Shown here in pieces: positions 1 through 64,000 of a stretch of DNA of 64,000 nt. Made by a program: the position numbers and the translations under genes. Below the pieces are notes generated by a model, which ran no database searches, had not been told where the DNA came from, and worked only from the letters and a program-made list of their open reading frames with translations. The stretch spans positions 1,472,001 through 1,536,000 of the forward strand of contig CAVXRD010000002.1 of assembly GCA_963764165.1 (NCBI GenBank). The letters run 5' to 3'. Position 1 is the stretch's first letter, and each line of letters begins with the position of its first letter. Source of the stretch: an uncultured Verrucomicrobiae bacterium (GTDB lineage Bacteria; Verrucomicrobiota; Verrucomicrobiia; Limisphaerales; Palsa-1400).

Positions 1-216
1 AGCGGCCAATTGCCAGCCGAGTTGGCGCAAATTCAACCCTTCCTCGATCCATCCGTGGACAATGCGATGCTCCAACGCTACCAAATTCTGCAAGGCGGCA
101 GCGTCAGCAATCTGCAGCCAAACCAACCCGTGCTGGCCGAAATTGCGCCGGTCGATGATCAATACGACGAGCGATACCTGATTATGATGAGCGGCGCGGG
201 CGCTTCAGGTTGGTAG
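1..216 (+). CDS. 3' end of a hypothetical protein (partial, runs off window start)
   Basis: Frame 1 is open from base 1 to TAG at 214-216; protein-like composition; no family recognised with confidence. Confidence 0.55.
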   Translation, partial: SGQLPAELAQIQPFLDPSVDNAMLQRYQILQGGSVSNLQPNQPVLAEIAPVDDQYDERYLIMMSGAGASGW

Positions 217-439
217 CCTCCAGGCGTTTGCAGACCGGGTTCCCTGATCCGCCGGTGGGGCGTAGTTTGTCAGTCGCAAGCACGCAAGGGTCAGTACTCA
301 CTATTTGCACTTTGGATTTGACAGTGGACGCGGGGGTGAGAGGGCGGAGCTAAAAAAGGGGTCACACTTGCTTAGCTTGCTTAGCGGAATTGAAATGATT
401 CCGCCCCTCTCCCACTGGCAATTTTTCGTTGGTTACGAA

Positions 440-1378
440 TTACTGCAAATACGTCAGAATCGAGGTCTGCATTACCAAAGTGCCGCTTTCCAAAGCGGCT
501 TGGTAAGCGGTCTGCGTTTGGCTGAGCTGCGTCAGGGTGGTGGCGAGATCGGCGCTGGTGTCGTTGGACATTTGGCCCGTGATCGACAGGGCTTTTTGGG
601 AGGAGGTGGTGCTCGCGGCGTCCAAGGTGGATTGCAAGACTCCGTTAGAACTGATTTGGGCCACGACGTGGTCTTCGTCCTTGGAAAGGTTCGGGGCGTC
701 GGTGGTGGAGATGGCGCTGGTGTTGCCGGAAGCCAAATCCTGCTGCAGCGCGATCAAATGGCTGAAGATGTCGGCGCCGCTGCGGCTGTCGGCAAAGACG
801 CCTTCGGTGCCTGTGCCGGTGGTGTTTTCGCCGGGGGATTGCGCGGAGACGGCAAGGGTGGGGCCTATTTGGCTGCTGGCAACCGACGTGTTCCCACCGT
901 ATGTCACTGCGGTGATGTTTCCGTTGGCATCGGCTGTCGAACTGAAGGGCGCGGTGCTGTTGTTCGTTCCGGCGAATATATAATCGCCTTGCGCGTTCTT
1001 CGTGTTCGCCACTTGCAGCGCCTGCTGCACCAATTCGCCGACCTGCGTGGCATAGGTGGCAAGCTGCGTGGGAGAGGTGACGCCGTTGGCGTTGGTGGCT
1101 ATTTCGCTCGCCTGTTCCATCAGCGTTTGGAGGCTGTTCAGCGCGTCCGATGCCGTCGTGGCCGAATTTTGCAGGCTGGCGATGTTGCTCTGATACTGCG
1201 TGTTGGCGCTGGCTTCAGTCTGGAGATTCAAGACCTGGTTCATCGCTGCCGGGTCGTCTTCCGGCTGCGTGACTTTCAAGCCGGTGGACGTCTGTGTTTG
1301 CAGCGTGGATTGCTGGCTCTCCAGTTGCTGGATGTCGTAGAGGAAGTTGTTGTTGAATGAAAGATTGGTAACGTGCAT
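440..1378 (-). CDS. flgL: Flagellar hook-associated protein 3
   Basis: Flagellin-family N-terminus (STGLKVTQPEDDP), GDYIFAG motif, C-terminal YQAAL...SILTYL; directly downstream of flgK. Confidence 0.92.
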   Translation of the reverse strand: MHVTNLSFNNNFLYDIQQLESQQSTLQTQTSTGLKVTQPEDDPAAMNQVLNLQTEASANTQYQSNIASLQNSATTASDALNSLQTLMEQASEIATNANGVTSPTQLATYATQVGELVQQALQVANTKNAQGDYIFAGTNNSTAPFSSTADANGNITAVTYGGNTSVASSQIGPTLAVSAQSPGENTTGTGTEGVFADSRSGADIFSHLIALQQDLASGNTSAISTTDAPNLSKDEDHVVAQISSNGVLQSTLDAASTTSSQKALSITGQMSNDTSADLATTLTQLSQTQTAYQAALESGTLVMQTSILTYLQ

Positions 1379-1391
1379 GAGGCCTTTTTAA

Positions 1392-2801
1392 TTAGCTGGT
1401 TTTCATATTAACCACGGTCTGCATCATTTGGTTCAGGGTGGTGACCAATTCCGCGGAGGCCTCGTAGGCTTTCTGGTATTGCAGGAGGTTCGTCATTTCC
1501 GTGTCCACTGAAACCCCGCTGGCCGAGGCGCGCTCCGTGGATAGCATTTGCGTGACGGCCTGGCTGTTATTGAGCTTGTCGTTGACTGTTGAGATGGCGG
1601 TGCCGAGGTTCGACACCGCATTCGCGTAACTGCCCGAGAAAGTCTGATTGCCCAGCGCCGAAATGTTTTGATTGCCCAATTCCGCCAGCGACAGGGCCAC
1701 CGTGTTGTCTCCGGCCGCCCCGGCGGATCCGGCGGCTTGAAACTGCGAGGGATCATCGACGACATTGCTGTTGACGCCGATGTTCGCCGCGCTGCTTCCC
1801 GTGAAAAGATCCTGCCCCGTATTGCCGTGCAGATCGTAGCCGGCGGAATAAATCGTGTTGACCTGCGTGGCAAGCTGGGAAGCCAGCGAGTTCAGCCCGC
1901 CTTGCAAATCGGCCAGCGCGCCGTCGCGCGCGGTAATCGCGCCTTCGATGCTGCCGCCTGTCAATGTAATTGGCGTGCTGCCATGGATCGATTCGATTTG
2001 CAGATTGCCGTTCGTGTCCGCGTAGGCCTGGAGGCCGTCCGCCGCGGTGCCGCCGGCAACCATCGCGATTCCGCCGATGCTGACGTTGACCGCTCCGTTG
2101 GCCTGCGTGCTGGTGGAGATGTTCGCAACGCCCGCCAGATTCTCCAGCGCCTGCTCGCGCTGGTCGACCAATTGTGGCGCTCCCGTTCCCGCCGCCTGCG
2201 CGGCGACGATTTGCGAATTGAGCGTGGCAATGGTGCTTAAGTCCTGATTGGCGGTGGCCACGTCATTTTGAACGGACGAGTTCAGCCCTTGTTGAACGGT
2301 GGAAAGCTGGGCAGAAACTTGATTGAATTGGTTGGCCACCTGCTGCGCCGCTTCAACCGCCGTTTGGCGAAGCGATGTGTCCGAAGGATCGGCTGAAAGG
2401 CCCTGGAACGCGTCAAATAAATTAGACAGTCCCGCCGCCAGCCCGTTCGGGCTATCCGCCGTGGTCGATGACGTGCTGCTCGTAATCGTCTCGTCCAAAT
2501 ACGCCTCGGTGTTTTGCAAACTGGATTGCTGCACGTTGAGCGAACCCGTTGCGCTCGTCTCCGCCTGGATTTGGCTGTCAAGCAGCGGATTGCGCGATGA
2601 CGTGATGTCCGTCATTTGGATTCCGGTTCCCTCGTCGCCGATCACGGTGTCCAGTGGCGTCGATTCCGAGGTGACAAGCTGCTCGTCGGCGTAGGAGGCG
2701 TTGTTGGCGTTGGACACGTTCTGTCCGGAAATGGCCATCTCCTCCTGCTGCACCGAGAGGGAGCGCGAAGCCATGTCCAAAGATCCAAAAAGTCCAAGCA
2801 T
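1392..2801 (-). CDS. flgK: Flagellar hook-associated protein 1
   Basis: N-terminal GQNVSNANNASY, C-terminal SGVSVDTEMTNLLQYQKAYEASA. Confidence 0.95.
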   Translation of the reverse strand: MLGLFGSLDMASRSLSVQQEEMAISGQNVSNANNASYADEQLVTSESTPLDTVIGDEGTGIQMTDITSSRNPLLDSQIQAETSATGSLNVQQSSLQNTEAYLDETITSSTSSTTADSPNGLAAGLSNLFDAFQGLSADPSDTSLRQTAVEAAQQVANQFNQVSAQLSTVQQGLNSSVQNDVATANQDLSTIATLNSQIVAAQAAGTGAPQLVDQREQALENLAGVANISTSTQANGAVNVSIGGIAMVAGGTAADGLQAYADTNGNLQIESIHGSTPITLTGGSIEGAITARDGALADLQGGLNSLASQLATQVNTIYSAGYDLHGNTGQDLFTGSSAANIGVNSNVVDDPSQFQAAGSAGAAGDNTVALSLAELGNQNISALGNQTFSGSYANAVSNLGTAISTVNDKLNNSQAVTQMLSTERASASGVSVDTEMTNLLQYQKAYEASAELVTTLNQMMQTVVNMKTS

Positions 2802-2808
2802 AAAAATA

Positions 2809-3306
2809 TCAGCCGACAGCTTCGTAAAAATGACGGGGACCGGACTGGCTCATCGGGAGATCTCCATTTCCATCGTAGACGGAGGTTTGACGGACCGGCA
2901 GAAGCGTGTTGAGCAATTCCTGCATCAATTCCACCGAGCGCCGCAGCATCAAATGATTTTGCCGGGCCCGCTTGTGGACGCGGGCCAGAAGCTCGTTATT
3001 CTCCTCAACCAAGGCGCCCATCAACGGCTGATAATCCGGCGGCAGCAAGGGGATGAGCTTGGCGAAATGGCAATCGCCTTGCTGGCCGCAATCGCACGCC
3101 AGTTTGCGGCGGCATTCCTCGCGCCGGGCCCGCGCGCTCTGGATGGCGGCGCCCTGGGCCTTGATCAAGCTGATTGATTGAAATACTTCCGAAGCGGCGC
3201 GGGCCACCAAAAGCTCCTTCTGGCGGTCAAGCAGGGCGAGCATTTCCCCGTAATGCTGAAGCTCGTCCCGCAGGGCGTCGATTAGTTGCTTAATGCTCAT
3301 GATCAT
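2809..3306 (-). CDS. flgN: Flagellar export chaperone FlgN
   Basis: Helical 165-aa protein between flgJ and flgK; ATGA overlap with flgJ stop. Confidence 0.75.
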   Translation of the reverse strand: MIMSIKQLIDALRDELQHYGEMLALLDRQKELLVARAASEVFQSISLIKAQGAAIQSARARREECRRKLACDCGQQGDCHFAKLIPLLPPDYQPLMGALVEENNELLARVHKRARQNHLMLRRSVELMQELLNTLLPVRQTSVYDGNGDLPMSQSGPRHFYEAVG

Positions 3307-3692
3307 GGATTTAGAACGACGGGTTTATGGACGGAAACGGGATGAAAGGCCGGCTGGCGCGTGATTCCCGCCGCTTTCGCCTGCCCCAGCACCTGGTGTG
3401 ACAATTGTGTTGACAGACTGTTCGCCAGCCCCAGCCCGCCGCCCTGCTCGATGCTCTGGGCCATCTGGTTGTTGATCATGTCATTGTAAATCCCGGCGGC
3501 AGTCGGATCGCCGCCGGACTTGTCAAGAATAGGCTTGCGGATGTCCGACAAAATCTGCCGCATCAGCACCGCTTCAAATTGCCGCGAGACCTCGTTGATT
3601 TTCTGGGAGTCGGAAACATTCTTGTTCGCGGCCAGCGTGTCCAACTGAAGTTGGGCGGGGACGGCCTGATGATGGATGGCAAAAGCATTCAT
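3303..3692 (-). CDS. flgJ: Rod-binding protein FlgJ (short form, no muramidase domain)
   Basis: SRQFEAVLMRQIL and GGLGLA motifs; 129 aa; follows flgI. Confidence 0.85.
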   Translation of the reverse strand: MNAFAIHHQAVPAQLQLDTLAANKNVSDSQKINEVSRQFEAVLMRQILSDIRKPILDKSGGDPTAAGIYNDMINNQMAQSIEQGGGLGLANSLSTQLSHQVLGQAKAAGITRQPAFHPVSVHKPVVLNP

Positions 3693-3695
3693 AGT

Positions 3696-4802
3696 TTACC
3701 GCATGATAAGTTCGGCCTGCAGCGCGCCGGCCTGTTTCATCGCTTCAAACATTGACATCATGTCGCGCGGCGTCACGCCGAGGGAATTGAGCGCGGCGGC
3801 GACTTTCTCCACCGTCGGCAATTCCGGCAACGGCACCAGCGCCCCTTTGTCTTCCTTGATTTTGACGTCGCTCTGGTTGACGACCTGGGTTGAACCCTGG
3901 CTTAAGGCGCCGGGCTGCGACACCGTCGGCGTCGAAGAAATGCTGATGGTCACGTTGCCGTGCGACACGGCGCAATTGGAAATGTGAATGCGCGCGGTGG
4001 CCACAATGGTGCCAGTGCGCTCGTTGATAATCACCCGGGCCGGAACATCCGGAGTGACTTCCAGCGACTCCACTTGAGCAATGAAATCCACCGAGGATTC
4101 GGCGAACGAGGGCGGAATCGCCACCCGGATGGTGGACGAGTCAACAGCCACGGAACTGGCGGGAAATTTTCCGTTCAACACCGCCGCCATCCGCGAGGCG
4201 GAAGTAAAATCGGGATTGCGCAGGAGCAATTCAATATGGTTGTCGCTGACGATGGTCGCCGGAATTTCCTCTTCCACCAGCGCCCCGTTGATGATGGTGC
4301 CCACGGTCGGATGATTCTTGGTCACGCTGGCATCGCCTCCGCCGCCTCCGCTGCTGGCGGACAATCCGCCAATGGAGAGCGGGCCCTGGGCCAGTGCGTA
4401 TACTTTTTTATCCGCGCCGAGGAGCATCGTCTGGATCAGCACGCCGCCTTGCAGGCTTTTGGCGTCACCCATCGAGGAGACCACCACGTCCAGGCGCGAG
4501 CCGGGTTTGGCAAAGGCCGGAATATCCGCCGTCACCATCACGATGGCGACGTTCTTGGCCGAGATGGTCGAAGCGGGAATGGTCAGTCCGTAATGCTGCA
4601 GCAGGTTGCCGATGGCTTGAAGAGTGTCGACGGGGTTTTTGTCGCCATCGCCCGCCAGGCCCGTGACCACGCCGAATCCTGATAATTGGTTATCCCGCGC
4701 GCCCGCGATAATGGCGAGGTCCTTGATGCGCGAACCGTCAGCTCTTGCGGGCGGAGCGATGGCTGTCAACAGAAGCAGCAACCATGTAATCCAGAGGCGC
4801 AT
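3696..4802 (-). CDS. flgI: Flagellar P-ring protein
   Basis: RIKDL, RDNQLSGFGVVTGLAGDGD, KNVAIVMVTA, AKSLQGG, INERTGTIV, GALQAEL; start set at ATG 4802 giving a signal peptide. Confidence 0.97.
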   Translation of the reverse strand: MRLWITWLLLLLTAIAPPARADGSRIKDLAIIAGARDNQLSGFGVVTGLAGDGDKNPVDTLQAIGNLLQHYGLTIPASTISAKNVAIVMVTADIPAFAKPGSRLDVVVSSMGDAKSLQGGVLIQTMLLGADKKVYALAQGPLSIGGLSASSGGGGGDASVTKNHPTVGTIINGALVEEEIPATIVSDNHIELLLRNPDFTSASRMAAVLNGKFPASSVAVDSSTIRVAIPPSFAESSVDFIAQVESLEVTPDVPARVIINERTGTIVATARIHISNCAVSHGNVTISISSTPTVSQPGALSQGSTQVVNQSDVKIKEDKGALVPLPELPTVEKVAAALNSLGVTPRDMMSMFEAMKQAGALQAELIMR

Positions 4803-4810
4803 TGCAAACC

Positions 4811-5464
4811 TCAAAACGGCGAGACCTTGTCCCAAACCGTCGTGAACCAACCCTTCTTCTGGCTGTCCGTCAACGCCCCCTTGGAAGTGTATTGGATGGA
4901 AGCGTCGGCAATGTTGAAACTGTAAACGCTGTTGGTCGAAGTCACATCATCCGAGCGGACCGTGCCCCGCAAAACGGCCTCCAGTTTTTCACCCGAGAAT
5001 TCGGTATGGCGCCGGCCTTCCACGACCAGATTTCCGTTCGGCAAAACGTCAATCACTTTCACCGCAATCTGGGCCGCGATGATTTCGCTATTTGCGATGG
5101 ATCCACCGCCGTTAAAGGAATTCTTGCCGCTGAAGCTCATGGCCGGCAACTGGCCTTTCTTGCTCAACACGCCCGTCGCGGTGGCCGGATAAAGAAAGCT
5201 CGAAACGCTCGCGTCCACGCTCGATGTGCGCGAAGTCGTTGTGTTGTTGTTGCGGGAGGTGCCGTTGTTTTCCTGGATGATGACGGTGACGATGTCGCCG
5301 ACGCGGTGGGCCTTCTTATCGGCGAACATCGAGGACGGGGACATGTCCTGCTTCCAAAGCGAGTCAGCCTCGAGCTCCACAATTCCCATCGCCAGCAGCA
5401 TGAGGGCCAGGGCGGCGGGCTTACAGCGTGATGAGAATGAGGTCTTGGTTCTGAATTTTTCCAT
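4811..5464 (-). CDS. flgH: Flagellar L-ring protein
   Basis: DKKAHRVGDIVTVII, VLPNGNLVVEG, LRGTVRSDD, C-terminal KGWF...SPF; start uncertain. Confidence 0.93.
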   Translation of the reverse strand: MEKFRTKTSFSSRCKPAALALMLLAMGIVELEADSLWKQDMSPSSMFADKKAHRVGDIVTVIIQENNGTSRNNNTTTSRTSSVDASVSSFLYPATATGVLSKKGQLPAMSFSGKNSFNGGGSIANSEIIAAQIAVKVIDVLPNGNLVVEGRRHTEFSGEKLEAVLRGTVRSDDVTSTNSVYSFNIADASIQYTSKGALTDSQKKGWFTTVWDKVSPF

Positions 5465-6386
5465 AAAGTTCACGCCGGGTCTTTGGATTGCGGACACGCA
5501 CCATTTGGCCCAGCGCGCCTTCCTCCATGGTTTCCACTTTCAAAGAGATCATCATCGATCCGTCCTGGAAAACGGCTTCGACCAGTTGCCCGCGATGCAC
5601 AATGGCGCGCTCGCGCGTGAATCGGGACCAGACAGGCGCGCCAGCTTGAATGCTGGTCACGCTCTCGAGGGCTTTGTCCACCACCGGGAAAGGAATGCAC
5701 GGCTCGTGCTGCGTCAGCGCGTCGCGCTTCTCGAGAATGATGTCTGCATCCGCCAGCGATTGCCCGCGCAGGATTGGCGAATGAGCCACCGGTACGTCGT
5801 GCCAGATATGCGCCTGCATGGGAACCTGCCAGACGCCCACGCGCTCCTTGCCGCACCACAATTCAAAGCCAGCCACCAAACTCGGCAGCACACCCGCCGC
5901 GGGCACTTCCGTCAACTGCAAATTCAATGGCCCTTCCGGGACTTCCACCGGCTGCCACGAGCGGCTGAAATGAATTTCCAGCGTTCCGCGCGCGCCGACG
6001 TAATTTTCCTGCAACGCCGCGCGGAGCATGTCGTTCAATTCCACTTCACCCAGCCGGCGGACGCGCCGGCTGATACGCGCAGCCGGCGGTCCGGACCAGT
6101 TGGTGGTGTCGATTTCCGGATACGAGTCCTTCGCTAAATCAATAATTTGCTGGCGGGTAAAGGAATTCGTTTGGCCCAGGACGGGAGCCTGAGCCAAACG
6201 AACGGGGGGGAGGGTCGCATGAACTGTCGGCATAACGAGTTGTGTCAGGAAAATCCCCGAGCCGTCCACCTTGACATCCTCCCGCAACTGAAAAGCAGCC
6301 AGCTCGCCGGCCTGAGCGCGGCGAGCCGGTGTCACCAAGACCGGTGCGATTAAAAACCAAATTAAAATGCTCTTCCACTTATTCAT
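5421..6386 (-). CDS. flgA: P-ring formation chaperone
   Basis: Signal peptide; C-terminal SAF-like region VHRGQLV...EEGALGQMVRVRN; between flgG and flgH. Confidence 0.88.
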   Translation of the reverse strand: MNKWKSILIWFLIAPVLVTPARRAQAGELAAFQLREDVKVDGSGIFLTQLVMPTVHATLPPVRLAQAPVLGQTNSFTRQQIIDLAKDSYPEIDTTNWSGPPAARISRRVRRLGEVELNDMLRAALQENYVGARGTLEIHFSRSWQPVEVPEGPLNLQLTEVPAAGVLPSLVAGFELWCGKERVGVWQVPMQAHIWHDVPVAHSPILRGQSLADADIILEKRDALTQHEPCIPFPVVDKALESVTSIQAGAPVWSRFTRERAIVHRGQLVEAVFQDGSMMISLKVETMEEGALGQMVRVRNPKTRRELYGKIQNQDLILITL

Positions 6387-6389
6387 GAA

Positions 6390-7172
6390 TTAGCGGCGCA
6401 GATTGTTGGCCTGCTGCATCATTTCGTCGGACGCCTGCACGGCCTTCGAGTTCACCTCGTAGGCGCGCTGCGCGACAATCATGTTGACCATTTCCTCCAC
6501 TACCTTGACGTTGGACATTTCCAGAAAGCCCTGCTGCAAGCTGCCGTAGCCCGCCGCGTTGGGCGTGCCCGTTTCAGGGGAGCCGGAGGCCGGTGTTTCG
6601 ATATACAAATTGCGGCCAATGGACTGCAGCCCCGCCGGATTGGTGAAGCGTGTCAACTGAACTTGAAAACTGGTCGTGCCGCTCGTGCTCGTCGTGGAAA
6701 CTTCGCCGTCCGGGGAGATCGTAATGCCGGTGGTCCCAACTGGTATCGGCTGAAATCCGCTCTGCACCGACAGGCCATCGCTCGTCGTGATCTGCCCGGT
6801 GGCAGACGTCTTGAACGCGCCATCGCGGGTGTAAGCGAGGGTGCCGTCTGGCAAGGTGACCTGGAAAAATCCATCGCCTTGGACAGCGACATCGAGGCGC
6901 TCGCCCGTCTGCGTCAATTCGCCCTCGGTGAAAACTTTGGAAGTCGCCACTGCGCGCGAGCCGTGGCCGATTTGCAAACCGGTTGGCAACTGATTGCCAT
7001 TGCTTTGCTCCGCGCCGGGAGCCTGGGTGGTGTCGTAGAGGAGGTCCTGAAATTCAATTTTGCTTTTCTTGAAACCAGTCGTGTTGACGTTCGAGAGGTT
7101 GTTGGCAATCACGTCCAGGTTCAACTGCTGCGATTCCATGCCGGCGGCGGAAGAGTATAATGCGCGTAACAT
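6390..7172 (-). CDS. flgG: Distal basal-body rod protein
   Basis: ANNLSNVNTTGFK, FQDLLY, YTRDG, LEMSNV, AQRAYEVNSK; 260 aa. Confidence 0.97.
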   Translation of the reverse strand: MLRALYSSAAGMESQQLNLDVIANNLSNVNTTGFKKSKIEFQDLLYDTTQAPGAEQSNGNQLPTGLQIGHGSRAVATSKVFTEGELTQTGERLDVAVQGDGFFQVTLPDGTLAYTRDGAFKTSATGQITTSDGLSVQSGFQPIPVGTTGITISPDGEVSTTSTSGTTSFQVQLTRFTNPAGLQSIGRNLYIETPASGSPETGTPNAAGYGSLQQGFLEMSNVKVVEEMVNMIVAQRAYEVNSKAVQASDEMMQQANNLRR

Positions 7173-7175
7173 AGT

Positions 7176-7922
7176 TTATTGCGGGTTGCCGACTTCGCTG
7201 ATGACTTTGCTCAGTCGATCATCCTGGATTTGAATGACTTTTTGGTTCGCCTCGAAACTGCGGCCAGCCGTCATCATGCTGACCATTTCACGCAGCATTT
7301 GGGTGTTGGAACCTTCCAGGTAACCGGAGCGCACACTTGAATTCGACGGGGTTTCCGTGACTTTGCCGGGGGTGGCCATGAAATAACCGCCGCTTAATTG
7401 AGTCAGCGCGCGCGGCTGATCGACGTCCATCACCGCCAATTTTCCATGCGTCTCGGCGCCTTGGGACACGGCGCCGGTTGAGCTGATGCTGACAGCGCCG
7501 CCGCCGCGGGTTAGTTGAATCGGAGATCCATTTGCGTCAAGCACCGGGTAGGATTCCTTGGTGACCAATTGGCCCGCCGAGCTGATTTGAAATTCGCCAT
7601 CGCGCGTGAGCGCTTTCTGTCCGGTGGGAAGCTTCACCTCGAAGAAACCTTTTCCCTCGATGGCGACATCGGTCTCGTTGCCCGTGCTTTTAAGTTCGCC
7701 GGGCGTGAAATTGGTGGATTGCGAACCTTTGGGAAGAGAGAAATACGTCGGCGCGCCGCGGAAGCCGACCGCGGGCATCAAACCCGCCTGAGTAGCCTCC
7801 TGCGAAAGCTGCGACTGCTTGAAACCGGGCACAGAACTGGAAGCCAAATTCTCGGCAATGGCTTCCTGCCATTTGCTATTGGCATCCAGCGCTGCAGCCG
7901 CTTGATATAAACTGACGTTCAC
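7176..7922 (-). CDS. flgF: Basal-body rod protein FlgF-like
   Basis: ENLASSSVPGFK, LTRDGEF, YLEGSN, RSFEANQK; immediately upstream of flgG; GTG start. Confidence 0.82.
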   Translation of the reverse strand: MNVSLYQAAAALDANSKWQEAIAENLASSSVPGFKQSQLSQEATQAGLMPAVGFRGAPTYFSLPKGSQSTNFTPGELKSTGNETDVAIEGKGFFEVKLPTGQKALTRDGEFQISSAGQLVTKESYPVLDANGSPIQLTRGGGAVSISSTGAVSQGAETHGKLAVMDVDQPRALTQLSGGYFMATPGKVTETPSNSSVRSGYLEGSNTQMLREMVSMMTAGRSFEANQKVIQIQDDRLSKVISEVGNPQ

Positions 7923-7936
7923 GGAAATCCGTGGGG

Positions 7937-7952
7937 AGCAACGACCGTGCCA
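7937..7952 (-). promoter_or_regulatory. Sigma54 (-24/-12) promoter of the flgF operon
   Basis: Minus strand reads TGGCAC-GGTCG-TTGCT, matching the TGGCAC-N5-TTGCW consensus, 14 nt upstream of the flgF start. Confidence 0.85.
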
Positions 7953-8134
7953 CAGATGAAAAGCGCGTGTTTACAATGGTTTACGTGCGGCCGGAATTTA
8001 CTTCCGGCAGAACTTGCCGATTGGGTAGGGAGAAAAATGCCGGGTGACTTGCGAGACAAGTCTCTGCCTTGGCCTCGTCTCGCCCTTCGTGAACAGCTTT
8101 CCAAACGATTCTTGGCGTTGTACATTATGCGCCA

Positions 8135-9851
8135 ATGTCCGCAACAAACTTCAACACAAAGAACGATACGTATCGGAAGTTGATCGGCAACGGTCTGACT
8201 TACCGCATTCCTCGTTTTCAACGCGATTACAGTTGGACGGATGAGGAATGGGAAGATTTGTGGCTGGACATATTGGGGGTCCTGAACGCTGGCGGCGAAC
8301 CCGCGCACTACATGGGATACCTTGTATTGCAATCGGACGATGACAAGACGTTTGATGTCATCGATGGACAGCAGCGGTTGACCACGTTGAGCATCATCAT
8401 TCTCGCCGTGCTTAAGAATTTCCGTCGGTTGATTGAAAACGGCGTGGATGCATCTCGCAACCAGCAGCGCCTTGAGCAAATACGGCAAACTTACATCGGG
8501 TATGTTGATCCGGTGACACTCGTTCCTCGTTCCAAGCTTACACTCAACCGCAACAACGACACTTATTATCAGAACGTATCTCGTGCCGCTGGAGCATTTG
8601 CCTGCGCGCGGTTTTCGCGCCTCTGAACACGCGTTGCGAAAGGCATTTGAATGGTTTGACGGACGCGTCGCAGAATACGTGAAAAAAGTTGAAGGCGAAC
8701 AAGGCCTCGAACTGGCGAAATTTGTGGAGGCGCTAAGCGACAAGCTTTTTTTTACAGTTATCACGGTGACCGACGAGCTGAATGCCTATAAAGTCTTTGA
8801 AACTTTGAACGCCCGCGGGGTGCGGCTCTCCGCGACTGATTTGCTGAAGAACTATTTATTTTCCGTTTTGAGCAAGGAGGGTCAGCACGAGCACGAAATG
8901 AAAAGCCTCGAGAATCGCTGGGAAGGAATGGTTGGCCGGCTCGGAAGCGAGAGTTTCCCGGATTTCCTGCGCGCGCATTGGAATAGCCGACAGCAGTTCG
9001 TCCGGCACACTGAACTCTTCAAGACGATTCGAAATCAGGTCAGCACACGCGAGGCCGTCTTTTCCCTCATTCGGAGCATGGAGGAGGATCTTGACGCTTA
9101 TCTTTCATTAACGAGCCCGGAAACCTCGGACTGGCCTGATGCTCTGAAATCTCCCGCTGTCAAGCTGCGGCTGTTTGGCGTTCGGCAACCCATTCCATTT
9201 CTCCTTGCTGCCCGCCGGGTTTTTTCCAACCAGGAGCTCGCCACTGTCATGCACGCGTGTGTGGTGATATCATTCCGATATAACGTCATTTCCAACCTTC
9301 AGGCGGGCGAGCAGGAGCACGTTTACAATTCCGTGGCCGCCCGTATTTCTTCCGGTGAACTGGCAGGGCCGCAAGCTGTTTTGGGCAGTCTTAAATCGAT
9401 CTATGCATCCGACGAAGCATTTCGCCCGGCATTTTCTGAGAAGGCCCTCCGCACTTCACAAACCAGAAATCGAAGAATTGTTCGCTATATCCTGTGCTCG
9501 CTGGAAAAACATCTCTCCGCGCATGAATGGGATTTTGATAGCAACGCGTTTAACATTGAGCACATTTTGCCTGAGAGTCCCGAGAAGGATTGGGACGCTT
9601 TCTCTGACGCGGACGCTGAATCGATGACATTTCGCCTCGGCAACATGACTTTGCTGGGAACGGGCGAAAACCGGGACTGTGGAAACGGGCCGTTCTCCGT
9701 AAAGAGGGAAGCGTATGCGAAAAGCTCATTCGGGATAACCCGTAAGATCGCGACAGATAATGCGGATTGGACTCCAGAACGCCTCGCCGCCCGCCAAAGA
9801 TGGATGGCGACTCAGGCAGCGGCAATTTGGCGGGTAGCCCAGCTCTCGTGA
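8135..9851 (+). pseudogene. gmrSD: GmrSD-type type IV restriction endonuclease (DUF262+DUF1524), split by a one-base frameshift at ~8573-8576
   Basis: IPRFQRDYSW, DGQQRLTT, FETLNARG and C-terminal HNH NIEHILP...LGNMTLL; removing one base from CAGAACGTATCTC joins the ORFs 8135..8626 and 8583..9851. Confidence 0.85.
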
Positions 9852-9862
9852 GCCGGAATTGT

Positions 9863-9888
9863 TGCGGCGAACGCCGGCTTTTTCGCCG
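9863..9888 (+). terminator. Hairpin after gmrSD
   Basis: GCGGCGAA-N10-TTCGCCGC just after the stop; weak U tract. Confidence 0.4.
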
Positions 9889-9964
9889 CCGAGTTTGGGT
9901 TTGATTAAAGGCGGGTAAGGGGCAAGTGAGAGTGCCGCCGATTTCGCTTTGGGCGGAGCGCGGC

Positions 9965-10644
9965 ATGAAGCGGCTCCCTGCATTTGACGAGAATAGAACA
10001 GCGAGATTGAGCTTCTTGAGGTGCGTCGCCGCGCGTGCCGTTTTGGCAATGCTCCAGTCGGTTGGTGGCGATGAATAAAATCGAAACGCGGCTGGAGCCC
10101 CTTCAACCACTTCCGCCAATAGCCATTCCTCAGCGTCAAAATCATCAAAGTAGGGATGCAGAAGCTGGCCACCTTTAGTTCCGCCGTAATACTCATGTTT
10201 CTCGCCCTGACACCAAGTGCAGGCGGGCACCAAATTGTTGGGGGTCACCGAGAAGATCGGGAAGTGGGTTTTCGGCAGGTAGTGGTCAAGCGTATTTACG
10301 GTCCCGATTCCACACAATGGACATCGTTGGTTCACCGGTAACGACATAATCCGGTCGTAGATCGGACGACCGGTTGAGTTTTTTGGCACCATTCTTCCAG
10401 TGTACACACCCACCATTTCAGGTCCCGAAACTCCTCCGACAACATCGTGACTACCTGTTTGAAAAAGCCGTGAAGCTGCCGCCTTAACCTCATAGTCCGC
10501 CGCTGCCGCTTCCACGTTCGGACGAACTGCTCGCAACTTCGCTCGAAGCGCCGGGTTCTTCACCATTGATACGCACGTATCAAAAACCTCGCCGGCTTCA
10601 AACGGCCTTGCATTCTCATCTGTCGGTCGCGAAAGAAATCTCAT
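9965..10644 (-). CDS. HNH endonuclease, Septu PtuB-like, probably 3'-truncated
   Basis: CPLC, TLDHYLPK, NLVPACTWCQ, LHPYFD; after SSNAGSR the frame runs on antisense into gmrSD to 9550. Confidence 0.75.
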
Positions 10645-10653
10645 AAAGACGGG

Positions 10654-12228
10654 TTACTCATCACCGCTGAGATACATACCTCGGAGAACAGCTTTGCCCT
10701 CTGCGCCAAGTTGTCCTTCGAGCCGGTTTAGTGCCGCGTCGTATGTGTCTACCTTTTGCCGCAGCTCACCCAAAAGCTGGTGATAGCCTGATTGTGCCAG
10801 TTCTAATTGAAACACTTCCCGACTAAGGATGCCAATACTCTCAGCAAATGTTTCCAGCGTTGGACGTTCGGCTTTAGAAGCCGTCAAGATACGATTCAAT
10901 ATCCAAACACAAGATTTGGGAACTTCTTGAAGAATCACTGGCGAGTGGGTCGCTACTATCGCCACACCATTACGCTTCACCATCAACTCGGAGATTGCAC
11001 GTGTCAGGGCCGACAATAGAGGTGGATGAAGGTGGGCTTCTGGTTCGTCGATAAGCACCAGCGTCTTCTCCTCAACCTTCTCCACAAGTCGAGTGAGCGT
11101 CAGAAGGACGATCTTGTGTCCCGAACTGAGCGCCTTAAAGGTCTTCAAGACCTCGTCGCGTTCTTCGGGCTTTGTCAAATTCTTCTCTATCATGGAGGAA
11201 AGCTGTGCCGCTTGGAAAACAGGATCGGACTGGAGAGTCGCAATAACGGCATTCCACCGCCGACGTCGAGACTCCATGCGGCACTCGCTCAAACTCTCAA
11301 CGAACTCTCGGGCAAGGAAAGAAGGGGATTTCGGTCTGACGGGCGTCGCCGGTGAGTCGTTGGTTCGCCGCAGGCCAATGTAGGAATATCCCATGCTATT
11401 CGGCCCACGCTTGCGTTCCGGCAGTAATTCAACCTCATCAAACGCACTGAATGATACGGCAACCAAATTGGCAAAAGTTTCACCCTGACCGTCAAGCCCG
11501 TTGAGCTCAAATTTACCGGACTGCCTCGCTGAGGCGTCCGTTGCTATCAATGCCTTCGCCATTAGGGAAAGAAGGCGCGTCTTACCAACCCCATTCCTGC
11601 CAATAAGAACATGAACGTTTGTTGGGATCGGTGACTCCGGGTTGACGGTAAAATCAAGTGCGAACGGTGGCGCACCATCTCCCAGGCGCTTGGGCGGAGA
11701 ATAAGTGAAATTGAATCTTGTTAGGCGAGCGTCACCATGCGCCATTCGGCGGAATTGTCCGACGACCGTGCTGCGAGTGACCGACCGCAATAGCGATTCT
11801 CCCATGACATCCTCACGTTCGGCCCATTGCCACCGGTCGCTGTCGAACGCAACATCACGAAGGGATGTGAGCACCTGTTCGCGAACTTCATCGCCTAACT
11901 CGCCTAATTTGGCGTAGAACTCGTCATCTTGTCCGATCGAAAAGAAGGAATCATCCAACTCCTCAAACGTTAAAGGCATATTCGGTTTGCGAAAACCAAC
12001 CTGCAACTGTGCTGCGGCTCCATGCGGCCTTAATCCACGTTCGCCTATTTTTACTTGACCGATACGGAACTGCGCTCCTTCAGGATTCACAATAGTCAGA
12101 TAAAACTGCGTACAGTACTTTCCCCAGTCGTCCCACCTATCGCGGTTCATAAATGCCGCCCAACCCAGGGATCCCACCGGGATTTCGGCGTATTGCCCAA
12201 TAATACGGAATGAAATTTGTATTGGCAT
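10654..12228 (-). CDS. ABC/AAA_21-type ATPase, Septu PtuA-like
   Basis: Walker A GRNGVGKT, signature LSSGH, Walker B LIDEPE, AHLHP, ATHS; 9 nt upstream of the HNH gene. Confidence 0.85.
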   Translation of the reverse strand: MPIQISFRIIGQYAEIPVGSLGWAAFMNRDRWDDWGKYCTQFYLTIVNPEGAQFRIGQVKIGERGLRPHGAAAQLQVGFRKPNMPLTFEELDDSFFSIGQDDEFYAKLGELGDEVREQVLTSLRDVAFDSDRWQWAEREDVMGESLLRSVTRSTVVGQFRRMAHGDARLTRFNFTYSPPKRLGDGAPPFALDFTVNPESPIPTNVHVLIGRNGVGKTRLLSLMAKALIATDASARQSGKFELNGLDGQGETFANLVAVSFSAFDEVELLPERKRGPNSMGYSYIGLRRTNDSPATPVRPKSPSFLAREFVESLSECRMESRRRRWNAVIATLQSDPVFQAAQLSSMIEKNLTKPEERDEVLKTFKALSSGHKIVLLTLTRLVEKVEEKTLVLIDEPEAHLHPPLLSALTRAISELMVKRNGVAIVATHSPVILQEVPKSCVWILNRILTASKAERPTLETFAESIGILSREVFQLELAQSGYHQLLGELRQKVDTYDAALNRLEGQLGAEGKAVLRGMYLSGDE

Positions 12229-12272
12229 TTGTAGCGACTCCTTCAGAGTAATCCAACTTGGCGCATTTTGAA

Positions 12273-13426
12273 TTAGCCTATTCCCAACTTTTCAAAAAAC
12301 GCCTTATGACGCCGTTTCGCATCAACGACGACCTTGTCGAAATGGAGAATCTCGGTATGGGCGTTGAGCGTTCGATTATACATGTAGTAGCCGAGCTCCC
12401 CTTTCAAACGCGCGTAATTTCCATTGTTTTCAGCGTATTCGTGGATGGCGCGCGTTATATCGCAAATTGCGTAGCAGTAAAAGCGAGTCGTTTCCCCGAC
12501 ATTAAGATCGCGTCCGTTTGGGAGCCGGATTTTCTTGTTCTCTTTGATCTCCCGAAGGTATCGGTAAAGCTGACGTGTCGGGTCTTCGTCGAACTTGGTT
12601 CGCTGCGGTTTCTTAAATTCGAGAATTGAAACAGCACGCGCAACCTTGTCTTCATCAACCTCAGCGAATGCGACGATATCTGGCCGCTCTCATGCGTGGC
12701 ATAAAGTTTAATATGGGCAAGCGAAAATTGTTGCTCTTCGATCCGCACTGTCTCTATGGTGATGTTGTTTTTGATGTCGCGGTCGAAGATATCATTGATT
12801 ACTAGCCGCTCGTTCTGGTCGCATACGGTAATCCTCGGAGCCATGCCAGATATAAAGTAAGAAAGACAGTGCTCCATGATGCGCTGCGCAATCTTGGCTG
12901 TCGTTTTATATGCGCTTGGGAGGCTCTGGTATTCTTTTTTGAATCCCCTCAACCCCACGACTGTTTTCACACCGTCTGAGGTTCTCGCGTGATCGTCTTC
13001 ATGAATGCCACCTTTCGTGGTAAAGGTAAACTTGCGCTTCATGGGTTGCTCATTCGTCGCATAAACGCTTTCGATGTCGACGCTCTCAAACGCCTTAAGC
13101 CACAGAAAGCGCCCCACTCCCTTGCCGCCAAGCGCCTGTTTGTGGATGGAATCGGACGTTTCGAACGAATCATAGTTCGCGTCATTGAAGCCGATTCCAT
13201 TGTCGGTTATGATAAAACCAGTGATTCTCGATTCGTCGATGCCACCCAGTATCCCTTGTGCTTCGCGAACCACACGAACATCGATTTCACCAAAAGCGAG
13301 GTTTCCGAGTTCTTCAATCGCTTGAATCGAATTAACAACGGCCTCAAATACGGGCAGCAGAGCCTCGCCTTTAAAATGCGGCAGATTTCGGACTTTCCCC
13401 TCAAGATTGGTTTTCAAATATTTCAT
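12273..13426 (-). pseudogene. GHKL (HATPase_c) ATPase fused to a PD-(D/E)xK nuclease, broken at ~12690
   Basis: N-part has FEAVVNSIQA, DNGIGF, GGKGVGR; another frame 12689..12273 encodes ERPDIV...ILEFKKP...DPTRQLYRY...AKRRHKAFFEKLGIG* with no start codon of its own. Confidence 0.8.
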
Positions 13427-13699
13427 GGCGTAATCGTTAGCGCCGGGATGGACCAGCTTCTAGAATTCGATTCCCGTGGCGCGCAGCCACCTCGAATTTG
13501 AGGCTTCCAATAACTCAGTCAAATATCAATCCGTTCTTGTACATAATAACGCCTCCACGGAGAAGCACCAGCGTTTGAAGAGGATGCGGTGGCTTTCCGC
13601 CGACCGCACGGAAAAATTCAATCGGCGGATTTGGCCGACGGGAGCCCGCGCTGAGCCGGGGTGAACGTTTAAATTCAGCCAGCACCCGTTCAGAAGAGA

Positions 13700-13729
13700 T
13701 GTTGCACTCTGTTGCAGTCTTGTTGCACT
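13700..13729. repeat. Three tandem TGTTGCA(C/G)T units
   Basis: TGTTGCACTC TGTTGCAGTC T TGTTGCACT. Confidence 0.7.
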
Positions 13730-13944
13730 AAATGGGTTCCCCAACGTTTTCAGTGGAAGGAACCATGGCCGACGCTTCCGAGATGAAAGCCCTGGGATGC
13801 CATGGAAGGCACCGTGTTTCATTCAATTGGCTCCAGTCGGAACGAATGTAGCGGGTTTGTGGCGGACATGCGGCGCCCAATGCAGGGTTCCTCCGCATTT
13901 TCAGTGGAATTCCCTCGCGATATTCCAGCTTGCGGCCCCCCCAC

Positions 13945-13974
13945 CCAATCCAACGGGAGTCCTGTTTGGATTGG
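13945..13974 (-). terminator. Hairpin downstream of sucD
   Basis: CCAATCCAA-N12-TTGGATTGG inverted repeat 11 nt past the sucD stop. Confidence 0.45.
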
Positions 13975-13985
13975 CGAAGTAAACT

Positions 13986-14885
13986 TCACATCATGGCCAG
14001 CAGCGTCGCGGCCATCTCAGACGGGGTCGCGGCGATGCCGATGCCTGCTTTCTTGAACGCCTCGATTTTCGCGGACGCTGTTCCCTTGCCGCCGCTGACA
14101 ATTGCGCCGGCGTGGCCCATGCGGCGTCCCGGAGGCGCGGTTGCGCCTGCGATAAATCCAGCCACCGGCTTGCGCCCGTGCGTTTGAATCCACTCGGCCG
14201 CTTCCTCTTCCGCCGAGCCGCCGATTTCGCCGATCATGATGATGCCGTGCGTTTCCGGGTCGTCATTGAACATTTTGATGATGTCGAGGTGCGACGTTCC
14301 GTTGACAGGATCGCCGCCAATGCCAACGCAAGTGGATTGGCCGACGCCGCGGCAGGTCAATTGCCAGACAGCTTCGTAAGTCAAAGTTCCGCTGCGCGAT
14401 ACCACGCCGATGTTTCCCTTTTTGTGAATGTATCCCGGCGCAATGCCGATGCGGCAGCCGCCGTGCGAATCCTTGCCTTCGCCCGGAGTGACAAGGCCGG
14501 GGCAATTCGGGCCGATCAAGCGTGTTTTTCCGCCGCGCATCGCCTCCTTCACCTTGATCATGTCTTTGACAGCAATGCCCTCGGTGATGCAAACAGCGAG
14601 ATCCAAACCGGCGTTGGCCGCTTCCAAAATCGCGTCGGCCGCGAAGGGAGGCGGCACAAAAATCGCCGAAACGGTGGCGCCAGTGTGCCGGGCGGCTTCG
14701 CCCACGGTGTCAAATACAGGAATTCTGTGGCTGCCGTGCTCGAACACCTGCCCGCCCTTTCCCGGCGTCACGCCCGCCACGATTTGCGTTCCGTAATCCA
14801 GCGAAAGCTGGGTGTGTTTTGCGCCAAAACTGCCGGTGATGCCTTGGACCAGGACCTTCGTATCGGGCTTAATCAGAATGGACAT
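13986..14885 (-). CDS. sucD: Succinyl-CoA ligase alpha subunit
   Basis: [42 protein letters not shown]. Confidence 0.97.
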
Positions 14886-14933
14886 ATTTAATTGAGAATG
14901 AAAAAAAAGTTTGCTGCTCTGCGAATCAAAAAG

Positions 14934-15296
14934 TTATTGCGCCGCTTTCCGTTTGTGAATCATGAGCTGGTTTCCATCCGGATCGGCGATCATGGCGAAC
15001 CAGCACACGGGCGATTCCGTTTTTTCCAGCGCAAATTTCACGCCCTTCGCTTTGAATTTCGCCACCTCTTCGTCGATGTCAGAGACCTCGAACGCAATTA
15101 CAGTGCCCTCGCTGGCCGGTTTCCAAACATCGCCGTAACAGCCAATGGCGAACGTTCCCGCGCCAAGCTCGTATTCCACCCACATTCCGCCTGCGGAAAT
15201 CATGCCGGGTTTCAGTCCCAGGATGCCTTCATAAAATTCGCGCGCGCGCGGCATGTCCGTTACCGGAGTTCCTGTGAATGCGATTTCAGTGATCAT
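14934..15296 (-). CDS. VOC/glyoxalase family protein
   Basis: PVTDMPRAREFYEGILGL and DPDGNQL motifs; AAAGGA Shine-Dalgarno upstream. Confidence 0.9.
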   Translation of the reverse strand: MITEIAFTGTPVTDMPRAREFYEGILGLKPGMISAGGMWVEYELGAGTFAIGCYGDVWKPASEGTVIAFEVSDIDEEVAKFKAKGVKFALEKTESPVCWFAMIADPDGNQLMIHKRKAAQ

Positions 15297-15419
15297 AATA
15301 TCCTTTCAATGGCGGCGCTTAACATAACAAGCCCGCCGCCCGTGGCAACTCTGGCGTAGCGCAGACTTCCAAAATCTTTTGTGCATGATATTTCGCGCAT
15401 CTCCCCTTACTGTGAGCGA

Positions 15420-16019
15420 ATGGCAGACTCATTACCCGATCCTCTGTGGAAAGAATACAGCGTCGTCTTTGAGAAGTTCGACGAGATGACGCTGGCGCGC
15501 TGGCTTGCCCAGACGCTGGGGCAATTGGAAGGGCGGGTTTGGCGTTTTTCTCATCCGCTCGTGGGCGCCTACCGCCTCGCGGCGGAGGTCGGGCATGACC
15601 GGCAAATCTGGCACAAGCGCCTGGCCACGGTTCCGGCTAATTTTTCCGAAGCGCCTTGCTGCCGGGCGCCGGTTCTGCCGCTTTTCAGCCGCGATGTTTT
15701 GCAGCGCGGACTCATCTGCCAGCATTGCTCGGAGACGCTCGTTGCGTTTGACGATCTGCCAGGCGATTTGCAGCCTTCGGTCCGCCAATGGGCCGAGGAT
15801 TATGGCCCCGTTCACGCCGTCGCCCACTGGGAAGATCGCCAGCGGCAAAGCGTGCCGGATTACGACCAGGCTTTCGATGACGCCGCAGAAGAAGCCGAGA
15901 AGTTGCTCGCCATCGCCGGAAATCAATTGATGCCGAAATTTCTGGATCACTTCCCAGCCATCGTTTGGGAGGACCAGGACGAATGCCTGGAAGTTCGCCC
16001 CGAGGATATTATCTATTAG
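15420..16019 (+). CDS. Hypothetical protein with Cys motifs (possible Zn binding)
   Basis: APCCRAP...LICQHC; first gene of a tight three-gene run. Confidence 0.7.
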   Translation: MADSLPDPLWKEYSVVFEKFDEMTLARWLAQTLGQLEGRVWRFSHPLVGAYRLAAEVGHDRQIWHKRLATVPANFSEAPCCRAPVLPLFSRDVLQRGLICQHCSETLVAFDDLPGDLQPSVRQWAEDYGPVHAVAHWEDRQRQSVPDYDQAFDDAAEEAEKLLAIAGNQLMPKFLDHFPAIVWEDQDECLEVRPEDIIY

Positions 16020-16028
16020 GCGACAACT

Positions 16029-16721
16029 ATGCGTCGTCTCTTCCGATGGGCTTTTCGACTGGCGCTGGTGCTCCTCGTTCTGACGGTGCTGGCGGCGGGG
16101 TCGGGAATTCTGTTGATGGACACGATTGCGCGCGAAGTCCTCGTGAGCCGGATTCGCAAGAAGACGGGGATGGATGTCAAAGTTTCCGCCGTCCACGTCG
16201 GCTTGATGTCGCCGACGATTAACATCGAGGGTTTGAAACTTTACAACCGCCCGGAATTTGGAGGCTCGCTCTGCCTCGACATGCCGGAACTGCACATCGA
16301 TTACGATCTGTCCGCGTTTCGCGCGCGCAAGCTGCACCTGACTATGGTGCGATTGGAGCTGGCTGAGCTTTCCGTTTTGCAAACGCGCGACGGACGGAAC
16401 AATTTCGATTATTTGCCGATGAAAACGCACGCGCCCGTGCCGCTGCCCGCCAAAAATGCTCACAGTCCCAGGAAATTCGAGTTCGTGGAAATCGACACGT
16501 TGAACGTGAGCCTGGGAAAATTTCGCATGAGCAACATCGCCACCGGGCGCGGCGAGGAAATCGATTTCAACATCAAGAACGAGATACTGCACCACGTCAA
16601 GAGCGAGGATGATCTGGCGTCTCTGGGAATCGCGGCGCTAAACCACGCCAAGGCCACCGAGGCGGACAGAAAGAATTCGGATTTGTCAAAGCTGCTGGAC
16701 GGTCTGGTGGAGGAACCTTGA
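16029..16721 (+). CDS. AsmA-like membrane-anchored protein
   Basis: N-terminal TM helix followed by beta-strand-rich domain and DGRNNF motif. Confidence 0.65.
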   Translation: MRRLFRWAFRLALVLLVLTVLAAGSGILLMDTIAREVLVSRIRKKTGMDVKVSAVHVGLMSPTINIEGLKLYNRPEFGGSLCLDMPELHIDYDLSAFRARKLHLTMVRLELAELSVLQTRDGRNNFDYLPMKTHAPVPLPAKNAHSPRKFEFVEIDTLNVSLGKFRMSNIATGRGEEIDFNIKNEILHHVKSEDDLASLGIAALNHAKATEADRKNSDLSKLLDGLVEEP

Positions 16722-16740
16722 CGGACATCAACGTCTCTTT

Positions 16741-17394
16741 GTGCCAAAGTGGTTGAAATTGTTGATCGGCCTGCTTCTGGCGCCGGTCTGCCTTGCAACG
16801 GCGCACGCGCTGTGGATCGTGATGGGCCAGGCCAAATCGGCAGATCGATTCTGGCTGCCGTTTTTCGCGGGAGCAGCTTCCTGGGTCGCGGTTTTTCTGC
16901 TTCTGCCAAAACCAATGTGGGCTTATGTGATGGGACACGAGGCAACGCACGTGGTTTGGACTTGGTTATTTGGCGGAAAGGTAAAGCGGTTCAAAGTGTC
17001 GTCGTCAGGCGGGCATGTGATTGTCACGAAGGATAATTTTCTGATTTCGCTCGCGCCATATTTTTTCCCGTTCTACGCCGCGATGCTCGTGCTCGTTTAT
17101 CTCTTCGGCGATTTGATTTGGAATTGGCACCGATATTATCAGCCGTGGTTTCACTTGCTGCTGGGCGCGGCTTATGCGTTTCACATCACGCTGACCATTG
17201 AAGTGCTGAAAGTGCGGCAGACTGACATCACGAGCCACGGCTATCTTTTTTCGACGGTCGTCATTTTTCTGGGCAACGCCCTGGTGCTCCTGGCAGCGGT
17301 GCCGTTGCTGACAGGGCACGACTTGTATTACGCGGCGCGCTGCTGGTTCGATTGCAATCACCAAATGTTCCACCGCGTGGCGAATTTGTTTTAG
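16741..17394 (+). CDS. M50-like membrane metallopeptidase
   Basis: Multi-TM; HExxH (GHEATH), GGHV, SLAPYFFP, later conserved Asp (QTD). Confidence 0.75.
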   Translation: MPKWLKLLIGLLLAPVCLATAHALWIVMGQAKSADRFWLPFFAGAASWVAVFLLLPKPMWAYVMGHEATHVVWTWLFGGKVKRFKVSSSGGHVIVTKDNFLISLAPYFFPFYAAMLVLVYLFGDLIWNWHRYYQPWFHLLLGAAYAFHITLTIEVLKVRQTDITSHGYLFSTVVIFLGNALVLLAAVPLLTGHDLYYAARCWFDCNHQMFHRVANLF

Positions 17395-17400
17395 CTTACC

Positions 17401-17583
17401 GGAACGGCAGATGCATTTGGGAGCGCGACCGTCCCGGTCGCTCTGTCCGGCGTCTCGCCGGACAGTCCAACAGCTTTTTGGCGATCACTGTTTGGTGGGA
17501 TGCCTTCGCGCGAAGAGTTTTCGGCGGGACGCCGAAAACAGCGGTCGAGACGACCGCGCTCCCAAATCCAACTGCATCATTCC
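17401..17583. repeat. Multi-hairpin palindromic REP-like element between convergent genes
   Basis: Terminal inverted repeats ATTTGGGAGCGCG / CGCGCTCCCAAAT; internal hairpins CTGTCCGGCG..CGCCGGACAG and GTTTTCGGCG..CGCCGAAAAC. Confidence 0.8.
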
Positions 17584-17586
17584 TGC

Positions 17587-18933
17587 TTACACCGACCACG
17601 GGCTGCGATATTCCCGCGTCAGCCAGTGCTTGTCACCAGTGTGGTCCACAAACTTGAACTTATACGGATCCCAGCGCAAATGCGCGTGGTGATAGTAACT
17701 CTGGTTAATCAGGTGGCAGCAAATCGCCGAGCGTCCGCCAACTTGTTCGTTTGTGCTCGGCTTCTTGCGGCTCTTCATGCAGGACAGAAAATCGGTGGCG
17801 TGCTGGTTGCTGACGTAAAGTTTGATCGGCGCGTCCTTCAAATACATCTGCTCGGCTTTTTTCACTTCCGCGGCGCACGTGGTATCTTCGGTGTTTTGCC
17901 CTTCTTTTTTCGTGTCGAGAAATTGCGCGATGGTCTTGCCGTCCACGATAACCACAAATTTGCCGCGGTTGACTTGAACCTCCCCGTCCGTGCCAAAAAA
18001 ATCGACGCCGAATCCGTCCTTGTGCTCGACCGTGACGCCGTTGGCGTAAACGAGTGTCGCGCCGCGTTTCGCATTTGGATCCCAGGGCGGGACGACTTCG
18101 ACCGGGCCGGCCTCGTCCATGCCAAGGCCCCATTGCGCGATGTCGAGATGGTGAGCGCCCCAGTCGCCGACCGCGCCGCTGCCGTATTCCTTGTAAAGCC
18201 GCCAATCCGGGAAGCCTTGATGCACGCCGCGCGGGCTCAATATCGAATTGTAGCCGCGAAATGGCGCCGGGCCGCACCACATATCCCAATCGAGGCCCGG
18301 CTCCATCGCTTCCTCGGGCAAATCACACGGGCGGCCGGGATCGCCAAAGCTGCATTCGACGCGCTCGATTTTTCCGATGACTCCGTTGCGCACCAATTCG
18401 CACGCGATGCGAAATTCCTTCATCGAGCGCTGCATGGAGCCGGTCTGCAAAATCCGCTTGTGCGAATGGACCGTTTTCATCACTTCCACCGCCTCGTGAA
18501 TGTTGTGGGTCAAAGGCTTCTCGCAGTAAACATCCTTGCCCGAGCGCAACGCCGCCAAAGTCACGACGGCGTGCCAATGATCCGGCGTCGCCACGACGAC
18601 CGCATCAATGTCTTTGCGGGCGATCAATTCGCGAAACTGGCCGTAAACTGCGCAATCATTGTTTTTGTAATGTTTGTTGACCTCATTGCGTCCATTTTCA
18701 CGCCGCGTCGTGTCCACATCGCACACCGCCAGAACCTTGGTATTCTTATGCCCCAGAAAATTGCCAAGAAGGCCGCGCCCTTGCGTCCCCACACCCACGA
18801 AACCCAATGTGATTTTCTCGCTGGGCGCTGGATCGGCGGCCCAGATTTGCGACGGCAGAATAAACGGCGCCGCCGCGGTGAGGGAGGCGGTTCGCAAAAA
18901 GTGCCTGCGTGTAAACGAATTTTTCGATTTCAT
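17587..18933 (-). CDS. Gfo/Idh/MocA oxidoreductase with Tat signal
   Basis: TRRHFL Tat motif, GVGTQG, VATPDHWH, YCEKP, DWGAHHLD. Confidence 0.93.
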   Translation of the reverse strand: MKSKNSFTRRHFLRTASLTAAAPFILPSQIWAADPAPSEKITLGFVGVGTQGRGLLGNFLGHKNTKVLAVCDVDTTRRENGRNEVNKHYKNNDCAVYGQFRELIARKDIDAVVVATPDHWHAVVTLAALRSGKDVYCEKPLTHNIHEAVEVMKTVHSHKRILQTGSMQRSMKEFRIACELVRNGVIGKIERVECSFGDPGRPCDLPEEAMEPGLDWDMWCGPAPFRGYNSILSPRGVHQGFPDWRLYKEYGSGAVGDWGAHHLDIAQWGLGMDEAGPVEVVPPWDPNAKRGATLVYANGVTVEHKDGFGVDFFGTDGEVQVNRGKFVVIVDGKTIAQFLDTKKEGQNTEDTTCAAEVKKAEQMYLKDAPIKLYVSNQHATDFLSCMKSRKKPSTNEQVGGRSAICCHLINQSYYHHAHLRWDPYKFKFVDHTGDKHWLTREYRSPWSV

Positions 18934-19282
18934 GGCGTCGTGCGTGATGGCGGCATCCTCGGTCAGTTCTGTTCCAAGGACAAGCTGATTAATATGAGGT
19001 TAATGGAGTCCAATGAATTATCCGACTCCCGAAGTCGGAATTTATTCATTTTCAGGGCCGCGAATGCGGGCTGACGATTGGCGACTCCAGCCGAGCCATC
19101 TTTTCAGAATAATGGAGAGCCATTCTTATGAAGTTTTTAACGGATAAGCAGGATTAAGCATGGTAACACTTTGGCAAGCTGGCATGAGTTCTGATAATAG
19201 TTTAGCCTTGAGGGAGCCAGCGCGTGCTTCGTCCTGCATGCAACGAATTGCGGTGTAATGCTTTGCATTGTTTTTGCCTAAG

Positions 19283-19311
19283 TTGACGAAACCCGCAGCC
19301 CTTAGTAGTAT
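19283..19311 (+). promoter_or_regulatory. Sigma70-type promoter of korAB
   Basis: TTGACG-N17-TAGTAT about 100 nt upstream of the start. Confidence 0.65.
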
Positions 19312-19409
19312 GTCGGCGTGCTCCTAACATCAACAGCACGTCGGCGGTGTCGGTGCCACGGCCTCGCGGCGACAATGGGCAGCCATTAGATTTAATCTTG
19401 GAGTTTAAC

Positions 19410-21227
19410 ATGAGTGAATCCACAGTGACACCAGCCGTCGGCGGCGGTGCCCCAAATGTATCGAAAGTCTCGGAAGCCATCATCCGCTTCGCCGGAAATT
19501 CGCAGGACGGCATCCAGGCCATCGGCGGCTTTCTCGCGCGCCTGGCCGGGCGCAGTGAACAGGAAGTCATGACGTTCATGACCATTCCGTCCACCATTTC
19601 CGGTGGCCCATCCATATTCCAAGTCCGCATCGGCTCGGGCGAAGTCCTGAGCTCGGGCGACGAGGCGGATGTCCTGCTGGCCTTCTATCAGCATTCTTAC
19701 CAGGATCACATTGCCTCCGTGAAAAAGGGCGGCATCATTCTTTACGATTCCGACCACGTCCAGCCGAACCCGGCATGGGAGCACGAATACCGCCACGTCG
19801 GCGTGCCGATTTCCAGCCGGACCATTGAAGCCATCGGCGGCACCGGCAAGGACAAGGGCAAAAACATTTTCTCGCTCGGGCTGGTTGCAAAAATGTTTGA
19901 TCTCAACGTGCCGAAACTCGAACGCCTTATCAATGAACGCTTCGCTGGCAAGGACGAGAGCATTGCCAAGACGGCATTGAGCGCGTTCCAGAGCGGTTAC
20001 GGATATTCCCTCGGCAATCTCGCCGACACATTCCAATTTGTTGACGCGCAGAAGAAGGCGGGCCACCAACTGGTGATGACGGGCAACGAAGCGCTCGGTT
20101 ACGGATTGATCGCGGCGGGCGTGCGTTTCGGCGCGGCGTATCCAATCACGCCGTGGTCGGAAATCATGGAATTGCTGCGGCGCGAATTGCCGAAATATGG
20201 CGGCACGTTCGTGCAGTGCGAGGACGAAATTGCCTCCGCTTGCATGGCGATTGGCGCCGGCTGGGCTGGACGCGTGGCTGTGACAGGTTCCAGCGGACCC
20301 GGCGTCACGTTGAAAGGCGAAGCCATCGGCTGGGCAGTAATGGCAGAAGTTCCACTTGTTATTGTTGACGTTCAGCGCGGCGGGCCTTCCACCGGCATGC
20401 CCACCAGCGTCGAGCAATCTGATTTGAACCTCGCTGTTTACGGCGGGCACGGCGATTCTCCGCGCGTCGTTCTCGCGCCCTCCAGTGTGGAAGATTGCTT
20501 CTACATTGCGATTGAAGCCGTGAACATCGCCCGCAAATACAATGTGCCCGTTTTCATTCTGAGCGATCAATCGATTGCCACGCGCATCGAGGCCTTCGAA
20601 GAGCCGAATCTCGAAAAACTGTGCCAGGACCTGACGCCGGACTTCGCGCCGATTCCGGAATATATTCCGTATCCGGCCGATGGCCGCATTCAGCCGCGCC
20701 CCGCCGTCGGAACGCCGATTCTCAATGGAAAATATCCGCTCGCCACCGGCCTTGAGCACGACGAAATCGGACATCCCACCAGCTCGCCGAAATTGCACAT
20801 CGCGATGACAGCGCGACGCCGCAGCAAACTGCAGAAGCTGGCGGAAGAATTGCCGACGCCGCAAGTGTACGGCCCGCCGGAAGGGAACATTTTGCTGGTC
20901 GGCTGGGGTTCAACGAAGGGGCCGATTTGCGAAGCCGTTGACCGCGCCCGCGCGGCGGGAGACAGCGTATCGTCGCTGAACCTGACGCACATCAGCCCGC
21001 TGCCGCCGGGATTGGAAAACATTTTCGCGGGATTCAACCACGTCATTGTGGTCGAGATGAATGACGAAGGGCTTTACGGCTACGGACAATTGGCGAGCAT
21101 CTTGCGCGCCCGCTTTTGCATGCCGAAAATTGGCGGCTTGAACAAGACCGATGGTTTGACGTGGCGCGTCCGCGAAGTGCTGGATCGCACCAAGACTTAC
21201 ATCGCCGCCGGCATCCGCAAACTGTAA
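19410..21227 (+). CDS. korA: 2-oxoacid:ferredoxin oxidoreductase alpha subunit
   Basis: AYPITP, QCEDE, SSGPG, VQRGGPSTGMPT, TGLEHDE, GWGST. Confidence 0.93.
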   Translation: MSESTVTPAVGGGAPNVSKVSEAIIRFAGNSQDGIQAIGGFLARLAGRSEQEVMTFMTIPSTISGGPSIFQVRIGSGEVLSSGDEADVLLAFYQHSYQDHIASVKKGGIILYDSDHVQPNPAWEHEYRHVGVPISSRTIEAIGGTGKDKGKNIFSLGLVAKMFDLNVPKLERLINERFAGKDESIAKTALSAFQSGYGYSLGNLADTFQFVDAQKKAGHQLVMTGNEALGYGLIAAGVRFGAAYPITPWSEIMELLRRELPKYGGTFVQCEDEIASACMAIGAGWAGRVAVTGSSGPGVTLKGEAIGWAVMAEVPLVIVDVQRGGPSTGMPTSVEQSDLNLAVYGGHGDSPRVVLAPSSVEDCFYIAIEAVNIARKYNVPVFILSDQSIATRIEAFEEPNLEKLCQDLTPDFAPIPEYIPYPADGRIQPRPAVGTPILNGKYPLATGLEHDEIGHPTSSPKLHIAMTARRRSKLQKLAEELPTPQVYGPPEGNILLVGWGSTKGPICEAVDRARAAGDSVSSLNLTHISPLPPGLENIFAGFNHVIVVEMNDEGLYGYGQLASILRARFCMPKIGGLNKTDGLTWRVREVLDRTKTYIAAGIRKL

Positions 21228-21258
21228 ACCGAATTTTACCACCAGAAAAAATATTGAT

Positions 21259-22182
21259 ATGAGCGAAACGACTGCTGCAATCCCGGCTCCCGCCCCCGCC
21301 CTGCCGACAGAGCGCAAAGCGCTGACCAAAAAAGAACTGTCCGCCGATCATCCGACTTGGTGCCCGGGCTGCGGAGACTTCTCCGTGCTCGCGCTGTATT
21401 TCAAATTGCTGGAAAAACGGAAGCTGTGGCATGAGAAGATCGCCACCGTGGCAGGCATCGGCTGCTCGAGCCGCTTTCCGTATTTCGTCCAGGGCAACGG
21501 CGCCCACTTCATCCACGGCCGCGCCCTGCCGTTCGCCTCGGGTGTTTCGTTGACACGCCCTGATTTGCATTTGTTTGTGTTTGGCGGCGATGGCGACGCG
21601 TTCTCCATCGGCGGCAACCATCTTACCCACACCGCGCGCCGCAACATCAAGATGACCTACGTCATCATGGACAATTGGGTTTACGGCCTGACCAAGAAAC
21701 AAACGTCGCCGACCTCGCCGCTCGGTTTCAAGAGCAAGACGGATCAATGGGGCGCCATCGATCAGCCGATCAATCCGATGAAGCAATTGATCGCCGCCGG
21801 AGCGACGTTCGTTGCCCGCGCCACCCACACGAACCCAAACCACCTGCTGCAAATGATGGAAGCGGCGATGGATCACGACGGTTTCAGCGTCATCGAATGC
21901 TTGAGCGAATGCGTGGAGTTTTACGAAGGCGCATTCGACGCGTCCAATCCGCGCAAGGGCGGCAAATTTGAATTGGTGCCCGCCGACCACGACGTGACGA
22001 ACGAAATGGCCGCCTACAAATTGGCGGACGCAGCGTTCCCGGGGCATTTCGGCGTGTTCTACAAGAACAACCGCCCGACGAAGAACAAATTGGAGGCGGA
22101 CATCAACGCAAGTTACCGCGCGAAAGTCGCTGGCAAAAAGGATTGGGAAATCCTGCAAGCGACATTCAACCGGATGAAGTGA
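21259..22182 (+). CDS. korB: 2-oxoacid:ferredoxin oxidoreductase beta subunit
   Basis: WCPGCGD, GIGCSSR, IHGR, GGDGD TPP motif, YGLTKKQTSPT. Confidence 0.93.
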   Translation: MSETTAAIPAPAPALPTERKALTKKELSADHPTWCPGCGDFSVLALYFKLLEKRKLWHEKIATVAGIGCSSRFPYFVQGNGAHFIHGRALPFASGVSLTRPDLHLFVFGGDGDAFSIGGNHLTHTARRNIKMTYVIMDNWVYGLTKKQTSPTSPLGFKSKTDQWGAIDQPINPMKQLIAAGATFVARATHTNPNHLLQMMEAAMDHDGFSVIECLSECVEFYEGAFDASNPRKGGKFELVPADHDVTNEMAAYKLADAAFPGHFGVFYKNNRPTKNKLEADINASYRAKVAGKKDWEILQATFNRMK

Positions 22183-22204
22183 GTCTCTGGAATGATTGAC
22201 GTCC

Positions 22205-22262
22205 GGCTCGGCAGGAGCCTTTTCCTGCCAAGCGCTGGGTAGGGGGAGGCTCCCGCCGAGCC
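22205..22262. repeat. REP pair, family B (GGTAGGGCGAGGCTCCCGCCGAGCC-like)
   Basis: Two degenerate copies in opposite orientation between convergent genes; same family at 57614-57677. Confidence 0.7.
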
Positions 22263-22278
22263 GCGCAAACCAGATCCT

Positions 22279-23835
22279 TTACTCTGTATCCTTTGGCAGC
22301 GTCTTGACGTAAGCCGTCCAAAGATTCGTATTGACGTAAAGCTCGAGGAAAACCTGCGGGCGCAATTCGTAATACCCGGCCATCAAATGCGAGTGCCCGG
22401 GGCGGTCGTCGAAGGCAGCCTTCAGATTCGCCGCCGCGATGACAATGGGAGTCAGAGGAGCTTTCGGAATTTCGTCCCAATAACCGACCTGCAAGCCTCG
22501 GAAATACCACGGCAGCGGCCAGTAACTTTCCTGCGACATCACTTCGATTTCCGTGTTCGTTCCCTCGGGTGAAACGGCGACCAGAGCCTTGACCGTCTCG
22601 ACCAGCTTCAGCGCGTCGGGAAGCGTCTGGCTGTAGACGTAGGGCGTCTTGGCGCTGTCGCAATACGGGATGCCATGAGCGTCAACTGCAAAATTCTGCC
22701 GCCAATCCTGCCAGACGAGATGGCTGACTCCGGCGCTGAGTGCCACCGCGAGCGCGGATCTGCTGGCAATGCCGCCACTCGACCGCCAGAGCAGGGCAGC
22801 GCCGGAACCCGCCAGAAGAATCATCCCGTGATAAAATCCGAGCAGGCACCAGGGCGTTTTGTAAGGCAGCGCGGTGTAAACAAGCGTCAAATATAACGTG
22901 TCAAAAGCGATGATCCGCAAGAGTGCCGATTTTCCACGCAAGGCACCTATGAACCCCACCGCTGCCAGCAGCAAAATGAATCCCTCGCTCCAAGCCGGGC
23001 CGCCTTTCGCGTGAAACCAAGCCAGCCGCTCGAAATAAAAGAACCACGAATGCGCGTGCTCGGTGGCCCCGCCGGCGCGGCGGAACCACGGCAGATAGGT
23101 GCGCACGGCGTCTGCCAGACCGGCGCTATTCGTGAAGAAGGATGTGAAGAATAGGACGGATGTGAATAATGCGCAGGCTGCCGCCCCGATGATGTGCCTC
23201 CAATTCCATTTTGCGGGAAACGCCTCTGAGGATGGGCCTGTGAAGTGCCCCCAAATTCTCGCTGACACCACTGCCCCCGCCATCGCGGCCAGCGCAAAAA
23301 CGAATGTCTCCTTGGTTGCGTACATCGCGCCAATTCCCACTCCTGTTCCCATCAGCCACGCGGCGCGCCCGGACTTCGCGTAACGCCACGCGCAGCCAAA
23401 CGCGGCCATGCTGAAGAAAATCAGCAGCATTTCGTGTATGTAATACCGACTGTAAAAAACCATCGCCGGGGAAACGGCAATAAAGACCGCCGACCAAAAT
23501 GTCTCCGCCCGCCCGAAGTCTTTCGCGACGAGCGTCAATAATAGGATCAACCCGAGGCCGAACGCGACAGTGACACTGCGGTAAGTGGCCTCGGTGAACC
23601 GATTGAAATCGCCGCCGCCTTGCAGCCAGGCAGCGGGAAGGGTGAAGTAAGGGAGCGTCGGGCCGTGAAATTCGTCCGGGTTGTATTTGTAATTATTGTC
23701 GACATAGAGGGCGCGAAATTTCATCGCGTTCACGCCCTCATCGTTGTGCAGGGGCCGGAGCCTCAGCTCTGGCGCCCGCAAAGCAAATCCCAGCGCCAGC
23801 AGCAGAACGAGCCCTGCCAGCGCCGCGCGGTTCAT
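22279..23835 (-). CDS. GT-C fold membrane glycosyltransferase (PMT/TIGR03663-like)
   Basis: RPLHNDEG, YNPDEFHGP, YSRYYIHE, ATKE, YKTPW, YWPLPWY; multi-TM. Confidence 0.8.
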   Translation of the reverse strand: MNRAALAGLVLLLALGFALRAPELRLRPLHNDEGVNAMKFRALYVDNNYKYNPDEFHGPTLPYFTLPAAWLQGGGDFNRFTEATYRSVTVAFGLGLILLLTLVAKDFGRAETFWSAVFIAVSPAMVFYSRYYIHEMLLIFFSMAAFGCAWRYAKSGRAAWLMGTGVGIGAMYATKETFVFALAAMAGAVVSARIWGHFTGPSSEAFPAKWNWRHIIGAAACALFTSVLFFTSFFTNSAGLADAVRTYLPWFRRAGGATEHAHSWFFYFERLAWFHAKGGPAWSEGFILLLAAVGFIGALRGKSALLRIIAFDTLYLTLVYTALPYKTPWCLLGFYHGMILLAGSGAALLWRSSGGIASRSALAVALSAGVSHLVWQDWRQNFAVDAHGIPYCDSAKTPYVYSQTLPDALKLVETVKALVAVSPEGTNTEIEVMSQESYWPLPWYFRGLQVGYWDEIPKAPLTPIVIAAANLKAAFDDRPGHSHLMAGYYELRPQVFLELYVNTNLWTAYVKTLPKDTE

Positions 23836-24503
23836 TTAGCCGGCAGACCGTAGACTTCCACCTCAACGTAGCTGTTGAGCGCGTTGTCAGTGCTGCCTTT
23901 GCTGTAGCAGCGGACGTAGCGGGCTTTCGCGCCTTTGGCGTCGATCAATTTTCCAGACGCTGTCAACGAATTTTCAAAATACTCGCGGTCCGTGCCGATG
24001 CCCAAGCCGGCGGTGTTTTTCTGGTCGTTGTTGAAAATCGTCGTGACGCCGCTTTTGAATTCCGGATCGTCGGACAATTGCACGATCACATCGCGATAAA
24101 CGATCGGTGTCGTGAAATCGTGCCAGATGACGACCGCGTAAAGATTGAATTCGCCCTGCAAATCAATTTGAACCCAGCGCAAACCCTTTCGCAGAGTCAC
24201 GACATTTTCGTCAAAGGCTTCCTTTTTTCCATCCGTTATTTGTTCGAGCGTGCCGTTGATCAGATTCGGAGAATCGGAGGATACGGGCTTTTTCAGCGCG
24301 ACATTTTCGACCCCTTTCGGCGCGAGAAAAGGCGGGCGGGCGTCGGAAGTCAGGGGCAAGGCCGTCGTGTTCGTCGGGAGCGCCTGCGGTGTGCCCTTCA
24401 TCGCGGGCGGTGGCAGGACGATCGGAATCGGGACAAGATCGTCCGCCAAAACGGTTTGCAGCGCGGCGGCGCAAATCGCCGCAAAAATCAAAAGTTTTTT
24501 CAT
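23832..24503 (-). CDS. Secreted discoidin (F5/8 type C) domain protein
   Basis: Signal peptide, NVALKKPVSS, WVQIDL, ARYVR, EVEVYG. Confidence 0.8.
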   Translation of the reverse strand: MKKLLIFAAICAAALQTVLADDLVPIPIVLPPPAMKGTPQALPTNTTALPLTSDARPPFLAPKGVENVALKKPVSSDSPNLINGTLEQITDGKKEAFDENVVTLRKGLRWVQIDLQGEFNLYAVVIWHDFTTPIVYRDVIVQLSDDPEFKSGVTTIFNNDQKNTAGLGIGTDREYFENSLTASGKLIDAKGAKARYVRCYSKGSTDNALNSYVEVEVYGLPAK

Positions 24504-24603
24504 TGTGTACATCATGAATCGCGGGCGAAACGGAGCGCGCACCGCGCGGCTTCGTCAGGCCACGCAAAAGATATAAATCGGCCCAGCGTCGCGAGCCAGC
24601 AGA

Positions 24604-25611
24604 TTATTCATCGTGCTTTTCAGAAATGTATTTCTGATACTGCTCCGCCACGCGCGCTTCGTTCTCGTCGCCGCGATGATAATAAAAGCGGTAGCGAAAC
24701 GTGACGCTCTTCCCGGCGGGAATGGTCATGTCGCCTGCCCCCGCCGGTTTTTTCTCGAAGAAGTGCAATCCGAAAGGGTTGGCCGCGAACAAACCGTAAT
24801 CGCGCACGTGCCACGTCGTCGGATGGCGCGGATTTTCCGGTGAATCAAAAATGGCGACTCCCATTGTTTCCCGCCCCTTCGTGCCGCCGTCGACCGGACC
24901 GTAATAATAACACCAGTCGGCGTGCTTCCCCCATGTCTTCTCATCGCGCACGCCGGTGGAAAGGACAATGTGGCCCTCGCCCTGACCGTTCTTGTGTTTC
25001 AACCGCATGCTCTCCGGGAGACGTGTCGCAATCGTGCCATCTTTTTCGTCTCCGAACACGACAGGCTTGCCGGCCGGCGCTTGCAACGTGACATCGAAGT
25101 CAAACATTCGTTCGTCCTTCGGCAGATTGTAGATGCGCATTGTGCGGACATCCGTGCAAACCACGTGGTTCGAGTGGTCCACCCACTTGTCCTTCGACTG
25201 GATGACGCCGAATTTTTCGCCGGATTCGATTTTGATAAATCCATCGTGGACAATCTTGCAGAAGTTCGTTTCCTCCGACCAAAAATCCAATCCGTTGACG
25301 CTGCTGTGCGCGTACCAAAGTCCGCGATGATGCGGATGATCGTGCTCCTCATCCGTGCTCGGCTCCAGCGGCCATTTGCGAGTCATCGGCGATTCATCGG
25401 GACCGAGCACCGGATAGAAATAAGGGCGCGGAACATCGAGGTAATGATAAACCGTAAATAAATCGCCTCCGATGGTGACGCGCGCGGTTCCTTTTAAATC
25501 AGTGATTTCGACTCCGGCAGCCCCGCATTGGAAGACCATGCCGGAGATCATCAAAAATGCTGGAGCCAATAAAGAGGACAATGCTCGAAAACACGAGAGT
25601 CGGGATTTCAT
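24604..25611 (-). CDS. DUF6807-type secreted beta-sandwich protein
   Basis: RPYFYP, DHPHHRGLW, WHVRDYGLFAANPFG; start uncertain. Confidence 0.75.
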   Translation of the reverse strand: MKSRLSCFRALSSLLAPAFLMISGMVFQCGAAGVEITDLKGTARVTIGGDLFTVYHYLDVPRPYFYPVLGPDESPMTRKWPLEPSTDEEHDHPHHRGLWYAHSSVNGLDFWSEETNFCKIVHDGFIKIESGEKFGVIQSKDKWVDHSNHVVCTDVRTMRIYNLPKDERMFDFDVTLQAPAGKPVVFGDEKDGTIATRLPESMRLKHKNGQGEGHIVLSTGVRDEKTWGKHADWCYYYGPVDGGTKGRETMGVAIFDSPENPRHPTTWHVRDYGLFAANPFGLHFFEKKPAGAGDMTIPAGKSVTFRYRFYYHRGDENEARVAEQYQKYISEKHDE

Positions 25612-25780
25612 AGAAAATTTCTTCCACGCTCGCAGAAGAATTCCTGGCTGGCCAGAATATTTTCCTATGGCGGGCCACTCGCGGGCGCGCGGCAAAATTT
25701 TTCACGTGCAGAGTGCCAGCGGCGCCCCGCCGCTGAATCAGCCCGTCAGAGGCGGGGCGCCTCTGCCACTTTAAGAAGGC

Positions 25781-27184
25781 TTACTTCGGCTCCGGGGTGA
25801 GAAATTGCAGATGCCGGAAGGCGGCCGGGTCAAACGTGACTTTGCCAAAATCGGGGCTGATGGCGGTGATGCCGGACGGCTGCCAATCCACCAATTGAAA
25901 AGTCACCGATCCGCCTTGGACAAATGTGGCGTGGGCGTTGCTGGGCGAAGGCGGAGGCGCCTGTCCTGAATAGCGCGCAAATTCAATGGTGCTCACTCCG
26001 GCCAAAGGGACATTGGTCGTTCCCGCGGTGGTCAGCACAGAAATTTTTCCGTCGGCAATGGCAGTCAAGGCGCCGCTCACTTTCGATCCGGATTCCAGGG
26101 TCAGAACGTCATGCATCGGGTCAGGCGCGTCCGCCGCTGCTTCATCCAGCACGCCGTTCCATTTCGAGACGCGCATGTTGCTGATCTTGACCGCGCCGCC
26201 AATCCCATTGTTGACAAAGCGGACACCGCCGCCTTCCCCCACGAAACCAGCGGGATCAATCCAATCCTTGACCAGCGTCCCATCCAGGAAAAGCGCCACG
26301 CGCCTGTCTGGCCGGCTCATGCGGACATCCACATGCACGCGGTCTTTTTGCTGGAGCGATTGCACAATCAATTGATCGCCCAAGGGCCGCAGCGCCTCTT
26401 TCTTTTGCACGGCCATCAGCGAGACGAAAATGGTGTTGTTGAATCGCATGCTGTAGAAGCCGCCGAAATCCGGCCCGTTCTCCTTGTCTGTCAAGTTAAT
26501 GGGCTGGAGCGAATCTGTGTAAAACGCGATGGCCAGGTTGAGCATGCTTTTCCACGTCAAGTCGAATTGGATTTCCGAGCGGTCCGGCAATTTGAAGTCC
26601 CTGGCGATGGATGAGGATTTATCGGAATAAAACGCGCCGTTGCGATAGAGCCAGTGCCCGGATTCGCCCACGAAGGTCTTGACTGAGCTTGTGCCCTGCG
26701 TCCAACCCGCCAGCCCGGCAATGCCTGCGAAAAGAATGGGAGTGCGCGGATTGAAAGCGAGTGTCTGAAGCACGCGCCGCGGAATTTTGAGGCGGCCCGC
26801 GTACCAGGTATCCAGCGTGATGAATTCGCGGTCGCAGGCGGACACATCGCCTTCGAGCATGTCGCCGCTGGCCAGCCACAATTTGCAGGCCGCGTTATCC
26901 CTCGCGGCGCTCGATTTGCGCGGGGCAAAATCAATCTGCGCGACGGCATCCGGTTTGAAATCAATCGGCTCGGGCGAATCGGGGTGCTGCCAGCGGACGG
27001 CGTTGCCTGATTGGATGCTGAGAAGTTTTCCGTAAAGGACATCGCCATCGCGGAAGGACGCGCAGTCCAAGTCGTTGGTGGCTGCTGCGGGTTCGCCTTG
27101 GAGGGCGGAGGGAACTAATGCGACATATATGACGCACAGGACCGATAAGACTCGCCAGACGCGCCTATTCATCCAACTCCTCAA
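25781..27184 (-). CDS. Secreted hypothetical protein, paralog of the next gene
   Basis: Signal peptide; same layout (F.DG..L.GKL, GD.L.G, TW.G.L.IPR, central concanavalin-like region, FG...F...A.R.L.F end). Confidence 0.75.
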   Translation of the reverse strand: MRSWMNRRVWRVLSVLCVIYVALVPSALQGEPAAATNDLDCASFRDGDVLYGKLLSIQSGNAVRWQHPDSPEPIDFKPDAVAQIDFAPRKSSAARDNAACKLWLASGDMLEGDVSACDREFITLDTWYAGRLKIPRRVLQTLAFNPRTPILFAGIAGLAGWTQGTSSVKTFVGESGHWLYRNGAFYSDKSSSIARDFKLPDRSEIQFDLTWKSMLNLAIAFYTDSLQPINLTDKENGPDFGGFYSMRFNNTIFVSLMAVQKKEALRPLGDQLIVQSLQQKDRVHVDVRMSRPDRRVALFLDGTLVKDWIDPAGFVGEGGGVRFVNNGIGGAVKISNMRVSKWNGVLDEAAADAPDPMHDVLTLESGSKVSGALTAIADGKISVLTTAGTTNVPLAGVSTIEFARYSGQAPPPSPSNAHATFVQGGSVTFQLVDWQPSGITAISPDFGKVTFDPAAFRHLQFLTPEPK

Positions 27185-28637
27185 ATTCCTTGGTGTTCGC
27201 GATGCTGGCCTGTTCCTTGGCGTGGTTCAGGTTGAACTCCAGTTCGCGGATCGCGTCTGGCTGAAAGGCAAGGGCGCCAAAAACGGCGCTTTGCCCCGCC
27301 ACCGTCTTGCTGTCCCAGCTCTTAAGCTGGAAGGAAATGCTGCCGCCGCCGGGAAAATGCGCGCGCACGGCCCACGGTCCCGGAGAATCGGCGGGCGCGT
27401 TGGTCTGGGCGAATTCAATCTGCGTGATCCGGTCAAGTGGAATATCCAGCGATGTGCCGGAAAGCGACAGCTTCACCTTGCCGTCTTTGATGCCCTCGAT
27501 CTTTCCCGCGCCGCGATCATGGTTGACGAAATGCACCGCGTCGAGATTGGTGCCAACATCCATCGACTCAGGTTCGCCGCGGTCTTCCCACTGGCTGATT
27601 TTGACGTGGCTGATTTTTAGAGTTGACGTTGAGAACATCACGTTTTGCATGAACAAAACACCGGTGCCGCCGCCCGCAAAACTGCAATCCTTCCACGTCT
27701 TGACCAAATGATGATCGACGTAGACCGAGGCCGTGCCTTCATTGCGGTCGCACTCAATGGCGACGTGCATGCGATCCTTGGCCGTCCCTTCCGGCAGCGG
27801 CGTGCCGCCGGCGCTGAACATCCCGATGTTCTGCGCCTGCCGCAGGGAAATTTGCTGCGGCGAAATATTCAGCAAACAAGTGCCGCCGTTGGGCTCCAGA
27901 TGATCGACGACATCGCAAAAGACGCCGACCTCCAGATTGAAAGCGATGCTCCAGCTCAAATCGAATTCCAGCGTGGCGGAATTGGTGAGGTTGACATCGC
28001 GTCCCAGCGTTCCCGTGCCAGAGCCGACGAAGGCTCCGTCGCGATACGTCCAGCTTTGATTGTTGACCACCATCCAACCGCCGAAATCATAAGGCCCCTC
28101 GTAAACAACTGAATAGCCCGGAGGCAGAAATGTCACCGTGCGCACCGCCGCCCGCGGGATCATTAACGATCCGCCAAACCATGTGCTGAGGCCGACCGTT
28201 TGATCGTCGAGCGACGTGATCGCGCCGTACAAATCATCGCCGTTGGCAAAGGTGACATGGCAGCTCGGAGTCATGCTCACGGGATGGGCGTGGGCGAAGC
28301 GAAGAAAGTCGAGGCGGTTTGGGTGGAAAGCGATGGGCCGCACCGCTTCCGGCGCAGTCCACGTAAGCCCTTCGCCCGCGTCCATGCTCGAAAGCTTGCC
28401 GTGCAGAATTGAGCCGTCCAAAAACTGAAGGACGTCGCCGCGCGGCTCCGGCATGCGTTCGGGTTTGCCGTTCGGCGCGGCGTATTGCCACCCGAAGGCA
28501 TTGGCGTTGCCTTGCAGCAATACCTGGCCTCCATTTAATACCACCCCGGGGGCTCTTCGGATGATGCCCTGCGCCCCGGCGGTCCACGACAGACCGCACC
28601 ACAATGCTGTCAATGCGATGCGCGCCTTACCGTTCAT
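27165..28637 (-). CDS. Secreted hypothetical protein
   Basis: Signal peptide; colinear similarity with 25781..27184; overlaps both neighbours. Confidence 0.75.
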   Translation of the reverse strand: MNGKARIALTALWCGLSWTAGAQGIIRRAPGVVLNGGQVLLQGNANAFGWQYAAPNGKPERMPEPRGDVLQFLDGSILHGKLSSMDAGEGLTWTAPEAVRPIAFHPNRLDFLRFAHAHPVSMTPSCHVTFANGDDLYGAITSLDDQTVGLSTWFGGSLMIPRAAVRTVTFLPPGYSVVYEGPYDFGGWMVVNNQSWTYRDGAFVGSGTGTLGRDVNLTNSATLEFDLSWSIAFNLEVGVFCDVVDHLEPNGGTCLLNISPQQISLRQAQNIGMFSAGGTPLPEGTAKDRMHVAIECDRNEGTASVYVDHHLVKTWKDCSFAGGGTGVLFMQNVMFSTSTLKISHVKISQWEDRGEPESMDVGTNLDAVHFVNHDRGAGKIEGIKDGKVKLSLSGTSLDIPLDRITQIEFAQTNAPADSPGPWAVRAHFPGGGSISFQLKSWDSKTVAGQSAVFGALAFQPDAIRELEFNLNHAKEQASIANTKEFEELDE

Positions 28638-29712
28638 AAATAGGCAGGTAACGATAGTTTAACGCGAGCGACAAAAGCGATCCAGCCGTCGCAAAGGTCG
28701 AGCCAAGCTGGCCGTCCCAATTCCCTTCCGCTCCCTGGCTGGCGCGCAGGGAGGCGATGTTGTCGCGGTTCCAACTTTGCCACGCATCGGGCGAGCCATG
28801 GAAATACGCCTGCGAAGCGTAATAGAGATAATACTGCGGATACTGCGCGTCCTGCGGCGTCGCCTTTAGGAAATTAAAAGCGGCCCGGAAAGCCGGGGTG
28901 TTTTTCTCCTTGGACAAAGCCATCACCACGCAGGCAATGGCCGTGCGGGTGGAATTCGGAGCGTTGGGAAATTGGTAGCCGATGCCGCCATCAGGTGTTT
29001 GACAGGAGCGGAAGAAATTCAGCCCGTTCTGGATCACTTGCTCCGGCACGGCGATGCCGGCGTTGCGCGCCGCGCACAGCGCCACCATCTGCGCGCCACT
29101 GACGGTGGTGTCGGCGTCCCGCGAATCGGGGGTGTAGCGCCACGCGTGCGAATTATTTTCCGATTGCGCGGTGATGATCAATTTGACCGCTTTTTGCAGG
29201 GCGGGGCCGATGCGTGGGTCGTCCACCGCGCCATACGATTCCGCCAGGGCCAATGTCGAGAACCCGTGGTTATACATCGTTGTGCCGATGTAGCCGGTGG
29301 TTTGATCGCTGTGTTTCAAAACGTAATCCAGCCCGCGGCGGATGGTGGCGCTGTAAGGCCCAAAATTCGGATCGTCGCCATGCGCCAGCAAACTCACGAC
29401 GGCAAGGGAAGTCACCGCCGGCTCACCAGACGGAGGTTCGTCGGGCCAATTGCCTTCGGGCGCCTGAGTCTTAACCAAATACTGCAGGCCGCGAACATAC
29501 ATTTTGTCCACCTCCGAAGCCACCACTCCCGTCGAGCCGGTGTATAATTGCTGTCCATGCGTGATGCGCGCGAAAAGACAAAACAGCAGAGTCAAAGTGC
29601 GCAGCGCGGAATTTAAGGCAGGGACGCCTCGCCGAGGCGTCCCGGTCGAGGCACGATTCACACACAAGCGGACGGCTCGGCGAGCCGTCCCTGCCTTGGA
29701 CAGAATTCCCAT
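28627..29712 (-). CDS. Prenyltransferase/squalene-oxidase-repeat protein (secreted)
   Basis: QW-like repeats (TQAPEGNW, CQTPDGG, SQGAEGNW), MYNHGFSTLALAE, LPIYER end; ATG 4 nt after upstream stop. Confidence 0.85.
   Translation of the reverse strand: MGILSKAGTARRAVRLCVNRASTGTPRRGVPALNSALRTLTLLFCLFARITHGQQLYTGSTGVVASEVDKMYVRGLQYLVKTQAPEGNWPDEPPSGEPAVTSLAVVSLLAHGDDPNFGPYSATIRRGLDYVLKHSDQTTGYIGTTMYNHGFSTLALAESYGAVDDPRIGPALQKAVKLIITAQSENNSHAWRYTPDSRDADTTVSGAQMVALCAARNAGIAVPEQVIQNGLNFFRSCQTPDGGIGYQFPNAPNSTRTAIACVVMALSKEKNTPAFRAAFNFLKATPQDAQYPQYYLYYASQAYFHGSPDAWQSWNRDNIASLRASQGAEGNWDGQLGSTFATAGSLLSLALNYRYLPIYER
29615..29697. repeat. REPIN, family A (GGYAGGGACGCCTCGCCGAGGCGTCC inverted pair)
   Basis: AAGGCAGGGACGCCTCGCCGAGGCGTCC ... 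GGACGGCTCGGCGAGCCGTCCCTGCCTT. Confidence 0.85.
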
Positions 29713-29716
29713 TCGA

Positions 29717-32700
29717 CTACTGTTTTCCCTTTTCAAGGCCATGATAGTAATTTTCCAGGGCGTCGCGAAATTCGGCGGGCGCGTTTTGAATGGCGCCGGC
29801 GGATTGTTTGACAGAGCGCTCGTCCGCCGCGTGGCCGGAGGCATCGCCAATGTTCGCGCCGCCGACCCGGCTGTTCGAGCCGCCCGGGCTCGTGTTGCCC
29901 TGATTCGGTTTTGCCGCAAAGGCTTTGCCCTTGTTGGCCTTCTGCGCCATCTGCATTAGAAATTGCATTTCCTCGGCGCTGGATGGACTGCCGGGCGAAC
30001 TCTTCGGCTTTCCTTTTTGCGCCTGTTCGTTGATCAAGTTGATCAAATCGGACAACGAATCAATCGTTTTGATTTCCGCGTCGTCGGCGGGTTTGCCCGT
30101 CTCCGGCGTTTGCAGGAGCGTGGAAGTCTGTTTCATCGCGGTGGAGACATCCGAAAAAGCCTGGTCGAGCTGCGCAATCGGCACCTTGTCATGGATGTCC
30201 TCAAGGCCCGAAGCGAGCTTGTCTTGCGTCCCTGACAGCGACGAGGCGCGCTGCTGATAGCTGTCAGGCGTGCCCCTGTCTTGATCGAGCAGCGTCGTTT
30301 CGTCGCGCAAATTGGATTCGTTTTCGCGCATGCGCAGGAGCGCGATCAATTGCTCCGTCAAATCCGCTCCGTCTTTTCCTGAGCCTGAGCCGGAGCCGGA
30401 GCCGCCCGAGCTTTTCGGCTCGAGCTTTTCCGCCCAATCTTGAAAGCGGGTGGCCCACTTGCCCAAATCGGCGGAGGCCTCGAGGCCTATATTATTGTTG
30501 ATCAGTCCGCCTACGCGGTCCAGCTCGTCGCCTGTATGCGCGTCCTTCATTTCCTTGCTCACCTGGCCATAGGCGGGTTTTTGAGTGCGCTCGAAAAAGC
30601 GATTCAGCTCCGTCTGCAGCGTGGTGCTCTGTTTCTGGGCGCCGGACTGGCCGCGGACAAGGCCGCCTTCCAGCGCTTTCATCTTGGGCGGCAACTGGCG
30701 CGGCAGCAAACCCACCGTGTTGGAAGCCGTGTCAAATATCTGCCCGGCGATGTCCTTCTCGACACCGCCGACTTTGCGCAAACGCTGGGCCAGGGTCATG
30801 GCCTGCAAATCGTCCATGTGCTCGTTGGCCTTGGTCTGCATCTTCTCCAAATCCTTCAAAACGTCCTCGGCCTTCTGCTCGGCGTCCGCCATTTCTTCGG
30901 GCTTGCTGCCGGAATTCTCCTGCGCCTTCTGCATCGCGCCGGCGGCGGCGGGCATTTTCTGCTGGGCCAGCTTCTGCAACTGCTGCATGGATTGAGACCA
31001 CTTCTTGACAGCGTCCTCCTTGAACAACGGGTTTTTCAGCGCCTCCTGCAAAGACTCTTCGCCCTGTTTGGCGAGCTGATCCAGATTGGCGGCGTTTTGC
31101 TTCTGGTCATCCTTGCTTTGGCTCAAACGGTTGGCTTTTTCAGCGGCGGGCATTTTATCCGCGTCTTTGAGATCCGCCAGATTGGCGACAATTTTTTCCT
31201 GCAGCCGCGAAACTTCCTCCACTTGCGCCATCGTGGCCTCCAATTGCTTGCGCAGCATTTCCGCGTGCTCCTCGGGGCTTAACACGCGGATGTGGTAGAC
31301 GCCGGTGCGCGCCCGCTCGCGATTCGGGAAAAAATCGCGCGCGAAGGCCGTCAATTCCACCGTTGAATCGGCGGGGATTCGGTAAATGCGCGGGCTCCAT
31401 TTGAATGTTCTTTCCCCTTCCTTCATTTGGGGCGACGACATTTGATATTTGACTTCGGTGGTGGCGACAGGGCTGCCAGTCACGGGAGAATCCGCCGTCA
31501 TTTCCCAGTCCAAACCGACATCGCGCACGCCAAAATCGTCGCGCGCTTTGACCTTGATGTTGATCACATCGGAATCGAGAACCGAAATGTCTGCGGGGAT
31601 GTCATCGATTTCCGGAACCGGCGGCGCATCGGGCTGTGTCTGCACGGTGACGTGCAGGGGCGAGGCGTTCGTTAATCCAAGTTTGTCCTTCCAGAGAATC
31701 GTGAAATCCGCCGCGCCTTCGGGCTCTGTCTGGCTGGTGGAAAAACTGTCGCCGCTCACCGTCATGGGCGCGGGTTTGTCGGTGCCGCGCTGGATAGTGG
31801 CGGAATTCAAATCGCGGCTTATTTTGCCGTGGAGAGAGACCTTGCTTCCCTCGACCGCGAGCAGGGAGCCGTTTTGCAACAGTTCATCCTGATTCGGATA
31901 ATGAAGGTAATCGGGCAATTGAATTTGCGCGGCCAATTCCTGGAGCGAGGGCCGGTGCGTTGGAGCGATGCGGACTTGCGCTTTCGCATCACCCACACGC
32001 ACTTCCAGCACGCCGTTTTCAACCTTGCCGGGAATTTGCAATTGCGCCGTGCCATCATGCACGGTGGTCTCGACGCTCGGTTGCCGCGGCCAAAGGCCAA
32101 AGGCGTGGCTCGGCTTCCAGAACGAACGATACTGCACTTTCGCCGCGATGCTGAACGCCTCCCCGTGCGGAACGATCAATTCGGTGGGCAATCCCTCGAT
32201 GGAAACCAGCGTGTAGCGGGGTATGTTCGCCATCGGCACTGCCCAGCGCGTGAAAGCGTTCCAACCGGGGCGCGGCAGCACGAGAAAAATCGCCGCTAAA
32301 CAAACCGCGGCGACGATCGCGAAACCTGCCGTTCTTTTGGCTGAGCCGGCATTGACGCTTTGGGCAAAATCAAATCCTTTTGCTTCCTCGGCGACTTGGA
32401 AAATAGCGGCGTGATAAAGCGCGGGAGAAAAATTGGCGTTATGCTCCTTTTCATTCGAGAGCTCGACGATTCCCAGGAGGCGGTCGCCGAGGCGGCGGTA
32501 TTTTTTCTGCACCAAATTGGCGAGAGCCCGGAGATCGCGCCGCTGCCAGACCCATCGCCGCGCCCAGATGCCCGCCGAAACCGCCGCCACCAGCAGCCCG
32601 GCAAGCCACAAAGTCCAGCGCAGCCAGATAGGCGTATCCCAAAGGCGCTCCGAGACGAAAAACCCGAGGAAGGATACCATCAATCCGCCGATAATGCTGC

Positions 32701-32809
32701 AGACAGCGACGGTGGTCTCGACCCGCCAGAGGCGGCGCTCCGCCTCGGCGAATTGCGCGCGGAGTTCCTCCGGCAGCGCCACGGACAGTCTGTCTTCGTA
32801 ATCGGCCAT
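29717..32809 (-). CDS. Large membrane protein with Ig-like region and Gln/Glu-rich coiled coil (DUF4175-like)
   Basis: Three N-terminal TMs, ARDDFGV motif, long helical region, C-terminal PAEFRDALENYY. Confidence 0.75.
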   Translation of the reverse strand: MADYEDRLSVALPEELRAQFAEAERRLWRVETTVAVCSIIGGLMVSFLGFFVSERLWDTPIWLRWTLWLAGLLVAAVSAGIWARRWVWQRRDLRALANLVQKKYRRLGDRLLGIVELSNEKEHNANFSPALYHAAIFQVAEEAKGFDFAQSVNAGSAKRTAGFAIVAAVCLAAIFLVLPRPGWNAFTRWAVPMANIPRYTLVSIEGLPTELIVPHGEAFSIAAKVQYRSFWKPSHAFGLWPRQPSVETTVHDGTAQLQIPGKVENGVLEVRVGDAKAQVRIAPTHRPSLQELAAQIQLPDYLHYPNQDELLQNGSLLAVEGSKVSLHGKISRDLNSATIQRGTDKPAPMTVSGDSFSTSQTEPEGAADFTILWKDKLGLTNASPLHVTVQTQPDAPPVPEIDDIPADISVLDSDVINIKVKARDDFGVRDVGLDWEMTADSPVTGSPVATTEVKYQMSSPQMKEGERTFKWSPRIYRIPADSTVELTAFARDFFPNRERARTGVYHIRVLSPEEHAEMLRKQLEATMAQVEEVSRLQEKIVANLADLKDADKMPAAEKANRLSQSKDDQKQNAANLDQLAKQGEESLQEALKNPLFKEDAVKKWSQSMQQLQKLAQQKMPAAAGAMQKAQENSGSKPEEMADAEQKAEDVLKDLEKMQTKANEHMDDLQAMTLAQRLRKVGGVEKDIAGQIFDTASNTVGLLPRQLPPKMKALEGGLVRGQSGAQKQSTTLQTELNRFFERTQKPAYGQVSKEMKDAHTGDELDRVGGLINNNIGLEASADLGKWATRFQDWAEKLEPKSSGGSGSGSGSGKDGADLTEQLIALLRMRENESNLRDETTLLDQDRGTPDSYQQRASSLSGTQDKLASGLEDIHDKVPIAQLDQAFSDVSTAMKQTSTLLQTPETGKPADDAEIKTIDSLSDLINLINEQAQKGKPKSSPGSPSSAEEMQFLMQMAQKANKGKAFAAKPNQGNTSPGGSNSRVGGANIGDASGHAADERSVKQSAGAIQNAPAEFRDALENYYHGLEKGKQ

Positions 32810-32985
32810 GCGAAATTGCGGCTGCACTATGTTGCCCCCAATGGGTCCCGCCGTCCAAAGAAAAATGGGACCAATAGGTCTTATGCGACTTATAGTACCT
32901 ATGGGCTGGCTTTGCCAAAGTTGAACGTTGCAAAGATTGCGCAACTGATTTGACCTTGCGGGGTTCCTCATTCAGACTGTTATTG

Positions 32986-33660
32986 ATGAGTAGCATGGCA
33001 AAGCTTTTCCGTGTTCTGGCTGTTTTGGTTCTCGCCGGAGCCATTGGGGTGTTAATCGGGTGGATGCAAAGCCGCGGGGGCGTTTCGGCGCCCATCGGTG
33101 TGTCCACCGCCACAAATTTGCCTCCGATTGATATCGCGCCGGTGGTCGCGGATGAATCGAAGCCCACCAATCCTCCGGCTCGCGTCGCAGCGCATTTCGG
33201 ACATATGCCCGGGCGAGGGCCAAGCGCTCCAGCCGAACCACCGCAGGAAAACAAAGAATGGGAAAAGCAACTCGACGATGTCCTCCTTTCCGATACGGAC
33301 CCGAACACCAAAGCGGACAAAATTCTGGCGCTGATTCCCACCGCCCCCGCCGCCGCGCAGGTTGAACTATCACAGCATCTCGTCAACATGGTGCAGGACG
33401 ATCATTACGATGGGGCCGCGCAGTTGCTGACCAACTCCACCACGCCCGTCGGCGTCTCGACGGTGCTCATGAACGATTTGCTCAATCGAACCGCCACGCT
33501 CAAATTGCCGATGCTGCTGGCGGTGGCCCGCGACAACGATCATCCACTTAACGGTCAGGCGCGCGATATGTTGGAATTGCTGCTGCAGGAAGACAATGGC
33601 ACGAATTGGGACCAATGGGGCGCGTCCATCAACACATGGCTGCAAAACAATCCGCAGTAA
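32986..33660 (+). CDS. Hypothetical protein with N-terminal anchor and helical domain
   Basis: TM helix, Pro-rich linker, helical C-domain ending W..W...I..WL. Confidence 0.7.
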   Translation: MSSMAKLFRVLAVLVLAGAIGVLIGWMQSRGGVSAPIGVSTATNLPPIDIAPVVADESKPTNPPARVAAHFGHMPGRGPSAPAEPPQENKEWEKQLDDVLLSDTDPNTKADKILALIPTAPAAAQVELSQHLVNMVQDDHYDGAAQLLTNSTTPVGVSTVLMNDLLNRTATLKLPMLLAVARDNDHPLNGQARDMLELLLQEDNGTNWDQWGASINTWLQNNPQ

Positions 33661-34032
33661 CGCAGCCGCGATAAAAGAATTGCGAAAGAGCCTGACAGAA
33701 GGAAGGCCGAGGCCGTCGAGAACTGCTCCTCGAAACAGGCGTGAAACAACACTCTTCGTGTCCTTGTTCAATTTCTTAGCCTTGTCGGGCCGCTGAACAC
33801 ATCGGCGTCCCTGGTTCTGGGGACGTGAGGAACCGCCACGGTTCTAAAGTTAAACCGAGATTGCGCCGAGAGAATAGAGAGAAATGTTACCTGATAAACT
33901 CCTTTTGGACGGACAACAGCCAATCTTCGAGTGCCACCACAATTTTGTCCGGCGTCTGCCCCCGGCGCAGCTTCGGGAGCGGTATTGCCTTGCCATGCCC
34001 ATGGGGGGCTGGTAAGTAAAACGTTCAGTCGA

Positions 34033-35237
34033 ATGCCATCTTTCACCTACATTGCGCGGGATTCGGGGACGGGACGGGAAATCCGAAGCACGGTGGACGC
34101 CTCGTCCGAAGCGAACGCCATCGCCGCGCTGCTGAATCGCAACCTCATGGTCGTCTCCATTCAGGAGAAGCTCGGCAAGAAGGGCAAGACCGTGGGAGGC
34201 AGCGTCAGCCTGGCTGACATCGTCATTTTCACCCGGCAATTGGCCACCATGGTCGACGCCGGGTTGGCGATGGTGCAATCGCTCCAGGCGCTGGCCGAGC
34301 AGTCTGAGAACAAATTGATGCGCGAGGTCATCAAGGACATTACGACGCGCGTCGAGGGCGGCGACAGCTTTTCCGACGCATTGCTCAAGCACCCCAAGAT
34401 TTTCAACAAGCTGTATGTCTCGATGGTGGCGGCGGGCGAAAAGGGCGGTTTGCTGGCGGAAATCCTCAGCCGCCTGGCGACCTACCAGGAAAACACCGCG
34501 CGCCTCCGCAAGAAGGTCAAATCAGCGATGATGTACCCGACGGCGGTGACCTTCGTCGCGATCAGCATTACGATCTTCCTGCTGGTGAAAGTGGTGCCGA
34601 CCTTTGCCGACATTTTTTCGAGCATGCACGGCAAGCTGCCGGCCCCAACGCAATATCTGATCAACATCAGCAACCTGCTGCGGGAGAATTTCATTTGGGC
34701 GATGCTGTCCGCCGCCGCCGTTGTGGTCGGCTGGCTGTGGTATATCAAGACGCCGGCCGGCGGTTCTGGGATGATCGCCGCATCAAGCTGCCGATCTTTG
34801 GCAGCATCGCGCACAAGATTTGCCTGGCTCGATTCGCGCGCACCTTTGCATCGCTGGTTCGCAGCGGCGTGCCGATTTTGGAAGTCCTCGCGATCGTTCA
34901 AAACACGGTCGGCAACGTCATCATGGAATCGGCCATCAAGACCGCCTCGACCGACATCGAGCGCGGCGAAGGCATTTCCGCCGCCCTGAGTAAACACCCC
35001 ATATTCCCCACCATGATTATCCGCATGATGCAAGCTGGTGAGCAGACCGGAAAGATCGATTCCATGCTTGAGCGCGTGGCCGACTTTCTGGACGAGGAAA
35101 TTGAGACGACGCTGAATGGCTTGACGTCTTTGATCGAGCCATTGCTGATTTGCTTTCTGGGCGTGGTGGTCGGAGGCATTGTGATTTGCATGTTCCTGCC
35201 GATATTCAAGTTGAGCGAGCTGGTTTCGGGCCACTAA
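34033..35237 (+). CDS. pilC: Type II secretion F / type IV pilus platform protein, frameshifted at ~34752-34763
   Basis: FTRQLATMVDAG, AGEKGG, AMMYP in frame 1; FARTFASLVRSGVP, GEQTG, LIEP, MFLPIF in frame 2. Confidence 0.88.
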
Positions 35238-35254
35238 TTAAAAAGCCCGCAGGC

Positions 35255-35283
35255 TTGCCCGGCAGGAGCGAATCACGTAGTTT
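35255..35283 (+). promoter_or_regulatory. Sigma70-type promoter, likely leaderless transcript
   Basis: TTGCCC-N17-TAGTTT, 6 nt before ATG 35290. Confidence 0.5.
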
Positions 35284-35289
35284 TATCGC

Positions 35290-36780
35290 ATGGCAAAGGT
35301 GTTGTTGATTGACGACGAGGTGACCATGGTCCAAATGGTCACCGAGCTTTTGCGCCGTGAAGGACACGAGGTTTTTCCCTTCAGCAATTACGCCGCAGCC
35401 ATAGAAACCCTTGAGTCGCAATGCCCTGAGCTGGTCATCACCGACCTTTATCTTGACAAAACCCGCACGCACGGACTGGAGATTTTGCAGAAGGCGCGGG
35501 CGCTGAATCCGCCTTCCACCGTCATCGTCATCACGGCCTACGCGACCATTGAAACGGCGGTCGACGCGATGAAAAAAGGCGCTTTCGATTATCTCGAAAA
35601 GCCCTTCAAAGTAGATGACCTGAAACTCTGCATTCAACGCGCCTTGTCCTACAATGAGGCGGTTTCGGAAAATATTTACCTTCGCAAGCAGCTTAAGAAA
35701 AAGTACCAGTTCAACCAGCTCATCGGCAATTCCTCGCAGATTCAGGAAGTCTTCAAGCTGATCGAGCGGGTGGCCGATACCGACAGCACGATTCTTATTT
35801 TGGGCGAAAGCGGCACGGGCAAGGAACTTGTCGCGCGCGCCCTGCATTTCAACAGCCGCCGCCAATTCGCGCCGTTCATCCCGATTAACTGCAGCGCGCT
35901 GCCGGAGAATCTTCTGGAATCGGAATTGTTCGGCCATTGCAAAGGCGCATTCACCGGGGCGATCAACGACAAAAAAGGCCTCTTTCAGGAAGCCGATGGC
36001 GGGACGATTTTCCTCGATGAAATTGGCTCCATGCCGCCGGTTTTGCAGAGCCGCCTGCTCCGCGTTTTGCAGGAGCGGGAAGTCCGCCGCGTCGGCGACA
36101 ACGTGGCCACCAGCGTCAATGTTCGCGTGCTCGCCGCCACCAACGAGCCGCTGGAAAAGCGCATCAAGGAAGGCACCTTCCGCGAAGATTTATTTTACAG
36201 GCTGAACGTCATCCCGATTCATCTCCCCGCCCTGCGCGAGCGCCGGGATGACGTTCCGCTGCTGACAATGCATTTCCTGCGCAACAAGATCAATTCGCGC
36301 ACCGGCAAACCCCACAGCATCACTCGCAAATCTCTCGAAGTTCTGGGCTCGCATGATTGGCCGGGCAACGTGCGTGAATTGGAAAACGCCATTGAGCGCG
36401 CCTGCGCCTTGTGCGAAAACGGCACCATTCGCGTGGCGGATCTGCCGCCGATCTTGCGGAAGTATGCCAAGGACGGCGAGGAAGAGGCGATCGAAACTCC
36501 CTCAGCCGCTCCGGTCGCGGCGGCTGGCACGGGCGGAAAGCCTGTCAACAATTCGACCGCCAGCGCGGCCGCTGTGGCCAGTTCCGGCCCGGCGAATTTC
36601 ATGAATCCCGTCGGCTCGCTGCGCGATTACCTGCGCGAGCAGGAAGTGACGTATCTCAACCGCGCCCTGGCCCAGGCCGGCAATGACAAGGAGAAAGCCG
36701 CCCAATTGCTCGGCGTCAGCGTGGCCACGCTCTACCGCAAGCTGGCCGACGAAGACCTCGGCGGCAAATCTTTTACTTGA
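35290..36780 (+). CDS. Sigma54-dependent response regulator (NtrC/PilR family)
   Basis: REC domain, GESGTGKE, GAFTGA, FLDEIG, WPGNVRELEN, Fis-type HTH. Confidence 0.95.
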   Translation: MAKVLLIDDEVTMVQMVTELLRREGHEVFPFSNYAAAIETLESQCPELVITDLYLDKTRTHGLEILQKARALNPPSTVIVITAYATIETAVDAMKKGAFDYLEKPFKVDDLKLCIQRALSYNEAVSENIYLRKQLKKKYQFNQLIGNSSQIQEVFKLIERVADTDSTILILGESGTGKELVARALHFNSRRQFAPFIPINCSALPENLLESELFGHCKGAFTGAINDKKGLFQEADGGTIFLDEIGSMPPVLQSRLLRVLQEREVRRVGDNVATSVNVRVLAATNEPLEKRIKEGTFREDLFYRLNVIPIHLPALRERRDDVPLLTMHFLRNKINSRTGKPHSITRKSLEVLGSHDWPGNVRELENAIERACALCENGTIRVADLPPILRKYAKDGEEEAIETPSAAPVAAAGTGGKPVNNSTASAAAVASSGPANFMNPVGSLRDYLREQEVTYLNRALAQAGNDKEKAAQLLGVSVATLYRKLADEDLGGKSFT

Positions 36781-36783
36781 CAG

Positions 36784-37971
36784 TTACGATTTGCTGGCGA
36801 ACACCGCCAGCGACGCTGTGTAGCCGTGCAGAAAGTTCTTCGCCCCTACCGGCCCGATTTCTCCGTTGCAGAAAAACCCGGTCAACTCCATCGGCCCGAG
36901 TTTTTCCTGCGCCAATCCGGCGTCGTGGTTCGGATGGCCGAAGAGGCGCTGCCCGCGCCCGTTGCAGGTGCAGAGGCAGCCGCCATAAATTGTCCGGCCC
37001 TTCAAATGATTCGCCAGGCGTTCCAGCAAATGCGTCATGTCCTCCGTCGCCGCCGCCGCGTCGCGCCGCTGGAACTGCATCGTTTGCCCCAGGCGCGGCA
37101 TGGCGCCGACGGCGAGGCTGCCGGAATTGGGGTCGCCACCGAGAATGTTGCGCACGAGAAAATCGCCGCGGGCGAAATCCTCGAGGTATTCGTTGACCAC
37201 CAGGCCGATGAATAAATTCCCGCGCGCGGCGTGCTGCTCCTTGCCGGGCAATTCCATGAATGTCTGGTGCAGCACCTCGTAAGCCGGCCGGTTGGCGATC
37301 ATGTGGATGATGTTGCCTTCCGTGCGCGTGATCGTCCATGTGTCGCCGATGGGCGTGCAGCCCTGCGAAATCACCGAGCGCAATTCCACCGCGCCGCCGA
37401 CTGCCACCGCCACGCCGCCTTCGTCGAAAACCTGCCCATCGAGATACAATTGAATCGTGCGCTCGGAAAAATCCCCGCTGGCCACGCCGCCGACAATCGG
37501 CTTGGGCGCGTAAGCCTCATTCCAGCCGCGCAGCCACGCTTCCGAGTCCGTGCGGAACGGATCGACAAACGCGAGCCAGCCGTTGATTTTCTCCGCGCTC
37601 AGCCCCGTCTCCAATTCCCAATAACCCGGGCCGTTCGCCTCGTCGATCTGCTCTTGTGTAAAGTGAACAGCGGTCAACTCCGCGCCCGGCAGCGAAAGCA
37701 GCGAAACGGCAATGCCGCGCTCATCCTCAATTTCCCGCGATCCGTAAATCAAACCCGCGCCTGAACAGCCGATCAACAGCGGAATTTCCGCATGGACGCG
37801 AAGAGTTTCCAAAATTCGCCGCGCATCGGCGAAATAATGCGGCGTCATAAAAACCAGGCCCAGCGAGATGCGCGAGGCCGAGACGCTTTGGCGCAGTTGC
37901 CGGGCCCATTCGGTCATGGCCGCCTCGTCGTAATCGGCGCGCCAGAAGCCGGATGCCGCGAATTCGTTCAT
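36784..37971 (-). CDS. FIST N/C domain sensory protein
   Basis: LIGCSGAG, VGGVASG, SQGCTPIG, CNGRG, GFFCNGEIGP, LHGYT. Confidence 0.9.
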   Translation of the reverse strand: MNEFAASGFWRADYDEAAMTEWARQLRQSVSASRISLGLVFMTPHYFADARRILETLRVHAEIPLLIGCSGAGLIYGSREIEDERGIAVSLLSLPGAELTAVHFTQEQIDEANGPGYWELETGLSAEKINGWLAFVDPFRTDSEAWLRGWNEAYAPKPIVGGVASGDFSERTIQLYLDGQVFDEGGVAVAVGGAVELRSVISQGCTPIGDTWTITRTEGNIIHMIANRPAYEVLHQTFMELPGKEQHAARGNLFIGLVVNEYLEDFARGDFLVRNILGGDPNSGSLAVGAMPRLGQTMQFQRRDAAAATEDMTHLLERLANHLKGRTIYGGCLCTCNGRGQRLFGHPNHDAGLAQEKLGPMELTGFFCNGEIGPVGAKNFLHGYTASLAVFASKS

Positions 37972-37979
37972 AATCAATG

Positions 37980-39833
37980 CTACGCTTCGCGTTCGGCCGC
38001 GGCGGGCGACACGGTGATGTCGCACGACGGAAACGCTCTTTTGAGGAGTTCGACAAAGCCGCGGCTCATTTGTTCGACGACTTTTTTCTTCGCGCCCTCC
38101 TCGCCCGGCGCGCCGCTCCAGCCGGTGACGCGCGCGGCGCCATTGGCGGTGAAGCCCTCGATTTCCACATGGCCGGAAACGCGCCCATTTTCCCACAGGC
38201 GAAGGCACGGCTTGACAACAAGATTTTTCGCGTGCGGCTTCAAAACGCCTTCTCTTGACAGCGTTTCAAAATCCGCCAGCGACAGCGCCAACTCCTCCAC
38301 CGGCGCCAGTGACGTTTCGTTAAGTCCGTAAATGGACGCATTGAGCGGCGCGATGGATGGGCGCATCAACGGGAAGAAAATCACGTCGTCGATATTTTCC
38401 TGCCCGGTGAAAATCATCACCATGCGTTCGATGCCGGGGCCGATGCCCGTCGTGGGCGGCAGGCCGTATTCGAGCGCCTCGATGAAATCGAAATCGAGCG
38501 TGTGGAATTTTCCGGCGTCGCGCTCCTCCGCGCGATACGACTTCCGCCATGTCTCGAGCAAATGCACCGGGTCGTTTTGCTCCGACCAGTTGTCGCCGCA
38601 TTCCATGCCCGCGATCATGATCTCGAAACGCTCGACATAGCGCGGGTCATGCGCCATCGGCTTGGCCAGCGGCGAAATTTCAATCGGATGCCCAAAGACC
38701 AGCGTCGGCTGGATGAGTTCCTTTTCCACTTTTTCCTCGAAAGCCTTCACCAGCGCTTCGCCCACGCTCGGCTGCGCTTCGCCAATGCCGATGGCCGCCA
38801 GCCGCGCGTTCGCCTCGTCGGCCGTTTTGACTTCGCGGAAATCGATGCCCGTTTTTTCCAGCACGACGTCGGGCATGCTGACGCGCCGCCACGGCTTGCC
38901 GAAATCAATCGTGTGTCCGCGCACGACAAATTCCGTTTTGCCGAACACCGTGACCGCGACGTGCCGGAACATGTCCTCGATCAGGTTCATGTTGTATTCG
39001 TAATTTTCGTAAGCCGTCATCGTCTCGACCATCGAGAATTCCGGGTGATGGCTGCGGTCGATGCCTTCGTTGCGGAAATAGCGGCCGATGGTGAAAACCT
39101 TGTCGTAACCCGCCACGATCAAGCGTTTCAAATAAAGCTCATGCGAAATGGCCAGGTACATATCGCAACCGAGGGCGTTGACGTGCGTCTTGAACGGCTT
39201 GGCCGTGCCGCCGCCGTATTGCGGCTGAATAATCGGCGTGATGAATTCCAAAAAGCCGCGCTTTAACAGAAAATCGCGCATCGCCGAAACCATTTTGCTG
39301 GCCGCCGCAAAGCGCTCGAACGACGATGGTTCGAGCGTCGTGTCAAGATAACGTTTGCGCAGCACCTGCTCGCGGTCCTTCAATCCCGACCATTGATCCG
39401 GCAGCGGGCGAATCGCCTTGGTCAGCAGCCGCAGGCTTTCCACCAGCACGGAAATTTCGCCGCGCTCGGTGCGGATGATTTTGCCCGTCGCCTCGATGAT
39501 GTCGCCGAGGTCAATCATGTTGGTGTCCGCGTAGCCGATATTGCCGGTGGCCTTGTCGGTGGGCAGGACGAGATTGCGGCGGAGGAAAAGCTGCAGCTTG
39601 CCCGTCTGATCCTGGACGTGGGCAAAGGCCAGCGCGCCCTGCTTGCGCCAGGACATCAGGCGCCCGGCGATGGTGGCCGTCTGGCCTTCGAGGCTGGCGA
39701 AATCGTCGAGGATGGTTTTGGTGTAATGAGTGCGCCCGCTTTTGGATGGGTAAGGGTTGAGGCCCAAAGAGCGGAGCGAGGCCGCCTTGGCGAGGCGTCC
39801 GTTGCGAATTTCGATGAGTGGATTAGTAGCCAC
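37980..39833 (-). CDS. lysS: Class II lysine-tRNA ligase with C-terminal extension
   Basis: OB-fold (AGRLM, TERGEIS), RKRYLD, GGTAKPF, FRNEG, HPEF, YGLPPTTGIGPGIER, IFFPLMRP. Confidence 0.93.
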   Translation of the reverse strand: MATNPLIEIRNGRLAKAASLRSLGLNPYPSKSGRTHYTKTILDDFASLEGQTATIAGRLMSWRKQGALAFAHVQDQTGKLQLFLRRNLVLPTDKATGNIGYADTNMIDLGDIIEATGKIIRTERGEISVLVESLRLLTKAIRPLPDQWSGLKDREQVLRKRYLDTTLEPSSFERFAAASKMVSAMRDFLLKRGFLEFITPIIQPQYGGGTAKPFKTHVNALGCDMYLAISHELYLKRLIVAGYDKVFTIGRYFRNEGIDRSHHPEFSMVETMTAYENYEYNMNLIEDMFRHVAVTVFGKTEFVVRGHTIDFGKPWRRVSMPDVVLEKTGIDFREVKTADEANARLAAIGIGEAQPSVGEALVKAFEEKVEKELIQPTLVFGHPIEISPLAKPMAHDPRYVERFEIMIAGMECGDNWSEQNDPVHLLETWRKSYRAEERDAGKFHTLDFDFIEALEYGLPPTTGIGPGIERMVMIFTGQENIDDVIFFPLMRPSIAPLNASIYGLNETSLAPVEELALSLADFETLSREGVLKPHAKNLVVKPCLRLWENGRVSGHVEIEGFTANGAARVTGWSGAPGEEGAKKKVVEQMSRGFVELLKRAFPSCDITVSPAAAEREA

Positions 39834-40608
39834 GATTTGTAAATATTAGAAACAGTCGAACGCCCCTTTTATGCCGGAACGCAGCCTGTGGCGAGTTCAA
39901 ACTAATACCAATGGTCCTCCGTTCACCGTCCAAAATCATTTTTGGCTCGGCGTCATTTTCTCCGCGTTTTTCAAAAAACAGGTTGGATTTGGTGACATTC
40001 ACTTGGATTTGGTTACATTAGGTGACATTCCCTCCAGCAAGACCATCTCCGAAAAATGGCGATGCGGCGCGGCATCGGCGGCGATCACTCTGGGGCAAGC
40101 CGGATCAGGAATCGTCGAGAATGATCGCAGTGAAACAGTTGCGACCACTCAGGCAGGGGCGATCAACGGCAGGATAAACCACAATCCCATAATGCCGCCC
40201 GCGCCGCGCGGCCAGCCGTCTTCGGTCTCACTCGCCTGTCTTCCCGTCTCCGTCCTATTATATATAGTCATGGAAGCACTTTGGCACATGGATTTGGAAA
40301 CAGAAAACCTACCAGAGGTTTTTAGGCACGATTTTTTGGGGGAAAAATGCTGAAAATTGAATCTGGTACCGCAGAAAGGAAATCCCGCCAGACAAAAGAG
40401 CCACAGATGGGCACAGATCAACGCAGATAAATCAAAAATCTGAACCCAATGACGAAAGTCTGTTCATTTTTGACAAAGAATTCAGGCCGCCCGCACGATA
40501 AGTTTTTGGACATCCGCCTGGCGGGCCACCGACTAGGCGGTCAGGATTCGCCGGCCTTGGGTGGTGACTTGACAGCGGCAGGTTGATCAGTATGAATCTG
40601 TGGCCATT

Positions 40609-41088
40609 TTAAGCCGCATCGCCCATGGCTTCGTCTGTGCTGAAGAAATCCGGGTAGCCGTGCTGGGTGGCGTAATCCTGCATGATGCGGGCGCGCCGGT
40701 TCGCTTCCATCTGCATGTCGGTTTGGCGCGCGAGGCGCGACATGACGGAATCCACGAGTTCATCGGTGGTGAATGGCTTGACGAGATAATCGTCGGCGCC
40801 GTTGGCCATCCCGCGGCGGAACCCGTCGCGGCTGACGAGGCCTGTCATAAGAATAAATGGAATGGGCGCCGTGTCGGAGGATTCGCGAACCGCAATCAGC
40901 GTCTCATAGCCGTCCATGCCTGGCATGTTGATGTCACAGACGACGAGGTCGAGATTCTGCGCGCGAAGGAGTTGCATTCCGACCCTGCCGCTGTCGGCCT
41001 CGATGACGTTGAACCCATAATTGGTCAAGACGGCCTTGATTAAATTGCGCACGTCCTCTTTATCATCGATGACAAGTATGTTCTTCAT
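40609..41088 (-). CDS. Response regulator (receiver with short C-terminal tail)
   Basis: ILVIDD, CDINMPGMDG, GADDYLVKPF. Confidence 0.9.
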   Translation of the reverse strand: MKNILVIDDKEDVRNLIKAVLTNYGFNVIEADSGRVGMQLLRAQNLDLVVCDINMPGMDGYETLIAVRESSDTAPIPFILMTGLVSRDGFRRGMANGADDYLVKPFTTDELVDSVMSRLARQTDMQMEANRRARIMQDYATQHGYPDFFSTDEAMGDAA

Positions 41089-41227
41089 TTTCGAGTTATC
41101 GGCAGAACATGAAGTGTGCCAAAGCGATTTTGTCAAAAAAGTGGAGGAATTTGTCTTGTTTCCGTCCGAATTTGCCCATTTGGCCCCGGGAATGACGGAA
41201 AATTCTGCCGAAAGCCCGATACTGCGC

Positions 41228-43282
41228 CTAGCGGGCGGTTAGCGCCTCAAAGACAGTTTCCGCCAGCCGGCGCGCATGGAAGGGCTTCTGAATGAGATTG
41301 AACTTTGTGCCTTCGGGGAATTCCTTGGCCAGGCGGGCGGCATCGTAGCCGCTGGTGCAGAGCACCTTGAGACCCGGCTTTTCCTGCTGCAAAATTTTCG
41401 CAAGCTCGGTGCCGGCCATGCCTTCGGGCAGGATTAGGTCCGTCAATAACAAATCAATTTTATTATGCTGGTCCTTCCAAATGGCCAGCGCCTCCTTGGC
41501 GGTGCCGCAGCCAAGCACCTTGTAGCCGTGGCTCTCCAGCACGTAATGAATCAGCTTCAAAAGCGGCCCCTCGTCCTCCACCACCAGAATCGTTTCCGTC
41601 CCGCCGATGACCTTTTGCTCGGACGGGGGCAATTGCAGCGCGCCGCCGCGCGCGTTGGAAGCGGGCAAATATATAAAGAAGGCCGTCCCCTGCCCTACCG
41701 CGCTTTCCACCGTGATCCAGCCCTTGTGCTGTTTGACAATGCCATAGACAGTCGCCAGCCCAAGACCGGTGCCGCGATCCTTTTCCTTCGTCGTAAAAAA
41801 CGGCTCGAATATCCGGCTCAAATGCTCAGGGGCAATCCCGCTGCCAGTGTCACCGAACGTCAAACACACGAATCTTCCGGGCGACGCCTCCGGATTGTGC
41901 TTGGCCTCCTCCGGGCCGACGTCGACGGCTGCAGTCCGTATGCGAAGCCGGCCGCCCCGCGGCATGGCGTCCCGCGAATTGACGGCGAGATTCAAGAGCA
42001 CCTGCTCGATCATGCCAAGGTCGGCCAGAATTGCGGGCAGGCCGGGCGCAAATTCCACCTGCAAGGAAACATCCTCGCCCAAAATGCGACGGAGCATCTT
42101 GGTGATATGATTGACAACCTCGTTGAGGTCGACGACCTGGGCGTTGAACTCGTGCTTGCGGCTGAAGGTCATCAATTGCCGTGTGAGGGCGCCGGCGCGC
42201 TTGCCGGCCTCAATGATTTCCTTGAGGGAGTCGGAGCCTTTGGCGGTGAGCTTTTCGTTGACCACCAGGAGGCTGGCGTGGCCGTTGACAACCGTGAGCA
42301 GGTTGTTGAAATCATGCGCGATGCCGCCGGCCAACTGGCCGATCGACTCCATCTTCTGGGATTGGCGCAGTTGCGCCTCCAGGCTCAAGCGCTCCGTGGC
42401 ATCCACCGCCAGTGACAAATAAATTCTCTGGGGAACGATATGGTGGGAGATGATTTCCATCTCGGACCATTTGCCGCAGCGCGTGCGGTGCCGCCACACC
42501 GAGGAATTCTTTCCCTCCGCCCCCCCGGCGGACAACTTGGCAATAAACGCGGCCAGTTCCTCCGGGGCGGCCAGGTCGCGCATGGTCAGGGCCAGGAATT
42601 CCTGCTTGCTGTAGCCGTAGTGCCGGACCGCGGCATCGTTGACGCTGACGAAAGCCAGGGTGGCGTCGTCATAGGTCAGAATGGGTGTCGGGTTGCTGTC
42701 AAACAAAAGCCGGTAAAGATTCTCCGACATCTGCACCCGCGCGAGGGACTGCTCCAGGGCGGCGGTGCGGGAATGAATCAGCGCCTCGAGATTGGTGAAG
42801 TAGGATTGGGCCTCGCCCGTGACGCGCCATTTTTCAGAGAGCGCGACCGCCATCTGTTTCATTTCGACGTGGCCGAATGGCTTCTCCAGCAGCATCAACC
42901 GGTCGTTGCGCCGCAACTGCCGGGAAAGGTCCCGCAGCATCAGCTCGGAGTGCTCCGCGCAAAGCACGACTTCCAGGTTTGGGTCCGCTTCCCAAAGTCG
43001 GCTGATGATTTGCGCGCCGCCTGGCGCCGAAGTCTTTCCGACGTCGACAAAAACAACAGCATACGGGCGTCCGGAGTCCCTCGCCTCAATAGCCTTCCGC
43101 AAGCCATGCTCTTCGGCAATCGCAATGTCCACCTCAAACGCGCTGGCCGCGCGGGGCGGGGAGGCCGCCTCCGGTTCGCCCGCCTCCGGCACGCTGGGAG
43201 CGGAGAGGATTCTGCAAAAGTCATCCCGACTGGGCTGGTCCCCGCCAATGACCAATATGCGATGCAAGCGATTTTTCTCCAT
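41228..43282 (-). CDS. Hybrid histidine kinase (degenerate REC-PAS-HisKA-HATPase-REC)
   Basis: [39 protein letters not shown]-terminal REC. Confidence 0.93.
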   Translation of the reverse strand: MEKNRLHRILVIGGDQPSRDDFCRILSAPSVPEAGEPEAASPPRAASAFEVDIAIAEEHGLRKAIEARDSGRPYAVVFVDVGKTSAPGGAQIISRLWEADPNLEVVLCAEHSELMLRDLSRQLRRNDRLMLLEKPFGHVEMKQMAVALSEKWRVTGEAQSYFTNLEALIHSRTAALEQSLARVQMSENLYRLLFDSNPTPILTYDDATLAFVSVNDAAVRHYGYSKQEFLALTMRDLAAPEELAAFIAKLSAGGAEGKNSSVWRHRTRCGKWSEMEIISHHIVPQRIYLSLAVDATERLSLEAQLRQSQKMESIGQLAGGIAHDFNNLLTVVNGHASLLVVNEKLTAKGSDSLKEIIEAGKRAGALTRQLMTFSRKHEFNAQVVDLNEVVNHITKMLRRILGEDVSLQVEFAPGLPAILADLGMIEQVLLNLAVNSRDAMPRGGRLRIRTAAVDVGPEEAKHNPEASPGRFVCLTFGDTGSGIAPEHLSRIFEPFFTTKEKDRGTGLGLATVYGIVKQHKGWITVESAVGQGTAFFIYLPASNARGGALQLPPSEQKVIGGTETILVVEDEGPLLKLIHYVLESHGYKVLGCGTAKEALAIWKDQHNKIDLLLTDLILPEGMAGTELAKILQQEKPGLKVLCTSGYDAARLAKEFPEGTKFNLIQKPFHARRLAETVFEALTAR

Positions 43283-43434
43283 GAACGGTGCGCGTGAGTG
43301 TAGCGGCTCCCCGGGTGGTTGTCACAAAAAAGTTCGCTCACTTTTGGGCCATTTCGCGCCTGTCATTATCGCTGGCCGCGGGGCGCGGGGCGCCCCCCAA
43401 AAAGGGGGACGTCCAAAAAATATACACTCGCCGC

Positions 43435-43461
43435 TAAAGTATTCCACCGCGCAGCCGATAG
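43435..43461 (+). promoter_or_regulatory. Sigma28 (FliA) promoter of flagellin 1
   Basis: TAAA-N15-GCCGATAG. Confidence 0.88.
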
Positions 43462-43465
43462 CTGG

Positions 43466-43609
43466 GTTGTCAAGAGACAATGGCTGCTGGAAGCCAGCAA
43501 GACCAGCAGGGCGATCGGTGGATGCCCAAATTTAAAATCCACTGCGCGACATGGATGTCGTGACAAGCAAAGGCTCCGCAAGGGGCAACTCACGGAAAGA
43601 GTTAAGTTT
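43466..43609 (+). ncRNA. Structured 5' leader of flagellin 1 (candidate cis-regulatory RNA)
   Basis: Six stems colinear with the flagellin 2 leader, with compensatory changes; GGA-loop hairpins. Confidence 0.7.
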
Positions 43610-44413
43610 ATGTTTATCAATACCAACATGGCGGCCATCACGTCCGCCGGCAACCTCAACACCGCCAGCAACGAATTAAACAACGCGCTGGCGCAATTAT
43701 CATCCGGCTCCAAAATTGTTAATCCGTCTGATAACCCGGCGGGGCTGGCGGAATCGATCAGCCTGAACGCGCAGATCGGTCAAACCCAGGCCGCCAACAG
43801 CAACGTCAGCAATACCATCTCCTACCTCCAGACCCAGGACGGCTATCTTCAGCAAGTTGGCTCGGCCCTTGACCAGATGAGCCAGCTCGCGGTCGAATCC
43901 CAGGACGCGACCAAGACCGACGCCGAGCGCGCCGACTACAACCAGGAATTCAGCACTTTGTCCAGCTACATAACGGATACAGCGGGCAAGGACTTCAATG
44001 GCGTCAGTCTGTTCAGCGGCGCTACCATGACCGTCACCACCGACGGCAATGGCGACACTTTCGCCATGTCGGGCATCGATTTGAACGCTGCGGCCTACAC
44101 GGGCGCCACCGGATCAGACATCTCGACCTCCACCGGCGCGGCGGCGGCCTTGGTAGCCGTCACCGCGGCGATCACCCAGTTGGCGACCGACCGCGCCACC
44201 GTGGGCGCAAACGAAGAGCGCCTCACCTACACCGGCGACGAACTGGGTGTCCTCCAGGACAACCTGACGGCCGCGAACAGCCAGTTGACCGATGTCGACG
44301 TGGCCTCGGAAAGCACCAAATATGCGGAATACCAAATTCTCGTGCAATCCGGGACCTCGATGCTAGCGCAAGCCAATCAGAATCCCCAAGGCGTTTTGAA
44401 GCTCCTGCAATAG
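43610..44413 (+). CDS. fliC: Flagellin 1 (minimal, 267 aa)
   Basis: INTN, LSSGSKI, DNPAGLA, DVDVA.E, QILVQSGTSMLAQANQ. Confidence 0.96.
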   Translation: MFINTNMAAITSAGNLNTASNELNNALAQLSSGSKIVNPSDNPAGLAESISLNAQIGQTQAANSNVSNTISYLQTQDGYLQQVGSALDQMSQLAVESQDATKTDAERADYNQEFSTLSSYITDTAGKDFNGVSLFSGATMTVTTDGNGDTFAMSGIDLNAAAYTGATGSDISTSTGAAAALVAVTAAITQLATDRATVGANEERLTYTGDELGVLQDNLTAANSQLTDVDVASESTKYAEYQILVQSGTSMLAQANQNPQGVLKLLQ

Positions 44414-44437
44414 CAGCGAGTGATTGAGTGAGACGCC

Positions 44438-44467
44438 AGCCGGGCGGCCCTGAAAAGCCGCCCGGCT
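44438..44467 (+). terminator. GC-rich hairpin after flagellin 1
   Basis: AGCCGGGCGGC-N8-GCCGCCCGGCT followed by TCGTCTTGT. Confidence 0.6.
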
Positions 44468-44481
44468 TCGTCTTGTACCAC

Positions 44482-44508
44482 TAAAGTTTTCCTGCCCGAT
44501 TCCGATAA
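44482..44508 (+). promoter_or_regulatory. Sigma28 (FliA) promoter of flagellin 2
   Basis: TAAA-N15-TCCGATAA (TAAAGTTT extended -35). Confidence 0.88.
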
Positions 44509-44512
44509 CTCC

Positions 44513-44652
44513 GTTGTCTAGGCAATGGCGATTGGCAGCCATAAAGGGCCAATCGGGAATGCGGTGGACGCCCGAGTCAAATTCCACCAGGCGACAGGGA
44601 TGTCGCCAGAAACAAAAACCCCGCAAGGGGTAACTCAAGGAAAGAGTTAGTT
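44513..44652 (+). ncRNA. Structured 5' leader of flagellin 2 (candidate cis-regulatory RNA)
   Basis: Same stem order as 43466-43609 with compensatory changes. Confidence 0.7.
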
Positions 44653-45456
44653 ATGGTAATCAATACAAACATGGCGGCCATCACGTCCGCCAACAACCTC
44701 AATAATTCAACGAACATGTTGAATAATTCACTGGCGGAGTTGTCCTCCGGCTCGAAAATTGTGAATCCTTCTGATGATCCGGCTGGTTTGGCCGAGTCCA
44801 TCAGCTTGAATGCGCAAATCGGCCAGACGCAAGCCGCCAATGACAACGTTAGCAACGCCGTTTCCTTCCTGCAGACGCAGGATGGTTACTTGTCGCAAGT
44901 CGGATCCGCCCTGGATCAGATGAGCCAGCTGGCAGTCGAATCGCAGGACGTCACCAAGACCGACTCCGAGCGAGCCGATTATCAGAAAGAGTTCAGCACT
45001 CTGGCTGGTTACATCACCGACACAGCGACCAAGGACTTCAACGGCGTCAGCCTGTTCAGTGGCAGCACCCTGGCGGTCACCACCGACGGCAGCGGCGATA
45101 CGTTCAACATGACGGGGATCGACCTTGGGGCCAGCCAATACACCGGCGCAACGGGCGCCGATATATCCACGAGCACTGGAGCCACTTCAGCGTTGACGGC
45201 CGTCACCACGGCCATCACGCAACTGGCGACAGATCGCGCCACCGTTGGCGCGAACGAGGAACGGTTGACCTATACAGGTGATGAACTCGGTGTGCTGCAG
45301 GACAACCTGACCGCCGCCAACAGCCAATTGACGGATGTTGACGTGGCGACCGAAAGCACGAAATACGCCCAGTACCAAATCCTCGTGCAGTCCGGCACGT
45401 CGATGCTGGCACAGGCGAATCAAAACCCTCAGTCCGTGCTCAAGCTCCTGCAATAA
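44653..45456 (+). CDS. fliC: Flagellin 2 (minimal, 267 aa)
   Basis: Close paralog of 43610..44413 with the same conserved termini. Confidence 0.96.
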   Translation: MVINTNMAAITSANNLNNSTNMLNNSLAELSSGSKIVNPSDDPAGLAESISLNAQIGQTQAANDNVSNAVSFLQTQDGYLSQVGSALDQMSQLAVESQDVTKTDSERADYQKEFSTLAGYITDTATKDFNGVSLFSGSTLAVTTDGSGDTFNMTGIDLGASQYTGATGADISTSTGATSALTAVTTAITQLATDRATVGANEERLTYTGDELGVLQDNLTAANSQLTDVDVATESTKYAQYQILVQSGTSMLAQANQNPQSVLKLLQ

Positions 45457-45486
45457 GGATATTGAGCCTTGATGAAGGCTAACAAC

Positions 45487-45512
45487 CTCGGGCGGCCTCC
45501 GGGCCGCCCGAG
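45487..45512 (+). terminator. Hairpin between flagellin 2 and fliD (no U tract; partial terminator or mRNA stabiliser)
   Basis: CTCGGGCGGCC-TCCG-GGCCGCCCGAG. Confidence 0.5.
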
Positions 45513-45569
45513 TCGACCAATAAACGGAGCAGCACAAAACGGAATAAAATGAAAGGTTCCAGGTAATTT

Positions 45570-47399
45570 ATGGCAGCAGCAGCGGGTTCCAGCAGTCTCG
45601 CCTTGTCCGGATTGGCTTCGGGCATCAATTGGACCAACATCATCAATGAGATGGCGCAAGCGGCCTCCGCGCCCATCACGCAGATGCAAACGGAGCAGAC
45701 GAACGAAAACAACCAAAATTCCGCCTATCAGAACATCGGCGCGGATCTCGCCAATTTGCAAACCGACGCCCAAACACTTTCATCCGCCAGCTTTTTCGAG
45801 TCCACCACCGCCGCCAGTTCCGATTCAACCGTCGCCACCGCCACGACCGGCACCGGAACTCCCCCGGGAACCTACAATTTTTCGGTGAGCCAATTGGCAA
45901 CCGCGGGCGTTCAAACCGGCTCCGCCATTTCCGCGCAAGCCATCAGCGCCTCCAGTAATGTCTCGTCGGTTGATCTGAGCAGCAGCGCGTTTTCCGATCC
46001 AATCAGGGCGGGCACTTTTACTATCAACGGACAGACCATTACCGTCGCCGATTCGGACACGCTGCAATCGGTCTTTACTCAAATCAATACCGCCACCGGC
46101 GGGGCGGTTACGGCTTCGTATAATCCCACAACTGACGAAATTAGCTTGTCGAGCAGTTCGCCCATCACCCTCGGAAGTTCCGCCGACACCAGTAATTTCC
46201 TGCAATCGACGCAGCTTTACAGCAACGGAACCGGCGCCGTGACCAGCCTTGGCGCCCTGGGCGGCATCAACCTGAACAATGCCGCCGCCACTTCCAATTT
46301 GTCCACCACCATTACCAATGGAACCGGCAGCGAGGGTTCATTTGAAATCAACGGCGTCACCATCACCTTTAACGCGCAAACCGACAGCATCAATAATATC
46401 CTATCGGACATCAACAACTCCGAGGCGGGGGTCACAGCCACTTATAACGGGGCCACCAACCAGTTTGCCCTGACGAATAACAGCACGGGCAACTTGGGAA
46501 TCACGATGCAGGATTTGAACGGAAGCAATTTTCTGGCGGCGACCGGGCTTTCCAGCGGAACATACAAGGAAGGGTCAAACCTGCAATACACCATCAACGG
46601 CAGCGGCACCCTCACGAGCGAGGATAACACGATTGACGCGACATCGCTGGGATTGCCGGGATTGTCAATCACCGCGGCGGCGAAAGGGAGCACGAACATC
46701 ACCGTAAGCCCGGACGTAAATTCCATCGCAACGGCCATCACTAATTTTGTCAACGATTACAATACCATCCAGAACTACATCACGTCTCAGACAACCGTTT
46801 CAACCAGCACCAGCAGTTCCACTGGCGCGGTGGACTCCACCACCACCACGACCGGCACACCGGGACTGTTGATGGGTAACATGGATGTTGAGGGCATTGC
46901 CACCAACCTCCGCCAATTAATCGATGCGTCCCCCATATCCGGCGTCGTCCAAAACCTCAACGATCTTGGCATAGCGTCTTCTGGGGAAAACAATCTTCTG
47001 ACCACGAGCTCCCTTGTGCTCAACAATTCGGTGGCCAATAATTTGAGCCAGATTACCCAGCTTTTCACCGATCCAAGTTCGGGTCTCGCGACGACCATAA
47101 ACAATTACCTCAGCACCACTCTCGGCAGCAACGGCGTCATCTCCACCAAAGAGGCAAACCTCACCAAGGAATCAACCGCCCTAACGAGCAGCATCACGAC
47201 GCTGCAAGCCCAAATCACCGGGCAGGAAACGCAAATGCAAAATGAATTCGTCCAGATGGAGGATGCGATCAGCACCATCAATGTGGAAAAGGAGTATCTT
47301 ACCGCCTACTTCAACAGCGCCGCCACGACGACCGACGCGCCGACGGCCGCGGGTTCAAGCACGTCCAGCAGCACCAGTTCGACGAGCTCATCCGGTTAA
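45570..47399 (+). CDS. fliD: Flagellar filament cap protein
   Basis: SGLASGINW, VSQLA, ITNFVNDYN, LNDLGI, C-terminal coiled coil; follows flagellins. Confidence 0.92.
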   Translation: MAAAAGSSSLALSGLASGINWTNIINEMAQAASAPITQMQTEQTNENNQNSAYQNIGADLANLQTDAQTLSSASFFESTTAASSDSTVATATTGTGTPPGTYNFSVSQLATAGVQTGSAISAQAISASSNVSSVDLSSSAFSDPIRAGTFTINGQTITVADSDTLQSVFTQINTATGGAVTASYNPTTDEISLSSSSPITLGSSADTSNFLQSTQLYSNGTGAVTSLGALGGINLNNAAATSNLSTTITNGTGSEGSFEINGVTITFNAQTDSINNILSDINNSEAGVTATYNGATNQFALTNNSTGNLGITMQDLNGSNFLAATGLSSGTYKEGSNLQYTINGSGTLTSEDNTIDATSLGLPGLSITAAAKGSTNITVSPDVNSIATAITNFVNDYNTIQNYITSQTTVSTSTSSSTGAVDSTTTTTGTPGLLMGNMDVEGIATNLRQLIDASPISGVVQNLNDLGIASSGENNLLTTSSLVLNNSVANNLSQITQLFTDPSSGLATTINNYLSTTLGSNGVISTKEANLTKESTALTSSITTLQAQITGQETQMQNEFVQMEDAISTINVEKEYLTAYFNSAATTTDAPTAAGSSTSSSTSSTSSSG

Positions 47400-47612
47400 T
47401 ATTAGCGGGGACACACAAACGAGATAGCCACCCAGATCGTCGATGCTGCTTGCCGCGTCTGGTCTCGATCGAGTCAAGGACGGCAGCACACGAGGTTGTC
47501 TGTTTTCATTTCCATGTGCCAGAATGCTCCACGATCAGAATATATATTTGATTGTGATTGTGACGAGCGGACTGATCTCGTTGCCTTCCGCCGTCTTGTT
47601 TGGCCAATTTAA

Positions 47613-47641
47613 TTGGAGCAAGTGGCGAAACAGGCTATAGT
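47613..47641 (+). promoter_or_regulatory. Sigma70-type promoter, likely leaderless transcript
   Basis: TTGGAG-N17-TATAGT, 6 nt before ATG 47648. Confidence 0.5.
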
Positions 47642-47647
47642 TGCACA

Positions 47648-49912
47648 ATGCGTCGGGAAACAGATTTCGTCCTCGAACAAGCCGCCTGGCCAGCGCTGGT
47701 GCTGGAAGGGAACGGCCGCATTTGCCGTGCCAACCAGGCCGCCCGCCGCATTTTCGATTTGCCGGTTTCGCTGCCCGCGATCTCCGTCGCGGCTCTCTGG
47801 GATGACGAAAGCGACACCACTCCGGAACAATTTTTGCACGACGGCATCGCCGGCGGCACAGCCCCGTTGAAATTGCGCATCGCCGGGGGCGCGAAGGCGG
47901 ATTTCGTGGCGCACGGAACCAATGTCGCGCGCGACGGGCATTCCTACGTCGTGCTGCAATTGTTCAAGGAATCCGGCGCGGCTTTTCCCGAATTTATCTC
48001 TGGTGCGCCCGCAAACGCATTAGCCCCGCGCGCATCGCATTCACCCGAGCCTGCCAAGCCAGCCGGCGGCGTGTGGACGGCGGTGTGGCCGGTGCTGCTG
48101 GTGGATTCGCGCTCGGTCATCTGCCGCGCGAACCCCGCCGCCGAGCGATTTTTCGGAGCCAAAAGCGGCGCTCTCTTTGCGGCGCTCTGCGCTCCCGAAG
48201 ACACGGCAAAGTGGTCGACGGTTCTGACGCAAAACCACGGTGAGCTGAAATTGCGGCTGGAAATGGGCGCAACGGCGACGTTTCATTTGCAATGCTGCCC
48301 CGCTGAAGAGCACGGAAAAACATTGGTGCAGTTTTTCGCCGCCGGAATGAATGCTCAAGCCGCCGCGCCAGGAGTCGGAGGCGAGGAGGAATTTCTGCTG
48401 CAAGACGCGGAATGGCCCGCGCTGGTGGTGAAGAAAAATGGCGCGGTCACGCGCAGCAACCGCGCCGCGGTGCGGGCGTTTGGCCCGCTGCTGGAAAAAG
48501 GCGAGCAATCCGCCGCCGCGATTTGGTCCGCGCAGAACAAAGGGACGGCAGCCCATTTCCTTTCAATGCCCGCGCCCGATGCGCCTGTTCGATTGACATT
48601 CAATTTGAAGAGCGGCCTGCCGGGCGTGTTCATGGTGCAGATGTGCGATCTTGGCGGCGATAATCTTTGCCTCCTTCAGCTGCTCAAGGATATCGCGCAT
48701 GATCCGGCGCCTCCCTCCAAACCGGCCGCTGCCGCACCCGTGGCTGCTCCCGCCGCGGGCGCCCCCGCGCAACCGGCTGCCGCCACGGCAGCCGAAAGCC
48801 TGGCGCACAAGCAAAAGCTCGACTGCGCGTTGCAGCTTGCGCGTTCGGTTGCGCTGGACTTTAACAATGCGCTCACCAGCATTCTTGGCCATGCTTCACT
48901 GCTGTTGAGCAAGGCCGAGGCGAATCATCCGTGGCGCAATTCTCTCAGCGAAATTGAGAAATCCGCCTCCAAAGCGGCAGAAGTGGCGAACGACCTGGCC
49001 GCCTTCAGCCGCCAGGAAAAAGAAACGCGCGTTCATCTTGGGGGGAATATGAACACGCTGCTTGAGCGCACGGTCGAGGCCTTTCAAGCGGGATTGCAAA
49101 AGCCCATCAAAATTTCAACCTCGATTGAGCGCAAGCTCTTTGCCGCAAATTTCGACGAGGCGAAAATGCAGCAGGCCATGATCAAGCTTCTCGACAATGC
49201 GGTCGAAGCCATCCCGGCAGGCGGAAAGATCAGTGTCAAGACGAGCAATCTGGAACTCGCGGAGCCAGCACCCGGTTCCGCCTCGAAGCTGCCCGCTGGA
49301 AATTACGTCTGCGTGGAGGTCGCTGATACGGGCGACGGCATCCCGGCGGAGGTGATGCCCAGGATATTCGAGCCGTTTTTCACCACCAAGGGCTCGCGCC
49401 ATCGCGGCCTGGGGCTGGCGTGGGTTTACGGAATTGTGACCAACCATGGCGGCGCGGTGACTGTCAACAGCGAAACCGGCAAAGGCGCCTCCGTCAAAAT
49501 ATTTTTGCCCGCCACCAAGAAGATTGTCCGCTCGACGCCCGCCGCGGCGACGGATTTGAGCGGCGATCAAACCATCCTGTTCGTCGACGACGAGGATTTG
49601 TTGTTGACTATGGGGCAGATGATTTTGTCCTCCTACGGCTACACTGTGCTCACCGCCAACAGCGGCCAAAAAGCCCTGGAAATTCTCGGCGGGTCAAAAA
49701 AGAAAATCGACCTTGTGATAACGGACCTTGTCATGCCCAACATGAGCGGGCGCGAATTGAGCGAGCAAATCCTGGCGCTCGCGCCGGCCACCCGCATTGT
49801 GTGGTCCAGCGGCTATGTGCGCTCGACAGGCGAGGAGCAGGAGCGCTATTTGCAAAAGCCCTTCACGAGCCAGGACCTTCTCCGCAAAGTCAAAGAGGCG
49901 CTGGCTGATTGA
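47648..49912 (+). CDS. Hybrid histidine-kinase-like protein with three PAS-like repeats and no H-box histidine
   Basis: Three WP(A/V)L(V/L)...R.N.AA repeats; [31 protein letters not shown]; intact REC. Confidence 0.88.
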   Translation: MRRETDFVLEQAAWPALVLEGNGRICRANQAARRIFDLPVSLPAISVAALWDDESDTTPEQFLHDGIAGGTAPLKLRIAGGAKADFVAHGTNVARDGHSYVVLQLFKESGAAFPEFISGAPANALAPRASHSPEPAKPAGGVWTAVWPVLLVDSRSVICRANPAAERFFGAKSGALFAALCAPEDTAKWSTVLTQNHGELKLRLEMGATATFHLQCCPAEEHGKTLVQFFAAGMNAQAAAPGVGGEEEFLLQDAEWPALVVKKNGAVTRSNRAAVRAFGPLLEKGEQSAAAIWSAQNKGTAAHFLSMPAPDAPVRLTFNLKSGLPGVFMVQMCDLGGDNLCLLQLLKDIAHDPAPPSKPAAAAPVAAPAAGAPAQPAAATAAESLAHKQKLDCALQLARSVALDFNNALTSILGHASLLLSKAEANHPWRNSLSEIEKSASKAAEVANDLAAFSRQEKETRVHLGGNMNTLLERTVEAFQAGLQKPIKISTSIERKLFAANFDEAKMQQAMIKLLDNAVEAIPAGGKISVKTSNLELAEPAPGSASKLPAGNYVCVEVADTGDGIPAEVMPRIFEPFFTTKGSRHRGLGLAWVYGIVTNHGGAVTVNSETGKGASVKIFLPATKKIVRSTPAAATDLSGDQTILFVDDEDLLLTMGQMILSSYGYTVLTANSGQKALEILGGSKKKIDLVITDLVMPNMSGRELSEQILALAPATRIVWSSGYVRSTGEEQERYLQKPFTSQDLLRKVKEALAD

Positions 49913-49963
49913 GGCGCAAACAAGGGCCAAGGCGGTTCATGGGGCTATTAAGGCGCCGATGCC

Positions 49964-49990
49964 TTAAGCTTTTCCCTGATGAGCCGATAA
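49964..49990 (+). promoter_or_regulatory. Sigma28-type promoter upstream of a PAS hybrid kinase
   Basis: TTAA-N15-GCCGATAA. Confidence 0.65.
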
Positions 49991-50078
49991 GAAATATAGT
50001 GATTTCTGAATTGCATGAGTTCAGGCGTCTTGAGCGGCATGCTACCGGACAGCGGTAGATCCTGAACCAGAACAACAT

Positions 50079-52097
50079 ATGAACGAGTTTGCGGCAGCCC
50101 CAAGGCAGCCGCCTGCCCAGTGGCTGGCGGAGAAGCCGGTAGTTTTGCCTGCGCCCCACATTGCGGGGAAGCCGCCGGTGCCCACCGACGAAACGCTTCT
50201 GCGCCAATTTGTCCGCCACACCCCCGCCGCCGTGGCAATGTTTGATGCCGATATGTGCTGCCTGCTGGCGAGCGATCGGTGGCTGGCGGATTACGGCCTG
50301 CAAGGCCGCTCCGTTGTGGGAATGCCTTGCCATGAGATGTTCCCCGATTTGCCTGACTGCTGGAAAGAGGTCTATCGCAACGTCCTGGCTGGCAGCCGGG
50401 AACAGTGCGAACGCGACCCCATCCCGCTGGACGACGGTTCGGTCGAATGGCTTCAATGGGAAGCGCAGCCGTGGCATCGGGCGGATGGCTCGGTCGGCGG
50501 GATGATTCTTTTTACGCAGTTCATTACCGAGCGCATCCACATTGAGGAGGCGCTGCGGCTGAGCCAGGATAAATTCCGCTCGGCCATGCAGCATTCTCCC
50601 ATCGGAATGGCCGTGGTGGGCCCGGATGGGCGCTGGCTCGAAGTCAATCACGCTATCTGCAAAATTCTTGGCTACAGCCGTGGCGAGCTTCTGGCCACGG
50701 ATTTTCAATCGATCACGCACCCTGAAGATCGCGGCCCTGATTTGGAAAACGTCCAGCGAATGCTTAACCGGGAGATCGAGAGCTACCAGATGGAGAAGCG
50801 TTATATCCATCGCTCCGGCCACAGCGTGTGGGTGCAGCTCAACGTTTCTCTGGCGTGGAATCCTGAGGGCACGCCGCGCCATTTCGTAGCGCAAATTCAG
50901 GACATCACAGAACGCCGCCGCGCTGAGGAGGAACGCCTCAAGCTTTCGGAGCAATTGCGCGAGGCGCAAAAAATGGAGGCGCTTGGCACATTGGCGGGCG
51001 GCACCGCCCACGAATTCAATAACATCCTTGGCATCATCATCGGCTATTGCGATCTGGCCAGGCTGGAACTGCCCAGCCCGCATTCCATTGACCGCCATCT
51101 GGAGGAAATTCTCAAAGCCGGCCAGAGGGCCAAGGAAATTGTGCAGCAAATTCTGACCTTCACGCGCCAGCAACGAGATCAGCGCGAATTGATCCCGTTG
51201 CACATCGTAGTGGCGGAGGCGCTGGATGTCATCCGCACGACTTTGCCCGGCAACGTCCAGCTTCTCAGCGATTTGAAGCCCGGAGCCTACTCGGTGCTCG
51301 GCAATCCGACGCAAATTCACCAAGTCATTGTCAATCTTTGCAACAACGCGTGGCAGGCGATGCTCAGCAAGGGCGGCACGATAAAAATCGCGCAGCAACC
51401 GATGATTCTGGATCAAACCGCGCCCGCGCTGCATCCGTCGTTGCGGCCCGGCCCCTACATGCAGCTCACCGTCACGGATAATGGATGCGGCATGGATGCG
51501 GCGACAACGGCGCGCGTTTTTGAGCCGTTCTTCACCACGAAAAGGCCCGGCAAAGGAACCGGGCTCGGCCTGGCCGTCGTTCACGGCATCATGCAAGCGC
51601 ATGACGGCGCGGTCATCGTGCAAAGCGAGCCGGGGATTGGCACGACGTTCTATCTCTATTTTCCCGCCGAGCTGGCCATCCCCCACAAATCCGAAGCAAT
51701 TGCCCTCGATTCAATCCCACCCGGCAACGGCCAGCACATTCTCTTGGTGGATGACGAAGCGGCATTGGCGCAGGCCGCAACGCTCTTTTTGGCCCGTTTC
51801 GGCTACCGGGTCACCAGCGTGAACTCCGCGGATGCCGCGCTGGAAACGTTCCGCCGCCAGCCCGGCCTCATTGACCTCGTTATCACAGATTTGACGATGC
51901 CGGGAATGAACGGAATCGAATTGGCCAACTCCCTCAATGAAATCCGACCAGAACTGCCCATTATTCTTGCCTCCGGCTTCGGCGGCATGAGAACCGCCAA
52001 TTTCGCCAACGGCCCCGGTCGCCGCGCCGTTCTGCACAAGCCATTCACTGCCGAATCCCTCGCTCGCACCGCCCATCAATTGCTTGCGATGCATTGA
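50079..52097 (+). CDS. PAS-PAS hybrid histidine kinase
   Basis: Two PAS/PAC domains (ITHPED, QDITER), [23 protein letters not shown]. Confidence 0.93.
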
Positions 52098-52252
52098 TCC
52101 GCCGGAGGGTTGGATCGGCTTAGGCGGACATTGCTCCGAAGAAATGCAGCCAGAACTCATCCGAACGGGCTTGCGGCCTAAAACGAAAGCCGCAGTCAAT
52201 ACTCCGATTTGAGCGCGGCAGGATCCCCTTGCAGGGCATCGCGCGCGTGGCG

Positions 52253-52495
52253 CTATGGCCGCTTGTATAACAGCAAGCTGGTTGCCCGGCGGGCGAGCGA
52301 TTTGCCCCGGGAGCCGAAGCCTGAGGCACTCGGAAAATAAAATTGGCGACGGAGATTTCGACGCACCAAAACATCTGTCAAGAGAAATATAACAGCCAAC
52401 GCGGCAATCCCTGCCCCGACCCAAAATATATCCGTGTGGCCGAGTTCCGTGAGGAGACCGCTTTCCAGGGACACTGAACTGTCTAATGAATTCAT
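52253..52495 (-). CDS. Possible small single-TM protein
   Basis: Hydrophobic IFWVGAGIAALAVIFLL followed by basic residues; no family recognised. Confidence 0.3.
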   Translation of the reverse strand: MNSLDSSVSLESGLLTELGHTDIFWVGAGIAALAVIFLLTDVLVRRNLRRQFYFPSASGFGSRGKSLARRATSLLLYKRP

Positions 52496-52747
52496 GAATC
52501 AACGACTTTCAAATCAGTATTGTCATCAGCTCAATTCAGTTTTCATCTGCTGGTTCGAGCACAATAGGCGCCCCACCCGAGGCACCCACGAAAACCAATT
52601 GAACTGCGCCGTAACGTTAGCAATGGAGATGCGGAACGTCTGCAAGGCGGGCCATGGTATTGGCTGTAATGGGTGGCCTCGCAACGGGCCGCTGCCGGTC
52701 ATCTTCCACCTTGCTTCGAGCGTGGGGAGTTCCCGGTCTCTGTGAGT

Positions 52748-53380
52748 CTAACTCGGCTGTCCAAGAATTGTGTGTCTGCCGCGAACGCGAACTTCGCCGC
52801 GAGCCAGCGCTGCGATCGCAGATGGATAAAGCTTTCGCTCCTTCTCTTGAATGCGGGCGTGCAGCGATTCAGGAGTGTCACCCGCCAGCACCGGCACCGT
52901 TTCCTGCGCGATGATCGGGCCAGTGTCGATTCCTTGATCGACAAAATGAACGGTGACGCCGGTCATTTTGACGCCGTAATCAAGAGCTTGCTTCCACGCT
53001 TCCAATCCGGGAAAAGCAGGAAGCAACGCCGGATGAATATTCACCACTTTCTGCGCAAATTCGCGGAGCAGTTCGCCCTTGAGAATCCGCATGAAACCGG
53101 CCAGCACCACCAAGTCCACTTCCGCTTCGCGCAAGGCGGCCAGGAATTCAGCCTCGGCGTTTTCATCCAGTTTGGTGCGAAATTTTCCGGGCGCGATGAA
53201 GCGGGCGGGCAAGCCCCGCTCGCGGGCGCGCTCTAAAATGCCGGCGTTTTCGACATCGCTGATCACGATGGCGATGGCCGCCGGGATGGCTCCGTTCGCG
53301 CACGCGTCGGCGATGGCCACAGCGTTGGATCCTTTGCCGGAGCCAAGGATGCCGAGACGAAATGGGCGCGGCCCGCTCAT
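52748..53380 (-). CDS. purN: Phosphoribosylglycinamide formyltransferase
   Basis: [44 protein letters not shown]. Confidence 0.95.
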
Positions 53381-53388
53381 GGCGCGAG

Positions 53389-54495
53389 TTACAGCGCCGC
53401 CGCGACGAGATCGCCCACCTGCGAGGTGGTGAAACCCATTTTGCCCGCGGCGAGACTCTTGATTTTCTCGCGTGTCACATTTACAACGGCGGTTTCGATG
53501 GCTTGCGCGGCTTCGTGTTCGCCGAGGAAATCGAGCATCATCTGCCCGGCGCAAATGGCGGCCAGCGGGTTGATCACGCCGAGACCCGTGTATTTCGGCG
53601 CGCTTCCGCCGATGGGCTCGAACATGCTCGCGCCTTGCGGATTGATGTTGCCGCCCGCCGCGATGCCCATGCCACCCTGCACCATCGCGCCCAGATCCGT
53701 GATGATGTCGCCGAACATATTGTCGGTCACAATGACGTCGAACCATTCCGGATTCTTGACAAACCACATCGTGGTGGCATCGACGTGCGCGTAATCGCGC
53801 TTCACGCTGGCGAAATCCTTTTTGCCAATTTCGTGAAAGGCGCGCTCCCACAAATCGAACGCGAACGTGAGCACATTGGTCTTGCCGCACAAAGTGAGCT
53901 GGGACGCCACACCCTTCGCCGTGTCTTCGGGTTTCAATCCGCGCCACGGTTTGCCGCCGCGGCGTTTCTGGGCGAGTTCGAAGGCGAATTTCAGACAGCG
54001 CTCCACACCACGGCGCGTGTTGACACTTTCCTGAATCGCGATTTCGTTCGGCGTGCCCTTGAAGACAAAGCCGCCCGAGCCAGTGTAAAGCCCCTCGTTG
54101 TTTTCGCGGACGACGACAAAATCGATGTCCTCCGGCTTCTTGTCTTTCAGCGGGCAGAAACGCTCGTCGTAAAGTTTGACGGGGCGGAGATTAATGTACT
54201 GCTCCAGCTCGAAACGGAGGCGGAGCAAAATGCCTTTTTCCAGAATGCCGGGCTTTACATCCGGGTGCCCGATGGCGCCAAGCAGAATGGCGGGGAATTT
54301 GCGCAACTCCTCCACCGTGCTGTCCGGCAGCGCCTCCTTGGTGCGAAGATACCGGGCGCCGCCGAGATCATAATAGGTGTAATCGAGTTTAAGGCCGAAT
54401 TTTTTGCTCGCGGCGTCGAGCACCTTGATGGCTTCCGCGACGACTTCCGGCCCGGTGCCGTCGCCGCCAATGACTGCGATAGGATAAGATTTCAT
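53389..54495 (-). CDS. leuB: 3-isopropylmalate dehydrogenase (isocitrate/isopropylmalate family)
   Basis: [37 protein letters not shown]. Confidence 0.85.
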
Positions 54496-54666
54496 TTCGT
54501 ATCTGAAATTGTTTTACACCCCGCCGTTTTTGGAAAGCACGAAATGGAGTGAGGACGCCTCACAAGACTTTTTACGACAAGGCCGCGAAGGACATGAAGA
54601 GGATAAGACGACGACGCCAGCCATCTCTGAATGTGGATATTCATCGCCACGCGCCGCTCTTCCGCT

Positions 54667-54695
54667 TTGACATCTCGGAAGAAAACGGACAGTTT
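54667..54695 (+). promoter_or_regulatory. Sigma70-type promoter of the TPR gene
   Basis: TTGACA-N17-CAGTTT, 9 nt before ATG 54705. Confidence 0.5.
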
Positions 54696-54704
54696 CACAA
54701 CTCA

Positions 54705-55652
54705 ATGCGTATGATCCTGAAAGCGTCCCTTCGAATCTCGCTCCTGATTTTCGTTCTTTTTCAGAATCATTGTCTTCAAGCCCAGGACAAGGAAGCAGTG
54801 GCGGCCTGGAAAAAGAACAACAAAAACGCCGAAGCCGCGCTGGCGAAAGAGGATTTTACCAAGGCCAAGGAATGCTACGAAGCCGCATTGACCCAAGCCG
54901 AGAAATTTCCAACCAACGACGCCCGCCTGAGCGAAACCCTGACAAAACTTGCCTCGGTGCGCATGAACATCGATGAAGTGACCGGGGCGGAACTTGATAT
55001 TCGCCGCGCTTTGGCCATCGACGAGTCCCGATTTGGGTCCAATGATCTGCACCTCGCGCCGGAGCTGCTCTGCATTGGACAGTGTTGCGCTTTCGCTCGC
55101 CGGTGCGACGAAGCCGACGATTATTTCAAAAGGGCGCAGGCCATCCTTGAGAAAGCCTTTGGAAAATATGACCGCACCGTTGGCCTCTGCATTTGGGGCC
55201 GCGCAAACGATGCCTTGGTCGATGAACGCTATTCCGAATCTGAAACACTCTTCAAACAAGCGATTGAGCTTATAGAATCGTCGCGCGTCCGTGCCAAGTT
55301 CGATATTAACAGATACCCATCGATGGCCACGATGGCGCCAAACCGAACTCAAGTTGCGAGAATTCATGGCGATCAGGGGCTGCTGTTCGTAAGGGAGAAA
55401 AAATATGCCGAGGCCGAAAGCAACTTCAAACACTCCATCGAATTGCTGGAGCATGATTATGGAAAGCACAGTCGGATGTTATGCACAGACCTTGTTAACC
55501 TGGCCCAATCTTGCCTCGAAGCGGGAAAGTTGAAGGAAGCCAACGAGGCCGACAACCGCGCCCTAGCCCTCCTCCGTGGCGTGGATCCAGAGTCGCCCGT
55601 ATACCAGAGAGCGTTTGCCATCTCGGAGCAGATCAAAAAGCAAAAACCCTGA
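54705..55652 (+). CDS. Secreted tetratricopeptide-repeat protein
   Basis: Signal peptide; repeats such as RRALAIDESRFG, KRAQAILEKAFG, KHSIELLEHDYG. Confidence 0.85.
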   Translation: MRMILKASLRISLLIFVLFQNHCLQAQDKEAVAAWKKNNKNAEAALAKEDFTKAKECYEAALTQAEKFPTNDARLSETLTKLASVRMNIDEVTGAELDIRRALAIDESRFGSNDLHLAPELLCIGQCCAFARRCDEADDYFKRAQAILEKAFGKYDRTVGLCIWGRANDALVDERYSESETLFKQAIELIESSRVRAKFDINRYPSMATMAPNRTQVARIHGDQGLLFVREKKYAEAESNFKHSIELLEHDYGKHSRMLCTDLVNLAQSCLEAGKLKEANEADNRALALLRGVDPESPVYQRAFAISEQIKKQKP

Positions 55653-55904
55653 CTAAACGGACAATTTTTCCGCCAGATGCGCTCCCCCTTGGTATCGTTA
55701 AAAGAAGGAAATTGAAGGAATCCAAAAAGGCCAACAACCGCGCTCTTGACTCTGCTTCCGCATGTGAGTCGCGCATTGCCGGTAGACCAGAGTGATGTCA
55801 CCATTCGACAGGCCCAAGCCGCATTTGAAAAGACTTAAAAGTAGCCAACCTGCGGTGTCAAAGATCGTGCGCATTGGCTACGATGACGACACGGCTTGTC
55901 AGTA

Positions 55905-56122
55905 AATCCCGAAGGAATTTTATCATTCAGCCCAGCGTTGGCCCGATTCCGAGAGGGCCTACGCTGGGTCATTGCGTTCAGAGGCTGTCAACCATTAAAT
56001 TGTTGAATACCAGATGCTTATGGAAACGATACAGCCCTTTCAGGGTTGAAAAGACTTGGTCCTTTTACCCAAGTAGCTCGTTCCTCGCAACCTTGGGCTG
56101 AATGCTTCCAATCCCGATGGAA
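55905..56122. repeat. Degenerate compound palindromic element
   Basis: CATTCAGCCCA / TGGGCTGAATG inverted pair, hairpin CCCAGCGT..ACGCTGGG and AGCCCTTTCAGGGTT. Confidence 0.55.
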
Positions 56123-56194
56123 CTCCTATAAGTCCCATGGGACAGCCCACCGTTTTGCCTTCCCACTGCGGCCGATTTCTGCTACGTACCCGCC

Positions 56195-57010
56195 GTGTAC
56201 TTGGATTACTATGGGCTGAGGGAACCGCCTTTTAATATTACACCAAATCCGCGGTTCCTGTTTTTCAGCGCCAAGCATCGCGAAGCCTTTAATCATCTTC
56301 TTTATGGCGTTCGCGAGCGCAAGGGCTTTGTCCAATTGACCGGCGAAGTCGGCTGCGGCAAAACCACCCTCTGCCGCGCCCTGCTGGAAGAACTCGGCCC
56401 AACGTTTTCCACCGCGCTCATCCTCAATCCCGTCCTCGACGCCGACCAGCTCATGAAAGCCATCGCGATGGAGCTGAATCTGCCGGTCAAAGGCCTTGAC
56501 CGCCTCGAGACCGTGGCGGAGATCAATCGCTTTCTGCTGCAGCAGGTGGAGCACGGCAAGGACACCGTTCTAATTATTGACGAAGCGCAGGACCTGACCG
56601 GCGAATTGCTGGAACAAGTGCGGCTGCTCTCCAATTTGGAGACCGACGAGCGCAAGCTTTTGCAGATCATCCTGATGGGCCAGCCCGAATTGCGCGTGAG
56701 GCTGAACGATCATGGCTTGCGCCAATTGCGCCAGCGCATCACCATCCGCTATCATTTGAATCCGCTCAAGCGCAACGAAATCGGGCAGTACGTGCAGCAT
56801 CGGCTCCAGGTTTCCGGCGCCAACGGCTCGCCGTATTTCACGGAGCCGGCTTTGTGGCGCATCTATAATTACAGCAAGGGAATTCCCCGCCTGATAAACG
56901 CAATTTGTGACAAGTGCCTGCTGGCAGGCTATGTTGAGCAATCTGAGAAAATTGATTTTCGCATTGTGGGCCGCGCCCGGCGGGAATTGGAAGGTCAAGT
57001 AGATTTATGA
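56195..57010 (+). CDS. ExeA/GspA-like AAA ATPase
   Basis: PFNITPNP, GEVGCGKT, IIDEAQ, LMGQPEL, QLRQRI, GIPRLIN. Confidence 0.92.
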   Translation: MYLDYYGLREPPFNITPNPRFLFFSAKHREAFNHLLYGVRERKGFVQLTGEVGCGKTTLCRALLEELGPTFSTALILNPVLDADQLMKAIAMELNLPVKGLDRLETVAEINRFLLQQVEHGKDTVLIIDEAQDLTGELLEQVRLLSNLETDERKLLQIILMGQPELRVRLNDHGLRQLRQRITIRYHLNPLKRNEIGQYVQHRLQVSGANGSPYFTEPALWRIYNYSKGIPRLINAICDKCLLAGYVEQSEKIDFRIVGRARRELEGQVDL

Positions 57011-57591
57011 GTTTGATTAATGATGCGCTGAAACGCGCCAGCCGGTCGGACAAGGCGCAAGCCCCGCGCGTCGACAGCGGCACTTATGGCTCAATGTTTC
57101 CGGTGCAGGAAAAGCGGAAGCCAAAATTTCCATGGGCCGTCGTCGTGGTCGTCGTGCTGGCGCTCGGTTTATCCGCGGTGTTTTTTGCCAAGTGGTGGGG
57201 CGCCTCGCATCAAGTGGCGAAGCAGTCCGGCCCGCCAGCCAAACTGAAACCGGCTCCCGCAGTGGCGCCGCAAGTGGTTCAGGAGACTGCGCCCAAACCA
57301 CCCCCGGTGGAATCCAAGCCGATTGAAACCGCCGTTGCGCCAGCGCCGATCGTTGCCACGAATCCCGCGCCGGCGCCAGAACCCGAACCGCCGGTTGTGC
57401 CTCCCACCGCATGGCCCGCCGATTTGAAGTTGATGGGAATTTTCTACAGCAAGACGGCCCCGCACGCCTTGGTCAGCGGCAAGACAGTCGCCGTGGGCGA
57501 TGAAATTAACGGAATCCACATTGTCAAAATCGAGCCCAACGCCGTGACAATTGAGTGGAAGGGGCAAACGAAAACACTCTACACTGACTGA
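57007..57591 (+). CDS. ExeB/GspB-like protein
   Basis: MSLINDALKRA start, TM helix, Pro-rich linker, LMGIFYS...ALVSG C-domain; ATGA-coupled to the ATPase. Confidence 0.75.
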   Translation: MSLINDALKRASRSDKAQAPRVDSGTYGSMFPVQEKRKPKFPWAVVVVVVLALGLSAVFFAKWWGASHQVAKQSGPPAKLKPAPAVAPQVVQETAPKPPPVESKPIETAVAPAPIVATNPAPAPEPEPPVVPPTAWPADLKLMGIFYSKTAPHALVSGKTVAVGDEINGIHIVKIEPNAVTIEWKGQTKTLYTD

Positions 57592-57613
57592 CGAAACTTG
57601 AGCCGACACGCAC

Positions 57614-57677
57614 GGTAGCGCGAGGCTCCCGCCGAGCCAACTTCGCGCGGACGGCTCGGCGGGAGCCTCGCCCTGCC
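57614..57677. repeat. REPIN, family B
   Basis: GGTAGCGCGAGGCTCCCGCCGAGCC ... GGCTCGGCGGGAGCCTCGCCCTGCC. Confidence 0.8.
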
Positions 57678-57702
57678 ACGATTCGGAAATGTAATCGAGA
57701 TT

Positions 57703-59805
57703 ATGGAAAACGAACGCAAGACGCCGGAGGAACGGCAAAAAATGACGGACTTGGAGCGCATCAGACATTCCTGCGCGCACGTCCTCGCCACCGCCGTTTT
57801 GAAATTCTGGCCCGATGCCCAATTTGCCGCCGGCCCGCCGGTGGAAAACGGATTTTATTACGACGTCGAGATGGCCCACCGCCTGACTCCCGAGGATTTT
57901 CCCAAGCTCGAAGAGGAAATGAAACGGGTGGTGAAGGAGAACCAGGTTTTCGAAAAGATGGTCGTCACGCGCGATCAGGCTCTGGCCGACGCGACGAAAG
58001 GCCGCCTTGCTGCGTTGGGCGAGCGTTCCGTTCCGAGCAAGTTCAAATTGGACATCGTGCAGAACATCCCCGAAGGCGAGCCGATTACCTATTTTAAGAA
58101 CGGCGAATTCATCGATCTTTGCGCGGGCCCGCACGTGATGCGCACGGGGAACATCGGCGCGTTCAAGCTGACAACGCTCGCGAGTTCCTATTACAAGGGC
58201 GACGAGCGGAATCCGCAATTGCAGCGCATTTACGGCACCGCCTTCAAGAACAAGACGGAGATGGAGGCTTACTTCGCGATGATCGAAGAAGCCAAACGCC
58301 GCGACCATCGGAAGATCGGCGAGGAGATGGGATTGTTCAAACTGGATTCCGAATTTGTCGGCCCCGGTTTGCCGCTCTGGCTGCCGAAAGGCGGAGCCCT
58401 GGTCGAGGAATTGGAAAAGCTGGCGAAGGAGACAGAATTCATGGCCGGTTATGTGCGCGTTAAAACGCCCCATATCGCCAAGGAGAAAATGTATTTGACG
58501 AGCGGGCATCTGCCGATTCTTTACGCGGAGTCGATGTTTCCGCCGATGATTCTTGACGAAAAACGCGACGAACGCTTTCCAGTGCTGGATGAAAGACTGA
58601 GGTTGCAGGCAAAAGTAATGAAGATGGCGAGGCCGCTACTGGCTGCTGATGAAAACCCCGAAGTCCGTGCCGAACTTGAAAAAATTGGCCAACGAGGAGA
58701 GGTCAATCAAGCGATCGGCACTACAAAGTTGGCATTGGGTAGATTTAAGGAAGGCAAGGCCATCCCATCAGAACTAGAATCGCTCCTTAAGGAATACGAG
58801 GTGATAGAAGCAAAGGTAAGAGCCATTGAACCGGAAAAATATTACCTCAAAGCCATGAACTGCCCGCATCACCACCGCATTTTTGCTGCTGAACCGCGCA
58901 GTTACCGCGATTTGCCATTGCGCTTGGCCGAATACGGCACCTGCTATCGTTACGAGCAATCGGGCGAACTTTTCGGATTGATGCGCGTTCGTTCACTCAA
59001 CATGAACGACGCGCATATCTATTGCACGGAAGACCAATTCGCCGAGGAATTCAATGCCGTCAACGACATGTATCTGAAGTATTTCAAGATTTTTGGAATT
59101 GAGAAATACGTGATGCGTTTCAGCACGCACGATCCGTCCCGCCTCACCGGCGACAACGCCAAATTTGTCAACGAACCCGAGCTTTGGAAGAAAACGGAAG
59201 ACCTCGTCCGCAAAGTTCTGATTGACTCAAAAATCCCCTACGTCGAAGTGCCGAACGAAGCCGCTTTCTACGGTCCCAAAATTGACGTGCAAGTTTACAG
59301 CGTCATCGGCCGCGAATTTACCCTGGCGACCAACCAGGTTGATTTCGCGGTGCCGTCGCGGTTCGGCTTGAAATATCGCGACAAGGACAACACCGAGAAA
59401 ACGCCGCTGTGCATTCATCGCGCGCCGCTTGGCACGCACGAGCGGTTCATCGGATTTCTCATCGAGCATTACGCCGGAAATTTTCCGCTGTGGCTCGCGC
59501 CCGAGCAGGTGCGGGTGGTCACGATTGGCGATGACGAGGCGCTCGTTGCCTACGCGAAATCCATCGTGGCGGAATTGCGCGGAAATTTCGTCCGCGCCGA
59601 TGCGGATTATTCGACCAACAAAATCAACGGCAAAATCCAGGAAGCCGAAAAAGCGCGCGTCCACACGATGCTTGTCATCGGTCCGCGCGACATGCAGGGC
59701 GACGCCGTCTCCGTGCGCATCCACGGAAAAGGAAACGTCGGCGTGAAGAAAAAATCCGAAGCCATCGCGGAGATTGTCGCCGCGATCAAGGAGCGCCGCG
59801 CGTGA
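57703..59805 (+). CDS. thrS: Threonine-tRNA ligase (no TGS domain; large internal insertion)
   Basis: RHSCAH, DLCAGPH, RDHRKIG, KAMNCPHH, YRYEQSG, AFYGPKID, IHRAPLGTHERF. Confidence 0.96.
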   Translation: MENERKTPEERQKMTDLERIRHSCAHVLATAVLKFWPDAQFAAGPPVENGFYYDVEMAHRLTPEDFPKLEEEMKRVVKENQVFEKMVVTRDQALADATKGRLAALGERSVPSKFKLDIVQNIPEGEPITYFKNGEFIDLCAGPHVMRTGNIGAFKLTTLASSYYKGDERNPQLQRIYGTAFKNKTEMEAYFAMIEEAKRRDHRKIGEEMGLFKLDSEFVGPGLPLWLPKGGALVEELEKLAKETEFMAGYVRVKTPHIAKEKMYLTSGHLPILYAESMFPPMILDEKRDERFPVLDERLRLQAKVMKMARPLLAADENPEVRAELEKIGQRGEVNQAIGTTKLALGRFKEGKAIPSELESLLKEYEVIEAKVRAIEPEKYYLKAMNCPHHHRIFAAEPRSYRDLPLRLAEYGTCYRYEQSGELFGLMRVRSLNMNDAHIYCTEDQFAEEFNAVNDMYLKYFKIFGIEKYVMRFSTHDPSRLTGDNAKFVNEPELWKKTEDLVRKVLIDSKIPYVEVPNEAAFYGPKIDVQVYSVIGREFTLATNQVDFAVPSRFGLKYRDKDNTEKTPLCIHRAPLGTHERFIGFLIEHYAGNFPLWLAPEQVRVVTIGDDEALVAYAKSIVAELRGNFVRADADYSTNKINGKIQEAEKARVHTMLVIGPRDMQGDAVSVRIHGKGNVGVKKKSEAIAEIVAAIKERRA

Positions 59806-59848
59806 GGGCGAATTGGCCCGCAATCGTAGCGCAGGTTTCCGATTCTAA

Positions 59849-60094
59849 GGTAGGGACGCCTCGCCGAGGCGTCCGGGTTGAGGCGCTCTACCTGCGAAAC
59901 CAGTGGAATAAACCACACGCAACCGGACGCCTCGGCGGAGTCTGTCTCAAAACTCAAAAACGGCTTTAAAAAGCACCACCAAAACACCCTCACCGAAAAT
60001 AAAAATGCGCCATATCGAAAATGAGAGATTGGTAGTATTGACACACTTTGAGGATTTTGTAGTTTTGAGACAATCTCGGCGAGGCGTCCCTACC
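59849..60094. repeat. REPIN, family A, second REP interrupted by a MITE
   Basis: GGTAGGGACGCCTCGCCGAGGCGTCC, 50-nt spacer, GGACGCCTCGGCG[insert]GGCGAGGCGTCCCTACC. Confidence 0.85.
59938..60077. mobile_element. 140-bp non-autonomous element (MITE), IS1182-like ends
   Basis: 17-bp terminal IRs GAGTCTGTCTCAAAACT / AGTTTTGAGACAATCTC (15/17), 4-bp target duplication GGCG, AT-rich interior. Confidence 0.85.
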
Positions 60095-60162
60095 TTGGAA
60101 ACAAGCGCAATGAGTATTCGCCATTTCTGTGACAACCCTGTAGCCTTTTTGCCAAATTCCAT

Positions 60163-61377
60163 ATGAGCGACTTTACAATCAACTGCCCGCACTGCCAGTC
60201 AGGCATTCTCGTTACCCCCGAACACGTAGGCCTGGAAATCGCCTGTCCGACCTGCCAAAAGCCAGTGGTGGTGCCGCCTGATCCAAGCGCTCCCGCTCCG
60301 GCGCCAGCCAAAGCCGGAACGCGTTTGGCCGCCTCGACGTCCGCGCCGCCGGCTCACACTCCTGCGCCGTTGCCTCCGGGCGCTCAAATGGGAAAGCCCA
60401 CCAAGAAGCCGAAAAAGAAGGCGGGCCTCATTATTGGAATTTGCTCGGGCGTGGTTGCGCTCGGAGCGTTGATTTACTTCTGGCCGCAACTCATGGCTGC
60501 TCTCAAGAAAGAGGACGCAGCCAAGCTCGCCGCGCAGGTCGACACCAATGTCCCGCCGCCTCCGCCGCCGGAATTATCGACCGAGGAAATCCTGGACAAA
60601 CTTAGCGAGACTTACAAAGGCTTTACGGATTATTCCGCCCGCGCGCAAACGGTTGGCGAACTGGACTTGTCCGGCCTGATTCCCGGCTCAAAAAGCATGC
60701 AGACAAGCACGAAGAGTTCGCTGCAATTCGGCCGCACCAACTACTACCGCCTCGAATGGGATCAAACCGCGGCGGGAAAGGAAGTCAAAGGCGCCGCGTG
60801 GAATGCAGGGAAGGGCAATTACGTCGAATATGGCGCGGCGGCGCCCAATAAAGTGAAAACGCGGGATCTGGCCGTGATGCCCGCCCTGCAATCGTTCATT
60901 CTCAGCCCTGTCGTGATGGAAGTGTTTTTTGACACAACAAACAGCGTGACGAAGGATGCCAAGGATTTCACCAAAACCAACGCGCCGGACTTGGAAAACC
61001 AGCAAAACTGGGTCCTGGCCGGAGAAGTCGAGCATCAATCCGTCTTGATCTGGATCAGGAAAGATTCCTTTGTCATCAACAAAATCATGTTGAAACTCGG
61101 CGGCATGATTGACGATGCGGAATTGAAAAAAATGCCGTCCTCGCAGCGTGCGCAAATGCAGGCGCTGTCGAAGATCAAAGGCAAAGTCACCGAGGAGTAC
61201 TCGCAGATTCAAACCAACCAGCATTTGATGGCGGCGACCTATGAAACGCCCTTCAAGCCCGCGGCGCCGGGCGCGCCCGGGAACGCCGCCGCATCGCAGC
61301 GACCCGGGAGCCGGGCTGGCCAACTGGTGGCGCCCATCAAACGCCGGCAACAGGCGGCGCAGCCGCCGCCGCAGTAG
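60163..61377 (+). CDS. Zinc-ribbon + TM + LolA-like (DUF2092-like) protein
   Basis: CPHC..CPTC, Pro-rich linker, one TM, beta-rich periplasmic domain (YYRLEW, LIWIRKDSFVI). Confidence 0.7.
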   Translation: MSDFTINCPHCQSGILVTPEHVGLEIACPTCQKPVVVPPDPSAPAPAPAKAGTRLAASTSAPPAHTPAPLPPGAQMGKPTKKPKKKAGLIIGICSGVVALGALIYFWPQLMAALKKEDAAKLAAQVDTNVPPPPPPELSTEEILDKLSETYKGFTDYSARAQTVGELDLSGLIPGSKSMQTSTKSSLQFGRTNYYRLEWDQTAAGKEVKGAAWNAGKGNYVEYGAAAPNKVKTRDLAVMPALQSFILSPVVMEVFFDTTNSVTKDAKDFTKTNAPDLENQQNWVLAGEVEHQSVLIWIRKDSFVINKIMLKLGGMIDDAELKKMPSSQRAQMQALSKIKGKVTEEYSQIQTNQHLMAATYETPFKPAAPGAPGNAAASQRPGSRAGQLVAPIKRRQQAAQPPPQ

Positions 61378-61380
61378 CAA

Positions 61381-61482
61381 GGCAGGGACGCCTCGCCGAG
61401 GCGTCCGGTTGCGTGGGATAAATGCCACGGCTTTCGCATGGATTGCGCCAAACCCCGGACGCCTCGGCGAGGCGTCCCTGCC
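61381..61482. repeat. REPIN, family A
   Basis: GGCAGGGACGCCTCGCCGAGGCGTCC, 50-nt spacer, GGACGCCTCGGCGAGGCGTCCCTGCC. Confidence 0.88.
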
Positions 61483-61530
61483 TTTGACAAAATCACTTTG
61501 CCTCTTAGCCATTTTGTGCCATAGTGCGGC

Positions 61531-62700
61531 ATGGCCTTCCAACGTGAACACCGACATGCGTGCAGTCGTCGCGCTTTCATGCGTTTAGGGGCGACGCTTG
61601 CCCTCGGCGCGCCGCTGGCCCGCGCGTTTGGACAGACCAATCTACTTTCTCCGATAGCCAAGTCCGACGCAATTGTTTCCATCGTTCCCTGCAAAACTTA
61701 CGGGCCGGAAATCCGCGCCGCTTTGGCAAAATGTTTTGACCTCATTGGCGGCGTCGAGACGCTCGTTCGCAACAAGACGGTCACCATCAAGCTGAATCTG
61801 ACTGGCTCGAATTTCACCCGTTACCTTGGCCGCCCGGTGGGCGAGACATTCATGACGCACAGCGCCACCGTCACCGCGCTGCTCGCCCTTTTATTTGACT
61901 CCGGCGCCACGCGCGTTCGCCTGGTGGAATCAACGCAGCGCCAGCAAGCCCTCGACGAAACGCTCTCGGACGCGGGCTGGGATGTGCATGCCTTCAACAG
62001 TCTCGGCAAGATCGAATACGAAAACACCCGCAACCTCGGCTCCGGCAAGTCGTATGCGACGCTGAAGGTGCCGTTCGGCGGCTATATGTTTTCCTCGCTC
62101 GATTTGAACCGCGCCTATCACGACACCGACGTGATGATTTCCCTCGCGAAATTGAAGCGGCATATTACAGCGGGAGTGACGCTCTCGATGAAGAATCTTT
62201 TTGGCATTACGCCTAATTCGCTCTATGGAAGCGAGGCGGGAAGCGAAAAAGCGATTGCCGGGCGCGATCCACTTCACGATCCGCAAGGCTTCGATAATAT
62301 AAAATTTCCCGGGATAAAAGCGGGCACGCCGTGGCGCGATCCATTTTCACGCGTGCCGCGCATCACCATCGACGACTGCGCGGCGCGGCCGATTGATCTC
62401 GCTATTATTGACGGCATCAGCGCCATGACCGGCGGCGAAGGGCCATGGTGCGCGCAGGCGGCCAAGATTGAATACATCGCGCCGGGAGTTCTGATTGCCG
62501 GGCGCAATGCAGTTTCGACCGATGCCGTCGCGACCTCAGTGATGGGTTACGATCCTCGCGCGCCGCGCCGGACGCATCCGTTTGATAACGGTGATAATTT
62601 CCTCCTGCTGGCGGAAGAGGCCGGCCTGGGCACCGCCGATTTGTCGCGCATTGACGTCCGCGGATTGACTGTCGAAAAAGCCCGCTGTCCTTATGGTTGA
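61531..62700 (+). CDS. DUF362 family protein with Tat signal
   Basis: SRRAFM, IKLNLT, AKLKRH...GVTLSMKNLFG, IIDGI...GEGP, VSTDAV. Confidence 0.85.
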   Translation: MAFQREHRHACSRRAFMRLGATLALGAPLARAFGQTNLLSPIAKSDAIVSIVPCKTYGPEIRAALAKCFDLIGGVETLVRNKTVTIKLNLTGSNFTRYLGRPVGETFMTHSATVTALLALLFDSGATRVRLVESTQRQQALDETLSDAGWDVHAFNSLGKIEYENTRNLGSGKSYATLKVPFGGYMFSSLDLNRAYHDTDVMISLAKLKRHITAGVTLSMKNLFGITPNSLYGSEAGSEKAIAGRDPLHDPQGFDNIKFPGIKAGTPWRDPFSRVPRITIDDCAARPIDLAIIDGISAMTGGEGPWCAQAAKIEYIAPGVLIAGRNAVSTDAVATSVMGYDPRAPRRTHPFDNGDNFLLLAEEAGLGTADLSRIDVRGLTVEKARCPYG

Positions 62701-63640
62701 CACGGCGGCGGCATCGGACCGCCGTTTTCTCGGAATCGAAATCGGCGGCACCAAGCTCCAAGTTTTCGTTGGGGATGGGAATGCAAATGTCCTCGAACGC
62801 CATCGATTTTCAGTCGATCCATCCAGCGGCGCGGCTGGCATTCGCGCGCAGTTGGAGCGGCTGCTGCCCGAATTGGCCAAGCGCATTCAACCCTCCGCGA
62901 TTGGTGTTGGTTTCGGCGGGCCGGTGGATCGGACATCCGGCAAAATTTGCTGCTCGCATCAAGTTTCGGGTTGGTCGGATTTTCCGTTGGGATCGTGGAT
63001 TTCCTCGCTCACGAAATCGCAGGTCACGGTGGATAACGACGCGAATGTCGGCGCGCTGGGCGAAGCTGCTTGTGGTGCGGGAGTTGGTTTCAATCCGGTT
63101 TTCTACGTGACACTGGGAAGCGGCGTCGGAGGCGGATTGGTTGTCGATGGCGGGATTTATCATGGCGCGCTGCCGGGCGAAGCGGAGATCGGCCACGTCA
63201 GATTGGATCGAGCCGGAACCATTCTCGAATCGCGATGCTCCGGCTGGGCCGTCGATGCGAAAATTCGCGCCGCGAAATTGCGGGAACCCAACAGTGTTCT
63301 CGCGCGATGCGTTGGAACTGCGATGGCACACGAAGCGAAATTTCTGGGCGAAGCGATTGCGCAAAACGATTCGCAGGCGAATTCAATTCTGGAGGAAACA
63401 GCCGAGGATTTGGCCTTTGGACTTTCGCACGCCACACATTTGCTCCATCCGGAAATCATTGTGCTTGGCGGCGGATTGTCGCTCTTGGGCGAGCCGTTGC
63501 GGGCGGCGGTCGCGCGAATTCTGCCGCGCTTTACGATGGAAGCCTTCGCGCCTGGCCCGCGCATTGCGCTGGCGCGCCTGGGTGAAGATGCGGTTCCCGT
63601 CGGCGCATTAGCATTGGCAGGGTCTGTGTTTTGCGCTTAA
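62693..63640 (+). CDS. ROK family sugar kinase
   Basis: GIEIGGTK, GFGGP, DNDAN, LGSGVGGG, EIGH, LGGG. Confidence 0.92.
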   Translation: MVDTAAASDRRFLGIEIGGTKLQVFVGDGNANVLERHRFSVDPSSGAAGIRAQLERLLPELAKRIQPSAIGVGFGGPVDRTSGKICCSHQVSGWSDFPLGSWISSLTKSQVTVDNDANVGALGEAACGAGVGFNPVFYVTLGSGVGGGLVVDGGIYHGALPGEAEIGHVRLDRAGTILESRCSGWAVDAKIRAAKLREPNSVLARCVGTAMAHEAKFLGEAIAQNDSQANSILEETAEDLAFGLSHATHLLHPEIIVLGGGLSLLGEPLRAAVARILPRFTMEAFAPGPRIALARLGEDAVPVGALALAGSVFCA

Positions 63641-63654
63641 CATGAGCCGTCGCA

Positions 63655-64000
63655 ATGCCTGCCAACGATCAGATACGCAGAAAAGTTTCCGATCTGCCGC
63701 ATAAGCCGGGCGTGTATCTGATGAAGGACCGTTTCGGAACGGTCATCTATGTGGGCAAGGCGCGCGATTTGCGCAAGCGGGTCAGCACCTATTTTCAGCC
63801 ATCGCGCCGGATGGGCTGGGATCTCAAATTCAACGCGCTGGTGGAAGCCGTCCACGACCTCGACACCTACCCGGTGCGCACGGAGCCGGAGGCGCTGCTG
63901 CTGGAAGGAAAGCTGATCAAGGAATTCCAGCCGCGCTACAACATCAGCTTCCGCGACGACAAAAGATTTCTTCTGGTCAAAGTCAACCTGAACGATCCCA
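63655..64000 (+). CDS. uvrC: Excinuclease ABC subunit C, N-terminal GIY-YIG part (partial; absent from the ORF track)
   Basis: Manual translation MPANDQIRRKVSDLPHKPGVYLMKD...IYVGKARDLRKRVSTYF...EALLLEGKLIKEFQPRYNI. Confidence 0.88.
   Translation, partial: MPANDQIRRKVSDLPHKPGVYLMKDRFGTVIYVGKARDLRKRVSTYFQPSRRMGWDLKFNALVEAVHDLDTYPVRTEPEALLLEGKLIKEFQPRYNISFRDDKRFLLVKVNLNDP

Follow-up and report, generated by a model that had tools for sequence, protein, structure and literature searches.

Covarying tandem pseudoknots precede the CsrA-type hairpins of Limisphaerales flagellin leaders: a candidate obstacle to RNase E scanning

Introduction

What does a structured leader do for the flagellin mRNA that carries it? 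The question is raised by two neighbouring flagellin genes in the 64,000-nucleotide stretch of DNA analysed here (hereafter the window), whose leaders were noticed when the letters of the stretch were read without database searches. That sequence-only reading proposed an undescribed tandem RNA element, acting as a ligand, pH or protein sensor or as a nuclease block, in control of flagellin expression. As we describe below, the central part of the proposal holds. Namely, the two mRNAs carry an undescribed, covarying tandem-pseudoknot cis-element, for which there is no match in Rfam, significant covariation and a predicted transcription start upstream. Its assignment to a function has come out differently.

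Results

The leader sequences quoted in the sequence-only reading are all present in the window (43466-43543 and 44513-44588), and the element stands upstream of both flagellin genes; it is larger than those coordinates, reaching from the upstream promoter to the ATG. Each flagellin gene is preceded by a promoter of sigma-28-like type and a leader that starts with a 5' hairpin, continues with pseudoknots 1 and 2 and then has a hairpin with an A-N-GGA loop. The 3' half of the leader brings a linker rich in A, a tetraloop hairpin rich in GC and another hairpin with a GGA loop, which is placed at the likely Shine-Dalgarno (SD) sequence and is followed by the ATG. The promoters (43435-43461, TAAAG-N14-GCCGATAG, and 44482-44508, TAAAG-N14-TCCGATAA; all features of the locus are on the forward strand) end 5-6 nt before the leader start in both copies. 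They are assigned to the sigma-28 (FliA) type by the consensus of such promoters, and from the usual spacing the starts are predicted near 43467 and 44514, in other words upstream of the pseudoknots and not downstream of them. Both the promoters and the CsrA/FliW module described below had been missed in the earlier account of the leaders.

In the first leader, the 5'-terminal hairpin H0 (43467-43480; its pairs 7-14, 6-15 and 8-13 covary in an alignment in which they were modelled) is followed by pseudoknot 1 (43481-43507; stem S1 TGGC/GCCA, 1-nt loop L1, stem S2 GCTGG/CCAGC) and pseudoknot 2 (43509-43543; S1 GGGC/GCCC, S2 GGTGGAT/ATCCACT, A-rich loop L3). Then come CsrA-type hairpin 1, which has an ATGGAT loop and abuts pseudoknot 2 (43546-43561), the GC-rich spacer hairpin H2 with its tetraloop (43573-43586), CsrA-type hairpin 2, which contains the likely SD sequence (43587-43603), and flagellin gene 1 (43610-44413, 267 aa), itself followed by a strong terminator-like or stabiliser hairpin (44432-44474, fold -33.4 kcal/mol). 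The second leader repeats the arrangement with H0 at 44514-44525, pseudoknot 1 at 44526-44553 (S1 TGGC/GCCA, L1 G, S2 ATTGGC/GCCAAT), pseudoknot 2 at 44554-44588 (S1 CGGG/CCCG, S2 GGTGGA/TCCACC), CsrA-type hairpin 1 with an AGGGAT loop at 44590-44607, H2 at 44619-44630, the CsrA-type/SD hairpin at 44632-44648 and flagellin gene 2 at 44653-45456 (267 aa). The 5' hairpin had been claimed for both leaders and is found in both; as read from the sequence, that of copy 2 can have no more than 4 bp, with a 4-nt loop. Further downstream lies a fliD-like filament cap gene (45570-47399), whose best NCBIfam matches are FliD, below the cut-off. Between flagellin 2 and this gene there is a perfect GC-rich hairpin without a U-run (45488-45515), possibly a 3' stabiliser for differential expression.

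Close relatives of the window's flagellin are found in Verrucomicrobiota, Limisphaerales or subdivision 3. RNA contigs of relatives, taken from four metatranscriptome runs, begin to cover the second leader at 44523, none of them reaching further upstream. These contigs stem from relatives only (shares 0.05-0.13), the start site and the expression level not being readable from them, and they hint, weakly, at pseudoknots that are transcribed and lie close to the 5' end.

How exceptional is such a fold in the genome? Our pseudoknot finder describes each leader as two abutting H-type pseudoknots with a score of -40.2, which none of 200 dinucleotide shuffles of either leader reached. A score of -40 is, however, attained by 55 of the 5401 regions upstream of long ORFs in the genome, i.e. 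it is not rare alone, and for this reason the real evidence for the element is covariation. When the double pseudoknot has to abut a GGA hairpin, seven upstream regions in the genome qualify, with the flagellin leaders ranking first and second, and a regular expression for the tandem pseudoknots matches only these two leaders in the 7.0-Mb genome. A covariance model run over the whole genome likewise returned both leaders only (E 1e-35 and 1e-29), the next match having E 0.97. RNAalifold, which cannot model pseudoknots, found no more than the CsrA hairpin and stem S1 of pseudoknot 1.

The leaders used for covariation were gathered via the flagellin protein and not via the motif. Alignment A1 was made with MAFFT, without use of structure, from 77 of the 82 leaders having promoter and hairpin (the length-divergent L045, L048, L143, L151 and L153 are omitted). 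Here, changes on both sides are seen in 2/4, 6/6, 3/4 and 6/7 pairs of the four pseudoknot stems, and 89% of the cells pair, versus 34-43% if the partners are slid by 1-3 columns. In a home-made G-test with APC and a tree-based null, all four stems have pairs among the top 7 of 10,585 in A1. Alignment A2 was fitted to a model of the S1 stems and the hairpins only, with 130 of 134 rows kept; among its 10,440 pairs, 18 have E<1, and 17 of these are proposed pairs, the exception being a pair of adjacent columns. In particular, the S2 pairs, which are unmodelled in A2, reach E 0 and 0.03 in pseudoknot 1 and E 0 and 0 in pseudoknot 2. Since unmodelled S2 pairs of both units covary, pseudoknot 2 is supported as well as pseudoknot 1. 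All four pseudoknot stems covary. The second pseudoknot had been thought less well supported, a view which no longer stands, as 6 of its 7 S2 pairs change on both sides and two of its unmodelled pairs exceed every null value.

Two details of the sequence-only reading need correction. Of the three adjacent compensatory pairs seen between the two copies, the outermost is the 1-nt loop L1, which by H-type geometry should not be able to pair together with stem 1; and the motif TGG-NN-GCC..CCA, of which the window does contain four occurrences, is not kept in homologues. In single sequences the GGA loop could also pair with the C-rich stem that follows, to give a third pseudoknot; this was rejected because none of its pairs had E<1.

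With crossing stems, compensatory changes in both and feasible loop lengths, the predicted fold of each unit is of the H type. The median lengths of S1/L1/S2/L2/L3 are 4/1/6/1/6 in pseudoknot 1 and 4/5/7/1/8 in pseudoknot 2, and gaps of 0-1 nt separate the pseudoknots from each other and pseudoknot 2 from the CsrA hairpin. The loops are A-rich and free in sequence: among 125 leaders, L3 takes 87 different sequences in one pseudoknot and 119 in the other; the commonest letter of L1 is G (73/125), and no unpaired base is invariant. Close to the helix junctions there are GGC/GCC pairs whose conservation within the order is 90% or more.

The downstream half of the leader has, by homology, the makings of a CsrA-FliW flagellin leader. 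In each copy, two A-N-GGA motifs are placed in hairpin loops, one of them at the SD sequence. The A-N-GGA of hairpin 1 is invariant in all 77 rows of A1, the second G-G-A is at least 90% conserved, and the stems of the two GGA hairpins are paired in 96.5% and 93.7% of cells. What is more, csrA and fliW are adjacent on contig C5 of the genome, and CsrA was found in 43 of 43 flagellated relatives. The GGA hairpins match the CsrA SELEX consensus, as given in excerpts of PMC7652899, and their layout resembles that of C. jejuni flaA (PMC4894983). The B. subtilis hag and C. jejuni flaA systems share with ours a sigma-28-type promoter, two GGA loops of which one is at the SD sequence, and the adjacency of csrA and fliW; unlike in hag and flaA, a 5' hairpin and two covarying pseudoknots here precede the CsrA sites, and the GGA sites are 38 nt apart with a spacer hairpin between them, as compared with 21 nt in flaA. 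Directly behind csrA (L031, on C5) there is an ORF of about 105 codons with a flagellin-like start and end, at a position where relatives have a full flagellin gene; it is possibly a shrunken flagellin.

How far does the element extend beyond this genome? The order yielded 178 distinct flagellin genes, of which 6 lie near a contig end, 31 are without a CsrA-type hairpin and 141 have one. A double pseudoknot anchored to the CsrA-type hairpin occurs in 125 of these 141 leaders (p<=0.05, 60 shuffles), related genomes being non-independent samples in this and all other counts of leaders and genomes. In other orders of the class, a single pseudoknot is found in 29/53 leaders at p<=0.05 and in 42/53 at any score; at class level, covariation of the single pseudoknot failed to reach significance, its two best pairs among 2,775 having E 0.95 and 1.2. 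A pseudoknot was seen in 1 of 15 leaders from other classes of the phylum, in none of 4 from other phyla picked up incidentally and, with a looser gap, in 4/25 and 2/23 leaders of two outgroup samples from phyla with CsrA and FliW. Two leaders from another class of the phylum, L115 and L189, seem by eye to combine an SD-like site with a pseudoknot upstream of the CsrA hairpin; the finder missed this long-loop pseudoknot because its loop 3 exceeds 14 nt.

The element is restricted to flagellin genes that have their own leader. Of the 141 genomes of the order, 69 are matched by the covariance model, and flagellin is present in 68 of these; flagellin genes directly behind csrA never carry the element (0/23). 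In a metagenome scan with the pattern of pseudoknot 1, 86 of 132 matches fall directly before a flagellin start; the remainder comprises 5 matches at contig ends, 3 of them recognisable as leaders, and 41 elsewhere; in 40 of the latter the rest of the leader is missing by eye. The same kind of scan over viral contigs gave 6 matches, none with pseudoknot 2 or a CsrA hairpin after it. As many as 18 leaders with pseudoknots, 3 of them in the order and 15 in other orders, stand behind another flagellin gene without a sigma-28-like promoter, one of the 18 with what by eye appears to be a variant promoter; such promoterless leaders are probably inside a longer transcript.

As read by eye, a third or further pseudoknot unit is present in G387 and G390. 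In G387 (L258:409-682) there are two copies of pseudoknot 1, and thus three pseudoknots ahead of flagellin. In G390 (L249, reverse strand, about 600-1320; also L250 and L251), the leader is about 700 nt long. Its 5' part consists of a sigma-28-like promoter and a double-pseudoknot/CsrA cassette ending in a 4-codon ORF, and its 3' part of an extra pseudoknot with a GGA-less hairpin, a second double-pseudoknot/CsrA leader and flagellin; such a long leader might be a sponge for CsrA or else a processing unit. Leader cassettes without an intact flagellin are seen in G406 (L252:300-1077), G390 (L248) and G461 (L247:1358-1494), where they precede 3-codon ORFs, an 88-aa ORF of unknown kind or a decayed flagellin-like start. 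Finally, a lone element resembling pseudoknot 1 precedes a 424-aa gene in G054 (L260, reverse strand; model E 0.002), a genome in which we found no flagellin. It is either a remnant or a chance match.

In the phylum of genome G576 (Trichloromonas), the place before the CsrA hairpin is taken by something else. Namely, 23 of 27 flagellin leaders have an extra SD-like site there, which beats all 20 shuffles in 18/27 and is followed by an ATG in 0/23. The strong site (L442-L471, L049, L050, L052) lies mostly 17-43 nt past the sigma-28 -10 box in leaders where a promoter was found. Elsewhere, an SD-like site occurs in 8/157 leaders of the order (neither window copy among them), 2/53 of other orders, 9/18 of other classes of the phylum and 7/25 of the phylum of G577. 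The pseudoknot scores are reversed, at 3/27 in the phylum of G576 versus 130/157 in the order and 45/53 in other orders. The presence of RNase J, found in 13 of 25 genomes, does not separate leaders with the SD-like site from those without.

Is the element already known under another name? A search of window positions 40000-48000 against Rfam 15, which the earlier reading had called for, gave 6 weak matches, none on the leaders, and 12 homologous loci gave 4 matches of E 0.4-0.9, none of which came anywhere near the gathering score. None of the families tested takes in the pseudoknot module, c-di-GMP-I/II, preQ1, SAM-II, guanidine-III and flg-Rhizobiales included. It is absent from the main texts of three motif-discovery papers, whose motifs were covered as far as they are curated into Rfam 15. 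A literature search, extending to a 15-kb supplement of PMC8632094, brought up no description of it. By the features tested, then, what appears to be new is the pseudoknot module, and the putative CsrA-FliW flagellin leader is of a known kind.

Discussion

What could the pseudoknots be for? Their structure is kept, their loops are free and the number of units is variable, all of which suits an additive physical element. In our judgement there is about an even chance that, by analogy with obstacles studied in E. coli, they form a constitutive obstacle to RNase E scanning and stabilise the CsrA-silenced mRNA. CsrA would bind the two GGA loops and block the ribosome, and FliW would release CsrA upon flagellin export, both being proposed by homology with Bacillus and Campylobacter. 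The 5' end could become a monophosphate via removal of pyrophosphate or an upstream cut. Approximately 10 and 11 stacked bp (about 21 in all) would then present RNase E with one rigid coaxial block, by analogy hard to pass, and the mRNA would survive while CsrA keeps flagellin untranslated; a larger number of pseudoknot units should, by the same analogy, give more protection. In promoterless internal leaders, it is protection after a cut that would matter.

The enzyme in question is available: RNase E/G was found in 44 of 44 genomes, and the RT motif in 30 of 31 loci. The window's genome keeps the pair equivalent to R169/T170, which in RNase E are the residues that sense the 5' monophosphate. 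The genome also encodes RNase Y. For RppH, 5 of 8 Nudix domains were compared, as partial sequences, and none reached the RppH cut-off. According to excerpts of PMC9943677 and PMC11194081, pseudoknots in E. coli 5' UTRs hinder the scanning of RNase E to a degree proportional to the number of coaxial bp, with lengths of 8, 11 and 15 bp tested, and plain or orthogonal stem-loops hardly hinder it. The obstacles of Richards and Belasco (VPK, BWYV and hTR inserts) are, like the predicted ones here, H-type pseudoknots in a 5' UTR; here, too, each pseudoknot has 10-11 coaxial bp and faces an RNase E/G with the RT pair. They differ in being foreign inserts in E. coli reporters, whereas the predicted pseudoknots here are natural, tandem and apparently ligand-free. 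That said, several observations count against such an obstacle, among them the failure to find a clear RppH, the presence of RNase Y and the best pairs of E about 1 for the single pseudoknot of other orders. Leaders in other classes of the phylum are mostly without the pseudoknot (1/15) though RNase E/G is present, and the conserved GGC/GCC pairs at the junctions could mark a protein-binding surface.

The slot that lies after the start site and ahead of the first CsrA site may have a wider meaning. An SD sequence without a start codon is a known stabiliser, STAB-SD, as described in part of PMC5449094. The STAB-SD-like sites of the phylum of G576 occupy the same slot of the flagellin leader and would have the same proposed stabilising role; they differ in that STAB-SD acts by ribosome binding, and the window leaders are without such a site. 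We suggest tentatively, at somewhat short of an even chance, that CsrA-FliW flagellin mRNAs have an exchangeable stabiliser slot in this position, filled in Verrucomicrobiia by one to several stacked pseudoknots and in another phylum by a STAB-SD. The pseudoknots would in that case be a natural, ligand-free RNase E shield of tunable length, keeping a pool of silenced mRNA that titrates CsrA.

Such a swap is as compatible with ribosome recruitment as with stability, since STAB-SD binds the 30S subunit, and the SD-like site in the same slot elsewhere would do the same. Could the pseudoknots, then, be a ribosome-standby or S1-loading element of the tisB type, which holds S1 and 30S bound and permits fast translation after CsrA is released? 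The tisB mRNA is similar in having a 5' pseudoknot upstream of a structured ribosome-binding site, and this pseudoknot is required for S1/30S binding and standby translation, as parts of PMC7708055 report. In our leaders the SD sequence is in a hairpin loop behind an A-rich single strand, and rpsA, which encodes S1, passes the cut-off in the genome. However, the SD hairpin has only 4-5 bp, and standby may therefore not be needed. The extra pseudoknot-hairpin unit of G390, which has no GGA, is followed only after more than 100 nt by the last leader unit, and by eye no start codon of its own comes after it; extra units would presumably add little to one S1 site. The tisB mRNA itself differs in being a toxin mRNA with a single pseudoknot and a strongly sequestered ribosome-binding site, activated by processing. 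We consider a standby role unlikely.

Alternatively, the pseudoknots could offer a binding surface to a flagellar protein such as FliW, FliS, flagellin or an export factor, thereby coupling translation to secretion or strengthening the CsrA switch. The confinement of the element to flagellin genes and the conserved G-C pairs of the junctions are what one would expect of such a surface, and B. subtilis FliW is reported, for reasons unknown, to bind the hag leader (excerpts of PMC6529632). Against this, stems, loops and unit number vary widely across the class, the phyla with FliW and CsrA are mostly without the pseudoknot (4/25 and 2/23 in the samples above), and FlbT was not found in the genome. 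We regard such a protein partner as improbable.

The idea of a ligand or pH sensor does not survive as well. As a tandem riboswitch or pH/ion sensor, for instance for c-di-GMP, the leader would have its pseudoknots stabilised by the ligand, with a change in mRNA stability or translation. Small H-type pseudoknots are common aptamer folds, and a riboswitch aptamer that blocks RNase E scanning is reportedly on record, which means that such a switch needs no classic expression platform. Yet no Rfam family matches, the free L3 sequences and the lack of an invariant unpaired base leave no ligand pocket to point to, the two units differ in geometry and their number varies. Nor is there a covarying alternative helix or, as read from the sequence, a terminator in the leader, and none of the 10,440 pairs in A2 joins a pseudoknot to the ribosome-binding region at E<1. 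All of this makes a sensor of this kind highly unlikely. As to the nuclease block of the sequence-only reading, its 5'-3' version, in which the tandem pseudoknotted blocks at the 5' end resemble viral xrRNAs, is scarcely credible, since RNase J passes the cut-off in 0/44 genomes (best score 48 of 400 bits) and there would be no 5'-3' exonuclease to stop, the predicted fold also being without a three-way junction; an obstacle to RNase E scanning fits the same idea better.

If the pseudoknots are such an obstacle to RNase E, what would follow? At the most practical level, the element is a missing Rfam family, and the leader could be put to use as a small part that stabilises mRNAs. So far, RNase E scanning obstacles have been studied mainly as foreign inserts in reporters (PMC9943677 and PMC11194081, in the portions drawn on). 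The flagellin leader is a natural, class-wide candidate for such an obstacle, with more than 120 sequence variants, compensatory pairs that evolved and natural forms of one, two and three units. For B. subtilis, it has been deduced that the majority of hag transcripts have CsrA bound to them (excerpts of PMC6529632), and where this is so, a stabiliser independent of translation would be useful. The CsrA-FliW switch leaves a large share of flagellin mRNA untranslated, and how this mRNA escapes decay is the question that the tandem pseudoknots may help to answer.
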